Shown: one piece after another, positions 1 to 8,915 of the stretch | How positions within the stretch are numbered: position 1 is the first letter of the stretch | Layout: each line of letters opens with the position of its first letter | Virus record (IMG/VR): IMGVR_UViG_2778261203_000002 | Origin: a virus | Lineage: Duplodnaviria; Heunggongvirae; Uroviricota; Caudoviricetes | DNA length: 8,915 bases | Reading direction: 5' to 3' (one strand) | Translations under genes and position numbers: made by a program | Notes under the pieces: generated by a model | Database searches by the model: none | Told to the model about the DNA's origin: nothing | The model's input: only the letters and a program-made list of their open reading frames with translations

Positions 1-575
1 CCATTCGTGGGACAGTATCCCTGACAGCCTACAAAACGCAATTGAAGAACGCGAGGCATCGTCTTAACGAGGCACCGAGGCGTCGCATTCTTCAGATGGT
101 TCAACCCTTAAGTTAGCGCTTATGGGAGAAATCCCCGCAACCTCTGATGTATTATGCATCCTCAACGCAGCCACAGTTAACCTGATTGGCGGGTTTACTT
201 CATCTGTAAATATTTTTATAAAAATAATGCCCACGCACAGCATAAAACAAAAAGTATTACAGATAAAAAAGGAACGTAATGTACAGATTTGTTGTTTTCC
301 ATATTTACTCACCTTAATATGATTAACCCTGATAGGGCTGTTATTTCAGCGGTTTTCAAATGAGATATTATGGTGATCTGACAAATTTGCATAACATTAA
401 AATTTAATTTGTTTAACCGCTTTTAATAATAAGCGTTGTTTGTATCCCAGCAATCTGTTGTTTGGTTTTTATTCCATTAAGGTGGGGGCTTTACACTGGA
501 ACCAGTTTATTTATACTTTATACGTCAGCCTGAACAACTGGCATCTGCTGCACTGCGCCATCGAGAGATTGAGAA

Positions 576-1175
576 ATGGCGCATATACAACTGGTCAAAC
601 AAACTTCTTCTGGTTTACTTCTCCCGGCGACGCCGGAGAGTTGCGATTTTCTGCATCAAATCAAAATAGGTGAGTGGATACACGCAGACTTTAAGCGTGT
701 GCGTAACTACGCATTCCACAAGCGTTTTTTCAAACTCCTGCAACTGGGATTCGATTACTGGACTCCGGTCGGTGGGGCGATCACGCCTCGCGAACGAGAA
801 CTGCTGTCTGGTTTCGTTGATTACCTGTGCGAATCAGTTGGTCGGGAACACACGCCAGCCCTGAGTGATGCCGCAGAGCAATACCTTAACACCGTTGCGA
901 CTCGTAGAACCCGGGATACGGCGTTGCTAAAGTCGTTTGAGGCTTTCCGCGAGTGGGTAACCATTCAGGCCGGATTTTACACCGAGCATATTTATCCGGA
1001 CGGTAGCCGTGGGCGTCGGGCAAAATCCATCGCTTTTGCGAATATGGACGAAGTCGAGTTTCAGCAGGTTTATAAATCTGTACTGAATGTGCTGTGGAAC
1101 TGGATTCTGTTCCGTAAATTCTCCTCTCAGGAGGAAGTTGAAAATGTGGCCGCACAACTACTGGAGTTTGCGTAA
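576..1175 (+). CDS. Conserved lambdoid nin-region protein (DUF1367-like, YdaW-like by position)
   Basis: 199-aa ORF with ATG at 576 and a protein-like composition. Its TAA stop (1173-1175) overlaps the ATG of the next gene (TAATG), indicating translational coupling. It sits immediately upstream of a YbcO-like gene and a Q-like gene, as in nin regions of E. coli prophages. Family name is from memory of this gene neighbourhood, not from an alignment. Confidence 0.65.
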   Translation: MAHIQLVKQTSSGLLLPATPESCDFLHQIKIGEWIHADFKRVRNYAFHKRFFKLLQLGFDYWTPVGGAITPRERELLSGFVDYLCESVGREHTPALSDAAEQYLNTVATRRTRDTALLKSFEAFREWVTIQAGFYTEHIYPDGSRGRRAKSIAFANMDEVEFQQVYKSVLNVLWNWILFRKFSSQEEVENVAAQLLEFA

Positions 1176-1465
1176 TGGTGAATTTACGTAAAGCGGCTAA
1201 AGGCCAGATGTGCCAGATCAGAATCCCTGGCTACTGCAATCACAATCCCGAAACCTCTGTGCTGGCGCATTACAGGCTGGCGGGGACGTGCGGAACAGCG
1301 ACAAAACCACACGATATGCAGGCGGCGATAGCCTGTAGCTCATGCCACGATCTAATCGACGGGCGGGTAAAAACCAGCGATTACACCAAAGAAGAATTGC
1401 GCCTGATGCATGCTGAAGGGGTTTTTCGCACACAAGAAATCTGGAGAAAGAAAGGTCATTTATGA
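1175..1465 (+). CDS. YbcO-like nin-region protein (DUF1364, putative Cys/His metal-binding nuclease)
   Basis: 96-aa ORF whose translation (MVNLRKAAKGQMCQIRIPGYCNHNPETSVLAHYRLAGTCGTATKPHDMQAAIACSSCHDLIDGR...) closely matches my recollection of E. coli DLP12 YbcO, including the conserved Cys/His spacing. Start overlaps the upstream stop (TAATG); its stop overlaps the next start (ATGA at 1462-1465). Confidence 0.75.
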   Translation: MVNLRKAAKGQMCQIRIPGYCNHNPETSVLAHYRLAGTCGTATKPHDMQAAIACSSCHDLIDGRVKTSDYTKEELRLMHAEGVFRTQEIWRKKGHL

Positions 1466-2004
1466 TTTACCCAACGAATACAGGAAAAAGCGGAGAACAC
1501 CTTCGCCTCACCACGCTGGAAAGTGTCTGGATTCAGGGAAAACTACGTATGTGGGGGCGCTGGTCGTATATTGGCGGTGGCAGGTCAGGGAATATGTTCA
1601 ATCAGTTGTTGGCATCCAAAAAACTGACGAAAACAGCCATTAATGAAGCCCTGCGCAGAATGAAAAAAGCGGGAATAGAGAAAGCTGAGCTGGAAGCGTT
1701 TTTGCGAGAGATGATCAACGGCAAGCAAAAGAGCTGGCTGGCGCATTGTACTGATGCAGAGGCGTTATGTATTGATCGAGTCATAAGTGAGGTGCTGGCA
1801 GAGCATCCAGGATTGATTTGCATTCTCCGGCAACGCTATGAAGGGCGGGGGATGACTAAGCGCAAAATGGCTGAATTGCTAAATGATGCACACCCAGAGT
1901 GGTGTTTTAGCACATGCGAAAAACGGATTGCTAATTGGTTAGCTGTTGCTGAGTATGCCCTATATATTCCCATGCGTGAATCATTTGCTGAGAAAATGGC
2001 TTGA
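1462..2004 (+). CDS. Putative late-gene antiterminator (Q-like)
   Basis: 180-aa ORF, translationally coupled to the upstream gene, occupying the canonical Q position: last gene of the nin module, followed within about 80 bp by a strong intrinsic terminator and then the lysis cassette. It contains Cys pairs (C-x7-C, C-x3-C) compatible with a zinc-binding motif. The Q assignment is by position and general features only; I do not recognise it as lambda Q or phage 82 Q. Confidence 0.55.
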   Translation: MIYPTNTGKSGEHLRLTTLESVWIQGKLRMWGRWSYIGGGRSGNMFNQLLASKKLTKTAINEALRRMKKAGIEKAELEAFLREMINGKQKSWLAHCTDAEALCIDRVISEVLAEHPGLICILRQRYEGRGMTKRKMAELLNDAHPEWCFSTCEKRIANWLAVAEYALYIPMRESFAEKMA

Positions 2005-2084
2005 TTTCTTACGTATAAACTGCTTCAATTTTGCTATGCTTCGCAAAGCTGTATCGCGAGGCGGATTGCAGACATGGACATCGT

Positions 2085-2111
2085 AAAAAAACCGCTTAAT
2101 GCGGTTTTTTT
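2085..2111 (+). terminator. Rho-independent terminator (A-run, 5-bp GC stem ACCGC/GCGGT, loop TTAAT, T-run)
   Basis: Sequence AAAAAAACCGCTTAATGCGGTTTTTTT is seen directly. The stem is flanked by an A-tract upstream and a T-tract downstream, so it could terminate in either direction. It lies just downstream of the Q-like gene, making it a candidate for the Q transcript terminator or tR'. Confidence 0.7.
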
Positions 2112-2132
2112 ACGTCAGGAAAGCAGGGGAGA

Positions 2133-2270
2133 ATGCTGCTAGTTGGGCAACTGGTCTTTCTGCTCCAAATTATAACAGAGACCAGTTATAGTTTCGGTGC
2201 TGTGTTTTTTTTACAATATTGTGATAACACATTGCTGGCGGGAGTTTTGATATTTCTTGGCAGGGGCTGA
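2133..2270 (+). CDS. Hypothetical small hydrophobic protein (45 aa), unverified
   Basis: ATG at 2133 preceded by a purine-rich AGGGGAGA; it translates to MLLVGQLVFLLQIITETSYSFGAVFFLQYCDNTLLAGVLIFLGRG, which has one or two hydrophobic stretches. It lies between two intrinsic terminators. The SD-to-start spacing is short and there is no homology support. Confidence 0.25.
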   Translation: MLLVGQLVFLLQIITETSYSFGAVFFLQYCDNTLLAGVLIFLGRG

Positions 2271-2431
2271 TGATGCGTTATCCTGATGTCGTCAACTCAT
2301 ATAAAATGAGATGAGAGATCATTGCAGGGTGGTTTGTAATTCGCTGTTTAGCGGGACAATATGTTGTCTGATACAAGACACCCGACGCCTCAGATTACTA
2401 TAATAAAGACGAAGCATCCTTTGTATTGACC

Positions 2432-2457
2432 AACCGCCTGTTTAGGCGGTTCTTTTT
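2432..2457 (+). terminator. Rho-independent terminator (7-bp stem AACCGCC/GGCGGTT, loop TGTTTA, then CTTTTTG)
   Basis: Perfect 7-bp inverted repeat followed by a T-run, seen directly. It is the second terminator downstream of the Q-like gene and is an alternative candidate for tR'. Confidence 0.65.
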
Positions 2458-2989
2458 GGGCTGGTTTATTGTATGCCAAATGATTATTAAAAAGGTTGTG
2501 TTAATAACAAAATCCGAAATAATATGCCTGCATATTTTTATCTTGCTTATATTCTGCATATTGTGCATAGCAGGCTCATCCCTGCAATCAAAACTGTATG
2601 ATGAGTATTTTTTGTTTTCCTTTTTTCCAGTCATCTGATGATGACCTGCTTCTTTTTAATCCGGATCGACATCAGTTTTTTAAGATAATTCCTGCGAGTT
2701 ATATGCATAAATACCACAAACTCCGCATTTTATGTGGTTGGGAGTTGCCGGGCGCGCAGTGAGTTTGCTAAGAAAACTCCTGCATGGTGAATCCCCCTGT
2801 GCGGTGGGGTGATACCATTAACCTTTTCTGTCGCCGACAGGTATCACGAACATTTTGTTCACCGGGAGGCACCCGGCACCATGCACTTCAATAGATTCTC
2901 TCCACATTATGGATATTCTTTCAGAATATCCCACGCAGACTTTGTGTAAATGTTAACAAATGTGCGTTTTATTTGATCTGATTCGCTGT

Positions 2990-3019
2990 TTGAGCGTCCA
3001 AAACAACGGTATATATAAT
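2990..3019 (+). promoter_or_regulatory. Putative sigma70 promoter for the lipoprotein cassette (TTGAGC, 18-bp spacer, TATAAT)
   Basis: -35-like TTGAGC at 2990-2995 and a consensus -10 TATAAT at 3014-3019, about 30 bp upstream of the ATG at 3049, which is preceded by a GAGGA Shine-Dalgarno. Pattern match only. Confidence 0.45.
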
Positions 3020-3048
3020 CCTTTACTATATGACATATGTGAGGAAAA

Positions 3049-3477
3049 ATGGGTTTTCGTAGCGCATCAATTCTTACGTTGATTATTAGTGGGATTATTA
3101 TCGGGTGCACTGATGCTGTATCGACAAATTATCATGACCGTACATCATATTACTCCGATAAAGCAATAGAGACACAGTATGTGAGTTCATCTGAACGTAC
3201 TTCTGATGTTAGTGAGGATATCCGTCTGTATGCCCATCAAATCAAGAGCGCCATCGAAAAACAGTTCGGGGATGCGAGTAAGTATTCAGGAAAAGAGTGT
3301 ACACTGAGAATGCATATGGCCCCGAATGGCCTTCTACTGGAGGTTAAAAGAGAAAGTGGAGACCTCGATTTATGTCGTGAAGCGATGAATGCGATAAAGA
3401 ATGCTGATATACCTGCCCCCCCTTCGCCGGAAGTATATAAAGTATTTCAAAATGGGGTGCTGGATTTTAAACCCTGA
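3049..3477 (+). CDS. Lipoprotein with C-terminal TolA domain III-like domain
   Basis: 142-aa ORF with a GAGGA RBS. N-terminus MGFRSASILTLIISGIIIGC has a hydrophobic core and a lipobox (IIGC, Cys20 at nt 3106-3108); Thr at +2 predicts outer-membrane sorting. The C-terminal ~85 residues (YAHQIKSAIEKQFGDASKYSGKECTLRMHMAPNGLLLEVKRESGDLDLCREAMNAIKNADIPAPPSPEVYKVFQNGVLDFKP) align along their whole length with my recollection of the E. coli TolA C-terminal domain, including the two Cys residues and the terminal LDFKP. Identity was not computed. Confidence 0.85.
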   Translation: MGFRSASILTLIISGIIIGCTDAVSTNYHDRTSYYSDKAIETQYVSSSERTSDVSEDIRLYAHQIKSAIEKQFGDASKYSGKECTLRMHMAPNGLLLEVKRESGDLDLCREAMNAIKNADIPAPPSPEVYKVFQNGVLDFKP

Positions 3478-3627
3478 TATTTATTGTTTTGTAATAAACG
3501 GTTTCGGCTTAGGTTTGTTCTGACACAGCTACGGCACTGAGCTAAATTTAGCGGATAGTCAGCTCTGAGCCAGTGGCGGACGTAACAACTACTATTGCTG
3601 AGATTTTAATGGATTGAGGAGCAAGAA

Positions 3628-4023
3628 GTGGGATTAAAGAAAATCGTTATGTTGACTTTTTGGGTCGGTTTTGTTGCGGGATGCACACCTTTACACCCTT
3701 CAGATTGCCACAAAACTACTGCTACAGGTAGTTGCAGTTCAGGACGCTGGGATGATCAGGATGAATGGGGGGCGCAAGCGCGGGGAATCAGAGCTGCAAT
3801 TAATGCCAAACTTGATGAGCCGCATAACTGGAAAGGGAAAAAATGCAGGTTGCATATGGAATTCTCTCAGGATGGCACGGCGTTAAAAATATCTACCAGT
3901 AACGGTGATAAAGCCTATTGCGAAGCGATAAAGTCCGCAGCTCATAAAGCCAAATTTCCGGCCTTCAACAATCCGGAAGTCTACAGAGATTTTCAGAAAT
4001 CTGGCTTTGACATGCGAGGTTAG
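3628..4023 (+). CDS. Lipoprotein, divergent paralogue of the upstream TolA-III-like lipoprotein
   Basis: 131-aa ORF starting at GTG 3628, with GAGGAG 6 nt upstream. Signal peptide MGLKKIVMLTFWVGFVAGC has lipobox VAGC (Cys19, nt 3682-3684) and Thr at +2. The C-terminal region (GKKCRLHMEFSQDGTALKISTSNGDKAYCEAIKSAAHKAKFPAFNNPEVYRDFQ) shares the K-x-C-x-L, D/NG, GD-x-x-x-C and PEVY-x-x-FQ pattern with the upstream paralogue and with TolA domain III. Confidence 0.8.
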   Translation: MGLKKIVMLTFWVGFVAGCTPLHPSDCHKTTATGSCSSGRWDDQDEWGAQARGIRAAINAKLDEPHNWKGKKCRLHMEFSQDGTALKISTSNGDKAYCEAIKSAAHKAKFPAFNNPEVYRDFQKSGFDMRG

Positions 4024-4148
4024 CTCTTCAATTACTATATCTCATTCATAGCAAACTGACAGATTTGATGATGTTCTATATACGAAACCTGTGATGTCAA
4101 GTCTGAGCTAATACAAATAAACATAATATCAGAGAAATACATTTTATT

Positions 4149-4172
4149 AGCTCGCTACGGCGAGCTTTTTAT
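4149..4172 (+). terminator. Rho-independent terminator (7-bp stem AGCTCGC/GCGAGCT, loop TACG, T-run)
   Basis: Perfect inverted repeat followed by TTTTTAT, about 125 bp downstream of the second lipoprotein stop and about 100 bp upstream of the holin start. Confidence 0.7.
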
Positions 4173-4274
4173 ATTGCATCGTCTCCAGCATATATATCAA
4201 TTAAGGCTCTGATTGATGTGTCTGAAAGCCTACACATAATAACTATGCCATCCGTTCCGTGCGGAGGTGAGGCT

Positions 4275-4490
4275 ATGAAATCCATGGACAAAATTTCAAC
4301 AGGCATTGCCTACGGCACCTCCGCAGGCAGTGCTGGCTACTGGTTTTTACAGTTGCTCGATAGAGTAACTCCGTCACAGTGGGCTGCAATCGGTGTGCTG
4401 GGTAGTCTGGTATTTGGCCTGCTGACGTACCTGACAAACCTTTATTTCAAGATTAAAGAAGATAAGCGCAAGGCTGCGAGAGGTGAATAA
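4275..4490 (+). CDS. Phage 21-type class II holin/antiholin (pinholin S21 family), dual-start
   Basis: Translation [71 protein letters not shown] matches phage 21 S as I recall it, with the Met1-Lys2-Ser3-Met4 dual-start motif (antiholin from ATG 4275, holin from ATG 4284). A GGAGGTGA RBS lies at 4264-4271. The track ORF from 4218 is an upstream extension with no support. The TAA stop overlaps the endolysin ATG at 4490. Confidence 0.9.
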
Positions 4491-4987
4491 TGCCTCCATC
4501 ATTACGAAAAGTCGTTGCTGCTGCTATTGGTGGCGGAGCAATTGCTATAGCATCAGTGTTAATCACTGGCCCAAGTGGTAACGATGGTCTGGAAGGTGTC
4601 AGCTACATACCATACAAAGATATTGTTGGTGTATGGACTGTATGTCACGGGCATACAGGAAAAGACATCATGCTCGGTAAAACGTATACCAAAGCAGAAT
4701 GCAAAACACTCTTGAATAAAGACCTTGCCACGGTCGCCAGACAAATTAACCCGTACATCAAAGTCGATATACCGGAAACAACGCGCGGCGCTCTTTACTC
4801 ATTCGTTTACAACGTGGGTGCTGGCAATTTCAGAACATCGACGCTTCTTCGCAAAATAAACCAGGGCGATATCAAAGGCGCATGTGATCAGCTACGTCGC
4901 TGGACATATGCTGGCGGTAAGCAATGGAAAGGTCTCATGACTCGTCGTGAGATTGAGCGTGAAATCTGTTTGTGGGGTCAGCAATGA
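4490..4987 (+). CDS. SAR endolysin (phage 21 R-type lysozyme, glycoside hydrolase family 24)
   Basis: 165-aa ORF. The N-terminal Gly/Ala-rich weakly hydrophobic segment ([20 protein letters not shown]) is typical of a signal-anchor-release domain, followed by a T4-lysozyme-like catalytic region. Near-identical to R21 from memory. Its stop overlaps the Rz start (ATGA at 4984-4987). Confidence 0.92.
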
Positions 4988-5448
4988 ACAGAGTAACCGC
5001 GATTATCTCCGCTCTGGTTATCTGCATCATCGTCTGCCTGTCATGGGCTGTTAATCATTACCGTGATAACGCCATTACCTACAAAGCCCAGCGCGACAAA
5101 AATGCCAGAGAACTGAAGCTGGCGAACGCGGCAATTACTGACATGCAGATGCGTCAGCGTGATGTTGCTGCGCTCGATGCAAAATACACGAAGGAGTTAG
5201 CTGATGCGAAAGCTGAAAATGATGCTCTGCGTGATGATGTTGCCGCTGGTCGTCGTCGGTTGCACATCAAAGCAGTCTGTCAGTCAGTGCGTGAAGCCAC
5301 CACCGCCTCCGGCGTGGATAATGCAGCCTCCTCCCGACTGGCAGACACCGCTGAACGGGATTATTTCACCCTCCGGGAACGACTGGTAATGATGCAGGCC
5401 CAACTTGAAGGTGCTCAGCAATACATAACCGAGCAGTGTTTAAAGTAA
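4984..5448 (+). CDS. Rz inner-membrane spanin (i-spanin)
   Basis: Start taken at ATG 4984 ([55 protein letters not shown]...), which matches lambda-family Rz almost residue for residue from memory: an N-terminal transmembrane helix followed by coiled-coil periplasmic domains. The track ORF from 4972 is an in-frame upstream extension. Confidence 0.9.
5204..5389 (+). CDS. Rz1 outer-membrane lipoprotein spanin (o-spanin), embedded in the +1 frame of Rz
   Basis: 61-aa ORF wholly inside Rz in another frame. It has a lipobox (VVGC) and a proline-rich mature region ([15 protein letters not shown]), matching lambda Rz1 from memory. Confidence 0.85.
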
Positions 5449-5585
5449 AATCTTAACTACAATATGATTCATTTTGATGATTGTTTCATAAGGAACAGTG
5501 AAGTAAGATCTAAGAGGAGTTAAATTTTATACAGTATAATCATAGTATTGCAGCAAGGTGGTTATAATTGAAAGAATATTTAGAT

Positions 5586-7043
5586 ATGAATACATCTCAT
5601 GTAAGAGTTGTTACTCATATGTGTGGGTTCCTGGTTTGGCTCTATAGTCTTTCAATGTTGCCACCAATGGTTGTAGCATTGTTTTATAAAGAAAAAAGCC
5701 TGTTTGTTTTCTTTATAACTTTCGTTATATTTTTTTGCATTGGTGGCGGAGCGTGGTATACAACTAAGAAATCTGGCATTCAATTACGTACCCGTGATGG
5801 GTTTATTATAATTGTAATGTTTTGGATTTTGTTTTCTGTTATTAGTGCATTCCCTTTATGGATTGACTCAGAACTTAATTTAACGTTCATTGATGCTCTG
5901 TTTGAAGGGGTTTCTGGAATAACAACAACAGGAGCAACTGTAATTGATGATGTTAGTTCATTACCTCGGGCATATTTGTACTATCGGTCACAGTTAAATT
6001 TTATAGGTGGTTTAGGAGTTATTGTTCTGGCGGTTGCTGTATTGCCATTATTGGGTATTGGTGGTGCAAAGCTTTATCAGTCAGAAATGCCGGGGCCATT
6101 TAAGGATGACAAACTCACTCCCCGCCTGGCCGATACGTCACGGACACTGTGGATAACTTATTCTTTATTAGGTATTGCTTGTATTGTCTGTTATAGACTT
6201 GCAGGAATGCCTTTGTTTGATGCTATTTGTCACGGGATTTCCACAGTTTCGCTTGGTGGTTTCTCAACTCATAGCGAGAGTATCGGATATTTTAATAACT
6301 ATTTGGTTGAGCTGGTGGCTGGTTCTTTTTCCCTGCTATCGGCTTTCAACTTCACTCTTTGGTATATTGTTATTAGCAGGAAAACGATAAAACCTTTAAT
6401 CAGAGATATTGAACTTCGTTTCTTTCTGTTAATAGCCTTAGGGGTGATCATTGTTACCTCTTTCCAGGTCTGGCATATAGGTATGTATGACTTGCATGGA
6501 AGTTTTATTCATTCGTTTTTTCTTGCCAGCTCCATGCTCACTGATAATGGTTTAGCTACGCAGGATTATGCAAGTTGGCCCACGCACACGATAGTGTTTT
6601 TGCTGTTGTCAAGTTTCTTTGGGGGATGTATAGGTTCAACTTGTGGTGGAATTAAGTCACTTCGATTTCTTATACTTTTCAAACAAAGCAAACACGAGAT
6701 AAATCAGCTTTCTCATCCCAGAGCGTTGTTGAGTGTAAATGTAGGAGGGAAGATAGTTACAGATCGTGTAATGAGGTCTGTATGGAGTTTCTTTTTTCTT
6801 TATACTCTCTTCACGGTGTTTTTTATACTGGTGTTAAATGGTATGGGATATGATTTTCTTACATCATTTGCAACAGTGGCTGCATGTATTAATAATATGG
6901 GATTAGGTTTTGGGGCTACTGCATCGTCATTCGGAGTGCTTAATGACATTGCAAAATGTTTAATGTGCATAGCTATGATTCTTGGTCGCCTTGAAATTTA
7001 TCCTGTTATTATATTGTTTTCAGGTTTTTTTTGGCGCTCCTAA
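5586..7043 (+). CDS. trkG: TrkH/TrkG-family potassium uptake membrane protein (Trk system)
   Basis: Multi-pass hydrophobic protein of about 485 aa from ATG 5586 (MNTSHVRVVTHMCGF...), with repeated Gly-rich selectivity-filter-like segments (GITTTGATV, GIGGAK, SLGGFST, GLGFGA) typical of TrkH/KtrB. The sequence and its position directly after Rz/Rz1 match E. coli trkG of the Rac prophage as I recall it. An alternative TTG start at 5568 has AGGTGG 6 nt upstream. The gene is visibly more AT-rich than the flanking phage genes. Confidence 0.9.
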   Translation: MNTSHVRVVTHMCGFLVWLYSLSMLPPMVVALFYKEKSLFVFFITFVIFFCIGGGAWYTTKKSGIQLRTRDGFIIIVMFWILFSVISAFPLWIDSELNLTFIDALFEGVSGITTTGATVIDDVSSLPRAYLYYRSQLNFIGGLGVIVLAVAVLPLLGIGGAKLYQSEMPGPFKDDKLTPRLADTSRTLWITYSLLGIACIVCYRLAGMPLFDAICHGISTVSLGGFSTHSESIGYFNNYLVELVAGSFSLLSAFNFTLWYIVISRKTIKPLIRDIELRFFLLIALGVIIVTSFQVWHIGMYDLHGSFIHSFFLASSMLTDNGLATQDYASWPTHTIVFLLLSSFFGGCIGSTCGGIKSLRFLILFKQSKHEINQLSHPRALLSVNVGGKIVTDRVMRSVWSFFFLYTLFTVFFILVLNGMGYDFLTSFATVAACINNMGLGFGATASSFGVLNDIAKCLMCIAMILGRLEIYPVIILFSGFFWRS

Positions 7044-7129
7044 TATATGGCTGATTTATAATTGTGAGTTTAATATTATGTTGACTCACTCATTGATCCA
7101 ATACCTAACTTTACCAGCAACACCTCCGT

Positions 7130-7165
7130 CCCCAGTAGCACTGGCTGCTGGGGTGCGTTTTATTC
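7130..7165 (+). terminator. Possible stem-loop/terminator between trkG and the ParB-like gene (CCCCAG, 12-nt loop, CTGGGG, then TGCGTTTTATT)
   Basis: 6-bp GC-rich inverted repeat followed by a T-containing tract, seen directly. The loop is long and the T-run is interrupted, so this is weak. Confidence 0.3.
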
Positions 7166-7180
7166 ATAAAGCAAGGCTGT

Positions 7181-7774
7181 ATGAGCGAGAAATTAAAGAT
7201 AGTCTATCGCCCATTACAAGAATTGTCACCGTATGCGCACAACGCCAGGACGCACAGTACTGAGCAGGTGGCACAACTGGTAGAAAGTATTAAGCAATTC
7301 GGCTGGACTAATCCGGTGCTGATTGACGAAAAGGGCGAAATTATTGCGGGTCACGGTCGTGTTATGGCGGCTGAAATGCTCAAAATGGATTCTGTTCCGG
7401 TCATTGTTCTGTCTGGCCTGACGGATGAGCAGAAAAAGGCGTACCGCCTGGCAGATAATCGCCTGCCGATGAATGCTGGCTGGGATGAAGATCTGTTGCG
7501 GATGGAGCTGTCGGACCTAATCAATGCTGATTTTGATGTCTCCCTGACAGGCTTCATCCCGACAGAAATTGATGAACTGTTGACGGATGTTTTGCCCGGT
7601 ATGATATTCAGATTGCTGGTTATGGGGTTGGCGATAAAAATCAGCAACGCCAGCAGGAATTACTGCGGATTGAACGTGAATATAACAATCAGCGTCTGCA
7701 ACTTGAACGTGACTATGCAGATAAATCCCGTGGGATGTCAAATCATGTTTTTCAGGAGAAAATGCAGGCTCTGA
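7181..7774 (+). CDS. ynaK: ParB-like nuclease-domain protein, probably 3'-disrupted at a deletion junction
   Basis: ATG 7181 with AAGG 4 nt upstream. The N-terminal ~140 aa look like a ParB/sulfiredoxin-type domain, including the GHGRVMAA motif (conserved Gly-x-x-Arg). From about nt 7600 the same DNA also encodes, in another frame, a tape-measure-like coiled coil, so the last ~58 codons of this ORF (LPGMIFRLLVMGLAIKISNASRNY...) are probably not native. The gene symbol is assigned by synteny with trkG in Rac, not by sequence recognition. Confidence 0.6.
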   Translation: MSEKLKIVYRPLQELSPYAHNARTHSTEQVAQLVESIKQFGWTNPVLIDEKGEIIAGHGRVMAAEMLKMDSVPVIVLSGLTDEQKKAYRLADNRLPMNAGWDEDLLRMELSDLINADFDVSLTGFIPTEIDELLTDVLPGMIFRLLVMGLAIKISNASRNYCGLNVNITISVCNLNVTMQINPVGCQIMFFRRKCRL

Positions 7775-8502
7775 ATGATGCTCTGGAACGAGAAAAAGAA
7801 ATTGTCAGACAGAAAAACGAGCAGCTCGATATTCAGGCAGGAGACTGGGTTAGTGGTGCCTCCCAGGGATTCAATAACTGGCTGGATGACACTAAGGATA
7901 TCAGTGAGCAGATAAAATCAACCACGACTCAGATGTTTGATGGAATGACCGATGCGCTGGGTGATTTTGTCACGACAGGCAAGGCAAATTTTCGTTCTTT
8001 CGCTACTTCCGTGATTTCGGATCTTAGTCGAATAGCATTAAAGGCTTCAATTACTGGGATTTTCGACAGCATTAGTAACAGTTCTTCTGGGGGGATTTTA
8101 GGAACTATCGGGAGTGCTATTAGTAAATTTATTCCGAATGCAAAGGGCGGTGTTTATGAGTCTCCGTCATTGAACACGTATTCGAACGGTATTTATGATT
8201 CCCCGCATTTTTTTGCTTTTGCAAGAGGGGCTGGTGTTTTTGGTGAGGCTGGTCCGGAAGCCATTATGCCATTAACACGAACTTCCGATGGTTCTCTTGG
8301 TGTCAGAGCTATTAATAGTAAAAGTGGTAATGGAGGCGGAGATATTACCTATGCCCCTGTATACCAAATCACTATTCAAAATGACGGCCAGAATGGAGAG
8401 ATTGGCCCTCAGGCAATAAAAGCACTTATGGGGATGGTTGATCAGCGGGTGCAGGGCGATCTGTTAAATATGCGACGTGATGGGGGAATGTTAAGTGGCT
8501 AA
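7576..8502 (+). pseudogene. Tail tape-measure protein (lambda gpH-like) C-terminal fragment, 5'-truncated
   Basis: This frame is open from 7576 with no start codon until 7735 and begins mid coiled-coil (DIQIAGYGVGDKNQQRQQELLRIEREYNNQRLQLERDYADKSRG...). It continues with a Gly/Ser-rich C-terminal region and ends directly overlapping a gpM-like gene, reproducing the lambda H-M adjacency. The upstream two-thirds of a tape-measure gene are absent. Confidence 0.65.
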
Positions 8503-8536
8503 TACGGAAGAATTTCACTGGTTACCAGAGGATGGA

Positions 8537-8803
8537 ATGAAAACAGAAAATAAACCATCAATAAAAACTGTAAGATTTGGCGATGGTTATGAGCAACGAA
8601 GTCCAAATGGACTTAATCATTCTCTGCGCGTTTTCACCTGTGATTTCAAAGTTGAGGCGAATGAACGTGATTCATTTGAAAAATTTTTAGCCCGGCATGA
8701 AGGCTATAAATCTTTTTTTTGGCGCCCGCCGGGTATTAACAGAAAAATCAGAGTGGTGTGTCGAACGTGGTCAGCGAGCCGGAGGCGTATACCCATAGTT
8801 TAA
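8537..8803 (+). CDS. Minor tail protein M-like (lambda gpM family), C-terminus possibly altered
   Basis: ATG 8537 with GAGGA upstream (a GTG at 8495 is an alternative start). MKTENKPSIKTVRFGDGYEQRSPNGLNHSLRVFTCDFKVEANERDSFEKFLARHEGYKSFFWRPPGINRKIRVVCRTWSA parallels lambda gpM from memory (VRFGDGY, FLEEHGGWKSFLWTPP, K-V-T-C-A-K-W-S). The last ~9 residues diverge at the point where a tail-fibre-like frame opens. Confidence 0.65.
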   Translation: MKTENKPSIKTVRFGDGYEQRSPNGLNHSLRVFTCDFKVEANERDSFEKFLARHEGYKSFFWRPPGINRKIRVVCRTWSASRRRIPIV

Positions 8804-8915
8804 GTGGCAGCACGAATGCAGCTGGTAATCACAGCCATAGAGATGGCCGTCGATTTAACCCCAGTGTTTTTAAAGATACTTATCAATATGGTTATACAAG
8901 CTCAGGTCAAAATAC
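8740..8915 (+). pseudogene. Tail-fibre-like fragment (His-box-containing), partial, runs off the window end
   Basis: Frame open from 8740 to the window end encodes ...SEPEAYTHSLSGSTNAAGNHSHRDGRRFNPSVFKDTYQYGYTSSGQN. The H-x-H and Gly/Ser/Thr-rich pattern recalls side-tail-fibre proteins. It has no start codon and abuts the gpM-like 3' end, so it is probably an internal fragment fused by deletion. Confidence 0.35.

Follow-up and report, generated by a model that had tools for sequence, protein, structure and literature searches.

A probable phage-21-like late regulatory region and a decayed STnc100-family RNA downstream of a DUF1133 gene in a lambdoid prophage

The stretch of DNA analysed here (the window; 8,915 nt of the Caudoviricetes record IMGVR_UViG_2778261203_000002) carries a gene of the Pfam family DUF1133 whose stop codon lies at 2002-2004. 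It is followed by two terminator-like hairpins, an intact STnc100 RNA, two TolA-like genes and a lysis region (Table 1). The TolA-like genes lie between the RNAs and the holin gene, and the lysis region (4218-5448) encodes a phage-21-type holin (Pfam PF04971), a lysozyme and Rz/Rz1-like ORFs. No tRNA genes were found within the window. A preliminary description of this DNA had reported the two hairpins and a 45-codon ORF between them, and all three are present where it had placed them.

Table 1. Features of the region between the Q gene and the intact STnc100 copy
Feature	Position	Strand	Basis
Q21-type antiterminator gene (Pfam DUF1133), 180 aa	1462..2004	+	Profile matches (see text)
A-rich tract 5' of the -35 box, putatively UP-element-like	1991..1997	+	Conserved columns
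Predicted late promoter, -35 box TTGATT, overlapping the Q stop codon	2001..2006	+	Conservation
AAACTGCT, candidate promoter-proximal Q-binding subsite between -35 and -10	2017..2024	+	Position only
Predicted late promoter, -10 box TTCAAT, 17-bp spacer from the -35 box	2024..2029	+	Conservation
TATGCT, -10-like analogue of a sigma-dependent pause element	2035..2040	+	Conservation, phage 21 annotation
Predicted late-leader RNA, ~76 nt	2036..2111	+	Predicted start to end of T-run
Leader 5' hairpin, GCUUCGC / GCGAGGC	2038..2062	+	MFE fold
First terminator, probable tR' analogue, symmetric, A7/T7 flanks	2082..2114	.	Fold, relatives
Post-tR' spacer common to other type-A prophages	2112..2164	+	Alignment
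45-codon ORF, very probably a chance ORF and not a gene	2133..2270	+	Comparison
Decayed copy of a ~300-nt structured RNA module of the STnc100 family	2165..2457	+	nhmmer, covariation
Hairpin H1 of the module, AAAUUAUAAC / GUUAUAGUUU	2167..2194	+	Fold, exchanges
Long hairpin H2 of the module	2210..2295	+	Helices 2-4
14-codon mini-ORF MMRYPDVVNSYKMR on the H2 3' arm, probably non-coding; ATG overlaps the stop of the 45-codon ORF (TGATG)	2270..2314	+	
Second terminator, the terminator of the STnc100-family module	2432..2457	+	Invariant stem, model alignment
Intact STnc100 copy downstream (context)	2752..2938	+	Rfam RF02076, 86.6 bits (threshold 47), E 5e-18, full length

The product of the DUF1133 gene matches the Pfam DUF1133 profile at 2.5e-107 and also, weakly, Phage_antitermQ. 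A profile of 20 homologues matches the Q21 structures 6JNX and 6P18 in an hmmsearch of the PDB (E 1.5e-5), and an hhalign comparison of the window Q with phage 21 Q gives 94.3% probability and an E value of 1.1e-7 over 132 columns (Q21 residues 7-151). Judging by these profile matches, the gene upstream of the first hairpin is a distant homologue of Q21. DUF1133 was not mentioned in the literature that we searched. We dropped the possibility that the window Q is an AntQ orthologue: AntQ of SL1344 is a 229-aa protein without significant similarity to it. In one of the prophages compared, L008, an isrK module is found behind a DUF1133 Q gene and not behind AntQ.

There is a conserved promoter-like arrangement at the end of the Q gene. 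The -35 position reads TTGNNT in all 74 distinct type-A variants scored and the -10 position reads TTCAAT in 70 of them, the remaining four having TTGAAT or TTTAAT. In a subgroup with a 192-aa Q protein the -35 box is TTGCAA or a close variant and the -10 box TTGAAT or TTAAAT, at unchanged spacing. At position 2, TTCAAT has T where an A is nearly universal. For this reason the promoter scan did not list it, and both the strength of the promoter and its exact start site are uncertain. Nevertheless, the -35 box, the 17-bp spacer and TTCAAT are conserved both in the 74 variants and in the second Q subgroup. Further upstream, the columns of the A-rich tract reach at least 80-90% conservation across 66 distinct relatives in which the flanking coding or non-coding context differs.

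The predicted transcription start falls at 2034-2036, and TATGCT would then occupy the first transcribed bases. The consensus at this position is TA[C/T/A]GCT, with A2 and T6 invariant in the 74 variants, and the 192-aa Q subgroup has TAGGCT or TAAGCT. The annotated pause element of phage 21, TAAGCT(G), begins 1 nt after the mapped start (+2), at a comparable distance from the -10 box. The match suggests that TATGCT is an analogue of this sigma-dependent pause element. TATGCT was also considered as a -10 box, with a start near 2047. We rejected this because the arrangement TTGNNT, 17 bp, TTNAAT is conserved and TAAGCT of phage 21 is a pause element; there is, moreover, no -35 box conserved 17 bp upstream of TATGCT. 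The layout of promoter and pause element is conserved in 74-78 distinct variants as well as in the second Q subgroup.

Two 8-bp direct repeats of the QBE kind were sought between the -35 and -10 boxes. The proximal 8 bp, AAACTGCT, are at least 90% conserved in the 66 relatives and stand in the same register as QBEd of the annotated phage 21 promoter; the preceding 8 nt are variable and TTACGTAT shows no repeat. In sequence, AAACTGCT is unlike the phage 21 QBE, and it is a candidate by its position only. No Q-binding repeat of the phage 21 kind is recognisable in the window promoter, where the position of the upstream subsite is not conserved.

The first hairpin is a perfect 14-nt inverted repeat (2082-2095 / 2101-2114, CGTAAAAAAACCGC / GCGGTTTTTTTACG) with a 5-nt loop. 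It begins 78 nt past the Q-like stop codon, close to the 80 bp estimated earlier, and was missed by a consensus terminator scan because its T-run is absorbed into the stem. The + strand folds at -19.7 kcal/mol (z -8.2; equalled by 0 of 200 shuffles) and the - strand at -19.5 kcal/mol, and from this symmetric folding the hairpin looks bidirectional. A strict hairpin with a T-run is found at the same place in 75 of 78 distinct relatives, in which the stems use differing cores (CCCGC, CCGC, CCACC). A DUF1133 Q gene lies upstream of 151 of the 153 leaders with enough upstream DNA, and in 124 of these it is adjacent. Given its symmetry, the hairpin could merely end transcription of the Q operon or of the opposite strand. 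The Q21 homology, the promoter layout, the terminators of the relatives and the linkage to DUF1133 are the reasons why it is best read as the tR' of a phage-21-type late cassette; a short RNA started at the late promoter of a phage-21-like prophage would most likely terminate here.

Since the predicted promoter lies 5' of the first hairpin, the leader RNA is predicted to span about 2036-2111 and not the 320-bp interval between the hairpins. The predicted leader measures 66-85 nt (median 77) from start to end of the T-run in 75 relatives, and that of the window folds at -28.9 kcal/mol (z -4.3). Its 5' hairpin lies inside a box that is conserved in all type-A leaders; this box served as the search pattern and its conservation is not independent evidence. 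The preliminary description had correctly seen the region as the Q, late promoter and tR' of a lambdoid prophage, had taken one of the hairpins to be tR' (the first one fits, with strict terminators in the relatives and the phage 21 layout) and had expected a short leader, which is indeed the most likely product. Its placing of PR', the Q site and the leader between the hairpins, however, needs revision: the predicted promoter and the presumed Q-loading signals are in the 80 bp from the Q stop to the first hairpin, at which the leader would end.

In 447 of 5,426 complete E. coli genomes the whole sequence behind the first hairpin (2112-2470) is present at 99% identity or more; among the 40 matches listed, none has a feature annotated in it. 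Near-perfect identity over 447 genomes shows that the segment has spread recently; it is silent on function, and a residual role for the decayed RNA is conceivable. The first 53 positions, the spacer, align with the post-tR' stretch of six other prophages (L189, L206, L223, L204, L187 and L183), relative to which the window lineage has one 9-nt and one 1-nt deletion. In relatives, …LVVANTGLSAC behind tR' suggested what might be left of a lipoprotein gene; this was set aside, as the L189 frame crosses apparently non-coding sequence.

The remainder of the interval is related to a structured RNA module of which nhmmer found 44 distinct copies among the prophage loci compared, mostly behind tRNA genes and in the same interval between Q and lysis genes. 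Compensatory change is seen in 20 of the 65 consensus pairs in an alignment of 14 representatives, where 93.4% of cells are paired. None of 500 shuffles reached the observed paired fraction, the counts of both-sided change or the covariation score, and slid-alignment controls gave 4-15 pairs. H2 (helices 2-4) accounts for 31 pairs, 10 with compensatory change, and has five mismatches in the window copy. H1 is maintained via U-G, C-G and U-A exchanges in three lineages. Pairing by eye gives another stem sequence, GGCUAUG / UGUAGCC, at this place in other lineages, and RNAalifold, run on the 14 representatives, gives the H1 helix in a shifted register. A better-kept copy, that of ETEC1731, can be aligned to the STnc100 model in full, with a score of 27.3 bits (E 3.8e-4) where the threshold is 47.

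Decay of the window copy is evident: 50 of the 65 pairs are formed and 15 broken, about 20 nt are missing, one inner hairpin is fully lost and two others partly. The terminator and five of the six closing-stem pairs are kept. A search with Rfam found no STnc100 signal in 1990-2480 even at E 10. We read 2165-2457 as the degenerate remains of an STnc100-family structured RNA and not as a gene for a small protein, and the interval as a whole as the post-tR' spacer 2112-2164 fused to this RNA, a relic and not a separate regulatory unit.

The second hairpin consists of 2432-2451 (AACCGCCTGTTTAGGCGGTT), with eight pairs of which five are G-C, followed by CTTTTTGG, and is among the stronger of 11 terminator-like sites in the window. 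A 51-nt segment that includes it and a small upstream hairpin (2408-2458) has a folding energy of -16.0 kcal/mol (z -3.85). In the alignment to the STnc100 model, the second hairpin corresponds to the last hairpin of the model. All 14 representatives keep the stem ACCGCC / GGCGGT, with a closing pair that varies (U-A, A-U, C-G) and with differing loops. The T-run is on the + strand only and reads UCUUUUU in the window and U7-U8 in relatives.

Several features of the interval would also suit a working sRNA gene, occupying all of it or its 3' part, expressed from its own promoter or by processing of read-through RNA, ending at the second hairpin and acting in trans with Hfq as PasD does. The module family covaries, the terminator and the AU-rich linker are intact and a promoter-like site at 2375-2404 (AAGACA, 18 bp, TATAAT) scores 10 of 12. 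Additionally, PasD, which Zhu et al. tied to STnc100, is an expressed, Hfq-dependent RNA (PMC8550237), and STnc100 RNA has been found in vesicle preparations (PMC12370729; 10.64898/2026.05.13.724894). However, the TATAAT lies within the AU-rich linker of STnc100 and is replaced by TTTAAT, TAACAAT or TTACAAT in other lineages; with the -10 box not kept, the site is unlikely to be the start of a tiny RNA. The lost nucleotides, the destroyed inner hairpin, the broken pairs and the absence of an Rfam signal in the window copy also argue against a working gene, which we consider unlikely. A related proposal is that the whole ~300-nt module (H1, H2, STnc100-like core, AU-rich linker and terminator) represents an undescribed larger class of prophage RNA, made as the trailer of a tRNA operon or as a read-through product of the late leader and serving as an Hfq-dependent regulator or sponge, with the window copy still partly active. 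We regard this as speculative and unlikely.

The 45-codon ORF has an ATG start, a purine-rich stretch upstream (GGAAAGCAGGGGAGA) and two hydrophobic segments in its predicted peptide (MLLVGQLVFLLQIITETSYSFGAVFFLQYCDNTLLAGVLIFLGRG), and some automatic annotations list it as a hypothetical protein. It might on these grounds encode a small membrane peptide, the product of a moron or a type I toxin, between two terminators. The sources that name it do so only as 'hypothetical' or 'uncharacterised', however, there is no RefSeq feature (PGAP in nearly all records) over it in any genome listed, and it has no Pfam match. The sole GGAG ends 1 nt before the ATG, a poor spacing for a ribosome-binding site. 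The ATG itself was born of the lineage-specific 9-nt deletion, at the junction of which relatives read CGCGCTG, and the ORF crosses a recombination junction such that its first 11 codons and the remainder come from two ancestral segments. Codons 12-45 overlie H1 and the 5' arm and loop of H2, and RNA pairing, including G-U pairs, accounts for their conservation. The length of the T-run at 2204-2211 inside the ORF differs between lineages; loss of one T shifts the frame in 5 of 55 near-identical copies, in which the only SNPs are two non-synonymous and one synonymous, and the frame is broken in all divergent lineages. Comparison across homologous prophages, proposed in the preliminary description, thus finds the RNA structure conserved with covariation and the ORF frame not conserved, and it largely settles a question that had been thought undecidable from the sequence. 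The ORF is very probably not a gene but a non-conserved accident of two deletions and T-rich hairpin arms; a membrane peptide is very unlikely, and the hydrophobic 'hypothetical protein' that some pipelines report in hundreds of E. coli and Shigella genomes would be an artefact over RNA hairpins. The mini-ORF was rejected as a leader peptide on similar evidence. Its ATG and six to eight similar codons are found in four lineages (MHYPDVV, MMRHPYVV, MHHFGVV) and its third-position changes are coding-like, but the non-synonymous changes are paired with compensating changes in the 5' arm of H2. A constraint on the RNA therefore explains the conservation, and the mini-ORF is probably non-coding. 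A Q gene, a terminated RNA of ~76 nt and a 45-codon ORF bear a superficial resemblance to the isrK-orf45-anrP switch (P1-type c4/icd/ant; PMC4825925), of which the segment would be an E. coli version with the short RNA opening orf45 translation in trans, and Rfam isrK gives a weak match at 2038-2111. With 21.6 bits this match falls far short of the threshold of 50, and it consists largely of the terminator hairpin and U-run; no Rfam family reaches threshold in the leader. The window lacks both a C4 RNA and a gene for an antirepressor; for the genuine module of L008 the scores are 67 bits (isrK) and 61 bits (C4). Complementarity between the leader body and 2112-2460 is matched by 128 of 300 shuffles, and relatives that have the isrK module carry it as an insertion 5' of the type-A leader, not 3'. 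The ORF was rejected as Salmonella orf45 and the leader as IsrK, and such a switch is extremely unlikely here.

We consider it likely that the window is part of a Rac-like lambdoid prophage and contains its late regulatory region, for which we infer promoter use, pausing, termination and read-through as follows. A sigma-70 promoter (TTGATT 2001-2006, 17 bp, TTCAAT 2024-2029) would initiate transcription at about 2035, and polymerase would pause at TATGCT, at the very start of the transcript, where Q would load. Without Q, polymerase would halt at the first hairpin (2082-2114) and release the leader RNA of ~76 nt. With Q, it would continue through both hairpins into the TolA-like genes and then the lysis cassette of S21 type; the module terminator, which survives, would be a further stop sensitive to Q. 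An arrangement of this kind is normal for phage regulation and would not surprise a specialist, and its value is mainly for annotation. It would assign a function to an uncharacterised family, DUF1133 proteins being Q21-type antiterminators with their own late promoter, pause box and leader of ~77 nt.

The immI region of phage P1 (c4 RNA, icd and ant, corresponding to isrK-orf45-anrP) shares with the window a short terminated RNA and then a 45-codon ORF, 3' of Q. It differs in its C4 RNA, ant gene and complementarity, and where the real module is present in relatives it lies between Q and the late promoter.

PasD sRNAs are encoded in prophage late regions and are related to STnc100 (Zhu, Shabalina and Storz, 2026, 10.64898/2026.05.13.724894; PMC8550237). 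The module occupies the same niche as STnc100 and PasD, between Q or tRNAs and the lysis genes, and a bona fide STnc100 copy (RF02076) lies 300 nt downstream of it in the window. The ETEC1731 copy covers the whole STnc100 model of 206 positions, with the closing stem, the CGGGAGGCACCCG hairpin, the AU-rich linker and the terminator, although it scores 27 bits against the required 47 and the Rfam model lacks the ~140-nt 5' extension (H1, H2) of the module. We rejected an identity with PasA, PasC or PasD of EPEC E2348/69. At E 1e-5 the module HMM matched none of the PasA, PasC and PasD1 regions of this strain, and the blastn matches of its Pas regions were short and confined to window 2720-2885, which is not part of the module. 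In published RIL-seq tables pasA and pasC are on the opposite strand. The STnc100/PasD group of prophage late-region RNAs would gain a divergent subfamily with a covarying 5' domain.

Short PR'-tR' transcripts include the 6S RNA of lambda and StxS of Stx phages. In Salmonella, IsrJ (74 nt) and IsrK (77 nt) are short terminated RNAs detected experimentally 3' of antQ (PMC4825925). The predicted window leader resembles them in size (~76 nt), in its location directly 3' of a Q-type gene and in its design, in which a promoter is followed by a -10-like box where the RNA begins and then by an intrinsic terminator, and it shares the motifs GCTTCAAT and CTG(A)TATCG with IsrJ. IsrJ, however, goes with a different Q family (that of the Salmonella AntQ), and the window leader is under threshold in every Rfam family; a role in trans or Hfq binding is putative. 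It is conceivable, though unlikely, that the DUF1133-specific leader of ~77 nt acts in trans as an sRNA in the manner of IsrJ.

Among the closest parallels to the proposed arrangement is the late cassette of phage 21, in which Q21 is followed by PR'21, with a QBE and a sigma-dependent pause element, and by tR' (bioRxiv 10.1101/651190; Yin, Kaelber and Ebright, 2019). Our comparison used the annotated genome OL657228. The two Q proteins are only ~23% identical, DUF1133 carrying an insertion of ~30 residues, and the leader is ~76 nt in the window against ~45-50 nt in phage 21. The 8-bp QBE repeats of phage 21, ATTGAGCA and AATGAGCA, have no recognisable counterpart in the window. Unlike phage 21, the window has TTCAAT as its -10 box and a gap of ~2.1 kb between tR' and the holin gene, filled by the RNA module, STnc100 and the two TolA-like genes. 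Nevertheless, the Q proteins are homologous and the promoter, a predicted one in the window, lies at or just past the Q stop in both, the -35 box of phage 21 (TTGACA) being 7 nt after it. The -35 box, 17-bp spacer, -10 box, short gap and TAnGCT (TAAGCT in phage 21, TATGCT in the window) follow in the same order, with an intrinsic terminator within tens of nt. The order of elements and, nearly, their spacing agree with the curated phage 21 annotation (-35, QBE, -10, start, TAAGCT, terminator, tRNAs, S21). Phage 21 and the relatives of the window both have tRNA genes after tR', and the window itself has a phage 21-like lysis region further 3', with a phage-21-type holin, an RrrD-type lysozyme and a spanin-like pair.

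The window belongs to a Rac-like lambdoid prophage of E. coli, in which DUF1367, YbcO and DUF1133 genes are followed by about 1 kb that lacks long ORFs and then by two TolA-C-terminal-domain genes, a phage-21-type holin gene, a lysozyme gene, Rz/Rz1-like ORFs and trkG. The region that separates the DUF1133 gene from the TolA-like gene carries no RefSeq annotation, and about 450 of 5,426 complete E. coli genomes contain positions 1950-2520 with at least 99% identity. As in the Rac prophage, the lysis genes are followed by trkG, a host-type K+ transporter gene, which has a 197-aa ORF on its 3' side. The tandem genes for TolA domain III proteins separate the late leader from the holin gene. The N-termini of both proteins resemble lipoprotein signals (…IIIGC and …FVAGC) and the proteins may act as decoys against phages or colicins that depend on TolA. 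Strain CP53 has a disrupted copy of the first of these genes, with IS5 and IS3 insertions close by.

The regulatory anatomy is ordinary for a lambdoid phage. Pfam assigns the gene upstream of the first hairpin to DUF1133, with a Phage_antitermQ match at threshold level. A profile of 20 DUF1133 homologues matches solved Q21 structures (E 1.5e-5), and hhalign aligns the window protein with phage 21 Q at 94.3% probability (E 1.1e-7; residues 7-151 of 162 covered). By these sequence comparisons the gene is a predicted Q21-type antiterminator.

We examined 27 genomic loci with DUF1133 homologues and more than 160 additional copies of the conserved box 3' of the gene. The layout from promoter to pause (Table) is invariant across 74-78 distinct variants. 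The TTCAAT box lacks the canonical A at position 2. A second subgroup (Q of about 192 aa) follows this plan in other letters: TTGCAA, 17 bp, TTGAAT or TTAAAT, 5 nt, TAGGCT. In the curated genome of phage 21 the -35 box lies 7 nt past the Q stop and the Q-binding element is situated between the -35 and -10 boxes; TAAGCT, the sigma-dependent pause element, starts one base after the mapped start site, and a terminator, tRNA genes and S21 follow. This order matches the window-type layout. By analogy, TATGCT is the predicted pause element and also sets the predicted transcription start. There is no recognisable Q-binding repeat in the conserved promoter region of the window type. The predicted leader RNA is about 76 nt in the window and 66-85 nt (median 77) across variants.

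Features of the late leader region and downstream genes (window positions)
Feature	Position	Strand	Remark
A-tract	5' of -35 box	+	first element of conserved layout
TTGNNT (putative -35 box)	2001-2006	+	TTGATT in window; overlaps DUF1133 stop codon
17-bp spacer	between TTGNNT and TTCAAT	+	final 8 bp conserved, AAACTGCT
TTCAAT (putative -10 box)	2024-2029	+	conserved; 5 nt, then TA[C/T/A]GCT
TA[C/T/A]GCT	2035-2040	+	conserved; TATGCT in window
Predicted transcription start	~2034-2036		by analogy with phage 21
First hairpin	2082-2114		perfect 14-nt inverted repeat
Post-tR' sequence	2112-2164		
Small ORF	2133-2270		45 codons, ATG
9-mer, two copies	2267-2275; 2635-2643	+	
Second hairpin	2432-2451		followed by T-run
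ETEC1731-type homology past second terminator	2457-2604	+	AT-rich, without conserved ORFs
STnc100	2752-2938	+	full-length
TolA-like genes	3049-3477; 3628-4023	+	
trkG	5568-7043	+	
197-aa ORF	7181-7774	+	

The preliminary description had two terminators, one of them probably tR' with a short leader, and both hairpins are present. The first folds at -19.7 kcal/mol (z -8.2), the minus strand folding equally well, and a strict hairpin with a T-run lies downstream of the promoter in 75 of 78 variants, with several different stem sequences. This hairpin is most likely tR'. The short leader is retained, but the predicted promoter lies before the first hairpin in the conserved layout and not between the hairpins, where it had been placed.

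The sequence directly after the first hairpin aligns with post-tR' sequence of other prophages of the window type. From about 2165, there is 57-68% identity, taken as homology, to a segment of other lambdoid prophages. In those prophages it directly follows a tRNA-Gly gene, with Q on one side and TerB, DUF3927 and holin genes on the other. An HMM of this module, built from four lineages, found 44 distinct copies among the collected loci. RNAalifold on 14 representatives gave 65 pairs, 20 with compensatory changes, and 93.4% of alignment cells are paired. Slid controls gave 4-15 pairs and covariation scores of at most 0.12, compared with 0.30 for the module, and none of 500 shuffles came up to the module in paired fraction, in counts of both-sided changes or in covariation score. 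In the predicted architecture two hairpins, H1 and the long H2, precede a closed core that encloses three inner hairpins, and an AU-rich linker joins this core to the terminator; the G-U pairs and T-run place the structure on the + strand. The better-kept ETEC1731 copy, from another prophage, aligns across the whole Rfam STnc100 model (27.3 bits, E 3.8e-4; below the family threshold of 47), and the second hairpin is the counterpart of the terminal hairpin in that model. A bona fide STnc100 (RF02076, 86.6 bits) lies 300 nt past the second terminator, just 5' of the first TolA-like gene, so the late leader holds a tandem pair of STnc100-family units, the first decayed and the second intact.

In related prophages the module follows the tRNA cluster, always directly 3' of tRNA-Gly (loci L003, 3780-4046; L029, 2108-2417; L030, 2343-2414), and L003 has a promoter-like site 5' of the cluster. 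A phage tRNA operon may normally carry this module as its 3' trailer; the window lineage has lost the tRNAs. ETEC1731-type homology continues beyond the second terminator. Additionally, the 9-mer CTGATGATG occurs twice in the late leader (chance expectation about 0.03 per strand). It resembles the reported target motif of the EPEC sRNA PasA (CUGAUGAUGC/G) and is not conserved in other module lineages.

Taken together, the data make it probable that a constitutive late promoter yields a leader ending at the first hairpin. A Q21-like protein would load at the promoter-proximal pause and take polymerase past the first hairpin and then the second, which would be the terminator left over from a decayed STnc100-family RNA, so that transcription would run on into the late genes. 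STnc100 and the related PasD are described sRNAs of prophage late regions (10.64898/2026.05.13.724894; PMC8550237; PMC12370729), and the interval might hold a still-functional sRNA. We consider this unlikely: within the set, degeneration has gone furthest in the window copy, where about 20 nt, all of one inner hairpin and 15 of the 65 pairs are missing and the terminator is the only fully intact part. Rfam gave no match in the window module region, even at E 10. An IsrK-type switch is the least probable of the readings.

The hydrophobic ORF noted in the preliminary description does exist, and a membrane peptide translated from it is highly improbable, though slightly less so than the switch. 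The ORF is a junction of two unrelated ancestral pieces, its ATG was created by a 9-nt deletion in the window lineage, and it overlies H1 and the 5' arm and loop of H2. The length of a T8 run inside it differs from lineage to lineage, and five of 55 near-identical copies lack one of its Ts. It has no family match in Pfam, and sources label it only 'hypothetical'. A mini-ORF overlapping its stop codon recurs in relatives; because the changes that alter its amino acids have compensating changes in the other arm of H2, its conservation is explained by RNA structure. On this evidence we regard the small ORF as spurious. Removal of this ORF, the link between DUF1133 and Q21, with a leader type of its own, and recognition of a divergent STnc100-like subfamily with a 5' domain are the new points, and novelty is limited to these.

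Finally, 151 of the 153 leader copies with sufficient upstream DNA sit 3' of a DUF1133 Q gene, 124 adjacent to it and 26 behind an inserted module, mostly of about 0.9 kb. Salmonella AntQ (229 aa) is of a different Q family, without significant similarity to the window DUF1133 Q. In loci L105, L106 and some 34 further Salmonella prophage contigs (L104-L179) it lies directly 5' of TTGCAA, 17 bp, TATATT and the IsrJ sequence, which ends in a terminator, so that IsrJ is laid out like a PR'-tR' leader. IsrJ is a known 74-nt RNA, whose position we mapped via the published probe (PMC4825925). This pairing of leader type with Q type is what a Q-utilisation site predicts.

In some relatives (26 of 153 loci with the DUF1133-linked leader, e.g. 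L209, L219 and L230) the inserted module lies exactly between the DUF1133 Q gene and the late promoter. In the related prophage locus L008 (3575-4380) the insert is a P1-type immunity module, with c4-a1b1/isrK and C4 RNA (Rfam) ahead of an antirepressor, and is the same module as Salmonella isrK-orf45-anrP. This implies that isrK-orf45-anrP would be an insertion between Q and PR', and that IsrJ, 3' of anrP in Gifsy-1, would be the AntQ late-promoter leader. IsrJ is a different leader of the same design as the DUF1133 leader, paired with a different Q family.

Follow-up and report, generated by a model that had tools for sequence, protein, structure and literature searches.

Two genes for TolA domain III-type lipoproteins lie between a promoter-like site and an intrinsic terminator in a variable segment upstream of a prophage holin gene

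The window analyzed here, a stretch of 8,915 nucleotides, represents a prophage remnant without immunity, integration or replication genes, so that any distinction between lysogeny and induction applies only to its intact relatives. Its features are collected in Table 1. The Q-like antiterminator gene matches the Phage_antitermQ family weakly and PHROG 753 ("anti-termination protein Q-like") with an E value of 2e-79, and a tR'-like terminator begins 72 bp, and ends 96 bp, after its stop codon. A matching geometry accompanies an unrelated 273-residue Q in a second prophage locus (L004), where the terminator occupies positions 1874 to 1893 of that locus. An STnc100-family element and two small genes, which we call A and B, come next, followed by a holin gene whose 71-residue product belongs to Pfam family Phage_holin_2_1 (P21 holin S; E 2e-35).

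Table 1. Features of the window from the antiterminator gene to the holin gene
Feature	Position	Strand	Evidence or remarks
Q-like antiterminator gene (DUF1133)	1462-2004	+	Pfam DUF1133, E 2.5e-107; PHROG 753
tR'-like intrinsic terminator	2076-2100	+	Hairpin and U run; -20.3 kcal/mol, z -4.1
STnc100-family prophage sRNA element	2752-2938	+	Rfam RF02076, 86.6 bits (gathering score 47), E 5e-18
Variable (moron-like) segment with both lipoprotein genes	2893-4235 (about)	+	Homology breaks; G+C
Sigma-70 promoter-like site, TTGAGC-18-TATAAT	2990-3019	+	Consensus match, 10/12; putative start ca. 3025-3028
Lipoprotein A, 142 aa	3049-3477	+	Signal peptide with lipobox IIGC, linker, TolA domain III
A-B spacer	3478-3627	+	150 bp; recombination joint at 5' end; no terminator
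Lipoprotein B, 131 aa	3628-4023	+	GTG start at 3628; lipobox VAGC, TolA domain III
Intrinsic terminator (predicted)	Hairpin 4149-4166; T-run end 4175-4176	+	7-bp stem, UACG loop, then UUUUUAUAUU
Conserved holin leader and P21-type holin gene	4236-4274 (leader); 4275-4490 (gene)	+	Homology with cassette-free prophages begins at 4236-4241

The first-pass annotation had described A and B as lipoproteins, and their sequences bear this out. We took as a lipobox the motif [LVI][ASTVI][GAS]C at the end of a signal peptide, with a residue other than Asp at position +2; the translations read SGIIIGC followed by TD in A and VGFVAGC followed by TP in B, and the lipobox cysteine is kept in the sister alleles of A (A2, A3 and A4) and in the homologs of B. 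Each gene is preceded by a ribosome-binding signal, GAGG at 3041 to 3044 before the ATG of A (3049) and a Shine-Dalgarno-like GAGGAG 6 nt upstream of the GTG of B. Behind the lipobox, A matches the Pfam family of the TolA C terminus (PF06519) over profile positions 4 to 96 of 96 (E 2.4e-23; 82.6 bits against a cutoff of 25), and in a comparison with the PDB entries for TolA domain III (1S62, 3QDP, 1TOL and 2X9A), its residues 55 to 142 align end to end with residues 334 to 421 of E. coli TolA (E 5e-28). Both cysteines of the domain and the C-terminal LDFKP are kept in A; mutation of D418 or K420 in the LDFKP strand of TolA gives a tol phenotype (PMC4339652). B matches PF06519 over positions 10 to 92 (E 1.3e-14; 54.6 bits, same cutoff) and the PDB TolA sequences with an E value of 5e-9, at about 30% identity and with the cysteines kept. 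The architecture of full-length TolA is found in neither protein: the matches cover only the last 95 or so profile positions (293 to 386 of 387), NF007065 scores 107.8 bits against a cutoff of 213, and A passes TIGR02794 (75.6 against 59.45) by virtue of its C-terminal domain only. A and B are lipobox-anchored, stand-alone copies of TolA domain III and are predicted to be outer-membrane lipoproteins. Their sequence identity to the solved structures of this domain settles the assignment.

Both genes are under purifying selection, with dN/dS values of 0.40 for A compared with A2 and of 0.08 to 0.12 for B compared with its homologs. Proteins of this type are misleadingly annotated as "TolA" or as a tolA pseudogene; in HS30-1, among other genomes, the PGAP/RefSeq label for A is "tolA, incomplete, missing N-terminus." Taken at face value, that label would make A a decaying fragment of a tolA pseudogene and the signals flanking it meaningless, which we consider extremely improbable. 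A is a full 142-codon reading frame with a start codon, a Shine-Dalgarno sequence, a signal peptide and a lipobox; it is annotated as an intact CDS in other RefSeq genomes, is nearly invariant across hundreds of genomes, and exists as four alleles (A, A2, A3 and A4), all of which keep the reading frame and the lipobox. Nor is it a recent copy of E. coli tolA. We considered and rejected a derivation of A from the chromosomal gene, as the 82% nucleotide matches proved to be those of the prophage paralog A2, and its nucleotide-level relatives are other prophage alleles only. Neither A nor B matched a defense model of PADLOC-DB v2 at an E value of 0.01 or below, and PHROG 5772 is annotated "unknown function." A scan of GTDB species representatives for A outside E. 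coli returned Shigella flexneri only. Our literature searches found no functional study of these TolA-like lipoproteins, and nothing relevant on TolA-like lipoproteins, decoys or morons of prophages or plasmids.

The segment carrying A and B has edges that can be placed by comparison with prophages that lack it. On the left, homology to a cassette-free STnc100 locus ends at 2892; on the right, homology to cassette-free prophages resumes at 4236 to 4241, so that the conserved block next to the holin gene measures only 39 bp. In two loci with the same Q as L004 (L006 and L007), the entire cassette-bearing variable block is absent, and in L006 the left homology ends about 104 bp after Q. The G+C content of the segment (38 to 45%) is modestly lower than that of its flanks (47 to 55%), and both the promoter-like site and the terminator lie inside the portion that is present in some and absent from other, otherwise related prophages. 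Among the 160 IMG/VR loci, the stretch from promoter-like site to terminator is intact in four upstream contexts; overall, the cassette always lies directly upstream of a holin gene, in at least four upstream contexts plus one isolated coliphage, mEp460_ev081, which carries it between a different Q and the holin gene. Across 156 copies, the segment hardly varies, and at least 80% of positions 2740 to 4290 is present in 769 of 5,426 complete E. coli genomes (about 14%, or roughly one in seven). A 16/20 inverted repeat at the cassette edges was considered as a pair of transposon-like ends and rejected; it shows no duplication of a target site and does not surpass three other pairs attributable to chance. 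As part of a scheme that we hold at about even confidence, we take positions 2893 to 4235 to be a composite cargo insert, or moron, carried in its late operon by an E. coli prophage of the lambdoid, Rac-like type.

The word composite refers to the distribution of the two genes. The joint between them falls exactly at the stop codon of A (3478); A occurs alone, without B or the terminator, in one locus (L181); and an identical B module stands behind an allele of A that is 12.7% diverged and has a different upstream region. Relatives of B are found on about 600 plasmids, including IncI-type and other plasmids, among them conjugative plasmids and the O157 virulence plasmid pO157, as well as beside GmrSD/HEPN defense genes and, in Enterobacter, Citrobacter and Serratia, as islands consisting of one gene. 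On conjugative plasmids, the B-family gene directly follows the relaxase gene. As judged from these comparisons, the cassette is a composite of two modules, the putative promoter belonging to the A module and the predicted terminator to the B module. One could go further and suppose that there are two independent units: A would be read from the region in front of it and B from a promoter located within the spacer of 150 bp, the terminator would serve B only, and the bracketing of both genes by promoter and terminator would be an accident of juxtaposition. The position of the joint, the separate occurrence of A and the constancy of B behind a diverged A would all suit such an arrangement, as would the fact that homologs of B elsewhere are monocistronic. 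The spacer does contain a weak promoter-like site (CTGACA-17-TAAATT, 3520 to 3548), which may be a second promoter for B, and shares a 28-nt stretch (3514 to 3541) with the plasmid copy of B. Against this, the site matches the consensus at 9 of 12 positions only, a level reached by 20% of shuffles of a 110-bp region; folding of the spacer revealed no hairpin with a U run, and without a terminator between the genes, transcripts of A would run on into B; and we saw no prophage with B that lacked an allele of A. We regard two independent units as unlikely and favor a transcript shared by A and B.

The predicted 3' end of such a transcript is well defined in the sequence. The stem-loop AGCTCGC-TACG-GCGAGCT, with five G-C pairs among the seven of its stem, is followed by TTTTTATATT and has a folding energy of -13.0 kcal/mol (z = -4.4); none of 200 shuffles folds as well. 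In the scan and fold, it looks functional on the plus strand only. A riboswitch-like alternative, in which a helix of 4105 to 4116 with 4142 to 4153 competes with the hairpin, was rejected, because at -7.9 kcal/mol it is weaker by 5. The terminator sequence is identical in a further locus (L184), and an exact-pattern scan of IMG/VR found it only together with the cassette; the 3' segment with the terminator likewise had no match outside the cassette among phages or E. coli. Positions 4149 to 4175 are convincing as a canonical rho-independent terminator, a GC-rich stem-loop directly followed by a U-rich tract. The intrinsic terminator that had been proposed to follow the second lipoprotein gene about 100 bp before the holin gene is thus upheld as a sequence signal, at a distance of 99 bp from the holin ATG (4275).

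The 5' signal is less secure. In the promoter scan, TTGAGC (2990 to 2995) and TATAAT (3014 to 3019) are separated by 18 nt, the site ending 30 bp before the ATG of A. The -10 element is perfect, the -35 element matches at four of six positions, and there is no TG extension; in E. coli, sites that combine a flawless TATAAT and, 18 nt away, TTGA are commonly active. In the entire window, only three plus-strand sites, this one included, are as good. An equally good site arose in 4.0% of 5,000 dinucleotide-preserving shuffles of the 110-bp interval from STnc100 to the ATG of A, and promoter-like sites are not enriched across the window (25, against 19.7 ± 4.5 expected). Sister alleles lend the site little constancy. 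In the 94%-identical allele A3, the -10 element reads TGTAAT, the A at -11 having been lost, and substitutions are no less dense in the promoter than in the gene (6.7 and 6.5 per 100 bp); the A2 and A4 lineages have no equivalent site, their entire upstream regions being different, and an alignment of the regions upstream of A and A2 showed no convincing homology. Footprinting across 156 cassette copies (54 haplotypes) was uninformative for promoter and terminator, nearly all variation consisting of singletons; a distant blastn search of E. coli genomes with the promoter and signal-peptide segment (2885 to 3125) gave matches inside the cassette only; and we found no RNA-seq or transcription start data for a carrier strain in the searchable literature. 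We consider the site a plausible promoter on the strength of its consensus match. It is present as described earlier; near consensus is a fair description of its -10 element and a generous one of its -35 element and spacer.

Transcription from further upstream also bears on how closed the unit is. With just 39 bp conserved next to the holin gene, a late promoter could not fit downstream of the cassette, and given a Q-like gene and a tR'-like terminator upstream of it, late transcription must cross the cassette terminator. In addition, the 3' end of this copy of STnc100 departs from the family: the consensus GC hairpin and UUU are replaced by GGAUAUUC/GAAUAUCC, followed by CACGCAG, so that upstream transcription may read into the cassette, whose 5' side may be unclosed. 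The first-pass annotation had called the cassette self-contained, insulated from the lysis genes and typical of morons, a reading that finds partial support. Promoter-like site and terminator do flank A and B, but on two separately traveling modules with one signal each; a terminator does stand before the holin gene, but read-in from the 5' side is possible; and presence or absence among relatives, lower G+C content and the terminator all suit a moron, whereas the promoter is a match of roughly 4% chance frequency that is absent or altered in sister alleles.

A rival reading is that neither gene has a functional promoter to itself and that both proteins are produced solely in lytic growth, from the late transcript that depends on Q. 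The TolA domain III tethered at the outer membrane would then titrate TolB and Pal, loosen the outer membrane, and aid lysis or the release of vesicles, with the hairpin at 4149 as another Q-bypassed terminator, keeping stray upstream transcription out of the holin gene. Consistent with this, the cassette points in the direction of the late operon and always stands right before the holin gene, downstream of Q and tR'; the promoter match is only modestly above chance, with a broken -10 in A3; and the terminator-less STnc100 copy makes read-in possible. Over-production of TolA domain III in the periplasm reportedly causes a leaky tol phenotype, a finding that is said to go back to Levengood-Freyermuth et al. 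in the Journal of Bacteriology in 1993. Pointing the other way, the remnant has kept the cassette, with intact reading frames that show purifying selection, although it lacks immunity and replication genes and a lytic program is unlikely in it; relatives of B stand alone, on chromosomes and on plasmids, without neighboring lysis genes; and promoters with such -10 and -35 elements are commonly active. On this evidence, exclusively late expression seems to us rather improbable.

We instead give roughly equal weight for and against a scheme in which the cassette is a cargo insert with its own promoter and terminator, bypassed by Q, whose lipoproteins act as TolA decoys. The sigma-70 promoter at 2990 to 3019 would drive transcription of A at a low level and independently of Q; as no terminator separates the genes, B would be transcribed as well, and this transcript would end at the hairpin and U tract, leaving the intact holin, endolysin and spanin genes silent. 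Should the promoter be active, only this terminator would keep its constitutive transcription from reaching the intact holin, endolysin and spanin genes of a cryptic prophage. Polymerase modified by Q would, in intact relatives, start just after the Q gene and pass both the tR'-like and the cassette terminators, and this read-through would express the cassette and the lysis genes together late in infection. A and B would be tethered at the inner face of the outer membrane, where they would bind the ligands of TolA domain III, namely, colicin translocation domains, the g3p of filamentous phages and the N terminus of TolB, and as decoys would render the host tolerant.

The transcriptional layout is textbook moron architecture, and little is to be learned from it alone; the cargo is more interesting. 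One speculative possibility, which we hold tentatively and at somewhat less than even confidence, is that lipid-anchored, stand-alone TolA domain III proteins form an unrecognized class of decoys on mobile elements, comprising the prophage alleles of A and the B family of plasmids and islands, and confer tolerance to TolA-dependent colicins and to pilus-specific filamentous phages such as Ff and If1. A decoy class directed against colicins and filamentous phages would explain why a B-family gene directly follows the relaxase gene on conjugative plasmids. If these proteins are TolA decoys, they would be a simple, widely distributed means of becoming tolerant to colicins and filamentous phages, which would affect competition in the gut.

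Morons have reportedly been reviewed by Cumby, Davidson and Maxwell in "The moron comes of age" in 2012. As with the lambdoid morons defined in HK97 and HK022, the genes described here are present or absent extras amid late-operon genes, co-oriented with them and lower in G+C content, with a promoter-like site before and an intrinsic terminator after. Unlike those, the present insert consists of two separately traveling modules, of which one brings the putative promoter and the other the terminator, and this promoter is a sequence match that is not conserved in sister alleles. The slot itself, between Q/pR'/tR' and the holin gene, is that of the Q-to-S cargo of Stx and other lambdoid prophages (stx, nanS-p, tRNAs, nmpC and the STnc100 and AsxR sRNAs), and tRNA-Ile/Arg, STnc100 and AsxR are neighbors of the cassette in its relatives; here, the slot is occupied by genes for two TolA domain III lipoproteins rather than for a toxin, an esterase or a porin.

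Cor of phi80, N15 and HK022 and Llp of T5 are outer-membrane lipoproteins of prophages and phages that act on FhuA. A and B resemble these in being small phage-encoded lipoproteins, predicted to reside in the outer membrane and proposed to keep competitors from entering by way of an import system of the host. They are unrelated to Cor and Llp in sequence, and in their case the exclusion role is a proposal, with TolA ligands rather than FhuA as the target. With host TolA they share domain III and its cysteines; they lack the N-terminal, TolQR-coupled anchor and the long helical domain II and are lipid anchored instead, and so cannot transduce energy. A functional parallel is offered by the g3p of filamentous phages, which, when in the periplasm, is said to occupy TolA and thereby confer colicin tolerance, as Boeke, Model and Zinder reportedly described in 1982. 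There, as is proposed for A and B, import is blocked by titrating the interaction between TolA domain III and its ligands. A and B would be the mirror image of that system, the mobile element's contribution being an extra TolA domain instead of a ligand for TolA.

The window covers the late genes of an E. coli prophage of the lambdoid, Rac-like type; its features are collected in the table. Its DUF1133 protein matches PHROG 753, "anti-termination protein Q-like" (E 2e-79), and for this reason the first-pass annotation was reasonable in calling the gene Q. In strain HS30-1 the same DNA forms a prophage remnant flanked by hokD at one end and uspF/ompN at the opposite end, and no integrase, repressor or replication genes were found in this remnant. 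About 8 kb upstream of it, outside the window, lies mcr-1.1 with ISApl1 (L001, the HS30-1 locus, 86-2881). The holin carries the phage-21 dual-start motif (MKSMDK...); starting instead at GTG 4218, a longer ORF (4218-4490, +) extends over the conserved leader.

Features of the late region and of the lipoprotein cassette
Feature	Coordinates	Strand	Remarks
DUF1367 gene	576-1175		
YbcO-family nuclease gene	1175-1465		
DUF1133 protein gene (Q-like)	1462-2004		
tR'-like hairpin and U run	2076-2100	+	-20.3 kcal/mol, z -4.1; 72-96 bp after the Q-like stop
Region of ~1 kb without credible ORFs			between the DUF1133 gene and gene A
STnc100-family sRNA element	2752-2938	+	Rfam RF02076, 86.6 bits (gathering score 47); directly 5' of the cassette
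Small ORF, gene A	3049-3477		
Small ORF, gene B	3628-4023		
Phage-21-type holin gene	4275-4490		
Lysozyme gene	4490-4987		
Rz/Rz1, trkG, ParB-like gene			in this order 3' of the lysozyme gene

Genes A and B lie in a variable segment. In two cassette-free prophages (L006 and L007, with the Q of locus L004), homology to the window resumes at 4236-4241, 39 bp before the holin ATG, and in a cassette-free STnc100 locus it ends at 2892; the promoter-like site and terminator described below therefore both fall inside the segment. The 156 copies compared differ at many positions in 2761-2858 and at almost none between about 2900 and 4236, and the G+C content is 38-45% in the segment versus 47-55% in the flanks. 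By these measures, the segment bears the structural signature of a moron. A 20-nt inverted repeat (2906-2925 and 4221-4240, 16/20 complementary) lies near both edges; no target duplication accompanies it, and it is probably due to chance. In some copies (L014 and L134) an IS of about 1.2 or 1.3 kb has inserted, at 3548-3551 and 4233-4241: one lies inside the palindrome GCTAAATTTAGC of the A-B spacer, and the other coincides precisely with the right-hand cassette junction. Several complete genomes have IS1, IS2, IS3 or IS5 elsewhere or nearby in the broader interval 2000-4500.

At least four alleles of A occur (A, A2, A3 and A4), with two types of signal peptide and upstream region. Allele A3 (91% amino acid identity) has the same upstream region, with window 2672-3478 matched at 94% identity, and is without B or the terminator. 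In A4, the upstream region and signal peptide differ, being of the A2 type and joined at window 3103, and the coding region is 12.7% diverged; the B module behind it is identical from 3478 except for one change at 4214, the match running to 4393 in the holin gene. Two independent comparisons (L181, which has A without B, and L184, which has the B module behind another A allele) thus place a recombination joint at the A stop codon (window 3478). The segment is a composite of an A module, with which the promoter-like site travels, and a B module, which brings the terminator.

Of 5,426 complete E. coli genomes, 769 contain at least 80% of 2740-4290, at ~99-100% identity. Over 120 prophage contigs in IMG/VR also bear the cassette, and one isolated coliphage, mEp460_ev081, has it behind a different Q of 273 aa. 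Gene A is restricted to E. coli and Shigella. Gene B is part of a broader family (78-89% identity), which forms stand-alone single-gene islands on the chromosomes of Enterobacter, Citrobacter and Serratia (L168, L171 and L174; the Serratia gene adjoins GmrSD/HEPN genes) and is carried on about 600 plasmids, including pO157 (EDL933, L005) and an IncI1/B/O conjugative plasmid (L179), where it directly follows the relaxase gene. A more remote gene with a TolA domain (35% identity) is found on about 310 further plasmids; the matches listed are Klebsiella throughout.

The sequence proposed as the sigma-70 promoter of gene A, TTGAGC-18-TATAAT, is present at 2990-3019. It scores 10/12, its -10 being perfect, and stops 30 bp 5' of the ATG of gene A, which has a GAGG Shine-Dalgarno sequence 4 nt upstream. 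Only three sites as good occur on the + strand of the window. Within the 110 bp between STnc100 and the ATG, 4.0% of 5,000 dinucleotide-preserving shuffles give a site of equal quality, and promoter-like sites are not enriched across the window as a whole. Sites that combine a perfect TATAAT with TTGA across an 18-nt spacer are often active. We consider the promoter real as an element, plausible and statistically modest. In A3 the -10 reads TGTAAT, with the -11 adenine lost, and substitutions per 100 bp number 6.7 in the promoter versus 6.5 in the gene; the upstream region of A2 and A4 has no equivalent site, the best being a 9/12 match 130 bp upstream. No sign of selection on the promoter was seen across these three alleles, a comparison that strips it of comparative support without showing the site to be inactive. 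The moron architecture proposed in the first-pass annotation is partly supported: both signals lie inside a present-or-absent segment of lower G+C content, but the unit is a composite and its promoter has no comparative support.

A second 10/12 site, AAGACA-18-TATAAT (2375-2404, +), has a terminator-like hairpin (2432-2451) within about 30 nt; the pair has no Rfam match and may represent a very short transcript or chance pairing. The motif TTACTATAT is found at 3023-3036 in the 5' leader of A, at 4032-4045 just after the B stop codon and at L178 1385-1394, where it precedes the A2 leader, which is otherwise unrelated.

The terminator placed after B, about 100 bp before the holin, is a real element and convincing as a structure. 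The hairpin AGCUCGC-UACG-GCGAGCU is followed by UUUUUAUAUU, a U tract ending 99 bp 5' of the holin ATG; it folds at -13.0 kcal/mol (z -4.4), none of 200 shuffles folds as well, and a competing helix is 5 kcal/mol weaker. The Q-like gene and the hairpin downstream of it appear to form the classical Q-pR'-tR' layout, and L004, with an unrelated 273-aa Q, has the same arrangement (1874-1893) in about 100 bp still conserved with cassette-free relatives. The region 2005-2110, in which the hairpin is flanked by A and U runs, resembles a pR'/tR' unit; it also gives weak isrK-like Rfam matches on both strands (E 0.3-0.7). Because only 39 conserved bases immediately precede the holin, it is unlikely that a late promoter lies between the cassette and the holin, so that late transcripts have to cross the cassette terminator. 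The cassette occupies this position in a viable phage, from which we infer that read-through must occur there. The earlier reasoning that Q bypasses this terminator thus seems anatomically well founded.

Taken as a whole, the transcription scheme has, in our view, an even chance of being correct. The cassette would be a composite moron whose sigma-70 promoter gives low, Q-independent expression of A and B; the transcript would stop at 4149-4175, and in intact phages Q-modified polymerase would override the terminator. In one main rival, A and B are expressed only late and act in envelope destabilisation at lysis. In the window, as in all the cassette-bearing loci examined, an AU-rich hairpin without a U run takes the place of the GC hairpin and U run with which STnc100 elements normally end, so that transcription entering the element could run on into A; in cassette-free relatives (L003, L178 and L181) the element is present in one to four copies in tandem, each properly terminated. 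As for the other main rival, that A and B are two separate transcription units, the A-B spacer contains a weak promoter-like site (9/12) and a 28-nt stretch common to a plasmid copy of B, and folding of the spacer revealed no terminator.

Both A and B are real genes. The dN/dS of B against plasmid and chromosomal homologs is 0.08-0.12, and that of A against A2 is 0.40. Each product has a signal peptide ending in a lipobox (IIGC/T in A, VAGC/T in B) with no Asp at +2, the residue on which the established lipoprotein sorting rule depends, and both are therefore predicted to be outer-membrane lipoproteins. RefSeq starts B at ATG 3649 (124 aa), dropping the Lys-Lys n-region, whereas the GTG at 3628 has a GAGGAG Shine-Dalgarno sequence 6 nt upstream and yields a normal lipoprotein signal peptide. 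The TolA C-terminal domain (Pfam PF06519) is matched by both (E 2.4e-23 for A, 1.3e-14 for B). Residues 55-142 of A give an ungapped alignment with residues 334-421 of E. coli TolA (E 5e-28), keeping both cysteines and the C-terminal LDFKP strand; B is ~30% identical to TolA, with the cysteines kept. The ligands of TolA domain III include If1 g3p (PDB 2X9A). Other such ligands are colicin A (PMC3365938) and colicin N and g3p (PMC4339652), and mutations of D418 and K420 in the LDFKP strand of TolA lead to a tol phenotype (PMC4339652). No function is assigned to PHROG 5772, PADLOC has no model for A or B, and our literature search found no description of these lipoproteins. We infer that A and B are outer-membrane-tethered decoys for TolA domain III ligands. 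PGAP labels A "TolA", and the RefSeq annotation is inconsistent: depending on the genome, the gene is given as an intact "tolA" CDS or as a "tolA pseudogene missing N-terminus". Unlike host TolA, however, A and B have neither the membrane anchor nor the helical domain, and neither is therefore a TolA. The transcriptional architecture of the cassette belongs to a known kind; it is the decoy hypothesis that deserves experimental work.

Follow-up and report, generated by a model that had tools for sequence, protein, structure and literature searches.

Two prophage lipoproteins that carry a stand-alone TolA domain III: possible decoys of host TolA

Two neighboring genes of a defective Escherichia coli prophage, here called A and B, are predicted to encode small lipoproteins that consist of a lipoprotein signal peptide, a segment of ~25 to 35 residues with a low-confidence model, and an entire TolA domain III (TolA-III). 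The genes lie in a window of 8,915 nucleotides, which is the whole stretch of DNA that was analyzed (Table 1). TolA-III is the shared periplasmic handle of group A colicins, filamentous phages, and TolB. By sequence, both proteins are members of a large family of exported proteins with a stand-alone TolA-III, which has so far gone unstudied. Their most likely role is to compete unproductively with host TolA for the ligands of this domain; this is the best-supported mechanism, and it is put forward tentatively, with somewhat less than even confidence.

Table 1. Features of the A/B cassette and its surroundings in the window
Feature	Position	Strand	Remarks
Q-like late-gene antiterminator	1462..2004	+	upstream edge of the slot; DUF1133 E 2.5e-107, weak Phage_antitermQ E 8.6e-6 (Pfam)
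STnc100-family prophage sRNA	2752..2938	+	just 5′ of the cassette; Rfam RF02076, 86.6 bits vs gathering score 47
Sigma-70-like promoter candidate of the cassette	2990..3019	+	TTGAGC, 18-nt spacer, TATAAT; 10/12 consensus positions
ORF A	3049..3477	+	142 aa; intact open reading frame
ORF A, predicted lipoprotein signal peptide	aa 1-19	+	N-terminal sequence MGFRSASILTLIISGIIIGC followed by TDA
ORF A, lipobox Cys20 codon	3106-3108	+	
ORF A, linker	aa 21-54	+	low-confidence AF2 modeling, probably disordered
ORF A, TolA domain III	aa 55-142, nt 3211-3474	+	
ORF B	3628..4023	+	131 aa counted from GTG 3628
ORF B, predicted lipoprotein signal peptide	aa 1-18	+	from GTG 3628, MGLKKIVMLTFWVGFVAGC followed by TPL
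ORF B, lipobox Cys19 codon	3682-3684	+	
ORF B, conserved Cys-containing segment	aa 20-48	+	
ORF B, TolA domain III	~aa 46-131, nt 3763-4020	+	
Intrinsic-terminator-like hairpin and TTTTTAT	4149..4172	+	3′ of ORF B; 7 bp, 5 GC pairs
P21 S-type holin	4275..4490	+	first lysis gene, downstream edge of the slot; Pfam Phage_holin_2_1 E 2e-35

Fold, export signals, and relation to TolA

The likeness to TolA-III that an earlier note on this DNA had claimed is borne out by sequence profiles, alignments, and structure models. A matches the Pfam family PF06519 (TolA C-terminal) with 82.6 bits (E 2.4e-23) and B with 54.6 bits (E 1.3e-14), against a cut-off of 25 bits. The alignment to the C-terminal region of TolA, which that note had also expected, is gapless for A over residues 334-421 of the E. 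coli protein (E 5e-28; 57-60% identity in Foldseek), and the C-terminus LDFKP of A is that of TolA. B aligns to residues 340-419 with ~30% identity (E 5e-9). The AF2 models of both domains have a pLDDT of ~90, and they superimpose on TolA-III crystal structures with 0.6 Å over 88 residues (A on 2x9a_B) and 1.1 Å over 86 residues (B on 3qdp). The top Foldseek matches of both models are all TolA-III, whose α/β fold has a three-stranded sheet. The cysteine pair that forms the disulfide of TolA-III is invariant in the aligned family and kept in 70 of 71 stand-alone relatives.

Lipoprotein signal peptides with a lipobox cysteine and a threonine at position +2, likewise proposed before, are recognizable in both proteins from their n-region, h-region, and lipobox. 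A carries R4, a hydrophobic stretch, and the lipobox IIGC, and B carries K4 and K5, a hydrophobic stretch, and VAGC; both lipoboxes fit the pattern [LVI][ASTVI][GAS]C. The ribosome-binding site of A is GAGG, 4 nt upstream of the ATG, and GAGGAG precedes the GTG of B. RefSeq places the start of B at ATG 3649, and the lipobox is unbroken with either start. The lipobox cysteine is invariant in the 15 aligned family members (15/15) and in the aligned sequences of the B family (121/121). An Asp at +2 occurs in none of the aligned family members, whose residue there is T, A, S, G, or V; in the 121 B-family sequences it is A in 105, T in 7, S in 7, and G and V in one each, with D in none. From this non-Asp +2 residue, A and B are predicted to be anchored to the periplasmic side of the outer membrane.

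A and B share with E. coli TolA the PF06519 match, the fold, the disulfide cysteines, and the C-terminal end, and A additionally shares 57-60% identity that includes the LDFKP of strand β3 and most of the colicin A box in β2. Unlike A and B, TolA has a membrane anchor (domain I), which couples it to TolQ-TolR, and a long helical domain II. A and B instead start with a lipoprotein signal peptide, have a predicted tether in the outer rather than the inner membrane, and are encoded in a prophage and not in the tol-pal operon: their neighbors are the Q-like antiterminator and, on the 3′ side, holin, endolysin, and Rz genes, and not ybgC-tolQRA-tolB-pal-cpoB. The two proteins are also scored below the cut-off of 213 by the NCBIfam model for TolA, NF007065 (A 107.8, B 53.7), with only model positions 293-386 covered. 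Because of their sizes of 142 and 131 residues, their lipoprotein-type N-termini, and these scores, A and B, as judged from their sequences, are not TolA.

The paralogy of two tandem genes that the earlier note had described holds, in that both open reading frames lie at their given coordinates on the plus strand and the proteins are recognizably related (29% identity, E 2e-18). A recent tandem duplication is ruled out by this low identity together with the differing distributions of A and B, which appear to be old paralogs with separate histories. Both genes show the signature of purifying selection, with dN/dS values of 0.24 for the domain of A and 0.06-0.12 for B in an overall range of 0.06-0.36.

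Ligand-binding edges of the domain

In TolA, strand β3 (residues 415-420) binds g3p, ColN, and TolB via backbone hydrogen bonds at D418 and K420, a proline in this strand abolishes binding, and the affinities of TolA-III are ~1 µM for ColN, ~12-15 µM for g3p, and ~40 µM for TolB (PMC4339652). The equivalent of β3 reads GVLDFKP in A and SGFDMRG in B and forms a strand in the AF2 models (residues 135-140 and 126-130, respectively). Neither protein has a proline at the equivalents of TolA positions 417-420, nor does any of the 71 stand-alone relatives (0/71), and these conserve L417, D418, F419, and K420 to the same degree as 60 long TolAs do. These features point to a retained β3 edge strand for TolB, colicin N, and g3p in both A and B.

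The colicin A site of TolA comprises residues 375-380 plus K368, K379, and K396, and ColA activity survived single TolA substitutions (PMC3365938). Read from the alignment, A has LLEVKR at this site and keeps K379 and K396, with K368 replaced by H. B has ALKIST, and all three lysines are gone (K368E, K379S, and K396H). Most of the colicin A site is therefore predicted to be kept in A only.

The segment between lipobox and domain is a further distinguishing feature of B. Its 29 mature N-terminal residues (aa 20-48) are 96% conserved across genera, with a dN/dS of 0.16. The linker SSGRWDDQDEWG of B was considered as a colicin-like TolB box and rejected, as the likeness is loose and the segment is unstructured in the AF2 model. 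The core of the TolB box, D-G-[ST]-G-W, is missing from SSGRWDDQDEWG.

Prophage slot and mobile contexts

The host element is a Rac-type defective E. coli prophage whose packaging, head, and most tail genes are deleted; the Rac prophage of K-12 is without the A/B segment. The cassette occupies the slot between Q and holin in which the earlier note had placed it, with the Q-like antiterminator (DUF1133) upstream and Phage_holin_2_1 downstream, the latter a P21-type holin annotated as essD in SE11. Its GC content of 0.40-0.45 does not set it apart from the flanks. The promoter and terminator that had been attributed to the cassette are both present as consensus matches: the promoter candidate ends ~30 nt upstream of the start of A, and the terminator-like hairpin with its T-run (4149-4166) has a folding energy of -13 kcal/mol (z -3.65), which none of 200 shuffled sequences reaches (0/200). 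The upstream DNA of diverged A variants, compared for promoter conservation, is non-homologous to the window. As regards the features of a moron, the Q-to-holin position of the A+B cassette recurs in at least two different lambdoid backbones, and the promoter-like and terminator-like sites are at the level of consensus. A variants with 65-68% identity occupy the same slot without B.

An sRNA of the STnc100 family, a prophage sRNA described from this region, lies close to the cassette. It is counted here as context of the cassette. STnc100 was looked for upstream of the plasmid homologs and was absent there, where sok and RNAI alone were found.

The two genes differ in their distribution. A is confined to E. 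coli prophages, whereas B is ~85% conserved across Enterobacterales, including ~600 IncF-type plasmids, and occurs widely as a lone gene on plasmids and in chromosomal islands. The IncF homolog, of which pO157 carries an example, shares 88% identity with B; the TolA-dependent Ff phages use F pili as their receptor. In Enterobacter, B is chromosomal and adjoins btuE. Further settings include Klebsiella cloacin ColRNAI plasmids, on which a lipoprotein TolA-III gene overlaps the gene for a Sec-exported TonB_C protein, a Klebsiella conjugative plasmid with a family member downstream of a thioredoxin/DsbA-like gene, and MPF_I plasmids with stand-alone exported TolA-III proteins. These plasmid proteins resemble A and B in their lipobox, short linker, and TolA-III and differ in replicon and neighbor genes; in the cloacin-plasmid member, the partner is the TonB_C protein and not a second TolA-III. 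Altogether, the stand-alone family comprises hundreds of sequence clusters, with lipoboxes in at least 43 of 72 short representatives, and a natural TolA-III with a predicted lipid anchor is found in ~14% of complete E. coli genomes (773/5,426).

Among phage genome records, the genes are carried by a single one of 50,697, namely mEp460_ev081, and the BFVD viral structure library contains no match at E ≤ 0.001. This distribution is atypical of the exclusion genes of active phages. PADLOC-DB v2 yields no defence family at E ≤ 1 for either protein, and the PHROG matches (phrog_5772, plus weakly phrog_5374 for B) are both labeled as of unknown function. In a full-text search of the literature, no study of stand-alone TolA-III lipoproteins, their function, or a decoy role was found.

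Possible functions

As competitors of host TolA, A and B would be exported as lipoproteins and held at the inner face of the outer membrane, where, without an inner-membrane anchor and the helical domain II, they could not be energized by TolQ-TolR. By β-strand addition at β3 they would capture the TolB N-terminus, the TolA-binding sequences of colicin N-type, and the N1 domain of g3p; in A only, the β2 edge would additionally capture colicin A-type ligands. When a Tol-dependent bacteriocin or a filamentous phage arrives, a domain unable to pull would trap it at the outer membrane. The carrier cell would gain tolerance and pay for it with some loss of Tol-Pal function, and the cassette would be a host-protective moron on mobile elements. 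This decoy mechanism is favored because β3 is retained, the colicin A site is partly kept in A, and both genes are under purifying selection. A tolerance cargo also fits the occurrence in the Q-to-holin slot of at least two backbones, on IncF plasmids, and on cloacin plasmids beside TonB_C.

Precedents for single parts of this mechanism are available. Laboratory constructs such as pTA3Y, in which the signal of the ribose-binding protein is fused to TolAIII, resemble A and B as an isolated, motorless TolA-III in the periplasm; these constructs are artificial, soluble, and overexpressed. A and B, in contrast, are natural, lipid-anchored by prediction, diverged (B especially), located on mobile elements, and under purifying selection. 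Work by Levengood-Freyermuth et al. in 1993 and by Wan & Baneyx in 1998 is reported to have found that E. coli with periplasmic TolA-III becomes leaky and tolerates group A colicins, and the same phenotype would be predicted for A and B. The periplasmic N-terminal domains of g3p also cause colicin tolerance, a block of Ff infection, and membrane defects. They interfere with the TolA-III interaction as is proposed for A and B, but from the opposite side: g3p occupies host TolA, and the targets of A and B would be the TolA-binding element of the invader, or TolB. Cor (phi80/N15), Llp (T5), and TraT (F) are small outer-membrane lipoproteins of mobile elements that protect their carrier from phages, colicins, or DNA, and A and B are like them in size, genetic setting, and predicted localization. 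Proteins of this type mask an outer-membrane receptor such as FhuA. A and B would instead mimic a periplasmic energy-transducer domain, and a PHROG search revealed no sequence relationship to annotated exclusion families of the Cor/Llp type. Exported TolA-III alone is known as a laboratory trick that disturbs colicins, filamentous phages, and TolB; its natural occurrence with a predicted lipid anchor suggests the mimicry of a receptor domain inside the periplasm as a protection strategy of mobile elements, which would differ from receptor masking by Cor and Llp and from cognate immunity proteins. Such a strategy would be relevant to colicin- and phage-based antimicrobials, to phage-display hosts, and to the colicin tolerance of many wild isolates.

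Several observations weaken the decoy mechanism. The affinities of TolA-III are modest, so titration would need substantial expression, and the evidence for expression in the lysogen consists of the consensus promoter match. A costly tol phenotype would be expected from competition for TolB. B is without the three lysines that contact colicin A, and the strong conservation of its N-terminal segment is not explained by a passive tether. The near-absence of the genes from phage genome records, the chromosomal position of B beside btuE in Enterobacter, the missing PADLOC match, the PHROG families of unknown function, and the silence of the literature add to these doubts.

The retained β3 strand is also the TolB site, and a tethered TolA-III could engage the N-terminus of TolB at the outer membrane to change Tol-Pal activity, with tolerance to colicins and phages as a by-product. 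The outer membrane would then be looser, shed more vesicles, or be disrupted more easily at lysis. The location of the cassette downstream of the Q-like antiterminator and upstream of holin, endolysin, and Rz would expose it to late-transcription read-through, and exported TolAIII is used in the laboratory for the release of periplasmic proteins. However, lysis genes are missing from the surroundings of the homologs on IncF plasmids, on cloacin plasmids, and beside btuE in Enterobacter, which rules out a lysis-accessory role as the general function of the family. A and B are moreover intact in a prophage that has lost its packaging, head, and most tail genes, and a chronic tol phenotype is harmful. 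Modulation of Tol-Pal as the main role is unlikely; if it were true, it would make A and B the first natural regulators of Tol-Pal that act in trans. The divergence of B leads to a different proposal, namely that the TolA/TonB-type fold has been recruited for another partner, such as an envelope protein or a component of the element, unrelated to the TolA ligands, and that B works with its conserved Cys-containing N-terminal segment. The mere ~30% identity of B to TolA-III, the conservation of residues 20-48, the lost colicin A-site lysines, the wide occurrence of B as a lone gene on plasmids and in chromosomal islands, and the thioredoxin/DsbA-like neighbor in Klebsiella speak for it. In opposition, the β3 signature L-D-F-K and the C-terminus at 421 are preserved in the stand-alone members no less well than in genuine TolAs, A resembles E. 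coli TolA-III closely at both ligand edges, and no conserved neighboring gene points to another partner. Recruitment to a new partner has a low probability.

The decoy mechanism can be extended to a more far-reaching and doubtful proposal. A and B may represent a widespread, unrecognized class of mobile-element cargo, "energy-transducer decoys", in which motorless exported tips of TolA, and on some plasmids of TonB, make their hosts broadly tolerant to Tol- or Ton-dependent bacteriocins and to filamentous and other Tol/Ton-dependent phages. If true, this class may explain part of the multi-colicin tolerance of natural enterobacterial isolates.

It is very improbable that A and B are inert relics, that is, captured 3′ end fragments of tolA without a present function, or that A is simply TolA. 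The defective state of the host prophage would suit a relic. Against this, both open reading frames are intact, ribosome-binding sites and canonical lipoboxes have been added to the domain, the range of dN/dS values indicates constraint, the family extends over hundreds of clusters with frequent lipoboxes, and the cassette is found in several backbones. The assignment as TolA follows the RefSeq product label of A (tolA, "cell envelope integrity protein TolA") and a TIGR02794 score of 75.6 above the cut-off of 59.45, yet this match covers only positions 265-362 of 362. It is contradicted by the missing anchor and domain II, the location outside the tol-pal operon, and the NF007065 score below the cut-off. 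On these sequence grounds, the RefSeq label is an over-call, and it carries the risk of misleading genome comparisons.

TolA domain III in two prophage lipoproteins

The two same-strand ORFs with lipoprotein signal peptides that the earlier note had described, ORF A and ORF B, are present as reported. Both N-termini are of the classical lipoprotein type (MGFRSASILTLIISGIIIGC followed by TDA in ORF A, MGLKKIVMLTFWVGFVAGC followed by TPL in ORF B), and Shine-Dalgarno-like sequences lie closely 5′ of both (GAGG and GAGGAG, respectively). RefSeq has ORF B begin at an internal ATG (3649), from which the lipobox is still encoded but the Lys-Lys n-region is not; the GTG start is preferred here. The lipobox cysteine and two disulfide cysteines are invariant among the aligned family members. 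Under the established +2 sorting rule, lipoproteins with a residue other than Asp at +2 are directed to the outer membrane. Asp is never found at this position in the B-family clusters, which predicts an outer-membrane localization of A/B-type lipoproteins.

The proposed resemblance to the C-terminal domain III of TolA (TolA-III) is borne out far beyond chance by Pfam, by TolA alignments, and by AlphaFold2 models searched with Foldseek. Both proteins match the Pfam TolA C-terminal family PF06519 far over its cut-off (E 2.4e-23 for A, 1.3e-14 for B). The alignment of ORF A with E. coli TolA 334–421 is gap-free (E 5e-28), with the C-terminus LDFKP common to both, and its identity to TolA-III is 57–60% (Foldseek). 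ORF B is ~30% identical to TolA 340–419 (E 5e-9) and 29% identical to ORF A. The models reach a pLDDT of ~90 at residues 51–142 of A and 40–131 of B, and stay below 50 in the N-terminal parts. The best PDB matches are all TolA-III (A with 2x9a_B, rmsd 0.6 Å over 88 residues; B with 3qdp, 1.1 Å over 86 residues), followed by TonB C-terminal domains as the next, weak structural matches (Foldseek against PDB).

An assignment of either protein as TolA itself was rejected, as neither has an N-terminal membrane anchor or a long helical domain II. Both are located outside the tol-pal operon and score 107.8 (A) and 53.7 (B) against a cut-off of 213 for the equivalog NF007065, of which only the last ~95 model positions are matched. 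The RefSeq name of ORF A, “tolA: cell envelope integrity protein TolA,” is an over-call from a partial TIGR02794 match.

Features of the window around the two lipoprotein genes
Feature	Position	Strand	Remarks
DUF1367 ORF, then YbcO nuclease ORF	5′ of Q-like gene		Pfam
Q-like antiterminator gene	1462–2004	+	Pfam DUF1133, weak antiterminator-Q match
Terminator-like hairpin with flanking A- and T-runs	~2077–2112	+	By eye; directly after Q-like gene
Promoter-like site	2375–2404	+	In 1-kb gap after Q-like gene
Terminator-like hairpin	2432–2451	+	Scan; within ~30 nt 3′ of preceding site
STnc100 sRNA	2752–2938	+	Full-length Rfam match, 86.6 bits (gathering score 47)
Sigma-70-like site 5′ of A	2990–3019	+	10/12 consensus positions
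ORF A	3049–3477	+	142 aa, ATG start
ORF B	3628–4023	+	131 aa, GTG start
Hairpin and T-run 3′ of B	4149–4166	+	−13 kcal/mol, z −3.65; stable
P21 S-type holin	4275–4490	+	Pfam; next ORF 3′ of the A/B cassette
Lysozyme/endolysin	4490–4987		Hydrophobic, SAR-like N-terminus; paired with P21-type holin
Rz gene	4972–5448	+	Contains embedded Rz1-like lipoprotein ORF
trkG, K+ transporter (TrkH family)	5568–7043	+	Low GC (0.35–0.41)
ParB_N ORF	7181–7774		Runs into tape-measure fragment
Tape-measure C-terminal fragment	7735–8502		Followed by minor tail gene (whole span 7181–8803)

Distribution on mobile elements

Of 5,426 complete E. coli genomes, 773 have ORFs A and B together at ≥99% identity. The one carrier of the cassette in a set of 50,697 phage genome records is mEp460_ev081, and the genes are nearly absent from BFVD, as they are from sequenced phages. 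An identical A, B, and holin block is present on no fewer than two distinct lambdoid backbones of IMG/VR proviruses, one of the Rac type (DUF1133, window-type lysozyme, trkG) and one that carries DUF968, RusA, a PF03589 Q, DUF1327, a different lysozyme, HNH, and terminase (e.g., provirus L039). The block thus behaves as a mosaic module.

A and B differ in their histories. The range of the A family is narrow (E. coli and Shigella, at 65–100% identity), and its variants at 65–68% identity lie without B, likewise between Q and holin, in Qin-like prophages. The B family is broad and comprises 370 clusters, with 78–99% identity among the 120 clusters listed; those named among them are from Citrobacter, Enterobacter, Serratia, Klebsiella, Raoultella, and Shigella. 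A B homologue of ~88% identity is found on ~600 plasmids, mostly of E. coli and Shigella. On the pO157-type IncF plasmid NZ_CP038350.1 (locus L004) it takes up 4815–5246, at 88% identity, downstream of psiB-psiA-hok/sok. It lies there directly 3′ of an unannotated 657-aa ORF (2774–4747). In Enterobacter chromosomes a single B stands next to btuE, flanked in places by umuDC, resolvase, and terminase remnants.

An exhaustive HMMER search returned 333 representative proteins at E ≤ 1e-3. The best 150 of these include 72 short TolA-III proteins that stand alone (100–190 aa); a lipobox is present in at least 43, and several others have an ordinary signal peptide. On the Klebsiella pneumoniae ColRNAI plasmid CP043367.1 (locus L003, 3687–4420), two overlapping genes adjoin a cloacin, immunity, and lysis operon. 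They encode a lipoprotein TolA-III (124 aa, LLLTAC followed by K) and a TonB_C-domain protein with a Sec signal (121 aa); together these copy, in exported form, the tip of each envelope energy transducer. The lipoprotein gene of this type is present on hundreds of Klebsiella plasmids, and an MPF_I conjugative plasmid carries a thioredoxin-like gene followed by a lipoprotein TolA-III.

Genes of the A/B type are already in databases under the domain name. The proteins match PHROG family 5772 (function not annotated), PADLOC has no entry for A or B, and no functional study or experiment on such proteins was found in the literature. The domain is a known one, and so is the dominant-negative principle by which they would act; new is the form, that of a natural, lipid-anchored protein family borne by mobile elements and sometimes paired with a TonB-tip homologue. 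They differ from Cor, Llp, and TraT, which are receptor-masking lipoproteins, and from bacteriocin immunity proteins. The finding generalizes well beyond the window, and K-12 allows a direct test of the inferred function.

Ligand-binding edges and candidate functions

Two β-strand-addition sites have been defined on TolA-III (PMC3365938; PMC4339652). Colicin A pairs with β2 (L375–P380, E. coli TolA numbering) and makes cation-π contacts with K368, K379, and K396, a site at which single substitutions are tolerated and triple ones are not (PMC3365938). The opposite edge, β3 (A415–K420), is the common site of g3p-N1, colicin N, and TolB; binding needs the D418 and K420 backbone hydrogen bonds and is abolished by D418P or K420P (PMC4339652). 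The corresponding residues were read from the TolA alignments. In ORF A, β3 is GVLDFK, with LDFK as in TolA, and β2 is LLEVKR; K379 and K396 are retained and K368 is replaced with His. In ORF B, β3 is SGFDMR, which retains D418 and contains no proline, and all three colicin A lysines are replaced (E, S, and H). Conservation of L417, D418, F419, and K420 in 71 stand-alone relatives is at least that in 60 long TolAs. None of the 71 has a proline at 417–420, and 54 end exactly at the P421 position. The conserved residues, the absence of proline, and the matching end show that the family retains the features that make β3 of TolA a docking edge. The K368-equivalent position (H89 of ORF A) varies among the few A-family sequences (H, Y, or N); in TolA, K368 pairs with Tyr58 of colicin A, a tyrosine essential for complex formation.

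The best-supported reading, held tentatively, is the decoy role suggested in the earlier note. A and B would be nonenergizable, outer-membrane-tethered copies of the TolA tip that compete with host TolA for β3 ligands, and A may additionally compete for colicin A-type ligands. As a laboratory precedent, soluble TolA-III exported with the ribose-binding-protein signal serves as a construct for making E. coli leaky, and in a reported mirror-image case periplasmic g3p N-terminal domains gave colicin tolerance and blocked Ff infection. Levengood-Freyermuth et al. (1993) reportedly found that soluble periplasmic TolA-III also leads to tolerance to group A colicins. The affinities of TolA-III are modest (Kd ~1 µM for ColN, 12–15 µM for g3p, and 40 µM for TolB; PMC4339652), so the expression level would matter for competition. 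The contexts of the family fit protective cargo: a prophage moron slot, F-type plasmids, whose F pili attract TolA-dependent Ff phages, and bacteriocin plasmids with an exported TonB tip as the partner gene. The TonB tip is the analogous handle of group B bacteriocins. Also counting against decoys are the expected cost to the cell of competing for TolB and the near-absence of the genes from sequenced phages and BFVD.

A deliberate modulation of Tol-Pal, resulting in vesiculation, envelope loosening, or help in lysis, is unlikely, and as a general function it is weakened by the homologues without neighbouring lysis genes. Similarly improbable is a new partner unrelated to the TolA ligands, a proposal that applies mainly to ORF B and draws on how far it has diverged and on the conservation of its N-terminal segment. 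These 29 residues of the mature protein (residues 20–48, window 3685–3771; C-x-PLHPSxCHKTTAxGSCSSGRWDDQDEWG) contain two further cysteines and have no confident structure in the AlphaFold2 model. Across 121 clusters that span several genera their conservation is 96%, compared to 93% for the TolA-III domain, an unexpected result that a passive linker role does not account for. That A and B are inert relics is highly improbable, being contradicted by the acquired lipoboxes and by purifying selection (pairwise dN/dS of 0.24 in the A domain and 0.50 in its signal peptide and linker; 0.06–0.12 overall in B).

Prophage surroundings and regulatory signals

Flanking ORFs were assigned by Pfam. Window positions 5004–7434 are 99.6% identical to the K-12 cryptic prophage Rac (rzpR-rzoR-trkG-ynaK), and positions 1–5003 have no counterpart at the Rac locus of E. 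coli K-12. The window is thus a Rac-type prophage that retains the late-regulatory/lysis region, and K-12 Rac lacks the cassette. The junction between the ParB_N and tape-measure ORFs is a deletion scar through which packaging, head, and most tail genes were removed, leaving the prophage defective. Between the lysis gene Rz and the ParB-like gene, trkG is carried as cargo. The proline-rich lipoprotein ORF in the +1 frame inside the Rz gene (5204–5389, plus strand) resembles an Rz1-type o-spanin (rzoR in K-12).

The cassette had been credited with its own promoter and terminator; matching sites do lie 5′ of A and 3′ of B, both as consensus matches only. The DNA upstream of the diverged A variants is unrelated to that of the window and offers no promoter homology to compare. 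The STnc100 match lies directly 5′ of the cassette's promoter-like site. This sRNA was not found upstream of the plasmid homologues examined; it is described as a prophage sRNA that is common in this region and related to PasD (2026 preprint). Further upstream, the arrangement of 2077–2112 and 2375–2463 resembles a lambdoid pR′/tR′ short-transcript unit.

Follow-up and report, generated by a model that had tools for sequence, protein, structure and literature searches.

The window analysed here is the whole 8,915-nt stretch of a tailed-phage (Caudoviricetes) record, IMG/VR IMGVR_UViG_2778261203_000002. Two of its genes, called genes 1 and 2 below and encoding proteins 1 and 2 (Table 1), make up what is probably an accessory cassette ("moron"), located in the late region of an E. 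coli lambdoid prophage of the Rac type. The cassette sits between a gene for a Q-like antiterminator, by which a probable pR'/tR' lies at 2375-2451, and the holin gene; lysozyme and Rz/Rz1 genes also lie downstream, and the spanin pair is complete. The site preceding gene 1 may serve as a promoter in the lysogen, judging from its match to the sigma-70 consensus. The structured RNA STnc100, present in 72 of 80 viral contigs, marks the left end of a block (2761-4400) that travels with both genes and is 97% shared with phage mEp460_ev081. The terminator-like hairpin, whose stem and loop occupy 4149-4166, falls inside the part common to that phage.

Table 1. Features of the two-gene cassette and its flanks, by position in the window.
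Feature	Position	Strand	Description and basis
Structured RNA STnc100	2752..2938	+	Rfam, 86.6 bits (gathering score 47)
Sigma-70 promoter-like site TTGAGC-18-TATAAT	2990..3019	+	Just 5' of gene 1; consensus scan 10/12, pattern match only
Gene 1	3049..3477	+	142-aa lipoprotein precursor with TolAIII domain
Shine-Dalgarno GAGGAG	3616..3621	+	Read from the sequence; 6 nt before the GTG of gene 2
Gene 2	3628..4023	+	TolA C-terminal-domain lipoprotein precursor, 131 aa, GTG start, TAG stop; ORF list and sequence
Protein 2, signal peptide MGLKKIVMLTFWVGFVAG and lipobox Cys19	3628..3684	+	Cys19 codon at 3682-3684
Protein 2, N-terminal motif TPLHPSDCHKTTATGSCSSGRWDDQDEWG	3685..3771	+	Residues 20-48; conserved across genera
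Protein 2, TolAIII fold	3772..4020	+	Residues 49-131; AF2 model, Foldseek, phmmer
Terminator-like hairpin AGCTCGC-TACG-GCGAGCT, then T run	4149..4176	+	Between gene 2 and the holin gene; scan, pattern match only

Gene 2 is a real gene and initiates at GTG. The initial annotation had proposed this start together with a good ribosome-binding site, and the spacing of the GAGGAG, its retention in plasmid homologues with ATG at the exact position of the GTG, and the use of GTG in all 80 IMG/VR contigs carrying the gene agree with it. The same annotation called the start unusual. GTG makes up a sizeable minority of E. coli start codons, so the start is not very unusual. Annotation pipelines differ over its position. 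PGAP places it at Met8 in chromosomes (375 nt), which would leave a signal peptide of only 11 residues with no positive charge; this choice is rejected on that ground and on those of the conservation of K5, I6 and V7 (90-100% across genera) and of the pO157-like copy, where the codon at position 8 is ATA. In plasmids PGAP places it upstream (432 nt), so that the Shine-Dalgarno sequence would fall within the coding region. An in-frame TAA at 3607-3609 excludes any start further upstream in the window. The annotated starts of gene 2 need correction. On the minus strand beneath gene 2 there is no ORF of at least 40 aa.

Lipobox signal peptides on stand-alone TolA C-terminal domains

Both proteins match PF06519, the TolA C-terminal domain (96 model positions, gathering cut-off 25 bits): protein 1 scores 82.6 bits over model positions 4-96 and protein 2 scores 54.6 bits over positions 10-92. 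The NCBIfam equivalog models of complete TolA give a different result. Both proteins fall below the cut-off of 213 for NF007065 (107.8 bits for protein 1, 53.7 for protein 2), and TIGR02794 (cut-off 59.45) fails for protein 2 at 47.2 and passes for protein 1 at 75.6, only over model positions 265-362. In each case the match to the full-length models is confined to their last ~90 positions, and both proteins are without TolA domain I (transmembrane) and domain II (helical). Both are a lipobox signal peptide joined to a stand-alone TolA C-terminal domain, and not TolA proper. Neither PF06519 nor the TolAIII fold had been recognised in either protein by the initial annotation. The name given to gene 1 by PGAP, simply "tolA", is an over-annotation, and the RefSeq name needs correction; the RefSeq names of these families are [quoted passage not shown] and "tolA family protein". 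PHROG 5772 matches both proteins and is listed as "unknown function", and neither protein matches the PADLOC-DB v2 defence models at E <= 0.1.

The N-termini of both proteins have a positively charged n-region, then a hydrophobic core, and follow the lipobox rule [LVI][ASTVI][GAS]C; a lipobox also occurs in 47 of 64 short representative relatives. Protein 1 begins with MGFRSASILTLIISGIIIG-C, with a positively charged n-region and the lipobox I-I-G-C (Cys20) followed by Thr-Asp. In protein 2 the n-region holds two Lys and no acidic residue, and the lipobox is V-A-G-C followed by Thr-Pro; all 16 aligned homologues share Cys19, and Gly18 is conserved in 90% of them or more. Neither protein has Asp at +2, and under the E. 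coli +2 rule the lack of Asp at this position directs lipoproteins to the outer membrane. Lipidation and an outer-membrane location are therefore predicted for both.

The region that follows the lipobox of protein 2 is distinctive. Cys27 (3706-3708) and Cys36 (3733-3735) form a C-x8-C pair, and an acidic and aromatic patch follows it and continues into helix 1. The motif C-x-PLHPS-x-CHKTTA-x-G-x-C-x-SGRWDDQDEWG hardly changes between genera as far apart as E. coli and Serratia, and the C-x8-C pattern is kept in relatives of 33-60% identity. In the 16-homologue alignment the invariant stretches of the family are this N-terminal motif and the C-terminal FPAFNNPEVYRDFQKSGFDM. The Cys-rich segment CHKTTATGSCSS and the DDQDEWG patch had been described earlier as a diverged linker. 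Both elements are present, but the alignment across genera makes this the best-conserved part of the protein family, and a nearly invariant segment is not a variable linker. The AF2 model gives residues 24-44 as a low-confidence hairpin (pLDDT about 55) and is thus silent on any packing of the Cys loop against the domain; a disulfide between Cys27 and Cys36 is predicted. A segment of protein 2, SSGRWDDQDEWG, was also compared by eye with the colicin TolB box (DGSGWSSE...); the key Asp and Ser positions are out of register, so this idea was dropped.

The C-terminal core of protein 2 is modelled with a pLDDT of about 90 and superimposes on E. coli TolAIII (3qdp) with a TM-score of 0.92 and an rmsd of 1.1 Å in Foldseek. 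The rmsd is 1.4 Å to 2x9a and 1tol, which hold TolAIII from g3p complexes; 2x9a is the solved complex of TolAIII with g3p of the filamentous phage IF1. A phmmer search of the PDB matches protein 2 to solved TolAIII structures with E 5e-9 and protein 1 to 1s62 with E 5e-28, and a search of the BFVD viral structure library returned nothing significant (best E 0.15). Cys73 (3844-3846) and Cys98 (3919-3921) of protein 2 align with the C363-C388 pair of TolA, and its C-terminal strand is GFDMRG. The fold, three helices with a three-stranded sheet, and the disulfide positions are common to both proteins and E. coli TolAIII (1S62, 3QDP, 1TOL, 2X9A, 3QDR). In place of domains I and II, and so of any connection to TolQR and the proton-motive force, both have the signal peptide of a lipoprotein followed by a short tether, with anchoring predicted in the outer membrane, whereas TolA is anchored in the inner membrane. 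Protein 2 differs further in its extra conserved C-x8-C motif, in the loss of the colicin A lysines, and in being only 31-34% identical.

Gene 2 is under purifying selection. Against the plasmid copies (~87% nucleotide identity, dS ~0.5) its dN/dS is ~0.11, with 0.17-0.21 in the signal peptide, 0.10 in the Cys motif and 0.08-0.09 in the core. Hundreds of E. coli genomes carry it with 100% identity. The concern that its ORF might be absent or pseudogenised in most relatives is dispelled by its integrity in 1263 of the 1269 E. coli genomes with a match. These values bear directly on the possibility that the two genes are functionless, decaying fragments of tolA left by illegitimate recombination, a notion encouraged by the "tolA" label of gene 1, the shortness of the proteins and the conflicting start annotations. 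Such fragments would hardly show this dN/dS at this divergence, an ORF so rarely broken, or a conserved Shine-Dalgarno sequence and start; moreover, both lineages and most short relatives have acquired and kept a lipoprotein signal peptide. Selection and conservation together essentially refute this explanation.

Two lineages assembled into one mobile cassette

Proteins 1 and 2 are homologous, as the initial annotation had held: BLASTP aligns them over 141 columns with 29% identity, 63 bits and E 2e-18. The shared motifs that it had listed are all found (KECTL/KKCRL, GDLDLC/GDKAYC, PEVYKVFQ/PEVYRDFQ), as is the difference between the C-terminal ends, LDFKP in protein 1, the same as in TolA, and DMRG in protein 2. 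Its further proposal, duplication followed by divergence in this phage, is contradicted by several observations. Over the core of 88 residues, the identity of protein 1 to TolA is 59% (59-60% against residues 334-421 of the E. coli protein), but to protein 2 it is just 28%; protein 2 is itself 31-34% identical to TolA. In a neighbour-joining tree the TolA-domain lipoproteins form a large class, and the two proteins belong to different clades of it. Variants of gene 1 occur without gene 2 in Stx-like prophages, and plasmids as well as the chromosomes of Enterobacter and Serratia carry homologues of gene 2 without gene 1; DNA homology to the solitary copies ends at the ORF borders. The separate clades, the solitary occurrences and the core identities thus point to two lineages assembled into one cassette. 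Protein 2 belongs to the older, inter-genus lineage. In the comparison across relatives suggested earlier, both genes are found together in the cassette, each is found alone elsewhere, and the linker that proves variable, in alignment with variants, is the S/T/Y-rich one of protein 1.

The cassette is present in 773 of 5426 complete E. coli genomes (14%), commensal and pathogenic and from many hosts, and about one complete E. coli genome in four has a homologue of gene 2 somewhere on its chromosome or plasmids. It is absent from K-12, including the Rac prophage of K-12. It moves as a unit between lambdoid backbones, the same block being joined to different Q and lysis modules, and DNA and protein searches of the deposited-phage collection found both genes only in mEp460_ev081. 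In Stx-like prophages the variants of gene 1 occupy the position of stx, after tRNA-Ile and tRNA-Arg; the window, unlike these prophages, contains no tRNA gene. On MPF_I conjugative (I-complex) plasmids, homologues of gene 2 are flanked by the relaxase gene and trbC; others are carried by non-mobilisable pO157-like plasmids and by the chromosomes of further enterobacterial genera. In Serratia the homologue adjoins GmrSD_N and HEPN genes, and in Enterobacter it lies amid ordinary chromosomal genes. On Klebsiella plasmids encoding bacteriocins of the cloacin/colicin-E3 type, a TolAIII lipoprotein gene is found with a gene for an exported TonB C-terminal domain in an apparent operon.

Binding surfaces and a possible decoy of TolA

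Residues D418 and K420 of the β3 strand of TolA are required for binding of ColN, g3p and TolB (PMC4339652), and residue mapping gives protein 1 D/K and protein 2 D/R at these positions. The β3 Asp is D139 in protein 1 and D128 in protein 2. On TolA, the site for colicin A is made up of K368, L375-P380, L392 and K396 (PMC3365938). Its equivalents are H, LLEVKR, M and K in protein 1 and E, ALKIST, K and H in protein 2. By this mapping protein 1 is a close mimic of E. coli TolAIII, with an identical β3 strand (LDFKP) and most of the colicin A site retained. Protein 2 keeps the fold, the disulfide positions, and the β3 Asp and basic residue, and has lost all three lysines that contact colicin A. 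The two proteins probably cover different ligands; the earlier suggestion that the copies handle different colicins or phages fits these findings, even though the TolA domain went unrecognised.

The reading preferred here, to which a probability of roughly 0.55 is assigned, is that both proteins are outer-membrane decoys of TolA that confer tolerance to Tol-dependent colicins and filamentous phages. The lipobox Cys would be lipidated, and the mature proteins, lacking Asp at +2, would be delivered to the outer membrane and lodge in its inner leaflet. Each anchored protein would display in the periplasm a copy of TolA domain III, the head with which TolA engages TolB, group A colicins (by their translocation domains) and filamentous-phage g3p (by its N1 domain). 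With domains I and II missing, these heads cannot couple to TolQR or transduce energy. Lying just beneath the outer membrane, they would trap colicin translocation domains or g3p ahead of the energised TolA, and the lysogen would become tolerant to Tol-dependent bacteriocins and filamentous phages. Ligand binding and the tolerance phenotype are predictions for both proteins. TolAIII binds ColN-T and g3p-N1 with affinities of about 1-12 µM and TolB with about 40 µM (PMC4339652), so that invaders would be favoured over TolB.

Genomic context speaks for the decoy reading: the contexts are all mobile or competitive, and the Klebsiella plasmids on which exported TolA and TonB heads occur together support it. 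There is also an engineered precedent, TolAIII fused to a signal peptide, whose export to the periplasm is reported to perturb the envelope, to disturb Tol-dependent functions and to make cells leaky (Wan and Baneyx 1998 and Levengood-Freyermuth 1993, as cited in PMC6195910). This construct is likewise a free TolA head and serves as a mechanistic model, although it is a soluble, over-expressed laboratory construct, whereas the genes described here are natural, diverged, phage- or plasmid-borne and predicted to encode lipid-anchored proteins. Cells exporting TolAIII reportedly also became colicin-tolerant in the hands of Levengood-Freyermuth et al. in 1993. Other points count against decoys. 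The lost colicin A contacts and altered β3 of protein 2, as they appear from residue mapping, do so, as do the placement of the Enterobacter copy, the negative PADLOC search and the lack of a known function for the matching PHROG family. Binding of TolB would be expected of such a decoy as well, with possible damage to the envelope of the host. The "TolA-type" protein EDL933_2012 of CP-933O, described as induced 32-fold by ciprofloxacin (PMC11125564), was considered as evidence of expression and dropped, since no TolA-domain gene was found in EDL933 between 1.860 and 1.909 Mb.

The location of the cassette in the late operon just before the lysis genes means that its strongest expression may come in lytic growth, and lytic-phase expression may fit a role in lysis or leakiness as well as a decoy role. 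Under this alternative, which is considered unlikely, the proteins would be dominant-negative inhibitors of Tol-Pal. TolA heads made in bulk from the Q-dependent late transcript would titrate TolB from TolA and loosen the outer membrane, and leakage or vesiculation would aid the release of progeny by holin, endolysin and spanin; on plasmids, passage of the pilus or of DNA would become easier. The placement between the Q-like gene with its probable pR'/tR' and the holin, lysozyme and Rz/Rz1 genes speaks for such a role, and the plasmid copy lies inside the transfer region. Periplasmic TolAIII is used in biotechnology for release of periplasmic proteins from E. coli (PMC6195910), and β3 mutants of TolA that do not bind TolB are leaky (PMC4339652), the β3 strand of protein 1 being that of TolA. 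Yet the phage already has its complete spanin pair, binding of TolB to TolAIII is weak at the affinity given above, and the solitary homologues in Enterobacter, Serratia and non-mobilisable pO157-like plasmids have no lysis genes nearby. The promoter-like site before the cassette and the terminator-like hairpin after it suggest expression independent of lysis, and a lysis role hardly explains why bacteriocin plasmids pair the TolA head with an exported head of TonB.

A third explanation, more improbable still, is that the proteins are envelope-fitness factors: anchored heads would hold TolB or another partner (CpoB/YbgF, porins) at the outer membrane, and lysogenic conversion would bring robustness to bile, detergent or serum with no link to colicins or phages. 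Lambdoid phages do carry accessory lipoprotein genes, Bor and Iss, that act on envelope traits of the host, and both the occurrence of the cassette in commensal and pathogenic strains of many hosts and the Enterobacter setting would suit a general benefit of this kind. It sits poorly with the fact that TolA function requires coupling to TolQR through domain I (PMC7391070), which is missing in both proteins, and with free TolAIII being reported as weakening the envelope rather than strengthening it (PMC6195910). It also leaves the association with bacteriocin plasmids and conjugation modules unexplained.

Related systems and biological meaning

Cor (phi80/N15/mEp) and Llp (T5) are phage-encoded outer-membrane lipoproteins that protect the host by acting on FhuA. 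They too are small accessory lipoproteins directed against incoming phages or colicins, and share no sequence or fold kinship with the proteins described here. Cor and Llp bind and inactivate a receptor, whereas proteins 1 and 2 imitate a periplasmic hub and would bind the invader. A second parallel is the exclusion exerted by filamentous-phage g3p, in which periplasmic g3p occupies TolA and so produces phage resistance and colicin tolerance. Decoys would use the same TolAIII-g3p contact, an interaction documented in PMC7391070, with reversed logic: in g3p exclusion the hub is blocked by its ligand, whereas a decoy would be a second hub that absorbs the ligand. A full-text literature search found no functional study of these genes. 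A paper on I-complex plasmid genetics (PMC10286972) makes no mention of the gene and is hence uninformative about any part in transfer; the pCT paper (PMC3377399) is equally silent on it.

A wider reading, offered tentatively and with somewhat less than even confidence, is that mobile elements of Enterobacteriaceae carry widespread and so far unstudied "import-hub decoys", exported TolA or TonB heads that soak up bacteriocins and g3p. TonB heads would serve this purpose on Klebsiella bacteriocin plasmids, and TolA heads more broadly. The prophage cassette would then supply two heads of differing specificity, and the relaxase-adjacent copy on I-complex plasmids would shield pilus-bearing hosts from pilus- and TolA-dependent phages such as IF1.

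If the genes do encode decoys of TolA, prophages and plasmids would provide a simple and portable tolerance to Tol-dependent colicins and filamentous phages. This would be relevant to colicin competition in the gut, to the fitness of epidemic I-complex and pO157-type plasmids, to therapeutics built on bacteriocins or phages, and to the use of phage display with wild strains. Naturally varied TolAIII domains, differing in their binding surfaces, would also become available for dissecting partner recognition by TolA. If the proteins instead cause leakiness, they would represent a new accessory step of phage lysis or vesicle production.

Predicted lipid-anchored TolA heads in a Rac-type prophage

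Both small proteins match only the final ~90 positions of full-length TolA models, and their sequence matches in the PDB are solely solved structures of TolA domain III (TolAIII), the ligand-binding head. Modelled with AlphaFold, the core of protein 2 reaches a pLDDT of ~90. The model superposes on E. coli TolAIII with a TM-score of 0.92 and an rmsd of 1.1 Å; for TolAIII as bound to g3p in 2x9a and 1tol, the rmsd is 1.4 Å. Sequence and fold both place the proteins in PF06519. Domains I and II of full-length TolA are absent, which makes misleading the RefSeq name of gene 1, 'tolA: cell envelope integrity protein TolA', given to a 142-aa lipoprotein. N-terminal to the TolA domain is a lipoprotein-type signal peptide, MGLKKIVMLTFWVGFVAG-C in protein 2 and MGFRSASILTLIISGIIIG-C in protein 1. 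The proteins are therefore not TolA but, by prediction, lipid-anchored stand-alone copies of its head. E. coli lipoproteins without Asp at position +2 are sorted to the inner leaflet of the outer membrane; since neither protein has Asp there, both are predicted to be anchored in this leaflet.

The window comes from a lambdoid E. coli prophage of Rac type and spans its late-regulation and lysis region (see table). A 1301-bp stretch with both genes occurs at 100% identity in many E. coli chromosomes and is carried by 773 of 5426 complete E. coli genomes (coverage ≥80%). The temperate phage mEp460_ev081, 99.9% identical over this stretch, shares window 2761-4400, from the STnc100-like element to the holin region, and is the sole carrier of the two genes among 50,697 deposited phage genomes. 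In 79 of 80 IMG/VR contigs gene 1 precedes gene 2 at a distance of 151 nt, and flanking genes match those of the window in 44 of 72 contigs for Q, 41 of 70 for lysozyme and 26 of 62 for trkG. The pair is a fixed unit in prophages of E. coli. In one IMG/VR locus the gap is 1350 nt, which suggests an insertion between the two genes.

The Rac prophage of K-12 MG1655 (NC_000913.3, 1417000-1429000) aligns only to window 5004-7434 (99.6%), leaving 1-5003 unmatched. Its order is ydaW, the rzpR pseudogene, rzoR and trkG, and it has neither YbcO nor the Q-like gene, nor the two TolAIII lipoprotein genes, holin or lysozyme, which may explain why the genes have no K-12 name or study. The ParB-like ORF (region 7181-8502) has 197 aa here versus 263 aa in strain SE11 and merges into a tape-measure-like ORF (7735-8502), so that this prophage appears to bear a deletion between the ParB-like gene and the tail genes; it is probably defective, with a lysis cassette that looks intact.

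Promoters and terminators were mostly located by pattern scan. The 2375-2451 segment may correspond, in this phage type, to the pR'/tR' pair on which Q acts as antiterminator, and the layout suggests an accessory gene with two modes of expression, one in the lysogen from a promoter of its own and one late in infection through Q-modified polymerase. An isrK-like match after the Q-like gene (2038-2111, plus strand) is weak, at 21.6 bits, under the gathering score. The late region of a Stx-like prophage (L006) holds at least five partial STnc100-like copies (4495, 6480, 6726, 6996 and 7253).

Coordinates of features in the window and in two Klebsiella plasmids
Sequence	Feature	Position	Strand	Remarks
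Window	DUF1367 protein	576-1175		
Window	YbcO nuclease	1175-1465		
Window	DUF1133/Q-like antiterminator	1462-2004		
Window	Candidate terminator	~2088-2111	+	Directly after Q-like gene; read from sequence; hairpin with flanking A and T runs
Window	Probable late promoter, AAGACA-18-TATAAT	2375-2404	+	Pattern scan
Window	Candidate strong short-transcript terminator	2432-2451	+	~30 nt past late promoter; pattern scan
Window	Structured RNA element, Rfam STnc100	2752-2938	+	86.6 bits; left end of block common to mEp460_ev081
Window	Promoter-like site	2990-3019		Just before gene 1; pattern scan
Window	Gene 1	3049-3477	+	Between Q-like gene and holin gene
Window	Gene 2	3628-4023	+	Between Q-like gene and holin gene
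Window	Strong terminator-like hairpin	4149-4166		After gene 2; pattern scan
Window	P21-type holin	end at 4490		
Window	Lysozyme	4490-4987		
Window	Rz	4972-5448		Rz1-like lipoprotein ORF embedded
Window	trkG	5568-7043		
Window	ParB-like gene			After trkG
L101 (NZ_CP065951.1)	Klebsiella TolAIII/TonB-C/bacteriocin locus	7818-8551	minus	
L102 (NZ_MW598236.1)	Klebsiella TolAIII/TonB-C/bacteriocin locus	5622-6355, 9111-11297		

Start codon and ancestry of gene 2

The gene 2 ORF, its coordinates, its GTG codon with GAGGAG 6 nt upstream and all the motifs quoted in the initial annotation are present in the sequence. The GTG start, flagged there as unusual, is well supported. An in-frame TAA (window 3607-3609) precludes an earlier start here; plasmid homologues have ATG at the same position behind the same GAGGAG; and GTG is kept in all 80 IMG/VR contigs with gene 2. 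The codon of the sole alternative start, Met8, is ATA in the pO157-type copy. Residues 5-7 (K-I-V) are conserved across genera, and a Met8 start would leave an uncharged signal peptide of only 11 residues. RAST uses GTG, while PGAP begins the chromosomal gene at Met8 (375 nt) and the plasmid homologue 12 codons too early (432 nt). In RefSeq the misnamed gene 1 and the Met8-started gene 2 are at 6150-6578 and 6750-7124 of comparison locus L001, and the overlong plasmid gene is at 5995-6426 of L003 and L004. Against the plasmid copies, gene 2 has a dS of ~0.5 and a dN/dS of 0.11, with constraint also on the signal peptide (0.17-0.21) and on the N-terminal motif (0.10). Gene 2 is under purifying selection, and that the two proteins are non-functional is hardly credible.

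The pair had been attributed to duplication followed by divergence. Proteins 1 and 2 are indeed homologous (full-length alignment, 29% identity, E 2e-18), but over the 88-residue core protein 1 is far closer to TolA (59% to E. coli residues 334-421) than to protein 2 (28%), which argues against local duplication; protein 2 is 31% identical to the same TolA core. Local pairwise alignments with TolA give 60% for protein 1 and 34% for protein 2. Among 1.84 billion representative proteins, searched exhaustively, 130 relatives were found, many of them 110-165 aa long; of the 64 relatives with such a length, 47 have a lipobox. By sequence, TolAIII lipoproteins form a broad class. In a neighbour-joining tree protein 1 falls near genuine enterobacterial TolA and protein 2 in a distant clade.

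The protein 1 family was found in E. coli only, with a variable signal peptide and S/T/Y-rich linker. A gene 1 variant with ~80% nucleotide identity over the mature part (similarity spans window 3103-3477) and a different signal peptide stands alone in Stx-like prophages (L006 and L007, 3947-4375). There the order is Q, methylase, tRNA-Ile, tRNA-Arg, gene 1 variant and nanS-p, the variant occupying exactly the position usual for stxAB. The protein 2 family (78-89% identity) extends to Citrobacter, Enterobacter, Klebsiella, Raoultella and Serratia; the Enterobacter homologue is a lone chromosomal gene and that of Serratia adjoins GmrSD_N and HEPN genes. Some 600 plasmids of E. coli and Shigella carry a copy with ~87% nucleotide identity. 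It follows psiB, psiA and hok in pO157-type plasmids, lies between the relaxase gene and trbC in MPF_I conjugative plasmids (IncK2/Z, in one case with IncFIB), and in one IncFIA/IncFIB plasmid with MPF_I is upstream of trbC and bordered on its opposite flank by IS3 elements. DNA similarity of gene 2 to all non-prophage copies stops at the ORF and ribosome-binding site (window ~3591-4026).

Cysteine motif and binding surfaces

The 'linker' of protein 2, taken initially for a diverged Cys-rich linker, is almost invariant across 16 homologues from several genera: C19-x-PLHPS-x-C27-HKTTA-x-G-x-C36-x-SGRWDDQDEWG. Its C-x8-C pair, right after the lipobox Cys, is kept in relatives at only 33-60% identity and probably forms a disulfide loop; judged from these alignments, the segment is a defining feature of the lineage. 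WDDQDEW leads into helix 1 of the TolA domain, and the AlphaFold model is of low confidence over the Cys motif. A resemblance to a colicin TolB box was rejected after by-eye comparison, in which the key Asp and Ser residues were out of register.

Binding positions follow E. coli TolA numbering, in which the 88-residue PDB-match sequence reproduces the published residue numbers. The colicin A site comprises K368, L375-P380, L392 and K396 (PMC3365938). Its counterparts are H, LLEVKR, M and K in protein 1 and E, ALKIST, K and H in protein 2, which has lost all three cation-π lysines. TolA uses strand β3 to bind g3p-N1, ColN and the N-terminus of TolB, and this binding is abolished by either of the substitutions D418P and K420P (PMC4339652; PMC7391070). 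In protein 1 this strand is LDFKP, the same as in TolA; in protein 2 it is FDMRG, with the Asp and a basic residue kept. Homologues of protein 2 share an invariant C-terminal helix and β3 (FPAFNNPEVYRDFQKSGFDM) but differ in the β1-β2 face. From these kept and lost positions, protein 1 appears to be an all-round mimic of E. coli TolAIII, and protein 2 a specialised head using the β3 face with a different or narrower ligand range. Homology and, probably, different ligands thus survive from the earlier reading; duplication and a diverged linker do not.

Possible roles of exported TolA heads

TolAIII is the periplasmic docking point of group A colicins and of filamentous-phage g3p (PMC3365938; PMC7391070; PMC4339652), and its docking of filamentous phage IF1 is known from structure 2x9a. 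Held by its tether just beneath the outer membrane, a non-energisable head would meet an incoming translocation domain first and would retain it unproductively. Such a decoy function is our preferred reading, at a probability of about 0.55. Levengood-Freyermuth et al. are said to have found in 1993 that exported TolAIII gives colicin tolerance. Engineered export of TolAIII disturbs Tol-dependent functions, according to PMC6195910. Because published affinities for TolAIII favour invaders (~1-12 µM) over TolB (~40 µM; PMC4339652), moderate expression could protect without wrecking Tol-Pal.

On the main rival reading, heads made late would titrate TolB, and the outer membrane, so loosened, would favour lysis or the release of vesicles. 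The cassette lies upstream of the lysis genes and free TolAIII causes leakiness, but spanins are already present, stand-alone copies exist on chromosomes and plasmids, and a TolA head is found paired with a TonB head; we consider this role unlikely. A general contribution to envelope fitness is more doubtful still.

The genetic contexts point the same way as the decoy reading. The genes occupy accessory-gene positions in prophages and a conjugation module in plasmids, and the Serratia neighbours are defence-type genes. Most telling are small Klebsiella ColRNAI plasmids with cloacin/colicin-E3-type bacteriocin, immunity and lysis genes, which also encode a 123-aa TolAIII lipoprotein (lipobox LLTAC). 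Together with a gene for a 121-aa TonB C-terminal-domain protein, whose signal peptide looks cleavable, the lipoprotein gene makes up an apparent two-gene operon in which the two genes overlap by 4 nt. Exported heads of both import hubs are here encoded next to each other on a bacteriocin plasmid. Distant TolAIII genes of this type occur on ~690 plasmids, 644 of them from Klebsiella.

In an IncFII/IncR Klebsiella plasmid (NZ_CP091060.1, 4217-5246) the gene of a TolAIII lipoprotein (lipobox LLITAC) comes directly after one that encodes an exported, Dsb-like protein of thioredoxin fold (CVYC). A DsbC-family gene is also in the neighbourhood of the gene 2 homologue on I-complex plasmids. These neighbours may be linked to disulfide formation in the TolA head.

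PHROG 5772 matches both proteins, with its function listed as unknown; PADLOC has no model for either, and the viral structure library held no counterpart. In function, Cor and Llp, which are exclusion lipoproteins, and the exclusion mediated by g3p come nearest, all unrelated in sequence and fold and working by another logic. No study of the two genes was found in the open-access literature, though an older one could exist. The feature is a natural, predicted lipid-anchored TolA head carried by mobile elements, unstudied in that literature, common and under selection.

Follow-up and report, generated by a model that had tools for sequence, protein, structure and literature searches.

The stretch of DNA analysed in this work (8,915 nucleotides, hereafter the window) carries at positions 4275-5448 an intact, ordinary and previously annotated lysis set of the phage 21 type, comprising a pinholin, a SAR endolysin and the Rz/Rz1 spanins. 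Very probably, these genes form the native cassette, of the phage 21/DLP12 type, of a lambdoid prophage of the Rac family, and they have remained intact because truncation of the prophage around them is a recent event. According to synteny and near-identity, with the integration site lying outside the window, the window is assigned to the late region of a Rac-family prophage of Escherichia coli: positions 102-7601 match the full-length prophage of strain SE11, located at ttcA, with 99.79% identity over 7.5 kb, and positions 5004-7434 match the K-12 Rac prophage with 99.6% identity. Beyond correct annotation the significance of these results is small; they indicate that natural Rac-type prophages carry a full phage 21-type lysis cassette that was lost from K-12, and that the window arose from a prophage of this kind by a recent deletion.

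The four lysis genes

The initial annotation had described a complete phage 21-type S-R-Rz/Rz1 set with intact frames and overlapping start/stop junctions, and all of this was confirmed at exact coordinates, using both the list of open reading frames and the raw sequence. No internal stops occur in the S, R, Rz or Rz1 frames, and minus-strand open reading frames within 4275-5448 are all of 61 aa or less and unremarkable. The four products were placed in the PHROGs category 'lysis', and their Pfam scores, given below for each gene, stand far enough above the gathering cut-offs (26 bits for PF04971, 22.3 for PF00959, 25.4 for PF03245 and 27.9 for PF06085) that, as judged from sequence, the family matches are not due to chance. 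In NCBIfam, S, Rz, Rz1 and the upstream Q-like protein lack specific models, and the only matches were sub-threshold ones to endolysins.

The S gene (4275-4490, + strand) encodes a class II holin, or pinholin, of 71 aa, which matches PF04971 ('Bacteriophage P21 holin S') with 120.9 bits and is identical to the RefSeq EssD protein of SE11. It is preceded by a Shine-Dalgarno-like motif (GGAGGTGAGG) and has a dual start, ATG AAA TCC ATG (M1-K2-S3-M4, 4275-4286), from which S71 begins at 4275 and S68, of 68 aa, at M4 (4284); the same MKSM dual start is annotated likewise in phages 21 and 434. By analogy with phage 21, S71 is predicted to be the antiholin and S68 the pinholin. TMD1 (residues 8-27) is weakly hydrophobic (KD <1.0) with 60% G/A/S/T, and TMD2 (residues 36-56; KD 1.7) keeps G40, S44 and G48 and shows just two changes with respect to S21, L47F and F49L. 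In S21, TMD1 is the releasable domain and TMD2 the one that lines the hole through the small residues G40/S44/G48.

The stop codon of S has one base in common with the start of R (TAATG, 4488-4492), which is also preceded by a Shine-Dalgarno-like motif (GAGAGGTG). R (4490-4987, + strand) encodes a SAR endolysin of 165 aa belonging to the GH24/T4-type lysozymes (PF00959, 154.8 bits), and 162/165 of its residues are identical to those of the crystallized R21 (3HDE), and likewise to those of RrrD of DLP12 (4ZPU). Loss of essential catalytic residues had been named initially as one of the observations that would count against the cassette; conversely, the canonical endolysin motif E-x8-D-x5-T (PMC9239132) is complete, with E35, D44 and T50 all kept. 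The N-terminal SAR segment (residues 8-26) is Gly/Ala-rich, with 58% G/A/S/T, and presents a single difference from that of R21, A8V. Given its near-identity to R21, R would have no signal-peptidase cleavage site.

The next junction is an overlap of four bases between the R stop and the Rz start (ATGA, 4984-4987). Rz (4984-5448, + strand), the i-spanin or inner-membrane subunit, has an ATG start and 154 aa (PF03245, 176.1 bits), with an N-terminal TMD at residues 5-23 (KD 2.6) and both cysteines, C99 and C152, kept; periplasmic coiled-coil segments are suggested by its alignment to the Rz proteins of lambda and P21. An in-frame GTG is present upstream at 4972, and it is not the annotated start. 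Wholly within Rz, in the +1 frame, lies Rz1 (5204-5389, + strand), which encodes the o-spanin lipoprotein, with 61 aa and a PF06085 match of 69.5 bits. Rz1 is preceded by a Shine-Dalgarno-like AAGGAG, displays a VVGC lipobox (C20), C29 and a proline-rich stretch, and is identical to the Rz1 of the Rac-type phage vB_EcoS-683R6. Spanin function requires the homodimer disulfide of either Rz C152 or Rz1 C29 (PMC5295617).

One substitution in Rz deserves closer attention, as it bears on whether the cassette might be a pseudogene-in-waiting, with frames that are open but functionless, either because the spanin is impaired by P117S or because the genes are unexpressible, Q/pR' having been uncoupled by IS421 or a rearrangement. 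We consider this very improbable as a whole. Regarding its first part, residue 117 is a serine in the window and a proline in 7/7 alleles compared from relatives; conversely, the S117 allele also occurs in strain XJ5.2, and the exact Rz protein was found on 130 contigs. Position 117 of lambda Rz falls within the L2 hinge (89-120), where near-saturating selection yielded lysis-defective changes at R91 and L93 alone, and residues 100-115 are replaceable by Ser-Gly repeats (PMC5295617). A hidden defect caused by P117S was therefore rejected as unlikely, since the hinge tolerates mutation and the allele is widespread, and the lambda hinge data suggest that the substitution is tolerated. Moreover, spanins are needed for the final outer-membrane step alone (PMC5295617), so that a defective Rz would leave the holin and the endolysin acting. 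No defect was seen in the coding sequence, and the full-length SE11 prophage encodes exactly the same S and R.

Relatives of the cassette and the truncated prophage

The cassette of phage 21 (OL657228) displays the same gene order, overlapping junctions, MKSM dual start and embedded Rz1, with S, R, Rz and Rz1 of 71/165/153/60 aa in comparison with 71/165/154/61 aa in the window, and the 39 nt located 5' of S are also conserved. The alignment to phage 21, which had been proposed as a check, gave 64/71 identical residues for S, 162/165 for R, 142/154 for Rz and 57/61 for Rz1. At the DNA level S is 80% identical to S21, with 31 synonymous and 7 replacement codons, and thus represents a different allele, whereas R is 98% identical to R21, a contrast that reflects mosaicism. 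In contrast to phage 21, the window has Rac-type C-terminal ends in both spanins, comprising the final ~20 residues of Rz (…EQCLK) and the final 4 of Rz1 (…SGNDW). The flanks differ as well: phage 21 has a Q21-type Q and tRNAs upstream and bor downstream, whereas the window has a DUF1133 Q and TolA-like lipoproteins upstream and trkG downstream.

The DLP12 prophage of K-12 provides the textbook case: its structural genes are lost, and its essD-rrrD(ybcS)-rzpD/rzoD genes likewise form an intact phage 21-type cassette. The RefSeq names of the window proteins follow DLP12 (essD, rrrD, rzoD). These are nonetheless different prophages, with DLP12 sitting at argU and the window-type prophage at ttcA; 4 residues differ in S and 3 in R, the Rz/Rz1 C-termini of DLP12 are of the lambda type, and DLP12 homology starts just 11 bp before the S ATG, so that the promoter region is not common to both.

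Two relatives retain the complete late region. The SE11 prophage, which encodes the same S and R as the window and is 99.8% identical overall, is arranged in the order intR-xisR-recET...DUF1367-YbcO-Q-(two TolA-like genes)-S-R-Rz-trkG-ParB-terminase-head-tail. Phage vB_EcoS-683R6 is 98.9% identical over 4264-7601 (97.6% for the cassette DNA) and has the same Q...S-R-Rz-trkG-ParB-terminase order, also with DUF1367-YbcO upstream, although it carries tRNAs between Q and S where the window has the TolA-like genes. With respect to both, Rz of the window presents a patch of lambda/P21-type substitutions plus S117. In numbers, 8 of the 16 differences between the window and SE11 lie in Rz, and 6 of those 8 fall within 60 bp and are directed toward lambda/P21-type residues. 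Together with the contrast between S and R, this patch reads as the familiar recombinational exchange that takes place among lambdoid lysis modules.

Both SE11 and 683R6 keep the terminase, head and tail genes, of which ~14.5 kb are gone in the window. Downstream of the cassette, 137 bp 3' of Rz, lies the K+ transporter moron trkG (5586-7043, + strand; PF02386, 484 bits), followed by a truncated ParB/ynaK gene (7181-7601, + strand). The latter terminates at a deletion junction with a 4-bp microhomology, GGTA (7598-7601), where it is joined to the C-terminal end (~900 bp) of the tape-measure gene; the loss of ~14.5 kb of terminase, head and tail genes relative to SE11 maps to this junction. The segment that follows (7598-8777, + strand) is a remnant composed of the tape-measure C-terminus and a gpM-like minor tail gene, 98.7% identical to SE11 40048-41227, whose called genes match the Pfam families Tape_meas_lam_C and Phage_min_tail. 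At a second junction, located at ~8777-8785, the gpM-like gene abuts a side-tail-fibre fragment. The collapse of the structural genes described in the initial annotation thus corresponds to the ~14.5 kb head/tail deletion together with this second junction.

The K-12 Rac prophage belongs to the same family and has the Rz-trkG-ynaK segment in common with the window, matching it from position 5004 onward alone. In K-12 Rac a deletion extends from ydaW as far as 20 nt into Rz, so that DUF1367, YbcO, Q, the TolA-like genes, S and R are missing; the rzpR pseudogene, which starts 20 nt into Rz, rzoR and trkG remain. The initial statement that the equivalent region of K-12 Rac is deleted or pseudogenised was therefore correct. 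Full-sized Rac-like prophages have been published (PMC5917428, PMC4632033).

Antitermination and expected expression

The window retains an intact gene for a Q-like late antiterminator of the DUF1133 type (1462-2004, + strand; 180 aa), which matches PF06576 with 356 bits, PF06530 with 26.1 bits, and PHROG 753, 'anti-termination protein Q-like'. This gene is probably the activator of the S-R-Rz cassette. Direct reading of the adjoining sequence (2005-2115, + strand) revealed a Q-proximal conserved block extending to ~2066, and then a hairpin with a T7 run (2084-2115); following the usual pR'-tR' layout, this interval would contain the late promoter pR' and the terminator tR'. The 62-bp block after Q is also conserved in phage 683R6, where a different hairpin and T-run, not homologous to those of the window, follows. 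Neither a consensus scan nor inspection by eye gave a convincing -35/-10 pair for pR' within these conserved 62 bp; the best promoter-like site of the scan (2375-2404), at a distance of 370 bp from Q and with a terminator after it, was not taken as pR'.

Two further terminator-like sites are found between Q and S, one at 2432-2460 and another ~100 bp 5' of S (4149-4172, + strand), the latter being an intrinsic-terminator-like hairpin and T-run with a 7-bp stem that includes 5 GC pairs, followed by TTTTAT. This last hairpin may act as an insulator through which the polymerase has to pass in its Q-modified form. Phages 21 and 683R6 have tRNA genes between Q and S, and none were found there in the window. 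With three terminators between Q and S, expression of S-R-Rz probably requires Q; when Q is absent, the genes should stay off and, consequently, be close to neutral for the host.

Considering the near-identity of these proteins to the characterised ones of phage 21 and lambda, the following course of lysis would be expected (pinholin/SAR endolysin pathway, PMC9239132; spanin genetics, PMC5295617). Late transcription would begin just 3' of the Q-like gene, and would reach S only if Q drives the polymerase through the terminators at ~2084-2115, 2432-2460 and 4149-4172. Both S starts would then be translated, with S71 as antiholin and S68 as pinholin together setting the timing, while R, once exported, would be kept tethered to the inner membrane through its SAR domain, in an inactive state. 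Triggering of S68 would open nanometre-scale holes and depolarise the membrane, whereupon R would be released, refold into an active muramidase (E35/D44/T50) and degrade the cell wall; finally, the Rz/Rz1 complex would fuse the inner and outer membranes.

The second part of the functionless reading concerns whether this course can still be started. The left end of the window (1-138) is the end of an IS421 copy located directly 5' of the DUF1367-YbcO-Q operon, and in the near-identical isolate L010 the sequence beyond IS421 corresponds to entD/fepA, and not to the Rac early genes; in addition, IS elements occur at or near the same position in several other strains. On account of the IS421 end and the L010 flank, prophage induction may no longer reach Q, and expression of the cassette may never occur. 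Against this, Q could come in trans from a lambdoid phage, whether resident or superinfecting. Strains bearing the remnant hold a potentially lethal gene set, which the Q of a co-resident or superinfecting lambdoid phage might fire.

Retention and prevalence of the cassette

Two explanations for an intact cassette next to collapsed structural genes had been put forward initially, namely recent decay and selection for lysis capacity. The first one is favoured. In addition to the 99.8% identity to a full-length prophage and the 4-bp microhomology at the deletion junction, which also speaks for recent decay, an exact search for the ParB-to-tape-measure junction gave 0 matches among 5426 complete E. 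coli genomes, whereas draft assemblies yielded the fused ParB open reading frame (197 aa) in at least 40 index blocks. The draft contigs carrying this fusion, recovered by exact-protein look-up, are short and end in IS421 or tail-fibre repeats. When six draft-genome loci with the same fused frame were compared to the window, a single difference was found in up to 8.9 kb, at the intergenic position 5545, and none in the cassette. Selection for lysis capacity, conversely, found no support, as S and R have been lost independently: K-12 Rac lost them as described above, and L009, which has the same ParB junction as the window, lost both genes by a separate ydaU-to-Rz deletion. These independent losses indicate that the cassette is dispensable. 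Furthermore, among the 1542 trkG-positive complete genomes, 665 had S-R-Rz-trkG and 768 had trkG-to-terminase, so that, as far as these coverage-based, indicative counts go, retention of the cassette does not exceed that of the terminase/structural region. We therefore favour neutral recent decay as the best explanation for the retention of the cassette. Analysis of dN/dS was set aside as uninformative on selection in the remnant lineage, given the 0 cassette substitutions among the isolates that share the deletion.

A more elaborate form of selection would be domestication, in which the host maintains the cassette for peptidoglycan turnover, OMV control, biofilm lysis or cargo release, as proposed for DLP12. 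The S-R-Rz/Rz1 operon of DLP12 is transcribed and affects OMV production and biofilm, its regulators being a Q-like factor, RpoE and Hha (PMC7918800 and references therein), and deletion of rac or DLP12 leads to less lysis in K-12 biofilms (PMC4632033), yet K-12 Rac is devoid of S and R. The cassette is also intact in several Rac remnants that were degraded independently (Z217-2, XJ5.2 and the window lineage). Nevertheless, the losses in K-12 and L009 occurred while trkG was kept, the counts of 665 and 768 show no preference for the cassette, a strong terminator lies 100 bp 5' of S, the promoter region of DLP12 is not shared, and conservation of sequence in so young a remnant carries no information on selection. 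On balance, domestication of the cassette appears improbable. If it were true, this would be the second host-retained lysis module after DLP12.

A related possibility is that selection at the host level keeps the cassette, or at least Rz1 and the 3' part of Rz beside trkG, through envelope remodelling, vesicles or biofilm lysis, or that trkG expression depends on sequences internal to Rz. Among the Rac genes, trkG is the most persistently retained, found in 1542/5426 complete genomes, nearly all at ≥99% identity. Selection of this kind, or such a dependence of trkG, would explain the presence of the cassette in several independently eroded remnants, as well as the fact that both independent S/R deletions stop within the first 60 nt of Rz; even so, we assign it only a slight chance of being correct. 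Under neutral recent decay, the location of the cassette directly 5' of the retained trkG may still add to its survival.

The survival of an intact cassette in a decayed lambdoid prophage is not noteworthy in itself, such cassettes being commonplace: DLP12 is one case (PMC7918800), and S-R-Rz joined to trkG was found in 665/5426 complete E. coli genomes. This is a count of sequence coverage irrespective of frame integrity which, like the other genome counts, is indicative and biased by the large number of laboratory strains derived from K-12 and BL21. By the same measure, positions 4100-5700 gave some match in 5327/5426 of these genomes. The exact S, R and Rz1 proteins were present on at least 1000 contigs each, under the database names 'phage lysis protein EssD', 'lysozyme RrrD', 'lysis protein' and 'prophage lysis lipoprotein RzoD', in agreement with the cassette being already known and annotated (essD/rrrD/rzpD-rzoD). 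Other lambdoid phages could acquire the cassette by recombination. Among phage records, 556 matched the query and 51 covered at least 80% of the cassette; its DNA is 97.5% identical to that of deposited phage genomes (PhiR11_1 and others), whose records give E. coli K-12 or ECOR13 as the host.

Sequence differences in the lysis cassette and its 3' flank

Of the 16 differences between the window and the prophage of strain SE11, over the 7.5 kb compared, half (8) were found within Rz, and 6 of these 8 are packed into 60 bp. The differences within the Rz patch (window 5029-5332) switch residues to the lambda/phage 21 type, and this patch looks like the product of gene conversion from another resident lambdoid cassette. 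In other Rac lineages, the holin and endolysin genes S and R were lost by two independent deletions, one in K-12 and another in the draft isolate L009, with endpoints corresponding to window positions 5004 and 5042, respectively; both endpoints fall in the first 60 nt of Rz, sparing Rz1 and the potassium transporter gene trkG. This shared endpoint zone could be a coincidence, with a chance of roughly 6% by a crude estimate, or it could indicate that Rz1 or trkG relies in some way on sequence internal to Rz.

Further downstream, position 5545 carries a G private to the window, A being present in all 11 relatives compared (SE11, Z217-2, XJ5.2, K-12, phage 683R6 and six draft loci), and this G is the sole mismatch between the window and otherwise identical draft contigs. 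Since the position lies in the Rz-trkG spacer, 5 nt 3' of a TATAAT (5535-5540), it may be within the trkG promoter or leader.

Genes and signals between Q and S

The moron slot between the antiterminator gene Q and S is occupied by two paralogous genes on the plus strand, located at 3049-3477 and 3628 (or 3650)-4023, encoding predicted lipoproteins with lipoboxes IIGC and VAGC, respectively. Both proteins display the TolA C-terminal domain PF06519 (82.6 and 54.6 bits) and were assigned to PHROG 5772, annotated as 'unknown function'; in the Rac remnants of Z217-2 and XJ5.2, one copy is truncated or frameshifted. As a speculation, the TolA-like lipoproteins could serve in the periplasm as decoys of TolA domain III, directed against colicins that depend on Tol or against filamentous phages.

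The ORF-poor interval from Q to the first of these genes harbors a full-length plus-strand match to STnc100 at 2752-2938 (Rfam RF02076; 86.6 bits, gathering score 47, E 5e-18), a known prophage-associated sRNA family. Three predicted plus-strand terminators (hairpin and T-run) were identified between Q and S, at 2084-2115, 2432-2460 and 4149-4172; the second lies about 30 nt 3' of a plus-strand promoter-like site (AAGACA-18-TATAAT, 2375-2404), so that a very short transcript from this site would be possible.

Insertion sequences and the left end of the prophage

IS421, IS3 and IS1 recur across strains, either immediately 5' of the operon DUF1367-YbcO-Q or in the interval separating Q from S, with elements found in the window (IS421, 1-138), SE11 (locus L001, 16666-17843), Z217-2 (L004, 13671-15037) and XJ5.2 (L015, 9222-9919 and 11617-13346). 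The IS421 site is common to the window and Z217-2, in opposite orientations. This recurrence may mark a hot spot for insertion, or it may be a sign that late-gene expression was silenced repeatedly. In the near-identical isolate L010 (contig of GCA_044504725.1), the left-end IS421 is flanked by fepA and entD (1-2821, left of the window-equivalent region) rather than by Rac early genes, which suggests that the prophage of this isolate was split through an IS-mediated rearrangement.

Follow-up and report, generated by a model that had tools for sequence, protein, structure and literature searches.

The trkG cargo gene of the Rac prophage stands intact in a decaying lambdoid late region of Escherichia coli

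The feature at 5449-7043 is, with a probability of about 95%, trkG, a cargo ("moron"-type) gene of the lambdoid Rac prophage of Escherichia coli. It lies in the window, by which we mean the whole 8,915-nt stretch of DNA analysed. This is an already known gene and no new variant of trkG, so the observation is correct but ordinary. We show that trkG is under purifying selection (dN/dS of 0.046 against its E. albertii counterpart). We propose that selection at the level of the host would keep trkG while the phage genes around it decay differently in each strain.

The encoded protein is K-12 TrkG. The coding sequence (5586-7043, + strand) is intact, with 485 codons and a stop, and is the single long open reading frame ending at 7043. 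Its product matches K-12 TrkG (WP_001097895.1; b1363) at 485/485 residues (100%), and the same RefSeq accession is carried by trkG of a genome that is 100% identical to the window over 5300-7300. The earlier note had assigned the gene to the TrkH/TrkG family and likened it to trkG of Rac; the assignment is borne out, and the likeness proves to be identity, since this is Rac trkG itself. The match to Pfam PF02386 (TrkH) reaches 484 bits (cut-off, 27) and spans profile positions 3-500 of 502, i.e., its full length. The score against TIGR00933 (TrkH family) is 415 bits, above the cut-off of 331, while that against the NCBIfam equivalog NF008020 (TrkH) is 450 bits, below the cut-off of 866 for a TrkH orthologue. 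Because the latter score falls so far under its cut-off, the product is the paralogue TrkG and not TrkH.

TrkG shares its family, length, four pore loops and GGxxGSTxGGxK loop with TrkH, both the E. coli core protein and that of Vibrio parahaemolyticus (3PJZ, 4J9U). Residues 7-485 of TrkG align with the solved Vibrio TrkH (PDB 3PJZ/4J9U) at E = 1e-120. Hand-counting on the translation places the four pore-loop glycines at G116 (TTTGAT), G224/G225 (LGGFST), G322 (DNGLAT) and G439 (NNMGLG). The intramembrane glycine-rich loop, FFGGCIGSTCGGIK, occupies residues 343-356; its GGCIGSTCGGIK pattern is legible in the TrkG sequence and matches Vibrio TrkH in the alignment, and all pore-loop and glycine-rich-loop motifs align with their Vibrio counterparts. 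TrkG is a TrkH-family membrane subunit whose four pore-loop repeats form the entry path for K+. D327 lies five residues after G322, in agreement with the published residue implicated in the Na+ dependence of TrkG (PMC9898762).

TrkG nevertheless differs from enterobacterial TrkH, with which it shares ~41% identity (450 bits against the TrkH equivalog cut-off of 866). TrkG-mediated K+ uptake is Na+-dependent, the protein is Na+-permeable, its gene is H-NS-repressed, and the G+C content of trkG is 38%, against 53% for trkH (PMC9898762). Our comparison with trkH is based on matches to Salmonella trkH (41% identity) and on the same publication. A Shigella flexneri copy was considered as trkH and rejected: it is trkG in degraded form (38% G+C, one reading frame broken by 20 stop codons), and it was left out of the comparison.

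The window covers part of the late-gene region of a lambdoid prophage, with all genes on the + strand. Its features are as follows.

576-1175, +, DUF1367 gene
1175-1465, +, YbcO-type nuclease gene
1462-2004, +, DUF1133 / Q-like antiterminator gene
3049-3477 and 3628-4023, +, two small genes with TolA C-terminal domains
about 4275-4490, +, P21-type holin
4490-4987, +, lysozyme
4984-5448, +, Rz (i-spanin), with Rz1 embedded at 5204-5389 (Pfam Phage_lysis, 176 bits)
5449-5585, +, AT-rich leader, presumed promoter and 5' UTR (137 bp, 26.3% G+C)
5535-5540, +, perfect TATAAT, candidate -10 (box 1) with no good -35, read off the sequence
5555-5568, +, AAGGTGG (Shine-Dalgarno-like, 5555-5561) and second TATAAT (5563-5568), read off the sequence
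5586-7043, +, trkG coding sequence, K+-translocating Trk membrane subunit (K-12 identity, Pfam, TIGR00933, solved structures)
7130-7163, +, putative terminator-like hairpin followed by a T-run (pattern scan and RNA fold)
7181-7604, +, 5' remnant of a ParB/Srx-like gene (ynaK homologue; Pfam ParB_N)
7598-7604, no strand, deletion junction with 7-bp microhomology GGTATGA, where two half-matches overlap
7735-8502, +, C-terminal fragment of a lambda-type tape-measure protein
8495-8803, +, gpM-like gene

Rz and Rz1, annotated as "lysis protein"/rzpD and rzoD in identical genomes, stand directly upstream of trkG. This is the moron position after Rz/Rz1 that had been claimed for the gene, and the leader described as "~130-bp" measures 137 bp, starting at the first base past the Rz stop codon (5446-5448).

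The order Rz/Rz1, trkG, ParB-like gene is the same in the window, K-12, strain D9 and the near-complete Rac ON470595. The last of these lies beside ttcA and reads integrase ... recET ... racR ... Q, holin, lysozyme, Rz, trkG, ParB-like, terminase, portal, capsid, tail; in intact Rac, the ParB-like gene therefore follows trkG and precedes the terminase. Judged from this gene order, the ancestral position of trkG is between the lysis and morphogenesis modules. The placement given in the earlier note is thus apt for the ancestral phage but not for this window, in which a 14.5-kb deletion has occurred. Window 4260-7601 corresponds to positions 18675-22016 of the near-complete Rac comparison sequence L003, and window 7598-8777 to its positions 36562-37741. 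Against ON470595, 14.5 kb is skipped, and window 7601 abuts the C-terminal part of the tape-measure gene. The deletion removed the 3' part of the ParB-like gene, the terminase, portal, capsid and tail tube genes, and most of the tape measure. The ParB-like gene is 792 nt long where intact (strain D9 and ON470595), and homology to both stops at 7601. The junction at 7598-7604 is spanned by none of the 5,426 complete E. coli genomes.

The window and K-12 Rac differ solely in how the prophage around trkG has decayed. The two share the entire protein, the leader except for one base (at 5545), Rz1/rzoR upstream, ynaK downstream and a trkG G+C content of 38%. K-12 lost everything from the ydaW remnant to the end of Rz, whereas the window retains that part: DUF1367, YbcO, the Q-like gene, the two genes with TolA C-terminal domains, holin, lysozyme and full Rz. 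The K-12 deletion on the other side is a different and independent one, beginning near window 7434, while the window has its own 14.5-kb downstream deletion. The claim of a "more complete late region" accordingly holds upstream, where DUF1367, YbcO, the Q-like gene, holin, lysozyme and full Rz/Rz1 are present and absent in K-12, and fails downstream, where the deletion took the terminase, head and most tail genes. trkG is intact in three decay states (K-12, the window and intact Rac), and has thus stayed intact along at least three independent paths of decay. Across 154 genomes, Rac has been found to be mosaic and decayed, with trkG and recE its best-conserved genes (PMC5700373).

The trkG locus is widespread in E. 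coli and recurs, in a different setting, in E. albertii. A 2-kb query found full-length matches to the locus in about 1,541 of 5,426 complete E. coli genomes, and Rz and the ParB-like gene flank it in every case. Identical or near-identical copies occur in E. ruysiae. One strain, USML2, has a copy interrupted by IS1. The E. albertii copy, 93% identical, occupies another place in the chromosome, an islet between copC/copD and an NleF-like effector gene, a pphA-like gene and rsmF. Nucleotide homology between the window and E. albertii is confined to 5406-7047, which comprises the 43-nt 3' end of Rz (5406-5448) together with the leader and the coding sequence. This segment is therefore found in two unrelated contexts: Rac in E. 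coli and E. ruysiae, and a small islet in E. albertii. Since E. albertii has these 43 nt of Rz alongside trkG as well, the link to Rz predates the divergence of the two copies. Between E. coli and E. albertii, dS is 0.94 (saturating) at the dN/dS of 0.046, and both copies have ~38% G+C.

The core of the leader is conserved far above synonymous sites. Positions 5501-5585 are 88% identical to E. albertii, and the core at 5530-5569 is 95-100% identical in 20-nt windows, against 64.5% identity at third codon positions of trkG. Box 1 lies inside a block that is fully conserved with E. albertii, and AAGGTGG and the second TATAAT are kept there except for a 1-nt insertion. A consensus promoter scan returned five sites, against 6.4 expected in shuffled sequence, among them a weak site at 5439-5468; it missed both TATAAT boxes, because no -35 fits. 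An Rfam scan of the leader and trkG found no family at the gathering threshold.

The start codon of trkG is ATG 5586 in public annotation (485 aa), and the open reading frame can be extended to an in-frame TTG at 5568-5570, whose first base is the last T of the second TATAAT and which lies six bases 3' of AAGGTGG. A start at this TTG would add six residues, MKEYLD. These extra codons are poorly conserved (KEY is EER in E. albertii), which favours either ATG 5586 or an unconstrained N-terminus.

Downstream, the hairpin at 7130-7163 has a 10-bp stem with seven G-C pairs and ends 18 nt 5' of the ParB-like gene. The RNA fold of 7044-7180 has an energy of -35.8 kcal/mol (z = -2.2). The hairpin lies outside the unit shared with E. 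albertii, homology to which stops at 7047.

These limits raise a tentative possibility, to which we give rather less than even odds: that the conserved and selected unit may be a compact cassette at 5406-7047, consisting of the last ~43 nt of Rz, the leader and the coding sequence. Within this still doubtful reading, the leader core could be an uncharacterised control element. It could, for example, be a promoter and 5' UTR that set H-NS-sensitive or ion-responsive expression of trkG; alternatively, its conservation could reflect a mis-annotated start codon giving a 491-aa TrkG.

Transport by TrkG is expected to depend on the TrkA gating ring and on the ATP-binding protein SapD/TrkE. Neither trkA nor sapD is present in the 8,915-nt window, and TrkG would therefore have to use the host's TrkA and SapD/TrkE. 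What TrkG does in the window is presumably what the identical protein does in K-12. There, trkG belongs to the Rac prophage, which is cryptic, and TrkG-mediated K+ uptake requires Na+, with half-activation at 2.1 mM; the protein also carries Na+ into the cell, and this Na+ entry can be harmful (PMC9898762). TrkG can replace TrkH, the major system, and so backs up the core TrkH system: in the presence of Na+, trkH mutants obtain K+ through it, while single trkG mutants grow like the wild type in published tests (PMC9898762). The suggestion that a phage-borne K+ uptake subunit could influence host ion homeostasis had thus been anticipated, as an effect on K+/Na+ balance has already been demonstrated experimentally (PMC9898762).

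Expression is likely to follow two routes. While the prophage is repressed, trkG would be transcribed from its own AT-rich leader. This is consistent with K-12, in which expression in a repressed lysogen is documented, a reporter is driven by a fragment carrying the trkG promoter, mutation of hns increases transcription, and H-NS and StpA lower trkG transcription without silencing it (PMC9898762). During lytic growth, anti-terminated late transcripts that depend on the Q-like gene would presumably read through trkG too.

trkG is more AT-rich than the genes that flank it, as the earlier note had held. Its G+C content is 38.0% (GC3, 32.1%), against 51.6% for Rz, 56.5% for Rz1 and 47.3% for the ParB-like remnant; the window minus 5449-7180 has 44.8%. 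The lowest-G+C stretch of 1458 bp in the whole window (36.8%) begins at 5439, at the Rz stop. At third codon positions, trkG differs from the remaining genes pooled (0.321 vs 0.452; chi-square p = 4e-7) and from each of its flanks (p = 9e-6 against Rz and 3e-6 against the ParB-like gene, both < 1e-5), the adjoining genes having a GC3 of 0.52-0.54. This is the deviation in composition looked for in a moron. Low GC3 also occurs elsewhere in the window, in the gpM-like gene (0.32), the first TolA-like gene (0.36) and the tape-measure fragment (0.38), and trkG is not significantly different from these three. trkG is the most AT-rich gene of the window overall, yet it is not unique at third positions.

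Lambdoid phages carry morons such as lambda bor, downstream of Rz, and the moron concept reportedly came from the comparison of HK97 with HK022. trkG resembles these genes: it is an additional gene with no part in phage growth, lies at the Rz-distal end of the lysis cassette, deviates in composition, has its own leader and, as reported for K-12, is expressed from a repressed prophage. Unlike morons, it has no empty-site sister phage that we could find, and the only terminator-like hairpin lies outside the conserved unit; unlike most morons, it is larger (1.46 kb) and sits on the late-gene strand. Homology to lambda-type Rz genes ends at about window 5438, ~10 nt before the Rz stop. A query of joined flanks, representing an empty site in which Rz abuts the ParB-like gene, was covered to at least 80% at no place in 5,426 E. 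coli genomes, and no trkG-free relative of the ParB-like region was found in 50,697 phage records. As no empty site was found, we infer the insertion of trkG from composition rather than from a visible event, and the boundaries of the moron cannot be defined in that way. Around trkG, searches for repeats in direct or inverted orientation and for a target-site duplication gave only short chance matches.

Among the same 50,697 phage records, TrkH-family genes occur only in Rac-type entries. The one non-Rac "phage" match (<60% identity) whose flanks we inspected, MT835472 ("UNVERIFIED"), was rejected as bacterial DNA, with a trkA-trkH operon flanked by ABC-transporter and two-component genes. Two Salmonella "phage" entries were likewise discarded as whole-genome contigs carrying trkH. 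Outside Escherichia, the closest relatives found were TrkG-like paralogues, with 68% identity in Buttiauxella and 62% in Morganella morganii. They are full-length members of the TrkH family but differ in having chromosomal neighbours, namely an AI-2E transporter and an amidohydrolase gene in one and pth and ychF in the other. Their G+C contents of 51% and 47%, respectively, are host-like and their contexts ordinary, and either is unlikely to have been the direct donor. We suggest that trkG came into the phage line from an AT-rich donor and was inserted downstream of Rz.

Low G+C could instead follow from the residues that a very hydrophobic membrane protein uses, with much Phe, Ile and Leu, and not from a foreign origin. 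TrkG is indeed rich in these residues, its second-position G+C is low (0.40), and some phage genes of the window are equally low in GC3. The deficit of trkG is, however, largest at third positions (GC3, 0.32), which are independent of protein composition. The homologues with 62-68% identity have GC3 values of 0.51-0.61, and E. coli trkH, 41% identical, has 53% G+C; since the Buttiauxella and Morganella relatives encode the same kind of protein at 51% and 47% G+C, membrane-protein composition does not explain the AT-richness of trkG. The non-coding leader is still more AT-rich (26%). The GC3 values and the comparison with homologues refute this explanation, which retains almost no chance of being correct.

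The retention of trkG also admits explanations other than selection in the host. The gene might serve mainly the fitness of the phage, with read-through from the late promoter restoring K+ lost on infection or under lysis-timing stress and so raising phage yield, and any benefit to the lysogenic host only secondary. Its place fits such a role, as trkG is on the late-gene strand and belongs, in intact Rac, to the late transcription unit, with Rz on one side and the ParB-like and terminase genes on the other; no trkG-free version of the phage backbone was found, and the 43 nt of Rz that accompany trkG even in E. albertii indicate an old tie to the lysis cassette. Yet trkG is intact where particles are impossible, namely in K-12, in the window, where 14.5 kb has been deleted, and in the islet of E. 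albertii; this points to selection in the host. A TrkH-family gene that generally helped phages should also be commoner than its restriction to Rac-type entries among 50,697 phage records would imply, and expression in the repressed lysogen is documented. We therefore regard a primary role in phage fitness, and with it a merely secondary benefit to the lysogen, as unlikely. It is more improbable still that trkG is a neutral hitch-hiker, leftover cargo that has no selected function and has yet to decay. The wild-type growth of single trkG mutants, the standing of TrkH as the major system, the degraded copy in Shigella flexneri and the IS1-interrupted copy in USML2 would all suit a dispensable gene. 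Against this, the dN/dS of 0.046 at a dS of 0.94 already largely refutes neutrality. K-12, strain D9 and the window also encode an identical protein, although deletions have arisen independently on either side of the gene, the core of the leader shows 95-100% conservation against 64.5% for third codon positions, and TrkG provides K+ in trkH mutants when Na+ is available.

Every gene-level element of the earlier interpretation is already published: trkG itself, its location in Rac, its low G+C, its control by H-NS and its Na+-dependent K+ uptake. As a discovery, trkG in this window thus carries little weight. The additions made here are modest and consist of the bounds of the cassette (5406-7047), the lack of a trkG-free backbone in the collections searched and the conservation of the leader core above the synonymous level. 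The trkG locus is nonetheless a clean textbook case of a phage-delivered transporter that is held under strong purifying selection by the host while the phage around it decays.

A TrkG copy also exists outside Rac. We found it in Escherichia albertii NBRC 107761 (comparison locus L006, 3820-5462), where it has 93% amino acid identity and a G+C content of 38.3%. This copy is flanked by copC/copD on one side and by an NleF-like effector gene, a pphA-like gene and rsmF on the other. Its homology to the window is confined to the coding sequence, the leader and the final 43 nt of Rz. In Shigella flexneri SFBU0723 (L022, 3983-5432), trkG is degraded: its G+C content is 38.1%, and translating 3983-5431 in a single frame gives 20 stop codons. 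The decay is consistent with loss of the gene in a lineage restricted to its host.

TrkG-like genes also occur on the chromosomes of Buttiauxella (68% identity; L007, 4001-5449) and Morganella morganii (62% identity; L009, 4001-5452). Both have a host-like G+C content, and in both an intergenic AT-rich stretch lies immediately 5' of the gene. A further TrkH-family match came from MT835472.1 (L024, 2232-12575), a record titled 'UNVERIFIED: Bacteriophage sp.'. There the match is part of a trkA-trkH operon whose neighbours are ABC-transporter, hydrolase and two-component genes. We therefore rejected it as a phage-borne TrkH gene; at least this stretch of the record is bacterial DNA.

The trkG start codon in the window may lie upstream of the annotated one. 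The annotated ATG (5586) has no obvious Shine-Dalgarno sequence; the motif AAGGTGG lies 6 bases 5' of an in-frame TTG (5568), both upstream of that ATG (region 5555-5570). With this arrangement, translation might alternatively begin at the TTG, which would yield a 491-amino-acid TrkG.

The window carries the junction of a 14.5-kb deletion at 7598-7604, where the ParB-like gene is joined to the tape-measure C-terminus across the microhomology GGTATGA. No match bridging this junction occurs in any of 5,426 complete E. coli genomes, and this form of Rac decay thus appears to be private to the source strain. At the start of the window, positions 1-127 match, in reverse complement, DNA at the far side of the IS4-like element IS421 in strain D9, and this match overlaps the forward match by 26 bp. 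The window seems to begin within an IS421 copy in the orientation opposite to that in D9.

A long non-coding gap separates the Q-like gene from the first of two small TolA-like genes. Within it, 2752-2938 (+ strand) matches the Rfam sRNA family STnc100 over its full length (86.6 bits against a gathering score of 47). The two genes, each with a TolA C-terminal domain as its sole domain, are:

3049-3477, + strand, small TolA-like gene
3628-4023, + strand, small TolA-like gene

Both lie between Q and holin, in a cargo slot. In the near-complete Rac ON470595 this slot instead holds tRNA-Thr and tRNA-Gly, whereas the window has no tRNA genes. In both products, a hydrophobic, lipoprotein-like N-terminus precedes the TolA C-terminal domain. 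The pair might interfere with the entry of phages or colicins that depends on TolA.

What the first reader, a model, noticed from the sequence alone, without database searches (positions are those of the whole stretch)
7576..7620. Deletion junction fusing a ParB-like gene to the C-terminal third of a tape-measure gene
The ParB-like reading frame and the tape-measure-like frame overlap from about 7576: the tape-measure frame opens without a start codon mid coiled-coil, while the ParB-like ORF continues into an implausible Cys/Asn-rich tail. This implies loss of everything that normally lies between them (terminase, portal, capsid, tail tube and the 5' two-thirds of the tape-measure gene), so the prophage cannot make virions. 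The ParB-like protein may originally have been the N-terminal domain of a larger protein.
Basis: partly seen in the sequence, partly recalled or inferred. Interest (0 to 1): 0.4.

Follow-up and report, generated by a model that had tools for sequence, protein, structure and literature searches.

The report
Deletion scar in Rac cryptic prophage
This is a real but ordinary deletion scar in an E. coli Rac-type defective prophage: 14.5 kb holding all head genes and most tail genes was lost, joining half of a ParB-like gene to the last 28% of the tail tape-measure gene.

Summary
The observation and the interpretation both hold. The window is a whole draft-assembly contig of an E. coli Rac-type prophage: late-gene regulator, lysis genes, trkG, ynaK-like ParB gene, tail remnants.

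- **Breakpoint.** Against intact Rac-like prophages and phages, the left flank is identical up to window 7601 and the right flank starts at 7598. The break therefore lies in a 4-bp microhomology, GGTA (7598-7601), and exactly 14,549 bp are missing.
- **ParB-like ORF (197 aa).** Residues 1-140 are 100% identical to an intact 263-aa protein. Residues 141-197 are the tape-measure gene read out of frame.
- **Frame 7576-8502.** It carries residues 778-1077 of a 1077-aa tape-measure protein, 298/300 identical.
- **What was lost.** Sixteen whole genes: a TAGT-type glycosyltransferase, terminase small and large subunits, portal, capsid, head-tail connectors, tail tube, ydaY.
- **Second scar.** At about 8777-8785, gpM is fused to the end of the side-tail-fibre gene, with about 9.4 kb missing.
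- **Distribution.** The same junction is in at least 24 independent draft or read-set contigs, but in 0 of 5,426 complete E. coli genomes. K-12 Rac carries different, independent deletions.

This is routine prophage decay and of low interest.

The parts
5568..7043 (+). trkG (TrkH-family K+ transporter), the cargo gene just upstream of the scar. It is context and the likely reason this flank is retained.
   Evidence: Pfam TrkH 5.2e-145. Annotated trkG in matching E. coli genomes.
7181..7601 (+). Genuine remnant of the ynaK-like ParB/Srx gene: codons 1-140 of 263.
   Evidence: 100% identical over 140 aa to the intact 263-aa ORF of strain 190. Pfam ParB_N 29.7 bits against a cut-off of 26.3, residues 23-90. 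phrog_620 positions 3-140 of 217.
7598..7601 (.). Junction 1: the 4-bp microhomology GGTA, present at both parental sites. The 14,549-bp deletion breakpoint lies within it, and no bases are inserted.
   Evidence: Three-way alignment. BLAST end-points 7601 and 7598. Exact string mapping on phage ON470616 gives L012 21323 and 35869, deletion 14,549 bp. A microhomology of 4 bp or more occurs in 1.9% of 200,000 random junctions between the same two genes.
7601..7774 (+). Nonsense tail of the chimeric 197-aa ORF: 57 codons plus the stop, which is tape-measure DNA read in the wrong frame.
   Evidence: No similarity to the intact ParB-like protein beyond residue 140.
7598..8502 (+). 3' remnant of the tail tape-measure gene (codons 778-1077 of 1077). 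It lacks its own start codon and its N-terminal 72%.
   Evidence: 298/300 aa identical to residues 778-1077 of the ON470616 tape-measure protein. 99.7% nucleotide identity to annotated tape-measure genes. Pfam Tape_meas_lam_C 5.5e-27. PHROG tape-measure profiles are hit only at their C-terminal ends.
8495..8777 (+). 5' remnant of the gpM-like minor tail gene, about 94 of 112 codons.
   Evidence: Pfam Phage_min_tail 7.2e-29, profile positions 1-92 of 108. The match to intact prophages stops at 8777.
8777..8785 (.). Junction 2: gpM fused out of frame to the 3' end of a side-tail-fibre gene, with about 9.45 kb missing relative to L011. The exact base is not resolved because the stf reference differs slightly.
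8779..8915 (+). Fragment of the side-tail-fibre (stf) gene, about codons 1048-1093 of a 1176-codon gene. It runs off the contig end.
   Evidence: 98.5% identical to L011 14001-14136 inside the annotated tail-fibre CDS 10859-14389. 99.2% identical to tail-fibre genes of phages such as mEp460.

Best explanation
The window is a Rac-type lambdoid cryptic prophage of E. coli. A single illegitimate, homology-independent deletion removed 14,549 bp between codon 140 of the ynaK-like ParB/Srx gene and codon 777/778 of the tail tape-measure gene. The two ends were joined at a 4-bp microhomology, GGTA.

The join is out of frame. It produces a 197-codon chimeric ORF: 140 real ParB-like codons followed by 57 nonsense codons. 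It also leaves a promoterless, start-less 300-codon 3' fragment of the tape-measure gene.

A second deletion at about 8777 removed the end of gpM, L, K, I, J, lom and most of stf. Together the two deletions remove every head gene and nearly every tail gene, so the element cannot build virions.

Shown: the breakpoint, the deletion size, the gene content lost, the direction of the change (deletion, not insertion), and that the junction is real in nature.

Inferred: the molecular mechanism (microhomology-mediated slippage or end-joining). Also inferred is that the retained flank survives because trkG, immediately upstream, is useful to the host.
For: - **Flanks in intact references.** Both flanks are collinear, in the same orientation and 14,549 bp apart in intact Rac-like prophages and phages, at 99.7-100% identity.
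- **Direction of change.** The intact 263-aa ParB-like protein is conserved end to end in distant phages, so the 197-aa form is the derived one. The window ORF matches residues 1-140 only.
- **Tape-measure frame.** It equals residues 778-1077 of 1077 (Pfam).
- **Junction detail.** There are no inserted bases, and the 4-bp microhomology has a chance probability of about 0.019.
- **Real in nature.** The identical junction is present in 8 of 8 fetched contigs from independent NCBI drafts, Logan read-set assemblies and an ENA metagenome, out of 24 contigs read.
- **It is Rac.** One carrier contig has the Rac early region (RecT, RecE, KilR, SieB, YdaT) upstream.
- **Independent decay elsewhere.** K-12 Rac has different break points in the same genes (ynaK at the position equivalent to window 7434 joined to ydaY, and the N-terminal part of the tape-measure gene joined to lom), so this region decays repeatedly and independently.
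- **Literature.** Rac size and gene content vary between strains. More than half of the strains examined had lost half of the prophage, while trkG and recE are kept (PMC5700373).
Against: - The mechanism rests on one junction. A 4-bp microhomology is only suggestive (about 2% by chance).
- The window ends at 8915, and integrase and the attachment sites are not on it, so the state of the whole element cannot be seen.
- No expression data exist, so the fragments being non-functional is an inference.
- The stf fragment after junction 2 best matches tail-fibre genes of other lambdoid phages. That end could therefore involve inter-phage recombination rather than a simple deletion.
Confidence: 0.93

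Rival explanations
1. Inter-prophage recombination: the tape-measure/gpM segment comes from a different lambdoid prophage in the same genome. On this reading the junction records a rearrangement between two elements, not an internal deletion of Rac.
For: Lambdoid tail genes are mosaic and multi-copy. Query hits occur at up to 6 places per genome. The stf piece beyond junction 2 best matches other phages.
Against: The tape-measure/gpM segment is 99.7% identical to that of the very prophages and phages whose trkG-ynaK flank is 99.6-100% identical. It lies in the same order and orientation, exactly 14,549 bp downstream. A single deletion is the more parsimonious account.
Confidence: 0.04
2. Assembly artefact: a short-read assembler wrongly joined two loci into a chimeric contig.
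For: The window is a complete short contig bounded by repeats, with an IS on the left and stf on the right. No complete genome carries the junction.
Against: The identical junction is found in contigs from different projects and different assemblers: NCBI drafts of 204 kb and 491 kb, Logan, and an ENA metagenome. A 4-bp overlap cannot mislead a k-mer assembler. One carrier (L002) has a different upstream architecture but the same junction.
Confidence: 0.01
3. Domesticated fusion: the deletion happened, but the truncated ParB_N protein (with or without its new 57-aa tail) or the tape-measure C-terminal fragment is expressed and kept by selection for a host function.
For: Several lineages keep trkG plus a ynaK stub. 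The ParB_N domain is intact here (residues 23-90; break at 140) and cut near its end in K-12 (break at about codon 85). The tape-measure remnant has no stops or frameshifts, and gene callers predict a 246-aa product.
Against: - Other lineages break at query positions 198 and 167, at or before the first codons of ynaK, so the stub is not universally retained.
- The tail is an out-of-frame read with no homologues. Its 90% cluster has only 2 members.
- In the ParB homologues that activate phage T-dioxygenases, both the N- and C-terminal domains are needed for function (PMC13229309), and the C-terminal half is lost here.
- The remnant is 99.7% identical to intact genes, so the lack of disabling mutations may only mean the deletion is recent.
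Confidence: 0.04

Closest known systems
Rac cryptic prophage of E. coli K-12 (trkG-ynaK-ydaY-ynaA/tmpR-lomR-stfR region)
   Same: It is the same element. The segment from Rz to ynaK codon 85 is 99.6% identical over 2,431 bp. The gene order trkG then ynaK is the same. ynaK and the tape-measure gene are truncated and the head genes are lost in both. The Rac early genes lie on a carrier contig.
   Different: The break points differ and are independent. K-12 joins ynaK codon ~85 to ydaY (about 11.6 kb lost), keeps the N-terminal ~311 codons of the tape-measure gene, and joins that to lom. This element joins ynaK codon 140 to tape-measure codon 778, keeps the C-terminal 300 codons, and joins gpM to the stf 3' end. 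It also still has an intact holin-lysozyme-Rz/Rz1 cassette, whereas K-12 has only an rzpR pseudogene.
Intact Rac-like prophages and phages (E. coli strain 190 prophage; Escherichia phage vB_EcoS-673R7, ON470616)
   Same: 99.6-100% nucleotide identity on both flanks of junction 1.
   Different: They carry the full 263-aa ParB-like gene, a TAGT glycosyltransferase, terminase small and large subunits, portal, capsid, connectors, tail tube, ydaY and the full 1077-aa tape-measure gene between the two points.
Stepwise deletional decay of defective prophages, with retention of host-useful cargo
   Same: Large internal deletions remove morphogenesis genes while the cargo gene trkG is kept. Independent end-points occur in different lineages. 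A further 9.07-kb deletion is present in one sub-lineage. This agrees with the survey of Rac across 154 genomes (PMC5700373).
   Different: Nothing differs in kind. Only the particular allele, with its GGTA junction, is specific to this lineage.

Membership tests
Rac-type lambdoid cryptic prophage of E. coli | Near-identity and shared gene order with K-12 Rac across trkG-ynaK | tested here: met
   99.6% over 2,431 bp, window 5004-7434 against K-12 1423200-1425630
Rac-type lambdoid cryptic prophage of E. coli | Rac early region (recE/recT, kilR, sieB, ydaT) on the same element | tested here: met
   Carrier contig L002 has Lar, RecT, RecE, KilR, SieB and YdaT upstream of the same junction. It is 99.5% identical to the Rac-like phage ON470616 over 7.9 kb. 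These genes are not on the window itself.
Rac-type lambdoid cryptic prophage of E. coli | Integration at the Rac site, next to ttcA, uspF and ompN | not testable with these tools
   The window and all carrier contigs end inside stf. Intact relatives do sit beside uspF and ompN.
ParB/Srx N-terminal-domain phage proteins (Pfam PF02195; phrog_620) | ParB_N domain above the Pfam gathering score | tested here: met
   29.7 bits against a cut-off of 26.3, residues 23-90
ParB/Srx N-terminal-domain phage proteins (Pfam PF02195; phrog_620) | Full-length match including the C-terminal half of the family | tested here: not met
   The window ORF covers phrog_620 positions 3-140 of 217, whereas the intact 263-aa protein covers 3-217. 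Identity to the intact protein stops at residue 140. It is therefore a truncated member, that is a pseudogene or chimera.
Lambda-type tail tape-measure protein (gpH; Pfam PF09718 C-terminal domain) | Tape_meas_lam_C domain and C-terminal region present | tested here: met
   5.5e-27. 298/300 identical to residues 778-1077.
Lambda-type tail tape-measure protein (gpH; Pfam PF09718 C-terminal domain) | Complete gene with its own start codon and the N-terminal length-determining part | tested here: not met
   Residues 1-777 are absent. The frame opens at 7576 without a start codon, and the first ATG is at 7735. It is a gene fragment.
Microhomology-associated illegitimate deletion | Both flanks collinear in an intact reference, with a clean loss of the interval | tested here: met
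   L012 positions 21323 and 35869, 14,549 bp lost, no filler bases
Microhomology-associated illegitimate deletion | Short identical sequence at both parental break sites, beyond chance | tested here: inconclusive
   GGTA, 4 bp. The probability of 4 bp or more is 0.019 for random junctions between the two genes. This is suggestive, but it is a single event.
Microhomology-associated illegitimate deletion | No IS element, attachment site or long repeat at the junction | tested here: met
   The junction sequence is fully accounted for by the two parental flanks. The parental sites share no similarity in register beyond GGTA (read directly from the sequences).

The most novel reading that the evidence does not exclude
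The ynaK stub may be kept for a reason rather than by accident. Independent Rac lineages repeatedly lose the morphogenesis genes but several keep trkG plus a ynaK stub: K-12 to about codon 85 and this lineage to codon 140 with the ParB_N/Srx domain intact. The stub might therefore be an expressed, domesticated protein. In intact Rac-like phages the full protein is paired with a TET-associated-type glycosyltransferase. The ancestral pair may have been a DNA-glycosylation module with no recognisable dioxygenase partner.
Probability: 0.05. Interest if true: 0.35.

Novelty: new member of a known kind. Interest (0 to 1): 0.1.

Why it matters
It matters little beyond correct annotation.

- **Annotation.** The 197-aa "ParB/Srx family N-terminal domain-containing protein" deposited for these genomes is a deletion chimera, and the 246/255-aa ORF after it is a tape-measure fragment. 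Both should be marked as pseudogenes.
- **Lineage marker.** The junction is a clean marker of common descent. It is absent from 5,426 complete E. coli genomes and present in a set of draft genomes.
- **Prophage decay.** It adds one more independent example of Rac decaying by large deletions that spare trkG.

Tried and rejected
- **Exact junction in representative genomes.** A 38-nt junction string searched against the GTDB representative genomes gave no match. The junction is therefore lineage-restricted. This is not evidence against it, because the exact-protein look-up found it in at least 24 contigs.
- **Complete E. coli genomes.** No complete genome carries the junction.
- **K-12 as the source.** I asked whether the window was simply K-12 Rac. 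It is not: K-12's break points are different.
- **Insertion instead of deletion.** I considered that the 14.5 kb might be an insertion in the other genomes. I rejected this because both interrupted genes are complete and conserved in the long form.
- **tRNA or attachment-site involvement.** There are no tRNA genes in the window.
- **Literature.** I found no description of this allele. Iyer et al. 2013 on TAGT systems is not held in the library.
- **Searches not run.** I did not run the metagenome scan, structure prediction or the large protein searches, because the question was already settled.

Full report
**What is in the window.**
The ORF list and the Pfam scans show the late region of a lambdoid prophage. 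The genes, in order:

| Window coordinates | Gene or feature |
|---|---|
| 576-2004 | DUF1367, YbcO and DUF1133/Q-like genes |
| 3049-4023 | two TolA-C-terminal-domain ORFs |
| 4218-5448 | holin, lysozyme, Rz and Rz1 |
| 5568-7043 | trkG |
| 7181-7774 | a ParB_N ORF |
| 7576-8502 | a frame with a lambda tape-measure C-terminal domain |
| 8495-8803 | a gpM-like minor tail ORF |
| about 8779 to the end | a tail-fibre fragment |

The segment from Rz to ynaK is 99.6% identical to the Rac cryptic prophage of E. coli K-12. The exact 197-aa ORF is encoded on at least 24 contigs from draft E. coli assemblies, Logan read-set assemblies and an ENA metagenome. One of those contigs carries the Rac early genes (RecT, RecE, KilR, SieB, YdaT) upstream. 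Two of the fetched contigs are about as long as the window (8,916 and 9,108 bases) and match it at 99.99%. The window is therefore a whole draft contig. It is bounded by an IS on the left and by the repeated stf gene on the right.

**Checking the observation.**
Frame 1 is open from 7576 to 8502 and has no start codon before the ATG at 7735. The ParB-like ORF, in frame 2, overlaps it up to 7774. Against 5,426 complete E. coli genomes:
- The stretch to the left of the junction matches up to window 7601 in over a thousand genomes, most at 99-100% identity.
- The stretch to the right matches from window 7598, at 99.7% in the best hits.
- No genome matches across the junction.

A three-way alignment shows the join directly:

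| Sequence | Bases at the join |
|---|---|
| window | ...TTTTGCCCGGTATGATATTCAG... |
| ynaK side | ...TTTTGCCCGGTACAGGAAATGA... |
| tape-measure side | ...CAACAGGGGTATGATATTCAG... |

The breakpoint therefore lies in a shared GGTA at 7598-7601, with no filler bases. In phage vB_EcoS-673R7 (ON470616) the two sites are at positions 21323 and 35869, which makes the deletion exactly 14,549 bp. A microhomology of 4 bp or more arises in 1.9% of random junctions between these two genes. This fits microhomology-mediated illegitimate recombination but, as a single event, does not prove it.

**What each side is.**
- **ParB-like ORF.** Residues 1-140 are 100% identical to residues 1-140 of a 263-aa ORF in intact Rac-like prophages. 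Nothing aligns after that.
- **The intact 263-aa form.** It is conserved over 91-99% of its length at about 40% identity in Lactobacillus phages c5, phiLdb and jlb1 and in Haloarcula virus HHTV-2. It covers the whole phrog_620 profile, whereas the window ORF covers positions 3-140 of 217. The long form is therefore ancestral.
- **The 57-residue tail.** The sequence MIFRLLVMGLAIKISNASRNYCGLNVNITISVCNLNVTMQINPVGCQIMFFRRKCRL is the tape-measure gene read one base out of frame.
- **Frame 7576-8502.** It is 298/300 identical to residues 778-1077 of the 1077-aa tape-measure protein. It hits PHROG tape-measure profiles only at their C-terminal ends.
Bases 7576-7597 are still ynaK DNA that happens to be open in that frame.

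**What was lost.**
Between the two sites, strain 190 and phage 673R7 each carry 16 complete genes. They are:
- a 317-aa protein that Pfam assigns to the TET-associated glycosyltransferases (3.8e-35);
- a small hypothetical protein;
- terminase small and large subunits;
- the portal (DUF4055);
- a Mu-F-like minor head protein;
- a scaffold-like protein;
- a P22-type capsid protein;
- five small connector or completion proteins;
- the tail tube protein;
- ydaY;
- one more small ORF.

Also lost are 123 codons of the ParB-like gene and 777 codons of the tape-measure gene.

**A second scar.**
The match to intact prophages stops again at 8777, at about codon 94 of the 112 codons of gpM. From about 8779-8785 the window continues with about codons 1048-1093 of a 1176-codon side-tail-fibre gene, out of frame. 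Relative to the Rac-site prophage of strain Z1322HEC0009, about 9.45 kb is missing: L, K, I, J, lom and 89% of stf. With both deletions the element has no head genes. Its only tail sequences within the window are fragments of the tape-measure gene, gpM and stf. The conclusion that it cannot make virions is an inference from gene content, but a safe one.

**Independence and history.**
K-12 Rac has different scars. Its ynaK is broken at the position equivalent to window 7434 and joined to ydaY. The N-terminal part of its tape-measure gene (annotated ynaA) is kept and joined to lom. Other E. coli lineages break at still other positions just 3' of trkG, with query end-points of 490, 372, 198 and 167. 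One carrier of the present junction (L002, GCA_053750305.1) has a further 9.07-kb deletion from the replication gene to Rz, so decay continued after junction 1. This matches the published picture that Rac content varies widely while trkG and recE are retained (PMC5700373).

**Rivals.**
- **Assembly chimera.** Excluded by the identical junction in independent assemblies that have different upstream architectures.
- **Insertion in the other genomes.** Excluded by the completeness and conservation of the long forms.
- **Inter-prophage recombination.** Not formally excluded, but unnecessary, because both flanks lie in one reference element at the right spacing and orientation.
- **A domesticated, functional chimera.** Possible but unsupported. 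The tail has no homologues. Some lineages lose ynaK altogether. In the ParB homologues that activate phage T-dioxygenases, both domains are required for function (PMC13229309).

**Verdict.**
- the breakpoint is at 7598-7601;
- 28% of the tape-measure protein is retained;
- the intact ParB-like protein is 263 aa.

This is a routine deletion scar in a well-known cryptic prophage. It is a previously undescribed allele of a known kind of event and of low interest.

Noticed in passing
window 8777-8915: A second deletion junction. gpM (about 94 of 112 codons) is fused out of frame to about codons 1048-1093 of a side-tail-fibre gene. About 9.45 kb (L, K, I, J, lom and most of stf) is missing relative to L011. 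The exact base is not resolved because the available stf references differ slightly at 8778-8785.
   Followed up: partly
L001 30435-32151 (- strand); L012 20903-22619: In intact Rac-like phages the 263-aa ParB-like gene overlaps the start of a 317-aa Pfam TAGT (TET-associated glycosyltransferase) gene. In Lactobacillus phages c5, phiLdb and jlb1 a homologous ParB-like gene lies beside a gene annotated as a beta-glucosyl-HMC-alpha-glucosyltransferase. No annotated dioxygenase gene is present in the phage record. This may be a DNA-glycosylation module, and it would mean YnaK is not a partition protein.
   Followed up: partly
L001 31894-32151 (strain 190, NZ_CP020520.1): PGAP annotates the intact 263-codon ORF as a pseudogene ('ynaK, missing C-terminus') covering only 86 codons. 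The truncated K-12 YnaK (87 aa) may be serving as the naming reference, so intact genes are flagged as broken.
   Followed up: partly
window 7040-7640 compared with E. coli genomes: There are several distinct end-points just downstream of trkG in different E. coli lineages. Matches end at query positions 490, 395 (K-12), 372 (B strains), 198 (trkG next to a tail gene) and 167 (trkG next to the terminase small subunit). This suggests repeated independent deletions that spare trkG.
   Followed up: partly
L002 7862-7863 (GCA_053750305.1): This carrier has the same junctions 1 and 2 plus an extra 9.07-kb deletion from the replication gene to Rz (L012 9690 to 18764). It shows stepwise decay after junction 1.
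   Followed up: partly
window 3049-3477 and 3628-4023: Two tandem ORFs with TolA C-terminal domains (Pfam 2.4e-23 and 1.3e-14) lie between the Q-like gene and the holin. Strain 190 has two tRNA genes at this position instead. They look like moron cargo, and their function was not examined.
   Followed up: no
window 1-101; L003 1661-2820: The window starts just after an IS. In L003 a DDE_Tnp_1 transposase gene sits just upstream, next to fepA- and entD-like genes. Most E. coli matches start only at window 102. This suggests an IS-mediated rearrangement at the left end of this prophage remnant.
   Followed up: no

Follow-up and report, generated by a model that had tools for sequence, protein, structure and literature searches.

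The DNA analysed here, an 8,915-nucleotide stretch of the IMG/VR record IMGVR_UViG_2778261203_000002 (hereafter the window), carries lysis genes followed in order by trkG, a ynaK-derived frame (ynaK'), a 3' remnant of a tape-measure gene, a truncated homologue of the lambda tail tip gene M (here named M') and a 3' remnant of the tail fibre gene stfR. The features needed in the text are the following:

5568-7043: trkG
7181-7774, plus strand: ynaK-derived open reading frame (ORF)
7602-8502, plus strand: 3' remnant of the tape-measure (H-like) gene, called as an ORF at 7735-8502
8495-8803, plus strand: M', an ORF of 102 amino acids with a GTG start, homologue of gpM
8495-8777, plus strand: native part of M', codons 1-94 of a 112-codon M, 99.7% identical to intact M
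8713-8720, plus strand: run of eight T (T8) within M', read in frame as AAA TCT TTT TTT TGG (K S F F W)
8758-8915, plus strand: mechanical ORF with a GTG start, made of wrong-frame M sequence, the K relic and the stfR remnant; 136 amino acids in contig L007
8776-8790, plus strand: relic of gene K (C40 peptidase, lambda K homologue), GAGCCGGAGGCGTAT, exact match to K nucleotides 124-138
8777-8803, plus strand: foreign tail of M', by translation
8789-8915, plus strand: stfR 3' remnant in the frame of 8791, running off the window

The window was assigned by sequence to a cryptic E. coli prophage of the Rac family; over its whole length it corresponds to chromosomal DNA of the Rac locus. The upstream pair trkG-ynaK and the downstream series tfaR-pinR-ynaE-ynaM-uspF-ompN, which was reached through a 16.9-kb contig (L007, DAJHWZ010000066.1), are the neighbours of the annotated K-12 Rac by gene content, and the flanking and cargo genes characteristic of Rac (trkG and ynaK; tfaR, pinR, ynaE and ynaM; uspF and ompN) are all present in the window and L007. 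Annotated relatives show the same order of DUF1367, DUF1364 and DUF1133 genes, two ORFs with a TolA C-terminal domain, essD-rrrD-rzpD, trkG and ynaK. The main reference was L005, a near-complete Rac-like prophage of E. coli H1, in which trkG and ynaK are followed by two small genes, terminase, portal, a P22-type coat gene, tail genes and ydaY, then by an IS5-interrupted tape-measure gene, M, L, K, I, J, lom, stfR, tfaR and pinR, and at the right end by ynaE (ydfK in that record), ynaM, uspF and ompN. A second reference, L006, is deposited as 'Salmonella phage SPF_0923'. This record (ON032529.1, 'complete phage genome'; region of note 28143-35456) begins within the Rz gene, extends through tail genes into chromosomal sitDCBA, uspF, ompN and nifJ, and looks like a prophage plus flank, or a fragment packaged in situ, rather than a virion genome.

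Some features of the left part of the window were also recorded. A full-length Rfam match to the sRNA STnc100 (RF02076, 86.6 bits vs a gathering score of 47) was found on the plus strand at 2752-2938, between the DUF1133 gene and the TolA-like ORFs. The TolA C-terminal domain (PF06519) occurs in two prophage ORFs upstream of the lysis cassette (3049-3477 and 3628-4023, plus strand), which, speculatively, might interfere with Tol-dependent entry of phages or colicins. Bases 1-138 of the window match, in inverted orientation, IS421-adjacent DNA of strains LR-64-1 and Z217-2 (L002/L004 1671-1808). The two alignments have bases 102-138 in common, which points to a rearrangement of the window's left edge linked to an IS element.

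The tape-measure remnant matches Pfam Tape_meas_lam_C (E 4e-27), and the PHROG tape-measure families match it at their C-terminal ends. From the start of this remnant to the end of native M, the window is 99.7% identical to the reference prophage (7598-8777 vs L005 19899-21078). The start of M' overlaps the tape-measure stop by 8 nt, as it does in intact prophages; the position is that of lambda M, which lies directly after the tape-measure gene and overlaps it. The ORF at 7181-7774 (plus strand, 197 aa) is a fusion of YnaK residues 1-140 with 57 residues read out of frame from tape-measure DNA, and has been deposited as 'ParB/Srx family N-terminal domain-containing protein' (P0001, 22 contigs).

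That 8495-8803 is a gpM-like gene, as the initial annotation proposed, was confirmed by profile searches. M' matches Pfam PF05939 (Phage_min_tail) with E 7.2e-29 and 100.8 bits (cutoff 39) over model positions 1-92/108, and the minor tail protein family phrog_14 with E 7.5e-33; with lambda M it shares 44% identity over residues 4-91 (E 2e-29), up to CRTWSA in M' and CAKWSS in lambda M. A solved relative is the lambda tail tip protein M (PDB 8IYK). The full-length domain with its C-terminal strand(s) is lacking in M', whereas the intact M of H1 (112 aa) covers model positions 1-108/108. Where intact M continues with TEHITYTDFSCQFDEVVI, M' reads S-R-R-R, from the K relic out of frame, then I-P-I-V, from stfR out of frame, and ends at a TAA stop (8801-8803). 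The short divergent tail noticed initially is therefore a replacement of the last 18 residues of M by eight unrelated ones. A megablast search with 7700-8915 retrieved 708 complete E. coli genomes at >=80% coverage, and among the matches listed all stop at 8777. This breakpoint is not recurrent in M, since other damaged alleles break elsewhere, for example seven codons further on in Nissle 1917. The exact 102-aa product has been deposited at NCBI as 'phage tail protein [Escherichia coli]' (EFD0978320.1 and others, 29 contigs).

A second frame is open from 8740 (after TAA 8737-8739) to the end of the window and encodes ...SEPEAYTHSLSGSTNAAGNHSH... The His-box, tail-fibre-like character ascribed to it at the outset holds, with matches to the C-termini of K-12 StfR and lambda Stf. 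Read through contig L007, in which the stfR remnant spans 378 nt in total up to the tfaR start, the frame matches residues 1006-1120/1120 of K-12 StfR (E 2e-39) and residues 182-314/314 of lambda Stf orf-314 (E 5e-44); it also matches residues 131-242 of the T4 gp37 tip chain in PDB 2XGF (E 1.7e-23) and positions 700-794/794 of phrog_295. The remnant thus has the C-terminal His-box tip region of the Stf/T4 gp37 type, and the His-X-His repeat and terminal ...NAENTVKNIAFNYIVRLA of lambda Stf (orf-401/orf-314) and the T4 tip are conserved in it; relative to the T4 structure it is the equivalent of the distal half of the tip only. An N-terminal attachment domain and a shaft with its own start are absent. 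Identity to stfR begins at gene nucleotide ~3,020/3,399, leaving the last ~125 of ~1,120-1,130 codons, so that ~89% of the protein is gone, including the N-terminal domain (~1,000 residues). A tail fibre assembly gene comes after the remnant, as it does after lambda Stf. Similarity of this frame to lambda L, which would have pointed to an intact gene order, was sought and none was found (E 1.6); the frame is the extreme Stf C-terminus, and the deletion reading is not refuted.

Not all of the frame is tail fibre sequence. Bases 8740-8777 are M sequence in another frame, and the residues EPEAY are codons 42-46 of gene K. The frame was also described initially as having no start codon, but a mechanical GTG start exists at 8758. 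The ORF beginning there was reported by the ORF finder only, was called as a gene in 0/6 assemblies, and its exact 136-aa product is absent from a collection of 15 billion proteins; it is probably not a gene.

The break itself was located at 8777/8778, and not at 8740, by base-by-base comparison with intact M. At this point intact M reads ...GGTCAGCGA/CAGAACATATCACC..., the window reads ...GGTCAGCGA/GCCGGAGGCGTATACCCATAG..., and stfR of strain A21005-2 reads ...AATAACACCGG-GGCGCATACCCATAG...; the junction sequence in the window is GGTCAGCGAGCCGGAGGCGTATACCCATAG. The left flank is colinear with intact Rac-like prophages, at 99.7% identity, up to 8777 (after M codon 94). On the right, window 8779-8915 is 98.5% identical to stfR of A21005-2 (L003 6001-6136; 137 columns with one gap and one mismatch), 8789-8915 is identical to the same gene by direct reading, and a megablast search with 8650-8915 gave stfR matches whose first base is 8779 or 8785. 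Identity to stfR is reached at 8789-8791, and since stfR 3' ends are mosaic the right breakpoint can be placed no more precisely than 8784-8791.

The possibility that bases 8778-8788 had been mutated at the scar, with an orphan G, an insertion of 1 nt and a C>T change giving His>Tyr, was considered and was rejected when a 13-mer search identified them as a relic of gene K. The part unique to the relic is 8778-8788 (11 nt), while 8776-8777 (GA) is common to M and 8789-8790 (AT) is common to stfR. The relic GAGCCGGAGGCGTAT lies at L005 21961-21975, L001 30334-30348 and L006 18965-18979 (13-15-mer exact, same strand, inside the deleted interval), and the 13-mer GCCGGAGGCGTAT occurs once per intact reference, in gene K, in the loci fetched. 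It was seen at the junction in 6/6 contigs carrying the junction. The probability that a random 11-mer would match the 9.2-kb deleted interval is 0.002; when the 11-mers of window 8600-8915 were compared with this interval, the only same-strand matches were the five overlapping ones in the relic, and one unrelated 11-mer at 8722 matched on the opposite strand. The second joint (AT) falls inside an imperfect GGCG(T/C)AT match. By these comparisons the join is compound, reading as M (to 8777), a K relic of 11-15 nt, and stfR (from 8789-8791). It follows, as a caution, that apparent scar mutations at a junction can be the relic of a third segment.

Mapped on L005, the sequence missing from the window falls into two intervals:

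L005 21079-21962: 884 bp, with the last 56 nt of M, all of L and K nucleotides 1-125
L005 about 21976-30290: ~8.3 kb, with the rest of K, I, J, lom and ~3.0 kb of stfR

The total loss is ~9.2 kb in L005 coordinates, and ~8.9 kb relative to L006, whose stf is shorter. This mapping supports the deletion of L-K-I-J and the 5' part of a tail fibre gene proposed in the initial annotation, and adds two elements missing from it, the loss of lom and the retention of 15 nt of K. The lambda-type order H-M-L-K-I-J is broken, with truncated H and M present, L, I, J and lom absent, and K reduced to 15 nt. The junction lies far beyond chance expectation, each flank being 99-100% identical to a colinear part of near-intact prophages.

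Carriers of the junction were traced through the exact M' protein, since genome junction searches gave no match: megablast of the junction region found it in 0/5,426 complete E. coli RefSeq genomes, and a 30-mer across it was absent from the GTDB species representatives (one genome per species). The exact M' product was found in at least 57 blocks of an assembly index. Loci L008-L012 are at least 99.9% identical to the window where they overlap it. The two segments of contig L007 that match the window do so at 99.97-100% identity, with 100% over 7598-8915; this contig reads through the junction into tfaR, pinR, ynaE, ynaM, uspF and ompN, the canonical Rac right end, with tfaR and pinR intact. 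Three upstream structures accompany the one junction (window and L009-L012; L008; L007), and the junction is therefore inherited and not a local assembly error. The L007 segment 5396-10008, compared with window 7181-8502, has the same ynaK left end, but there this end is joined upstream of ydaY, so that ydaY and a further 3.3 kb of tape-measure sequence are retained. From this structure, the M-stfR junction predates the ynaK-to-H junction of the window or is independent of it.

An ancestor very probably carried a lambda-type tail module H-M-L-K-I-J-lom-stfR-tfaR-pinR, from which ~9.2 kb was then removed by illegitimate, homology-independent joining. No relevant microhomology of >=5 nt was found at the breakpoints, which share only the 2-nt overlaps GA and AT; the lack of microhomology above 2 nt and of a crossover core points to illegitimate joining. 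Complex junctions formed through microhomology with a short templated insertion are attributed to template switching of the MMBIR/FoSTeS type, and alternative end-joining occurs in E. coli. The junction resembles those of the MMBIR/FoSTeS type in the 2-nt overlaps at both joints and in the 11 nt copied or retained, in direct orientation, from between the breakpoints. It differs in that a two-step deletion would give the same sequence here. A single break-repair or replication event could have switched template twice, copying ~11 nt of K in between, and we tentatively propose that the M/K relic/stfR join is the footprint of one such event with two switches, or of break repair that inserted a short templated patch, an explanation that we hold with less than even confidence. 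If it is correct, the junction would be a natural, datable case of a complex microhomology-mediated rearrangement in the decay of an E. coli prophage, and, with the ynaK hot spot 1.2 kb upstream, it would suggest that the Rac family erodes by specific break and repair processes and not by random deletion.

In the alternative history two independent deletions would have followed one another, the first from M to K (884 bp) and the second from K to stfR (~8.3 kb). This remains a serious though somewhat less probable explanation. The relic is colinear and on the same strand, as successive deletions would leave it; many independent deletions of this module are found elsewhere (I to stfR in EC21Z-048, J to stfR in Z217-2 and ynaK to stfR in LR-64-1); and L007 indicates stepwise deletions elsewhere in this lineage. 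Against it, the expected intermediates were sought, namely an M-K-only allele in which K continues (it would read GGTCAGCGAGCCGGAGGCGTATTTCCGG / ...GGCGTATTTCCGGATG) and a K-stfR-only allele (it would read CTCCGGTGAGCCGGAGGCGTATACCCATAG), and neither was found in the 5,426 complete genomes, from which rare or slightly diverged ones would escape; the predicted M-K fusion product was likewise absent from the protein collection, where diverged forms would escape. The second deletion would also have had to begin <=15 nt from the first junction; unless junctions are fragile, such a coincidence is improbable. The single complex event is favoured over two deletions, on a tentative basis, because a second independent deletion starting so close to the first junction is unlikely a priori.

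An assembly artefact, in which the last 138 bases of the window would be a chimeric join at a contig end, is very improbable. Sequences of stf and tfa recur across the prophages of E. coli, the window runs for 138 bases beyond the junction, and support comes from draft assemblies only. Most of these stop 110-300 bases past the junction, as would be expected of assemblies interrupted by a repeat, and the junction is missing from all 5,426 complete genomes. But the identical junction (100%) is present in independent NCBI, ENA and Logan assemblies, the read-through of L007 to the canonical right end contradicts a chimera, and a chimera would not contain 15 nt of exact K sequence originating in the missing interval. 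With colinear flanks on one intact reference, independent assemblies and a read-through contig, the sequence data identify a genuine deletion junction.

Invertase sites lie inside the tail fibre genes of Mu, P1 and e14, and pinR is located directly downstream of tfaR in this prophage. It is nevertheless highly unlikely that the serine invertase PinR made a site-specific deletion by recombining a crossover site of stfR with a pseudo-site of M: cores of the AAACC-NN-GGTTT type (Hin/Gin/Pin) were absent, with one mismatch allowed, from the window, L007, L005, L003 and the K-12 locus, GA and AT are all that the M, K and stfR segments have in common, this model leaves the K relic unexplained, and invertases normally invert and do not delete.

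Hardly tenable at all is a truncation of M by polymerase slippage at the T8 run without any deletion: although public M variants are frameshifted exactly there (P0128, P0131, P0132 and P0136), in the window the frame is unchanged through the run, 19 more native codons follow it, its length is eight here as in intact M genes, and the sequence departs from intact M 57 nt further on, at the point where DNA identity ends. The eight T residues are exactly where they had been reported, but their reading as a slippage site is unsupported for the window; the run is eight long in 10/10 loci fetched, including the intact M genes of L001, L005 and L006. The window contains three T8 runs vs 1.8 expected, and 66/200 shuffles reach three, indicating no enrichment over chance. 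The frameshifts in the four public M clusters (...KSFF/GARRVL... or ...KSF/LAPAGY*, one of them on a 4.97-Mb contig) could be real slippage or homopolymer sequencing error.

The Rac prophage has been reported in 69% of 638 Escherichia/Shigella genomes, and the K-12 copy has been described as incomplete (PMC6379469). Rac of K-12 MG1655 (trkG-ynaK-ydaY-ynaA/tmpR-lomR-stfR-tfaR-pinR) belongs to the same prophage family and chromosomal locus as the window and is likewise eroded by internal deletions, most morphogenesis genes being gone in both. The two differ at every junction position. K-12 Rac has lost M entirely, joins a tape-measure fragment to lomR and retains a full-length stfR (1,120 aa), whereas the window variant keeps M codons 1-94 and the last ~125 stfR codons. 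Other junctions in the same module are found in each of K-12, EC21Z-048, LR-64-1, Z217-2 and PSJ-12. The deletion described here is one more Rac allele, known in kind, whose only new detail is the K relic, and by itself it has little weight, given that Rac degradation across E. coli strains is well documented.

Unlike lambda M, M' is without its partner genes L, I and J, and K is down to 15 nt. With the last 18 residues of M' also missing, it would be expected from established lambda tail biology that no tail tip can be built, and no function is expected for either M' or the stfR remnant. Very probably, ordinary decay of this Rac-family cryptic prophage has left a deletion scar that is fixed and without function. 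For annotation, M' (8495-8803) and the stfR remnant should be treated as pseudogene fragments, and EPEAY assigned to K. The junction 30-mer could be used as a lineage marker, being absent from the 5,426 complete genomes.

The other junction of the window, at 7598-7601, corresponds to ynaK nucleotides 418-421. Junctions at this position were found in the following loci:

window 7598-7601
L007 5813-5817
L002 10487-10490
L015 6044-6047
L016-L023

Comparison of these sequences identifies the site in ynaK (a ParB/Srx-N gene) as a nucleotide-precise deletion hot spot, where ...GATGTTTTGCCCGGTA is followed by 12 different partners in 12 loci. In a search with the YnaK' fusion, 40 of the best 120 clusters diverge from the intact 263-aa YnaK exactly after residue 140, 18 more after residues 141-143 and 10 after residues 165-167. 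The left end at nucleotide 421 (ending ...GCCCGGTA) has at least 29 distinct right partners, one of which is the junction of the reference locus of LR-64-1 itself, and the left end at nucleotide 496 (ending ...CCGGATA) has nine; four right sites are used with both left ends. The partners lie 0.4-27 kb downstream, in the next gene, terminase, coat, ydaY, tape measure, K, lom, stfR, tfaR and even sitB.

In the undeleted reference, TA precedes the partner in 25/28 informative cases for nucleotide 421, where ~1 in 16 would be expected, in 7/9 for nucleotide 496, and in the three locus-derived partners (L007, L002 and L015), amounting to ~85% overall. A weak dyad-symmetric GC preference was detected at positions 3-4 on each side of the TA; the preference can be written C-S-G-R-TA-Y-N-S-G. 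About 107 of the 1,099 complete genomes with this part of ynaK do not span the site. Neither a hairpin or unusual single-strand structure (z -0.22) nor significant repeats were found at the ynaK site, and no description of the hot spot was found in the literature. The vB_EcoS-xxxRx 'phage' records are partial prophage predictions and are uninformative on virion ends. Two candidate mechanisms can be proposed, a packaging-type (pac) cut of a phage with a P22-like head followed by end-anchored microhomology joining, and a recombinase- or nuclease-like crossover at the 2-nt TA. The ynaK junction is of more interest than the M-stfR junction and merits a separate study.

A module related to that of the window was also observed outside Rac. 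In E. coli PSJ-12 (L015 2721-8857), essD-rrrD-rzpD-trkG-ynaK' is located in the DLP12 locus (appY-ompT-envY), where ynaK' breaks off at the same site as in the window and a lom remnant follows; the presence of this module in that locus implies exchange between prophages.
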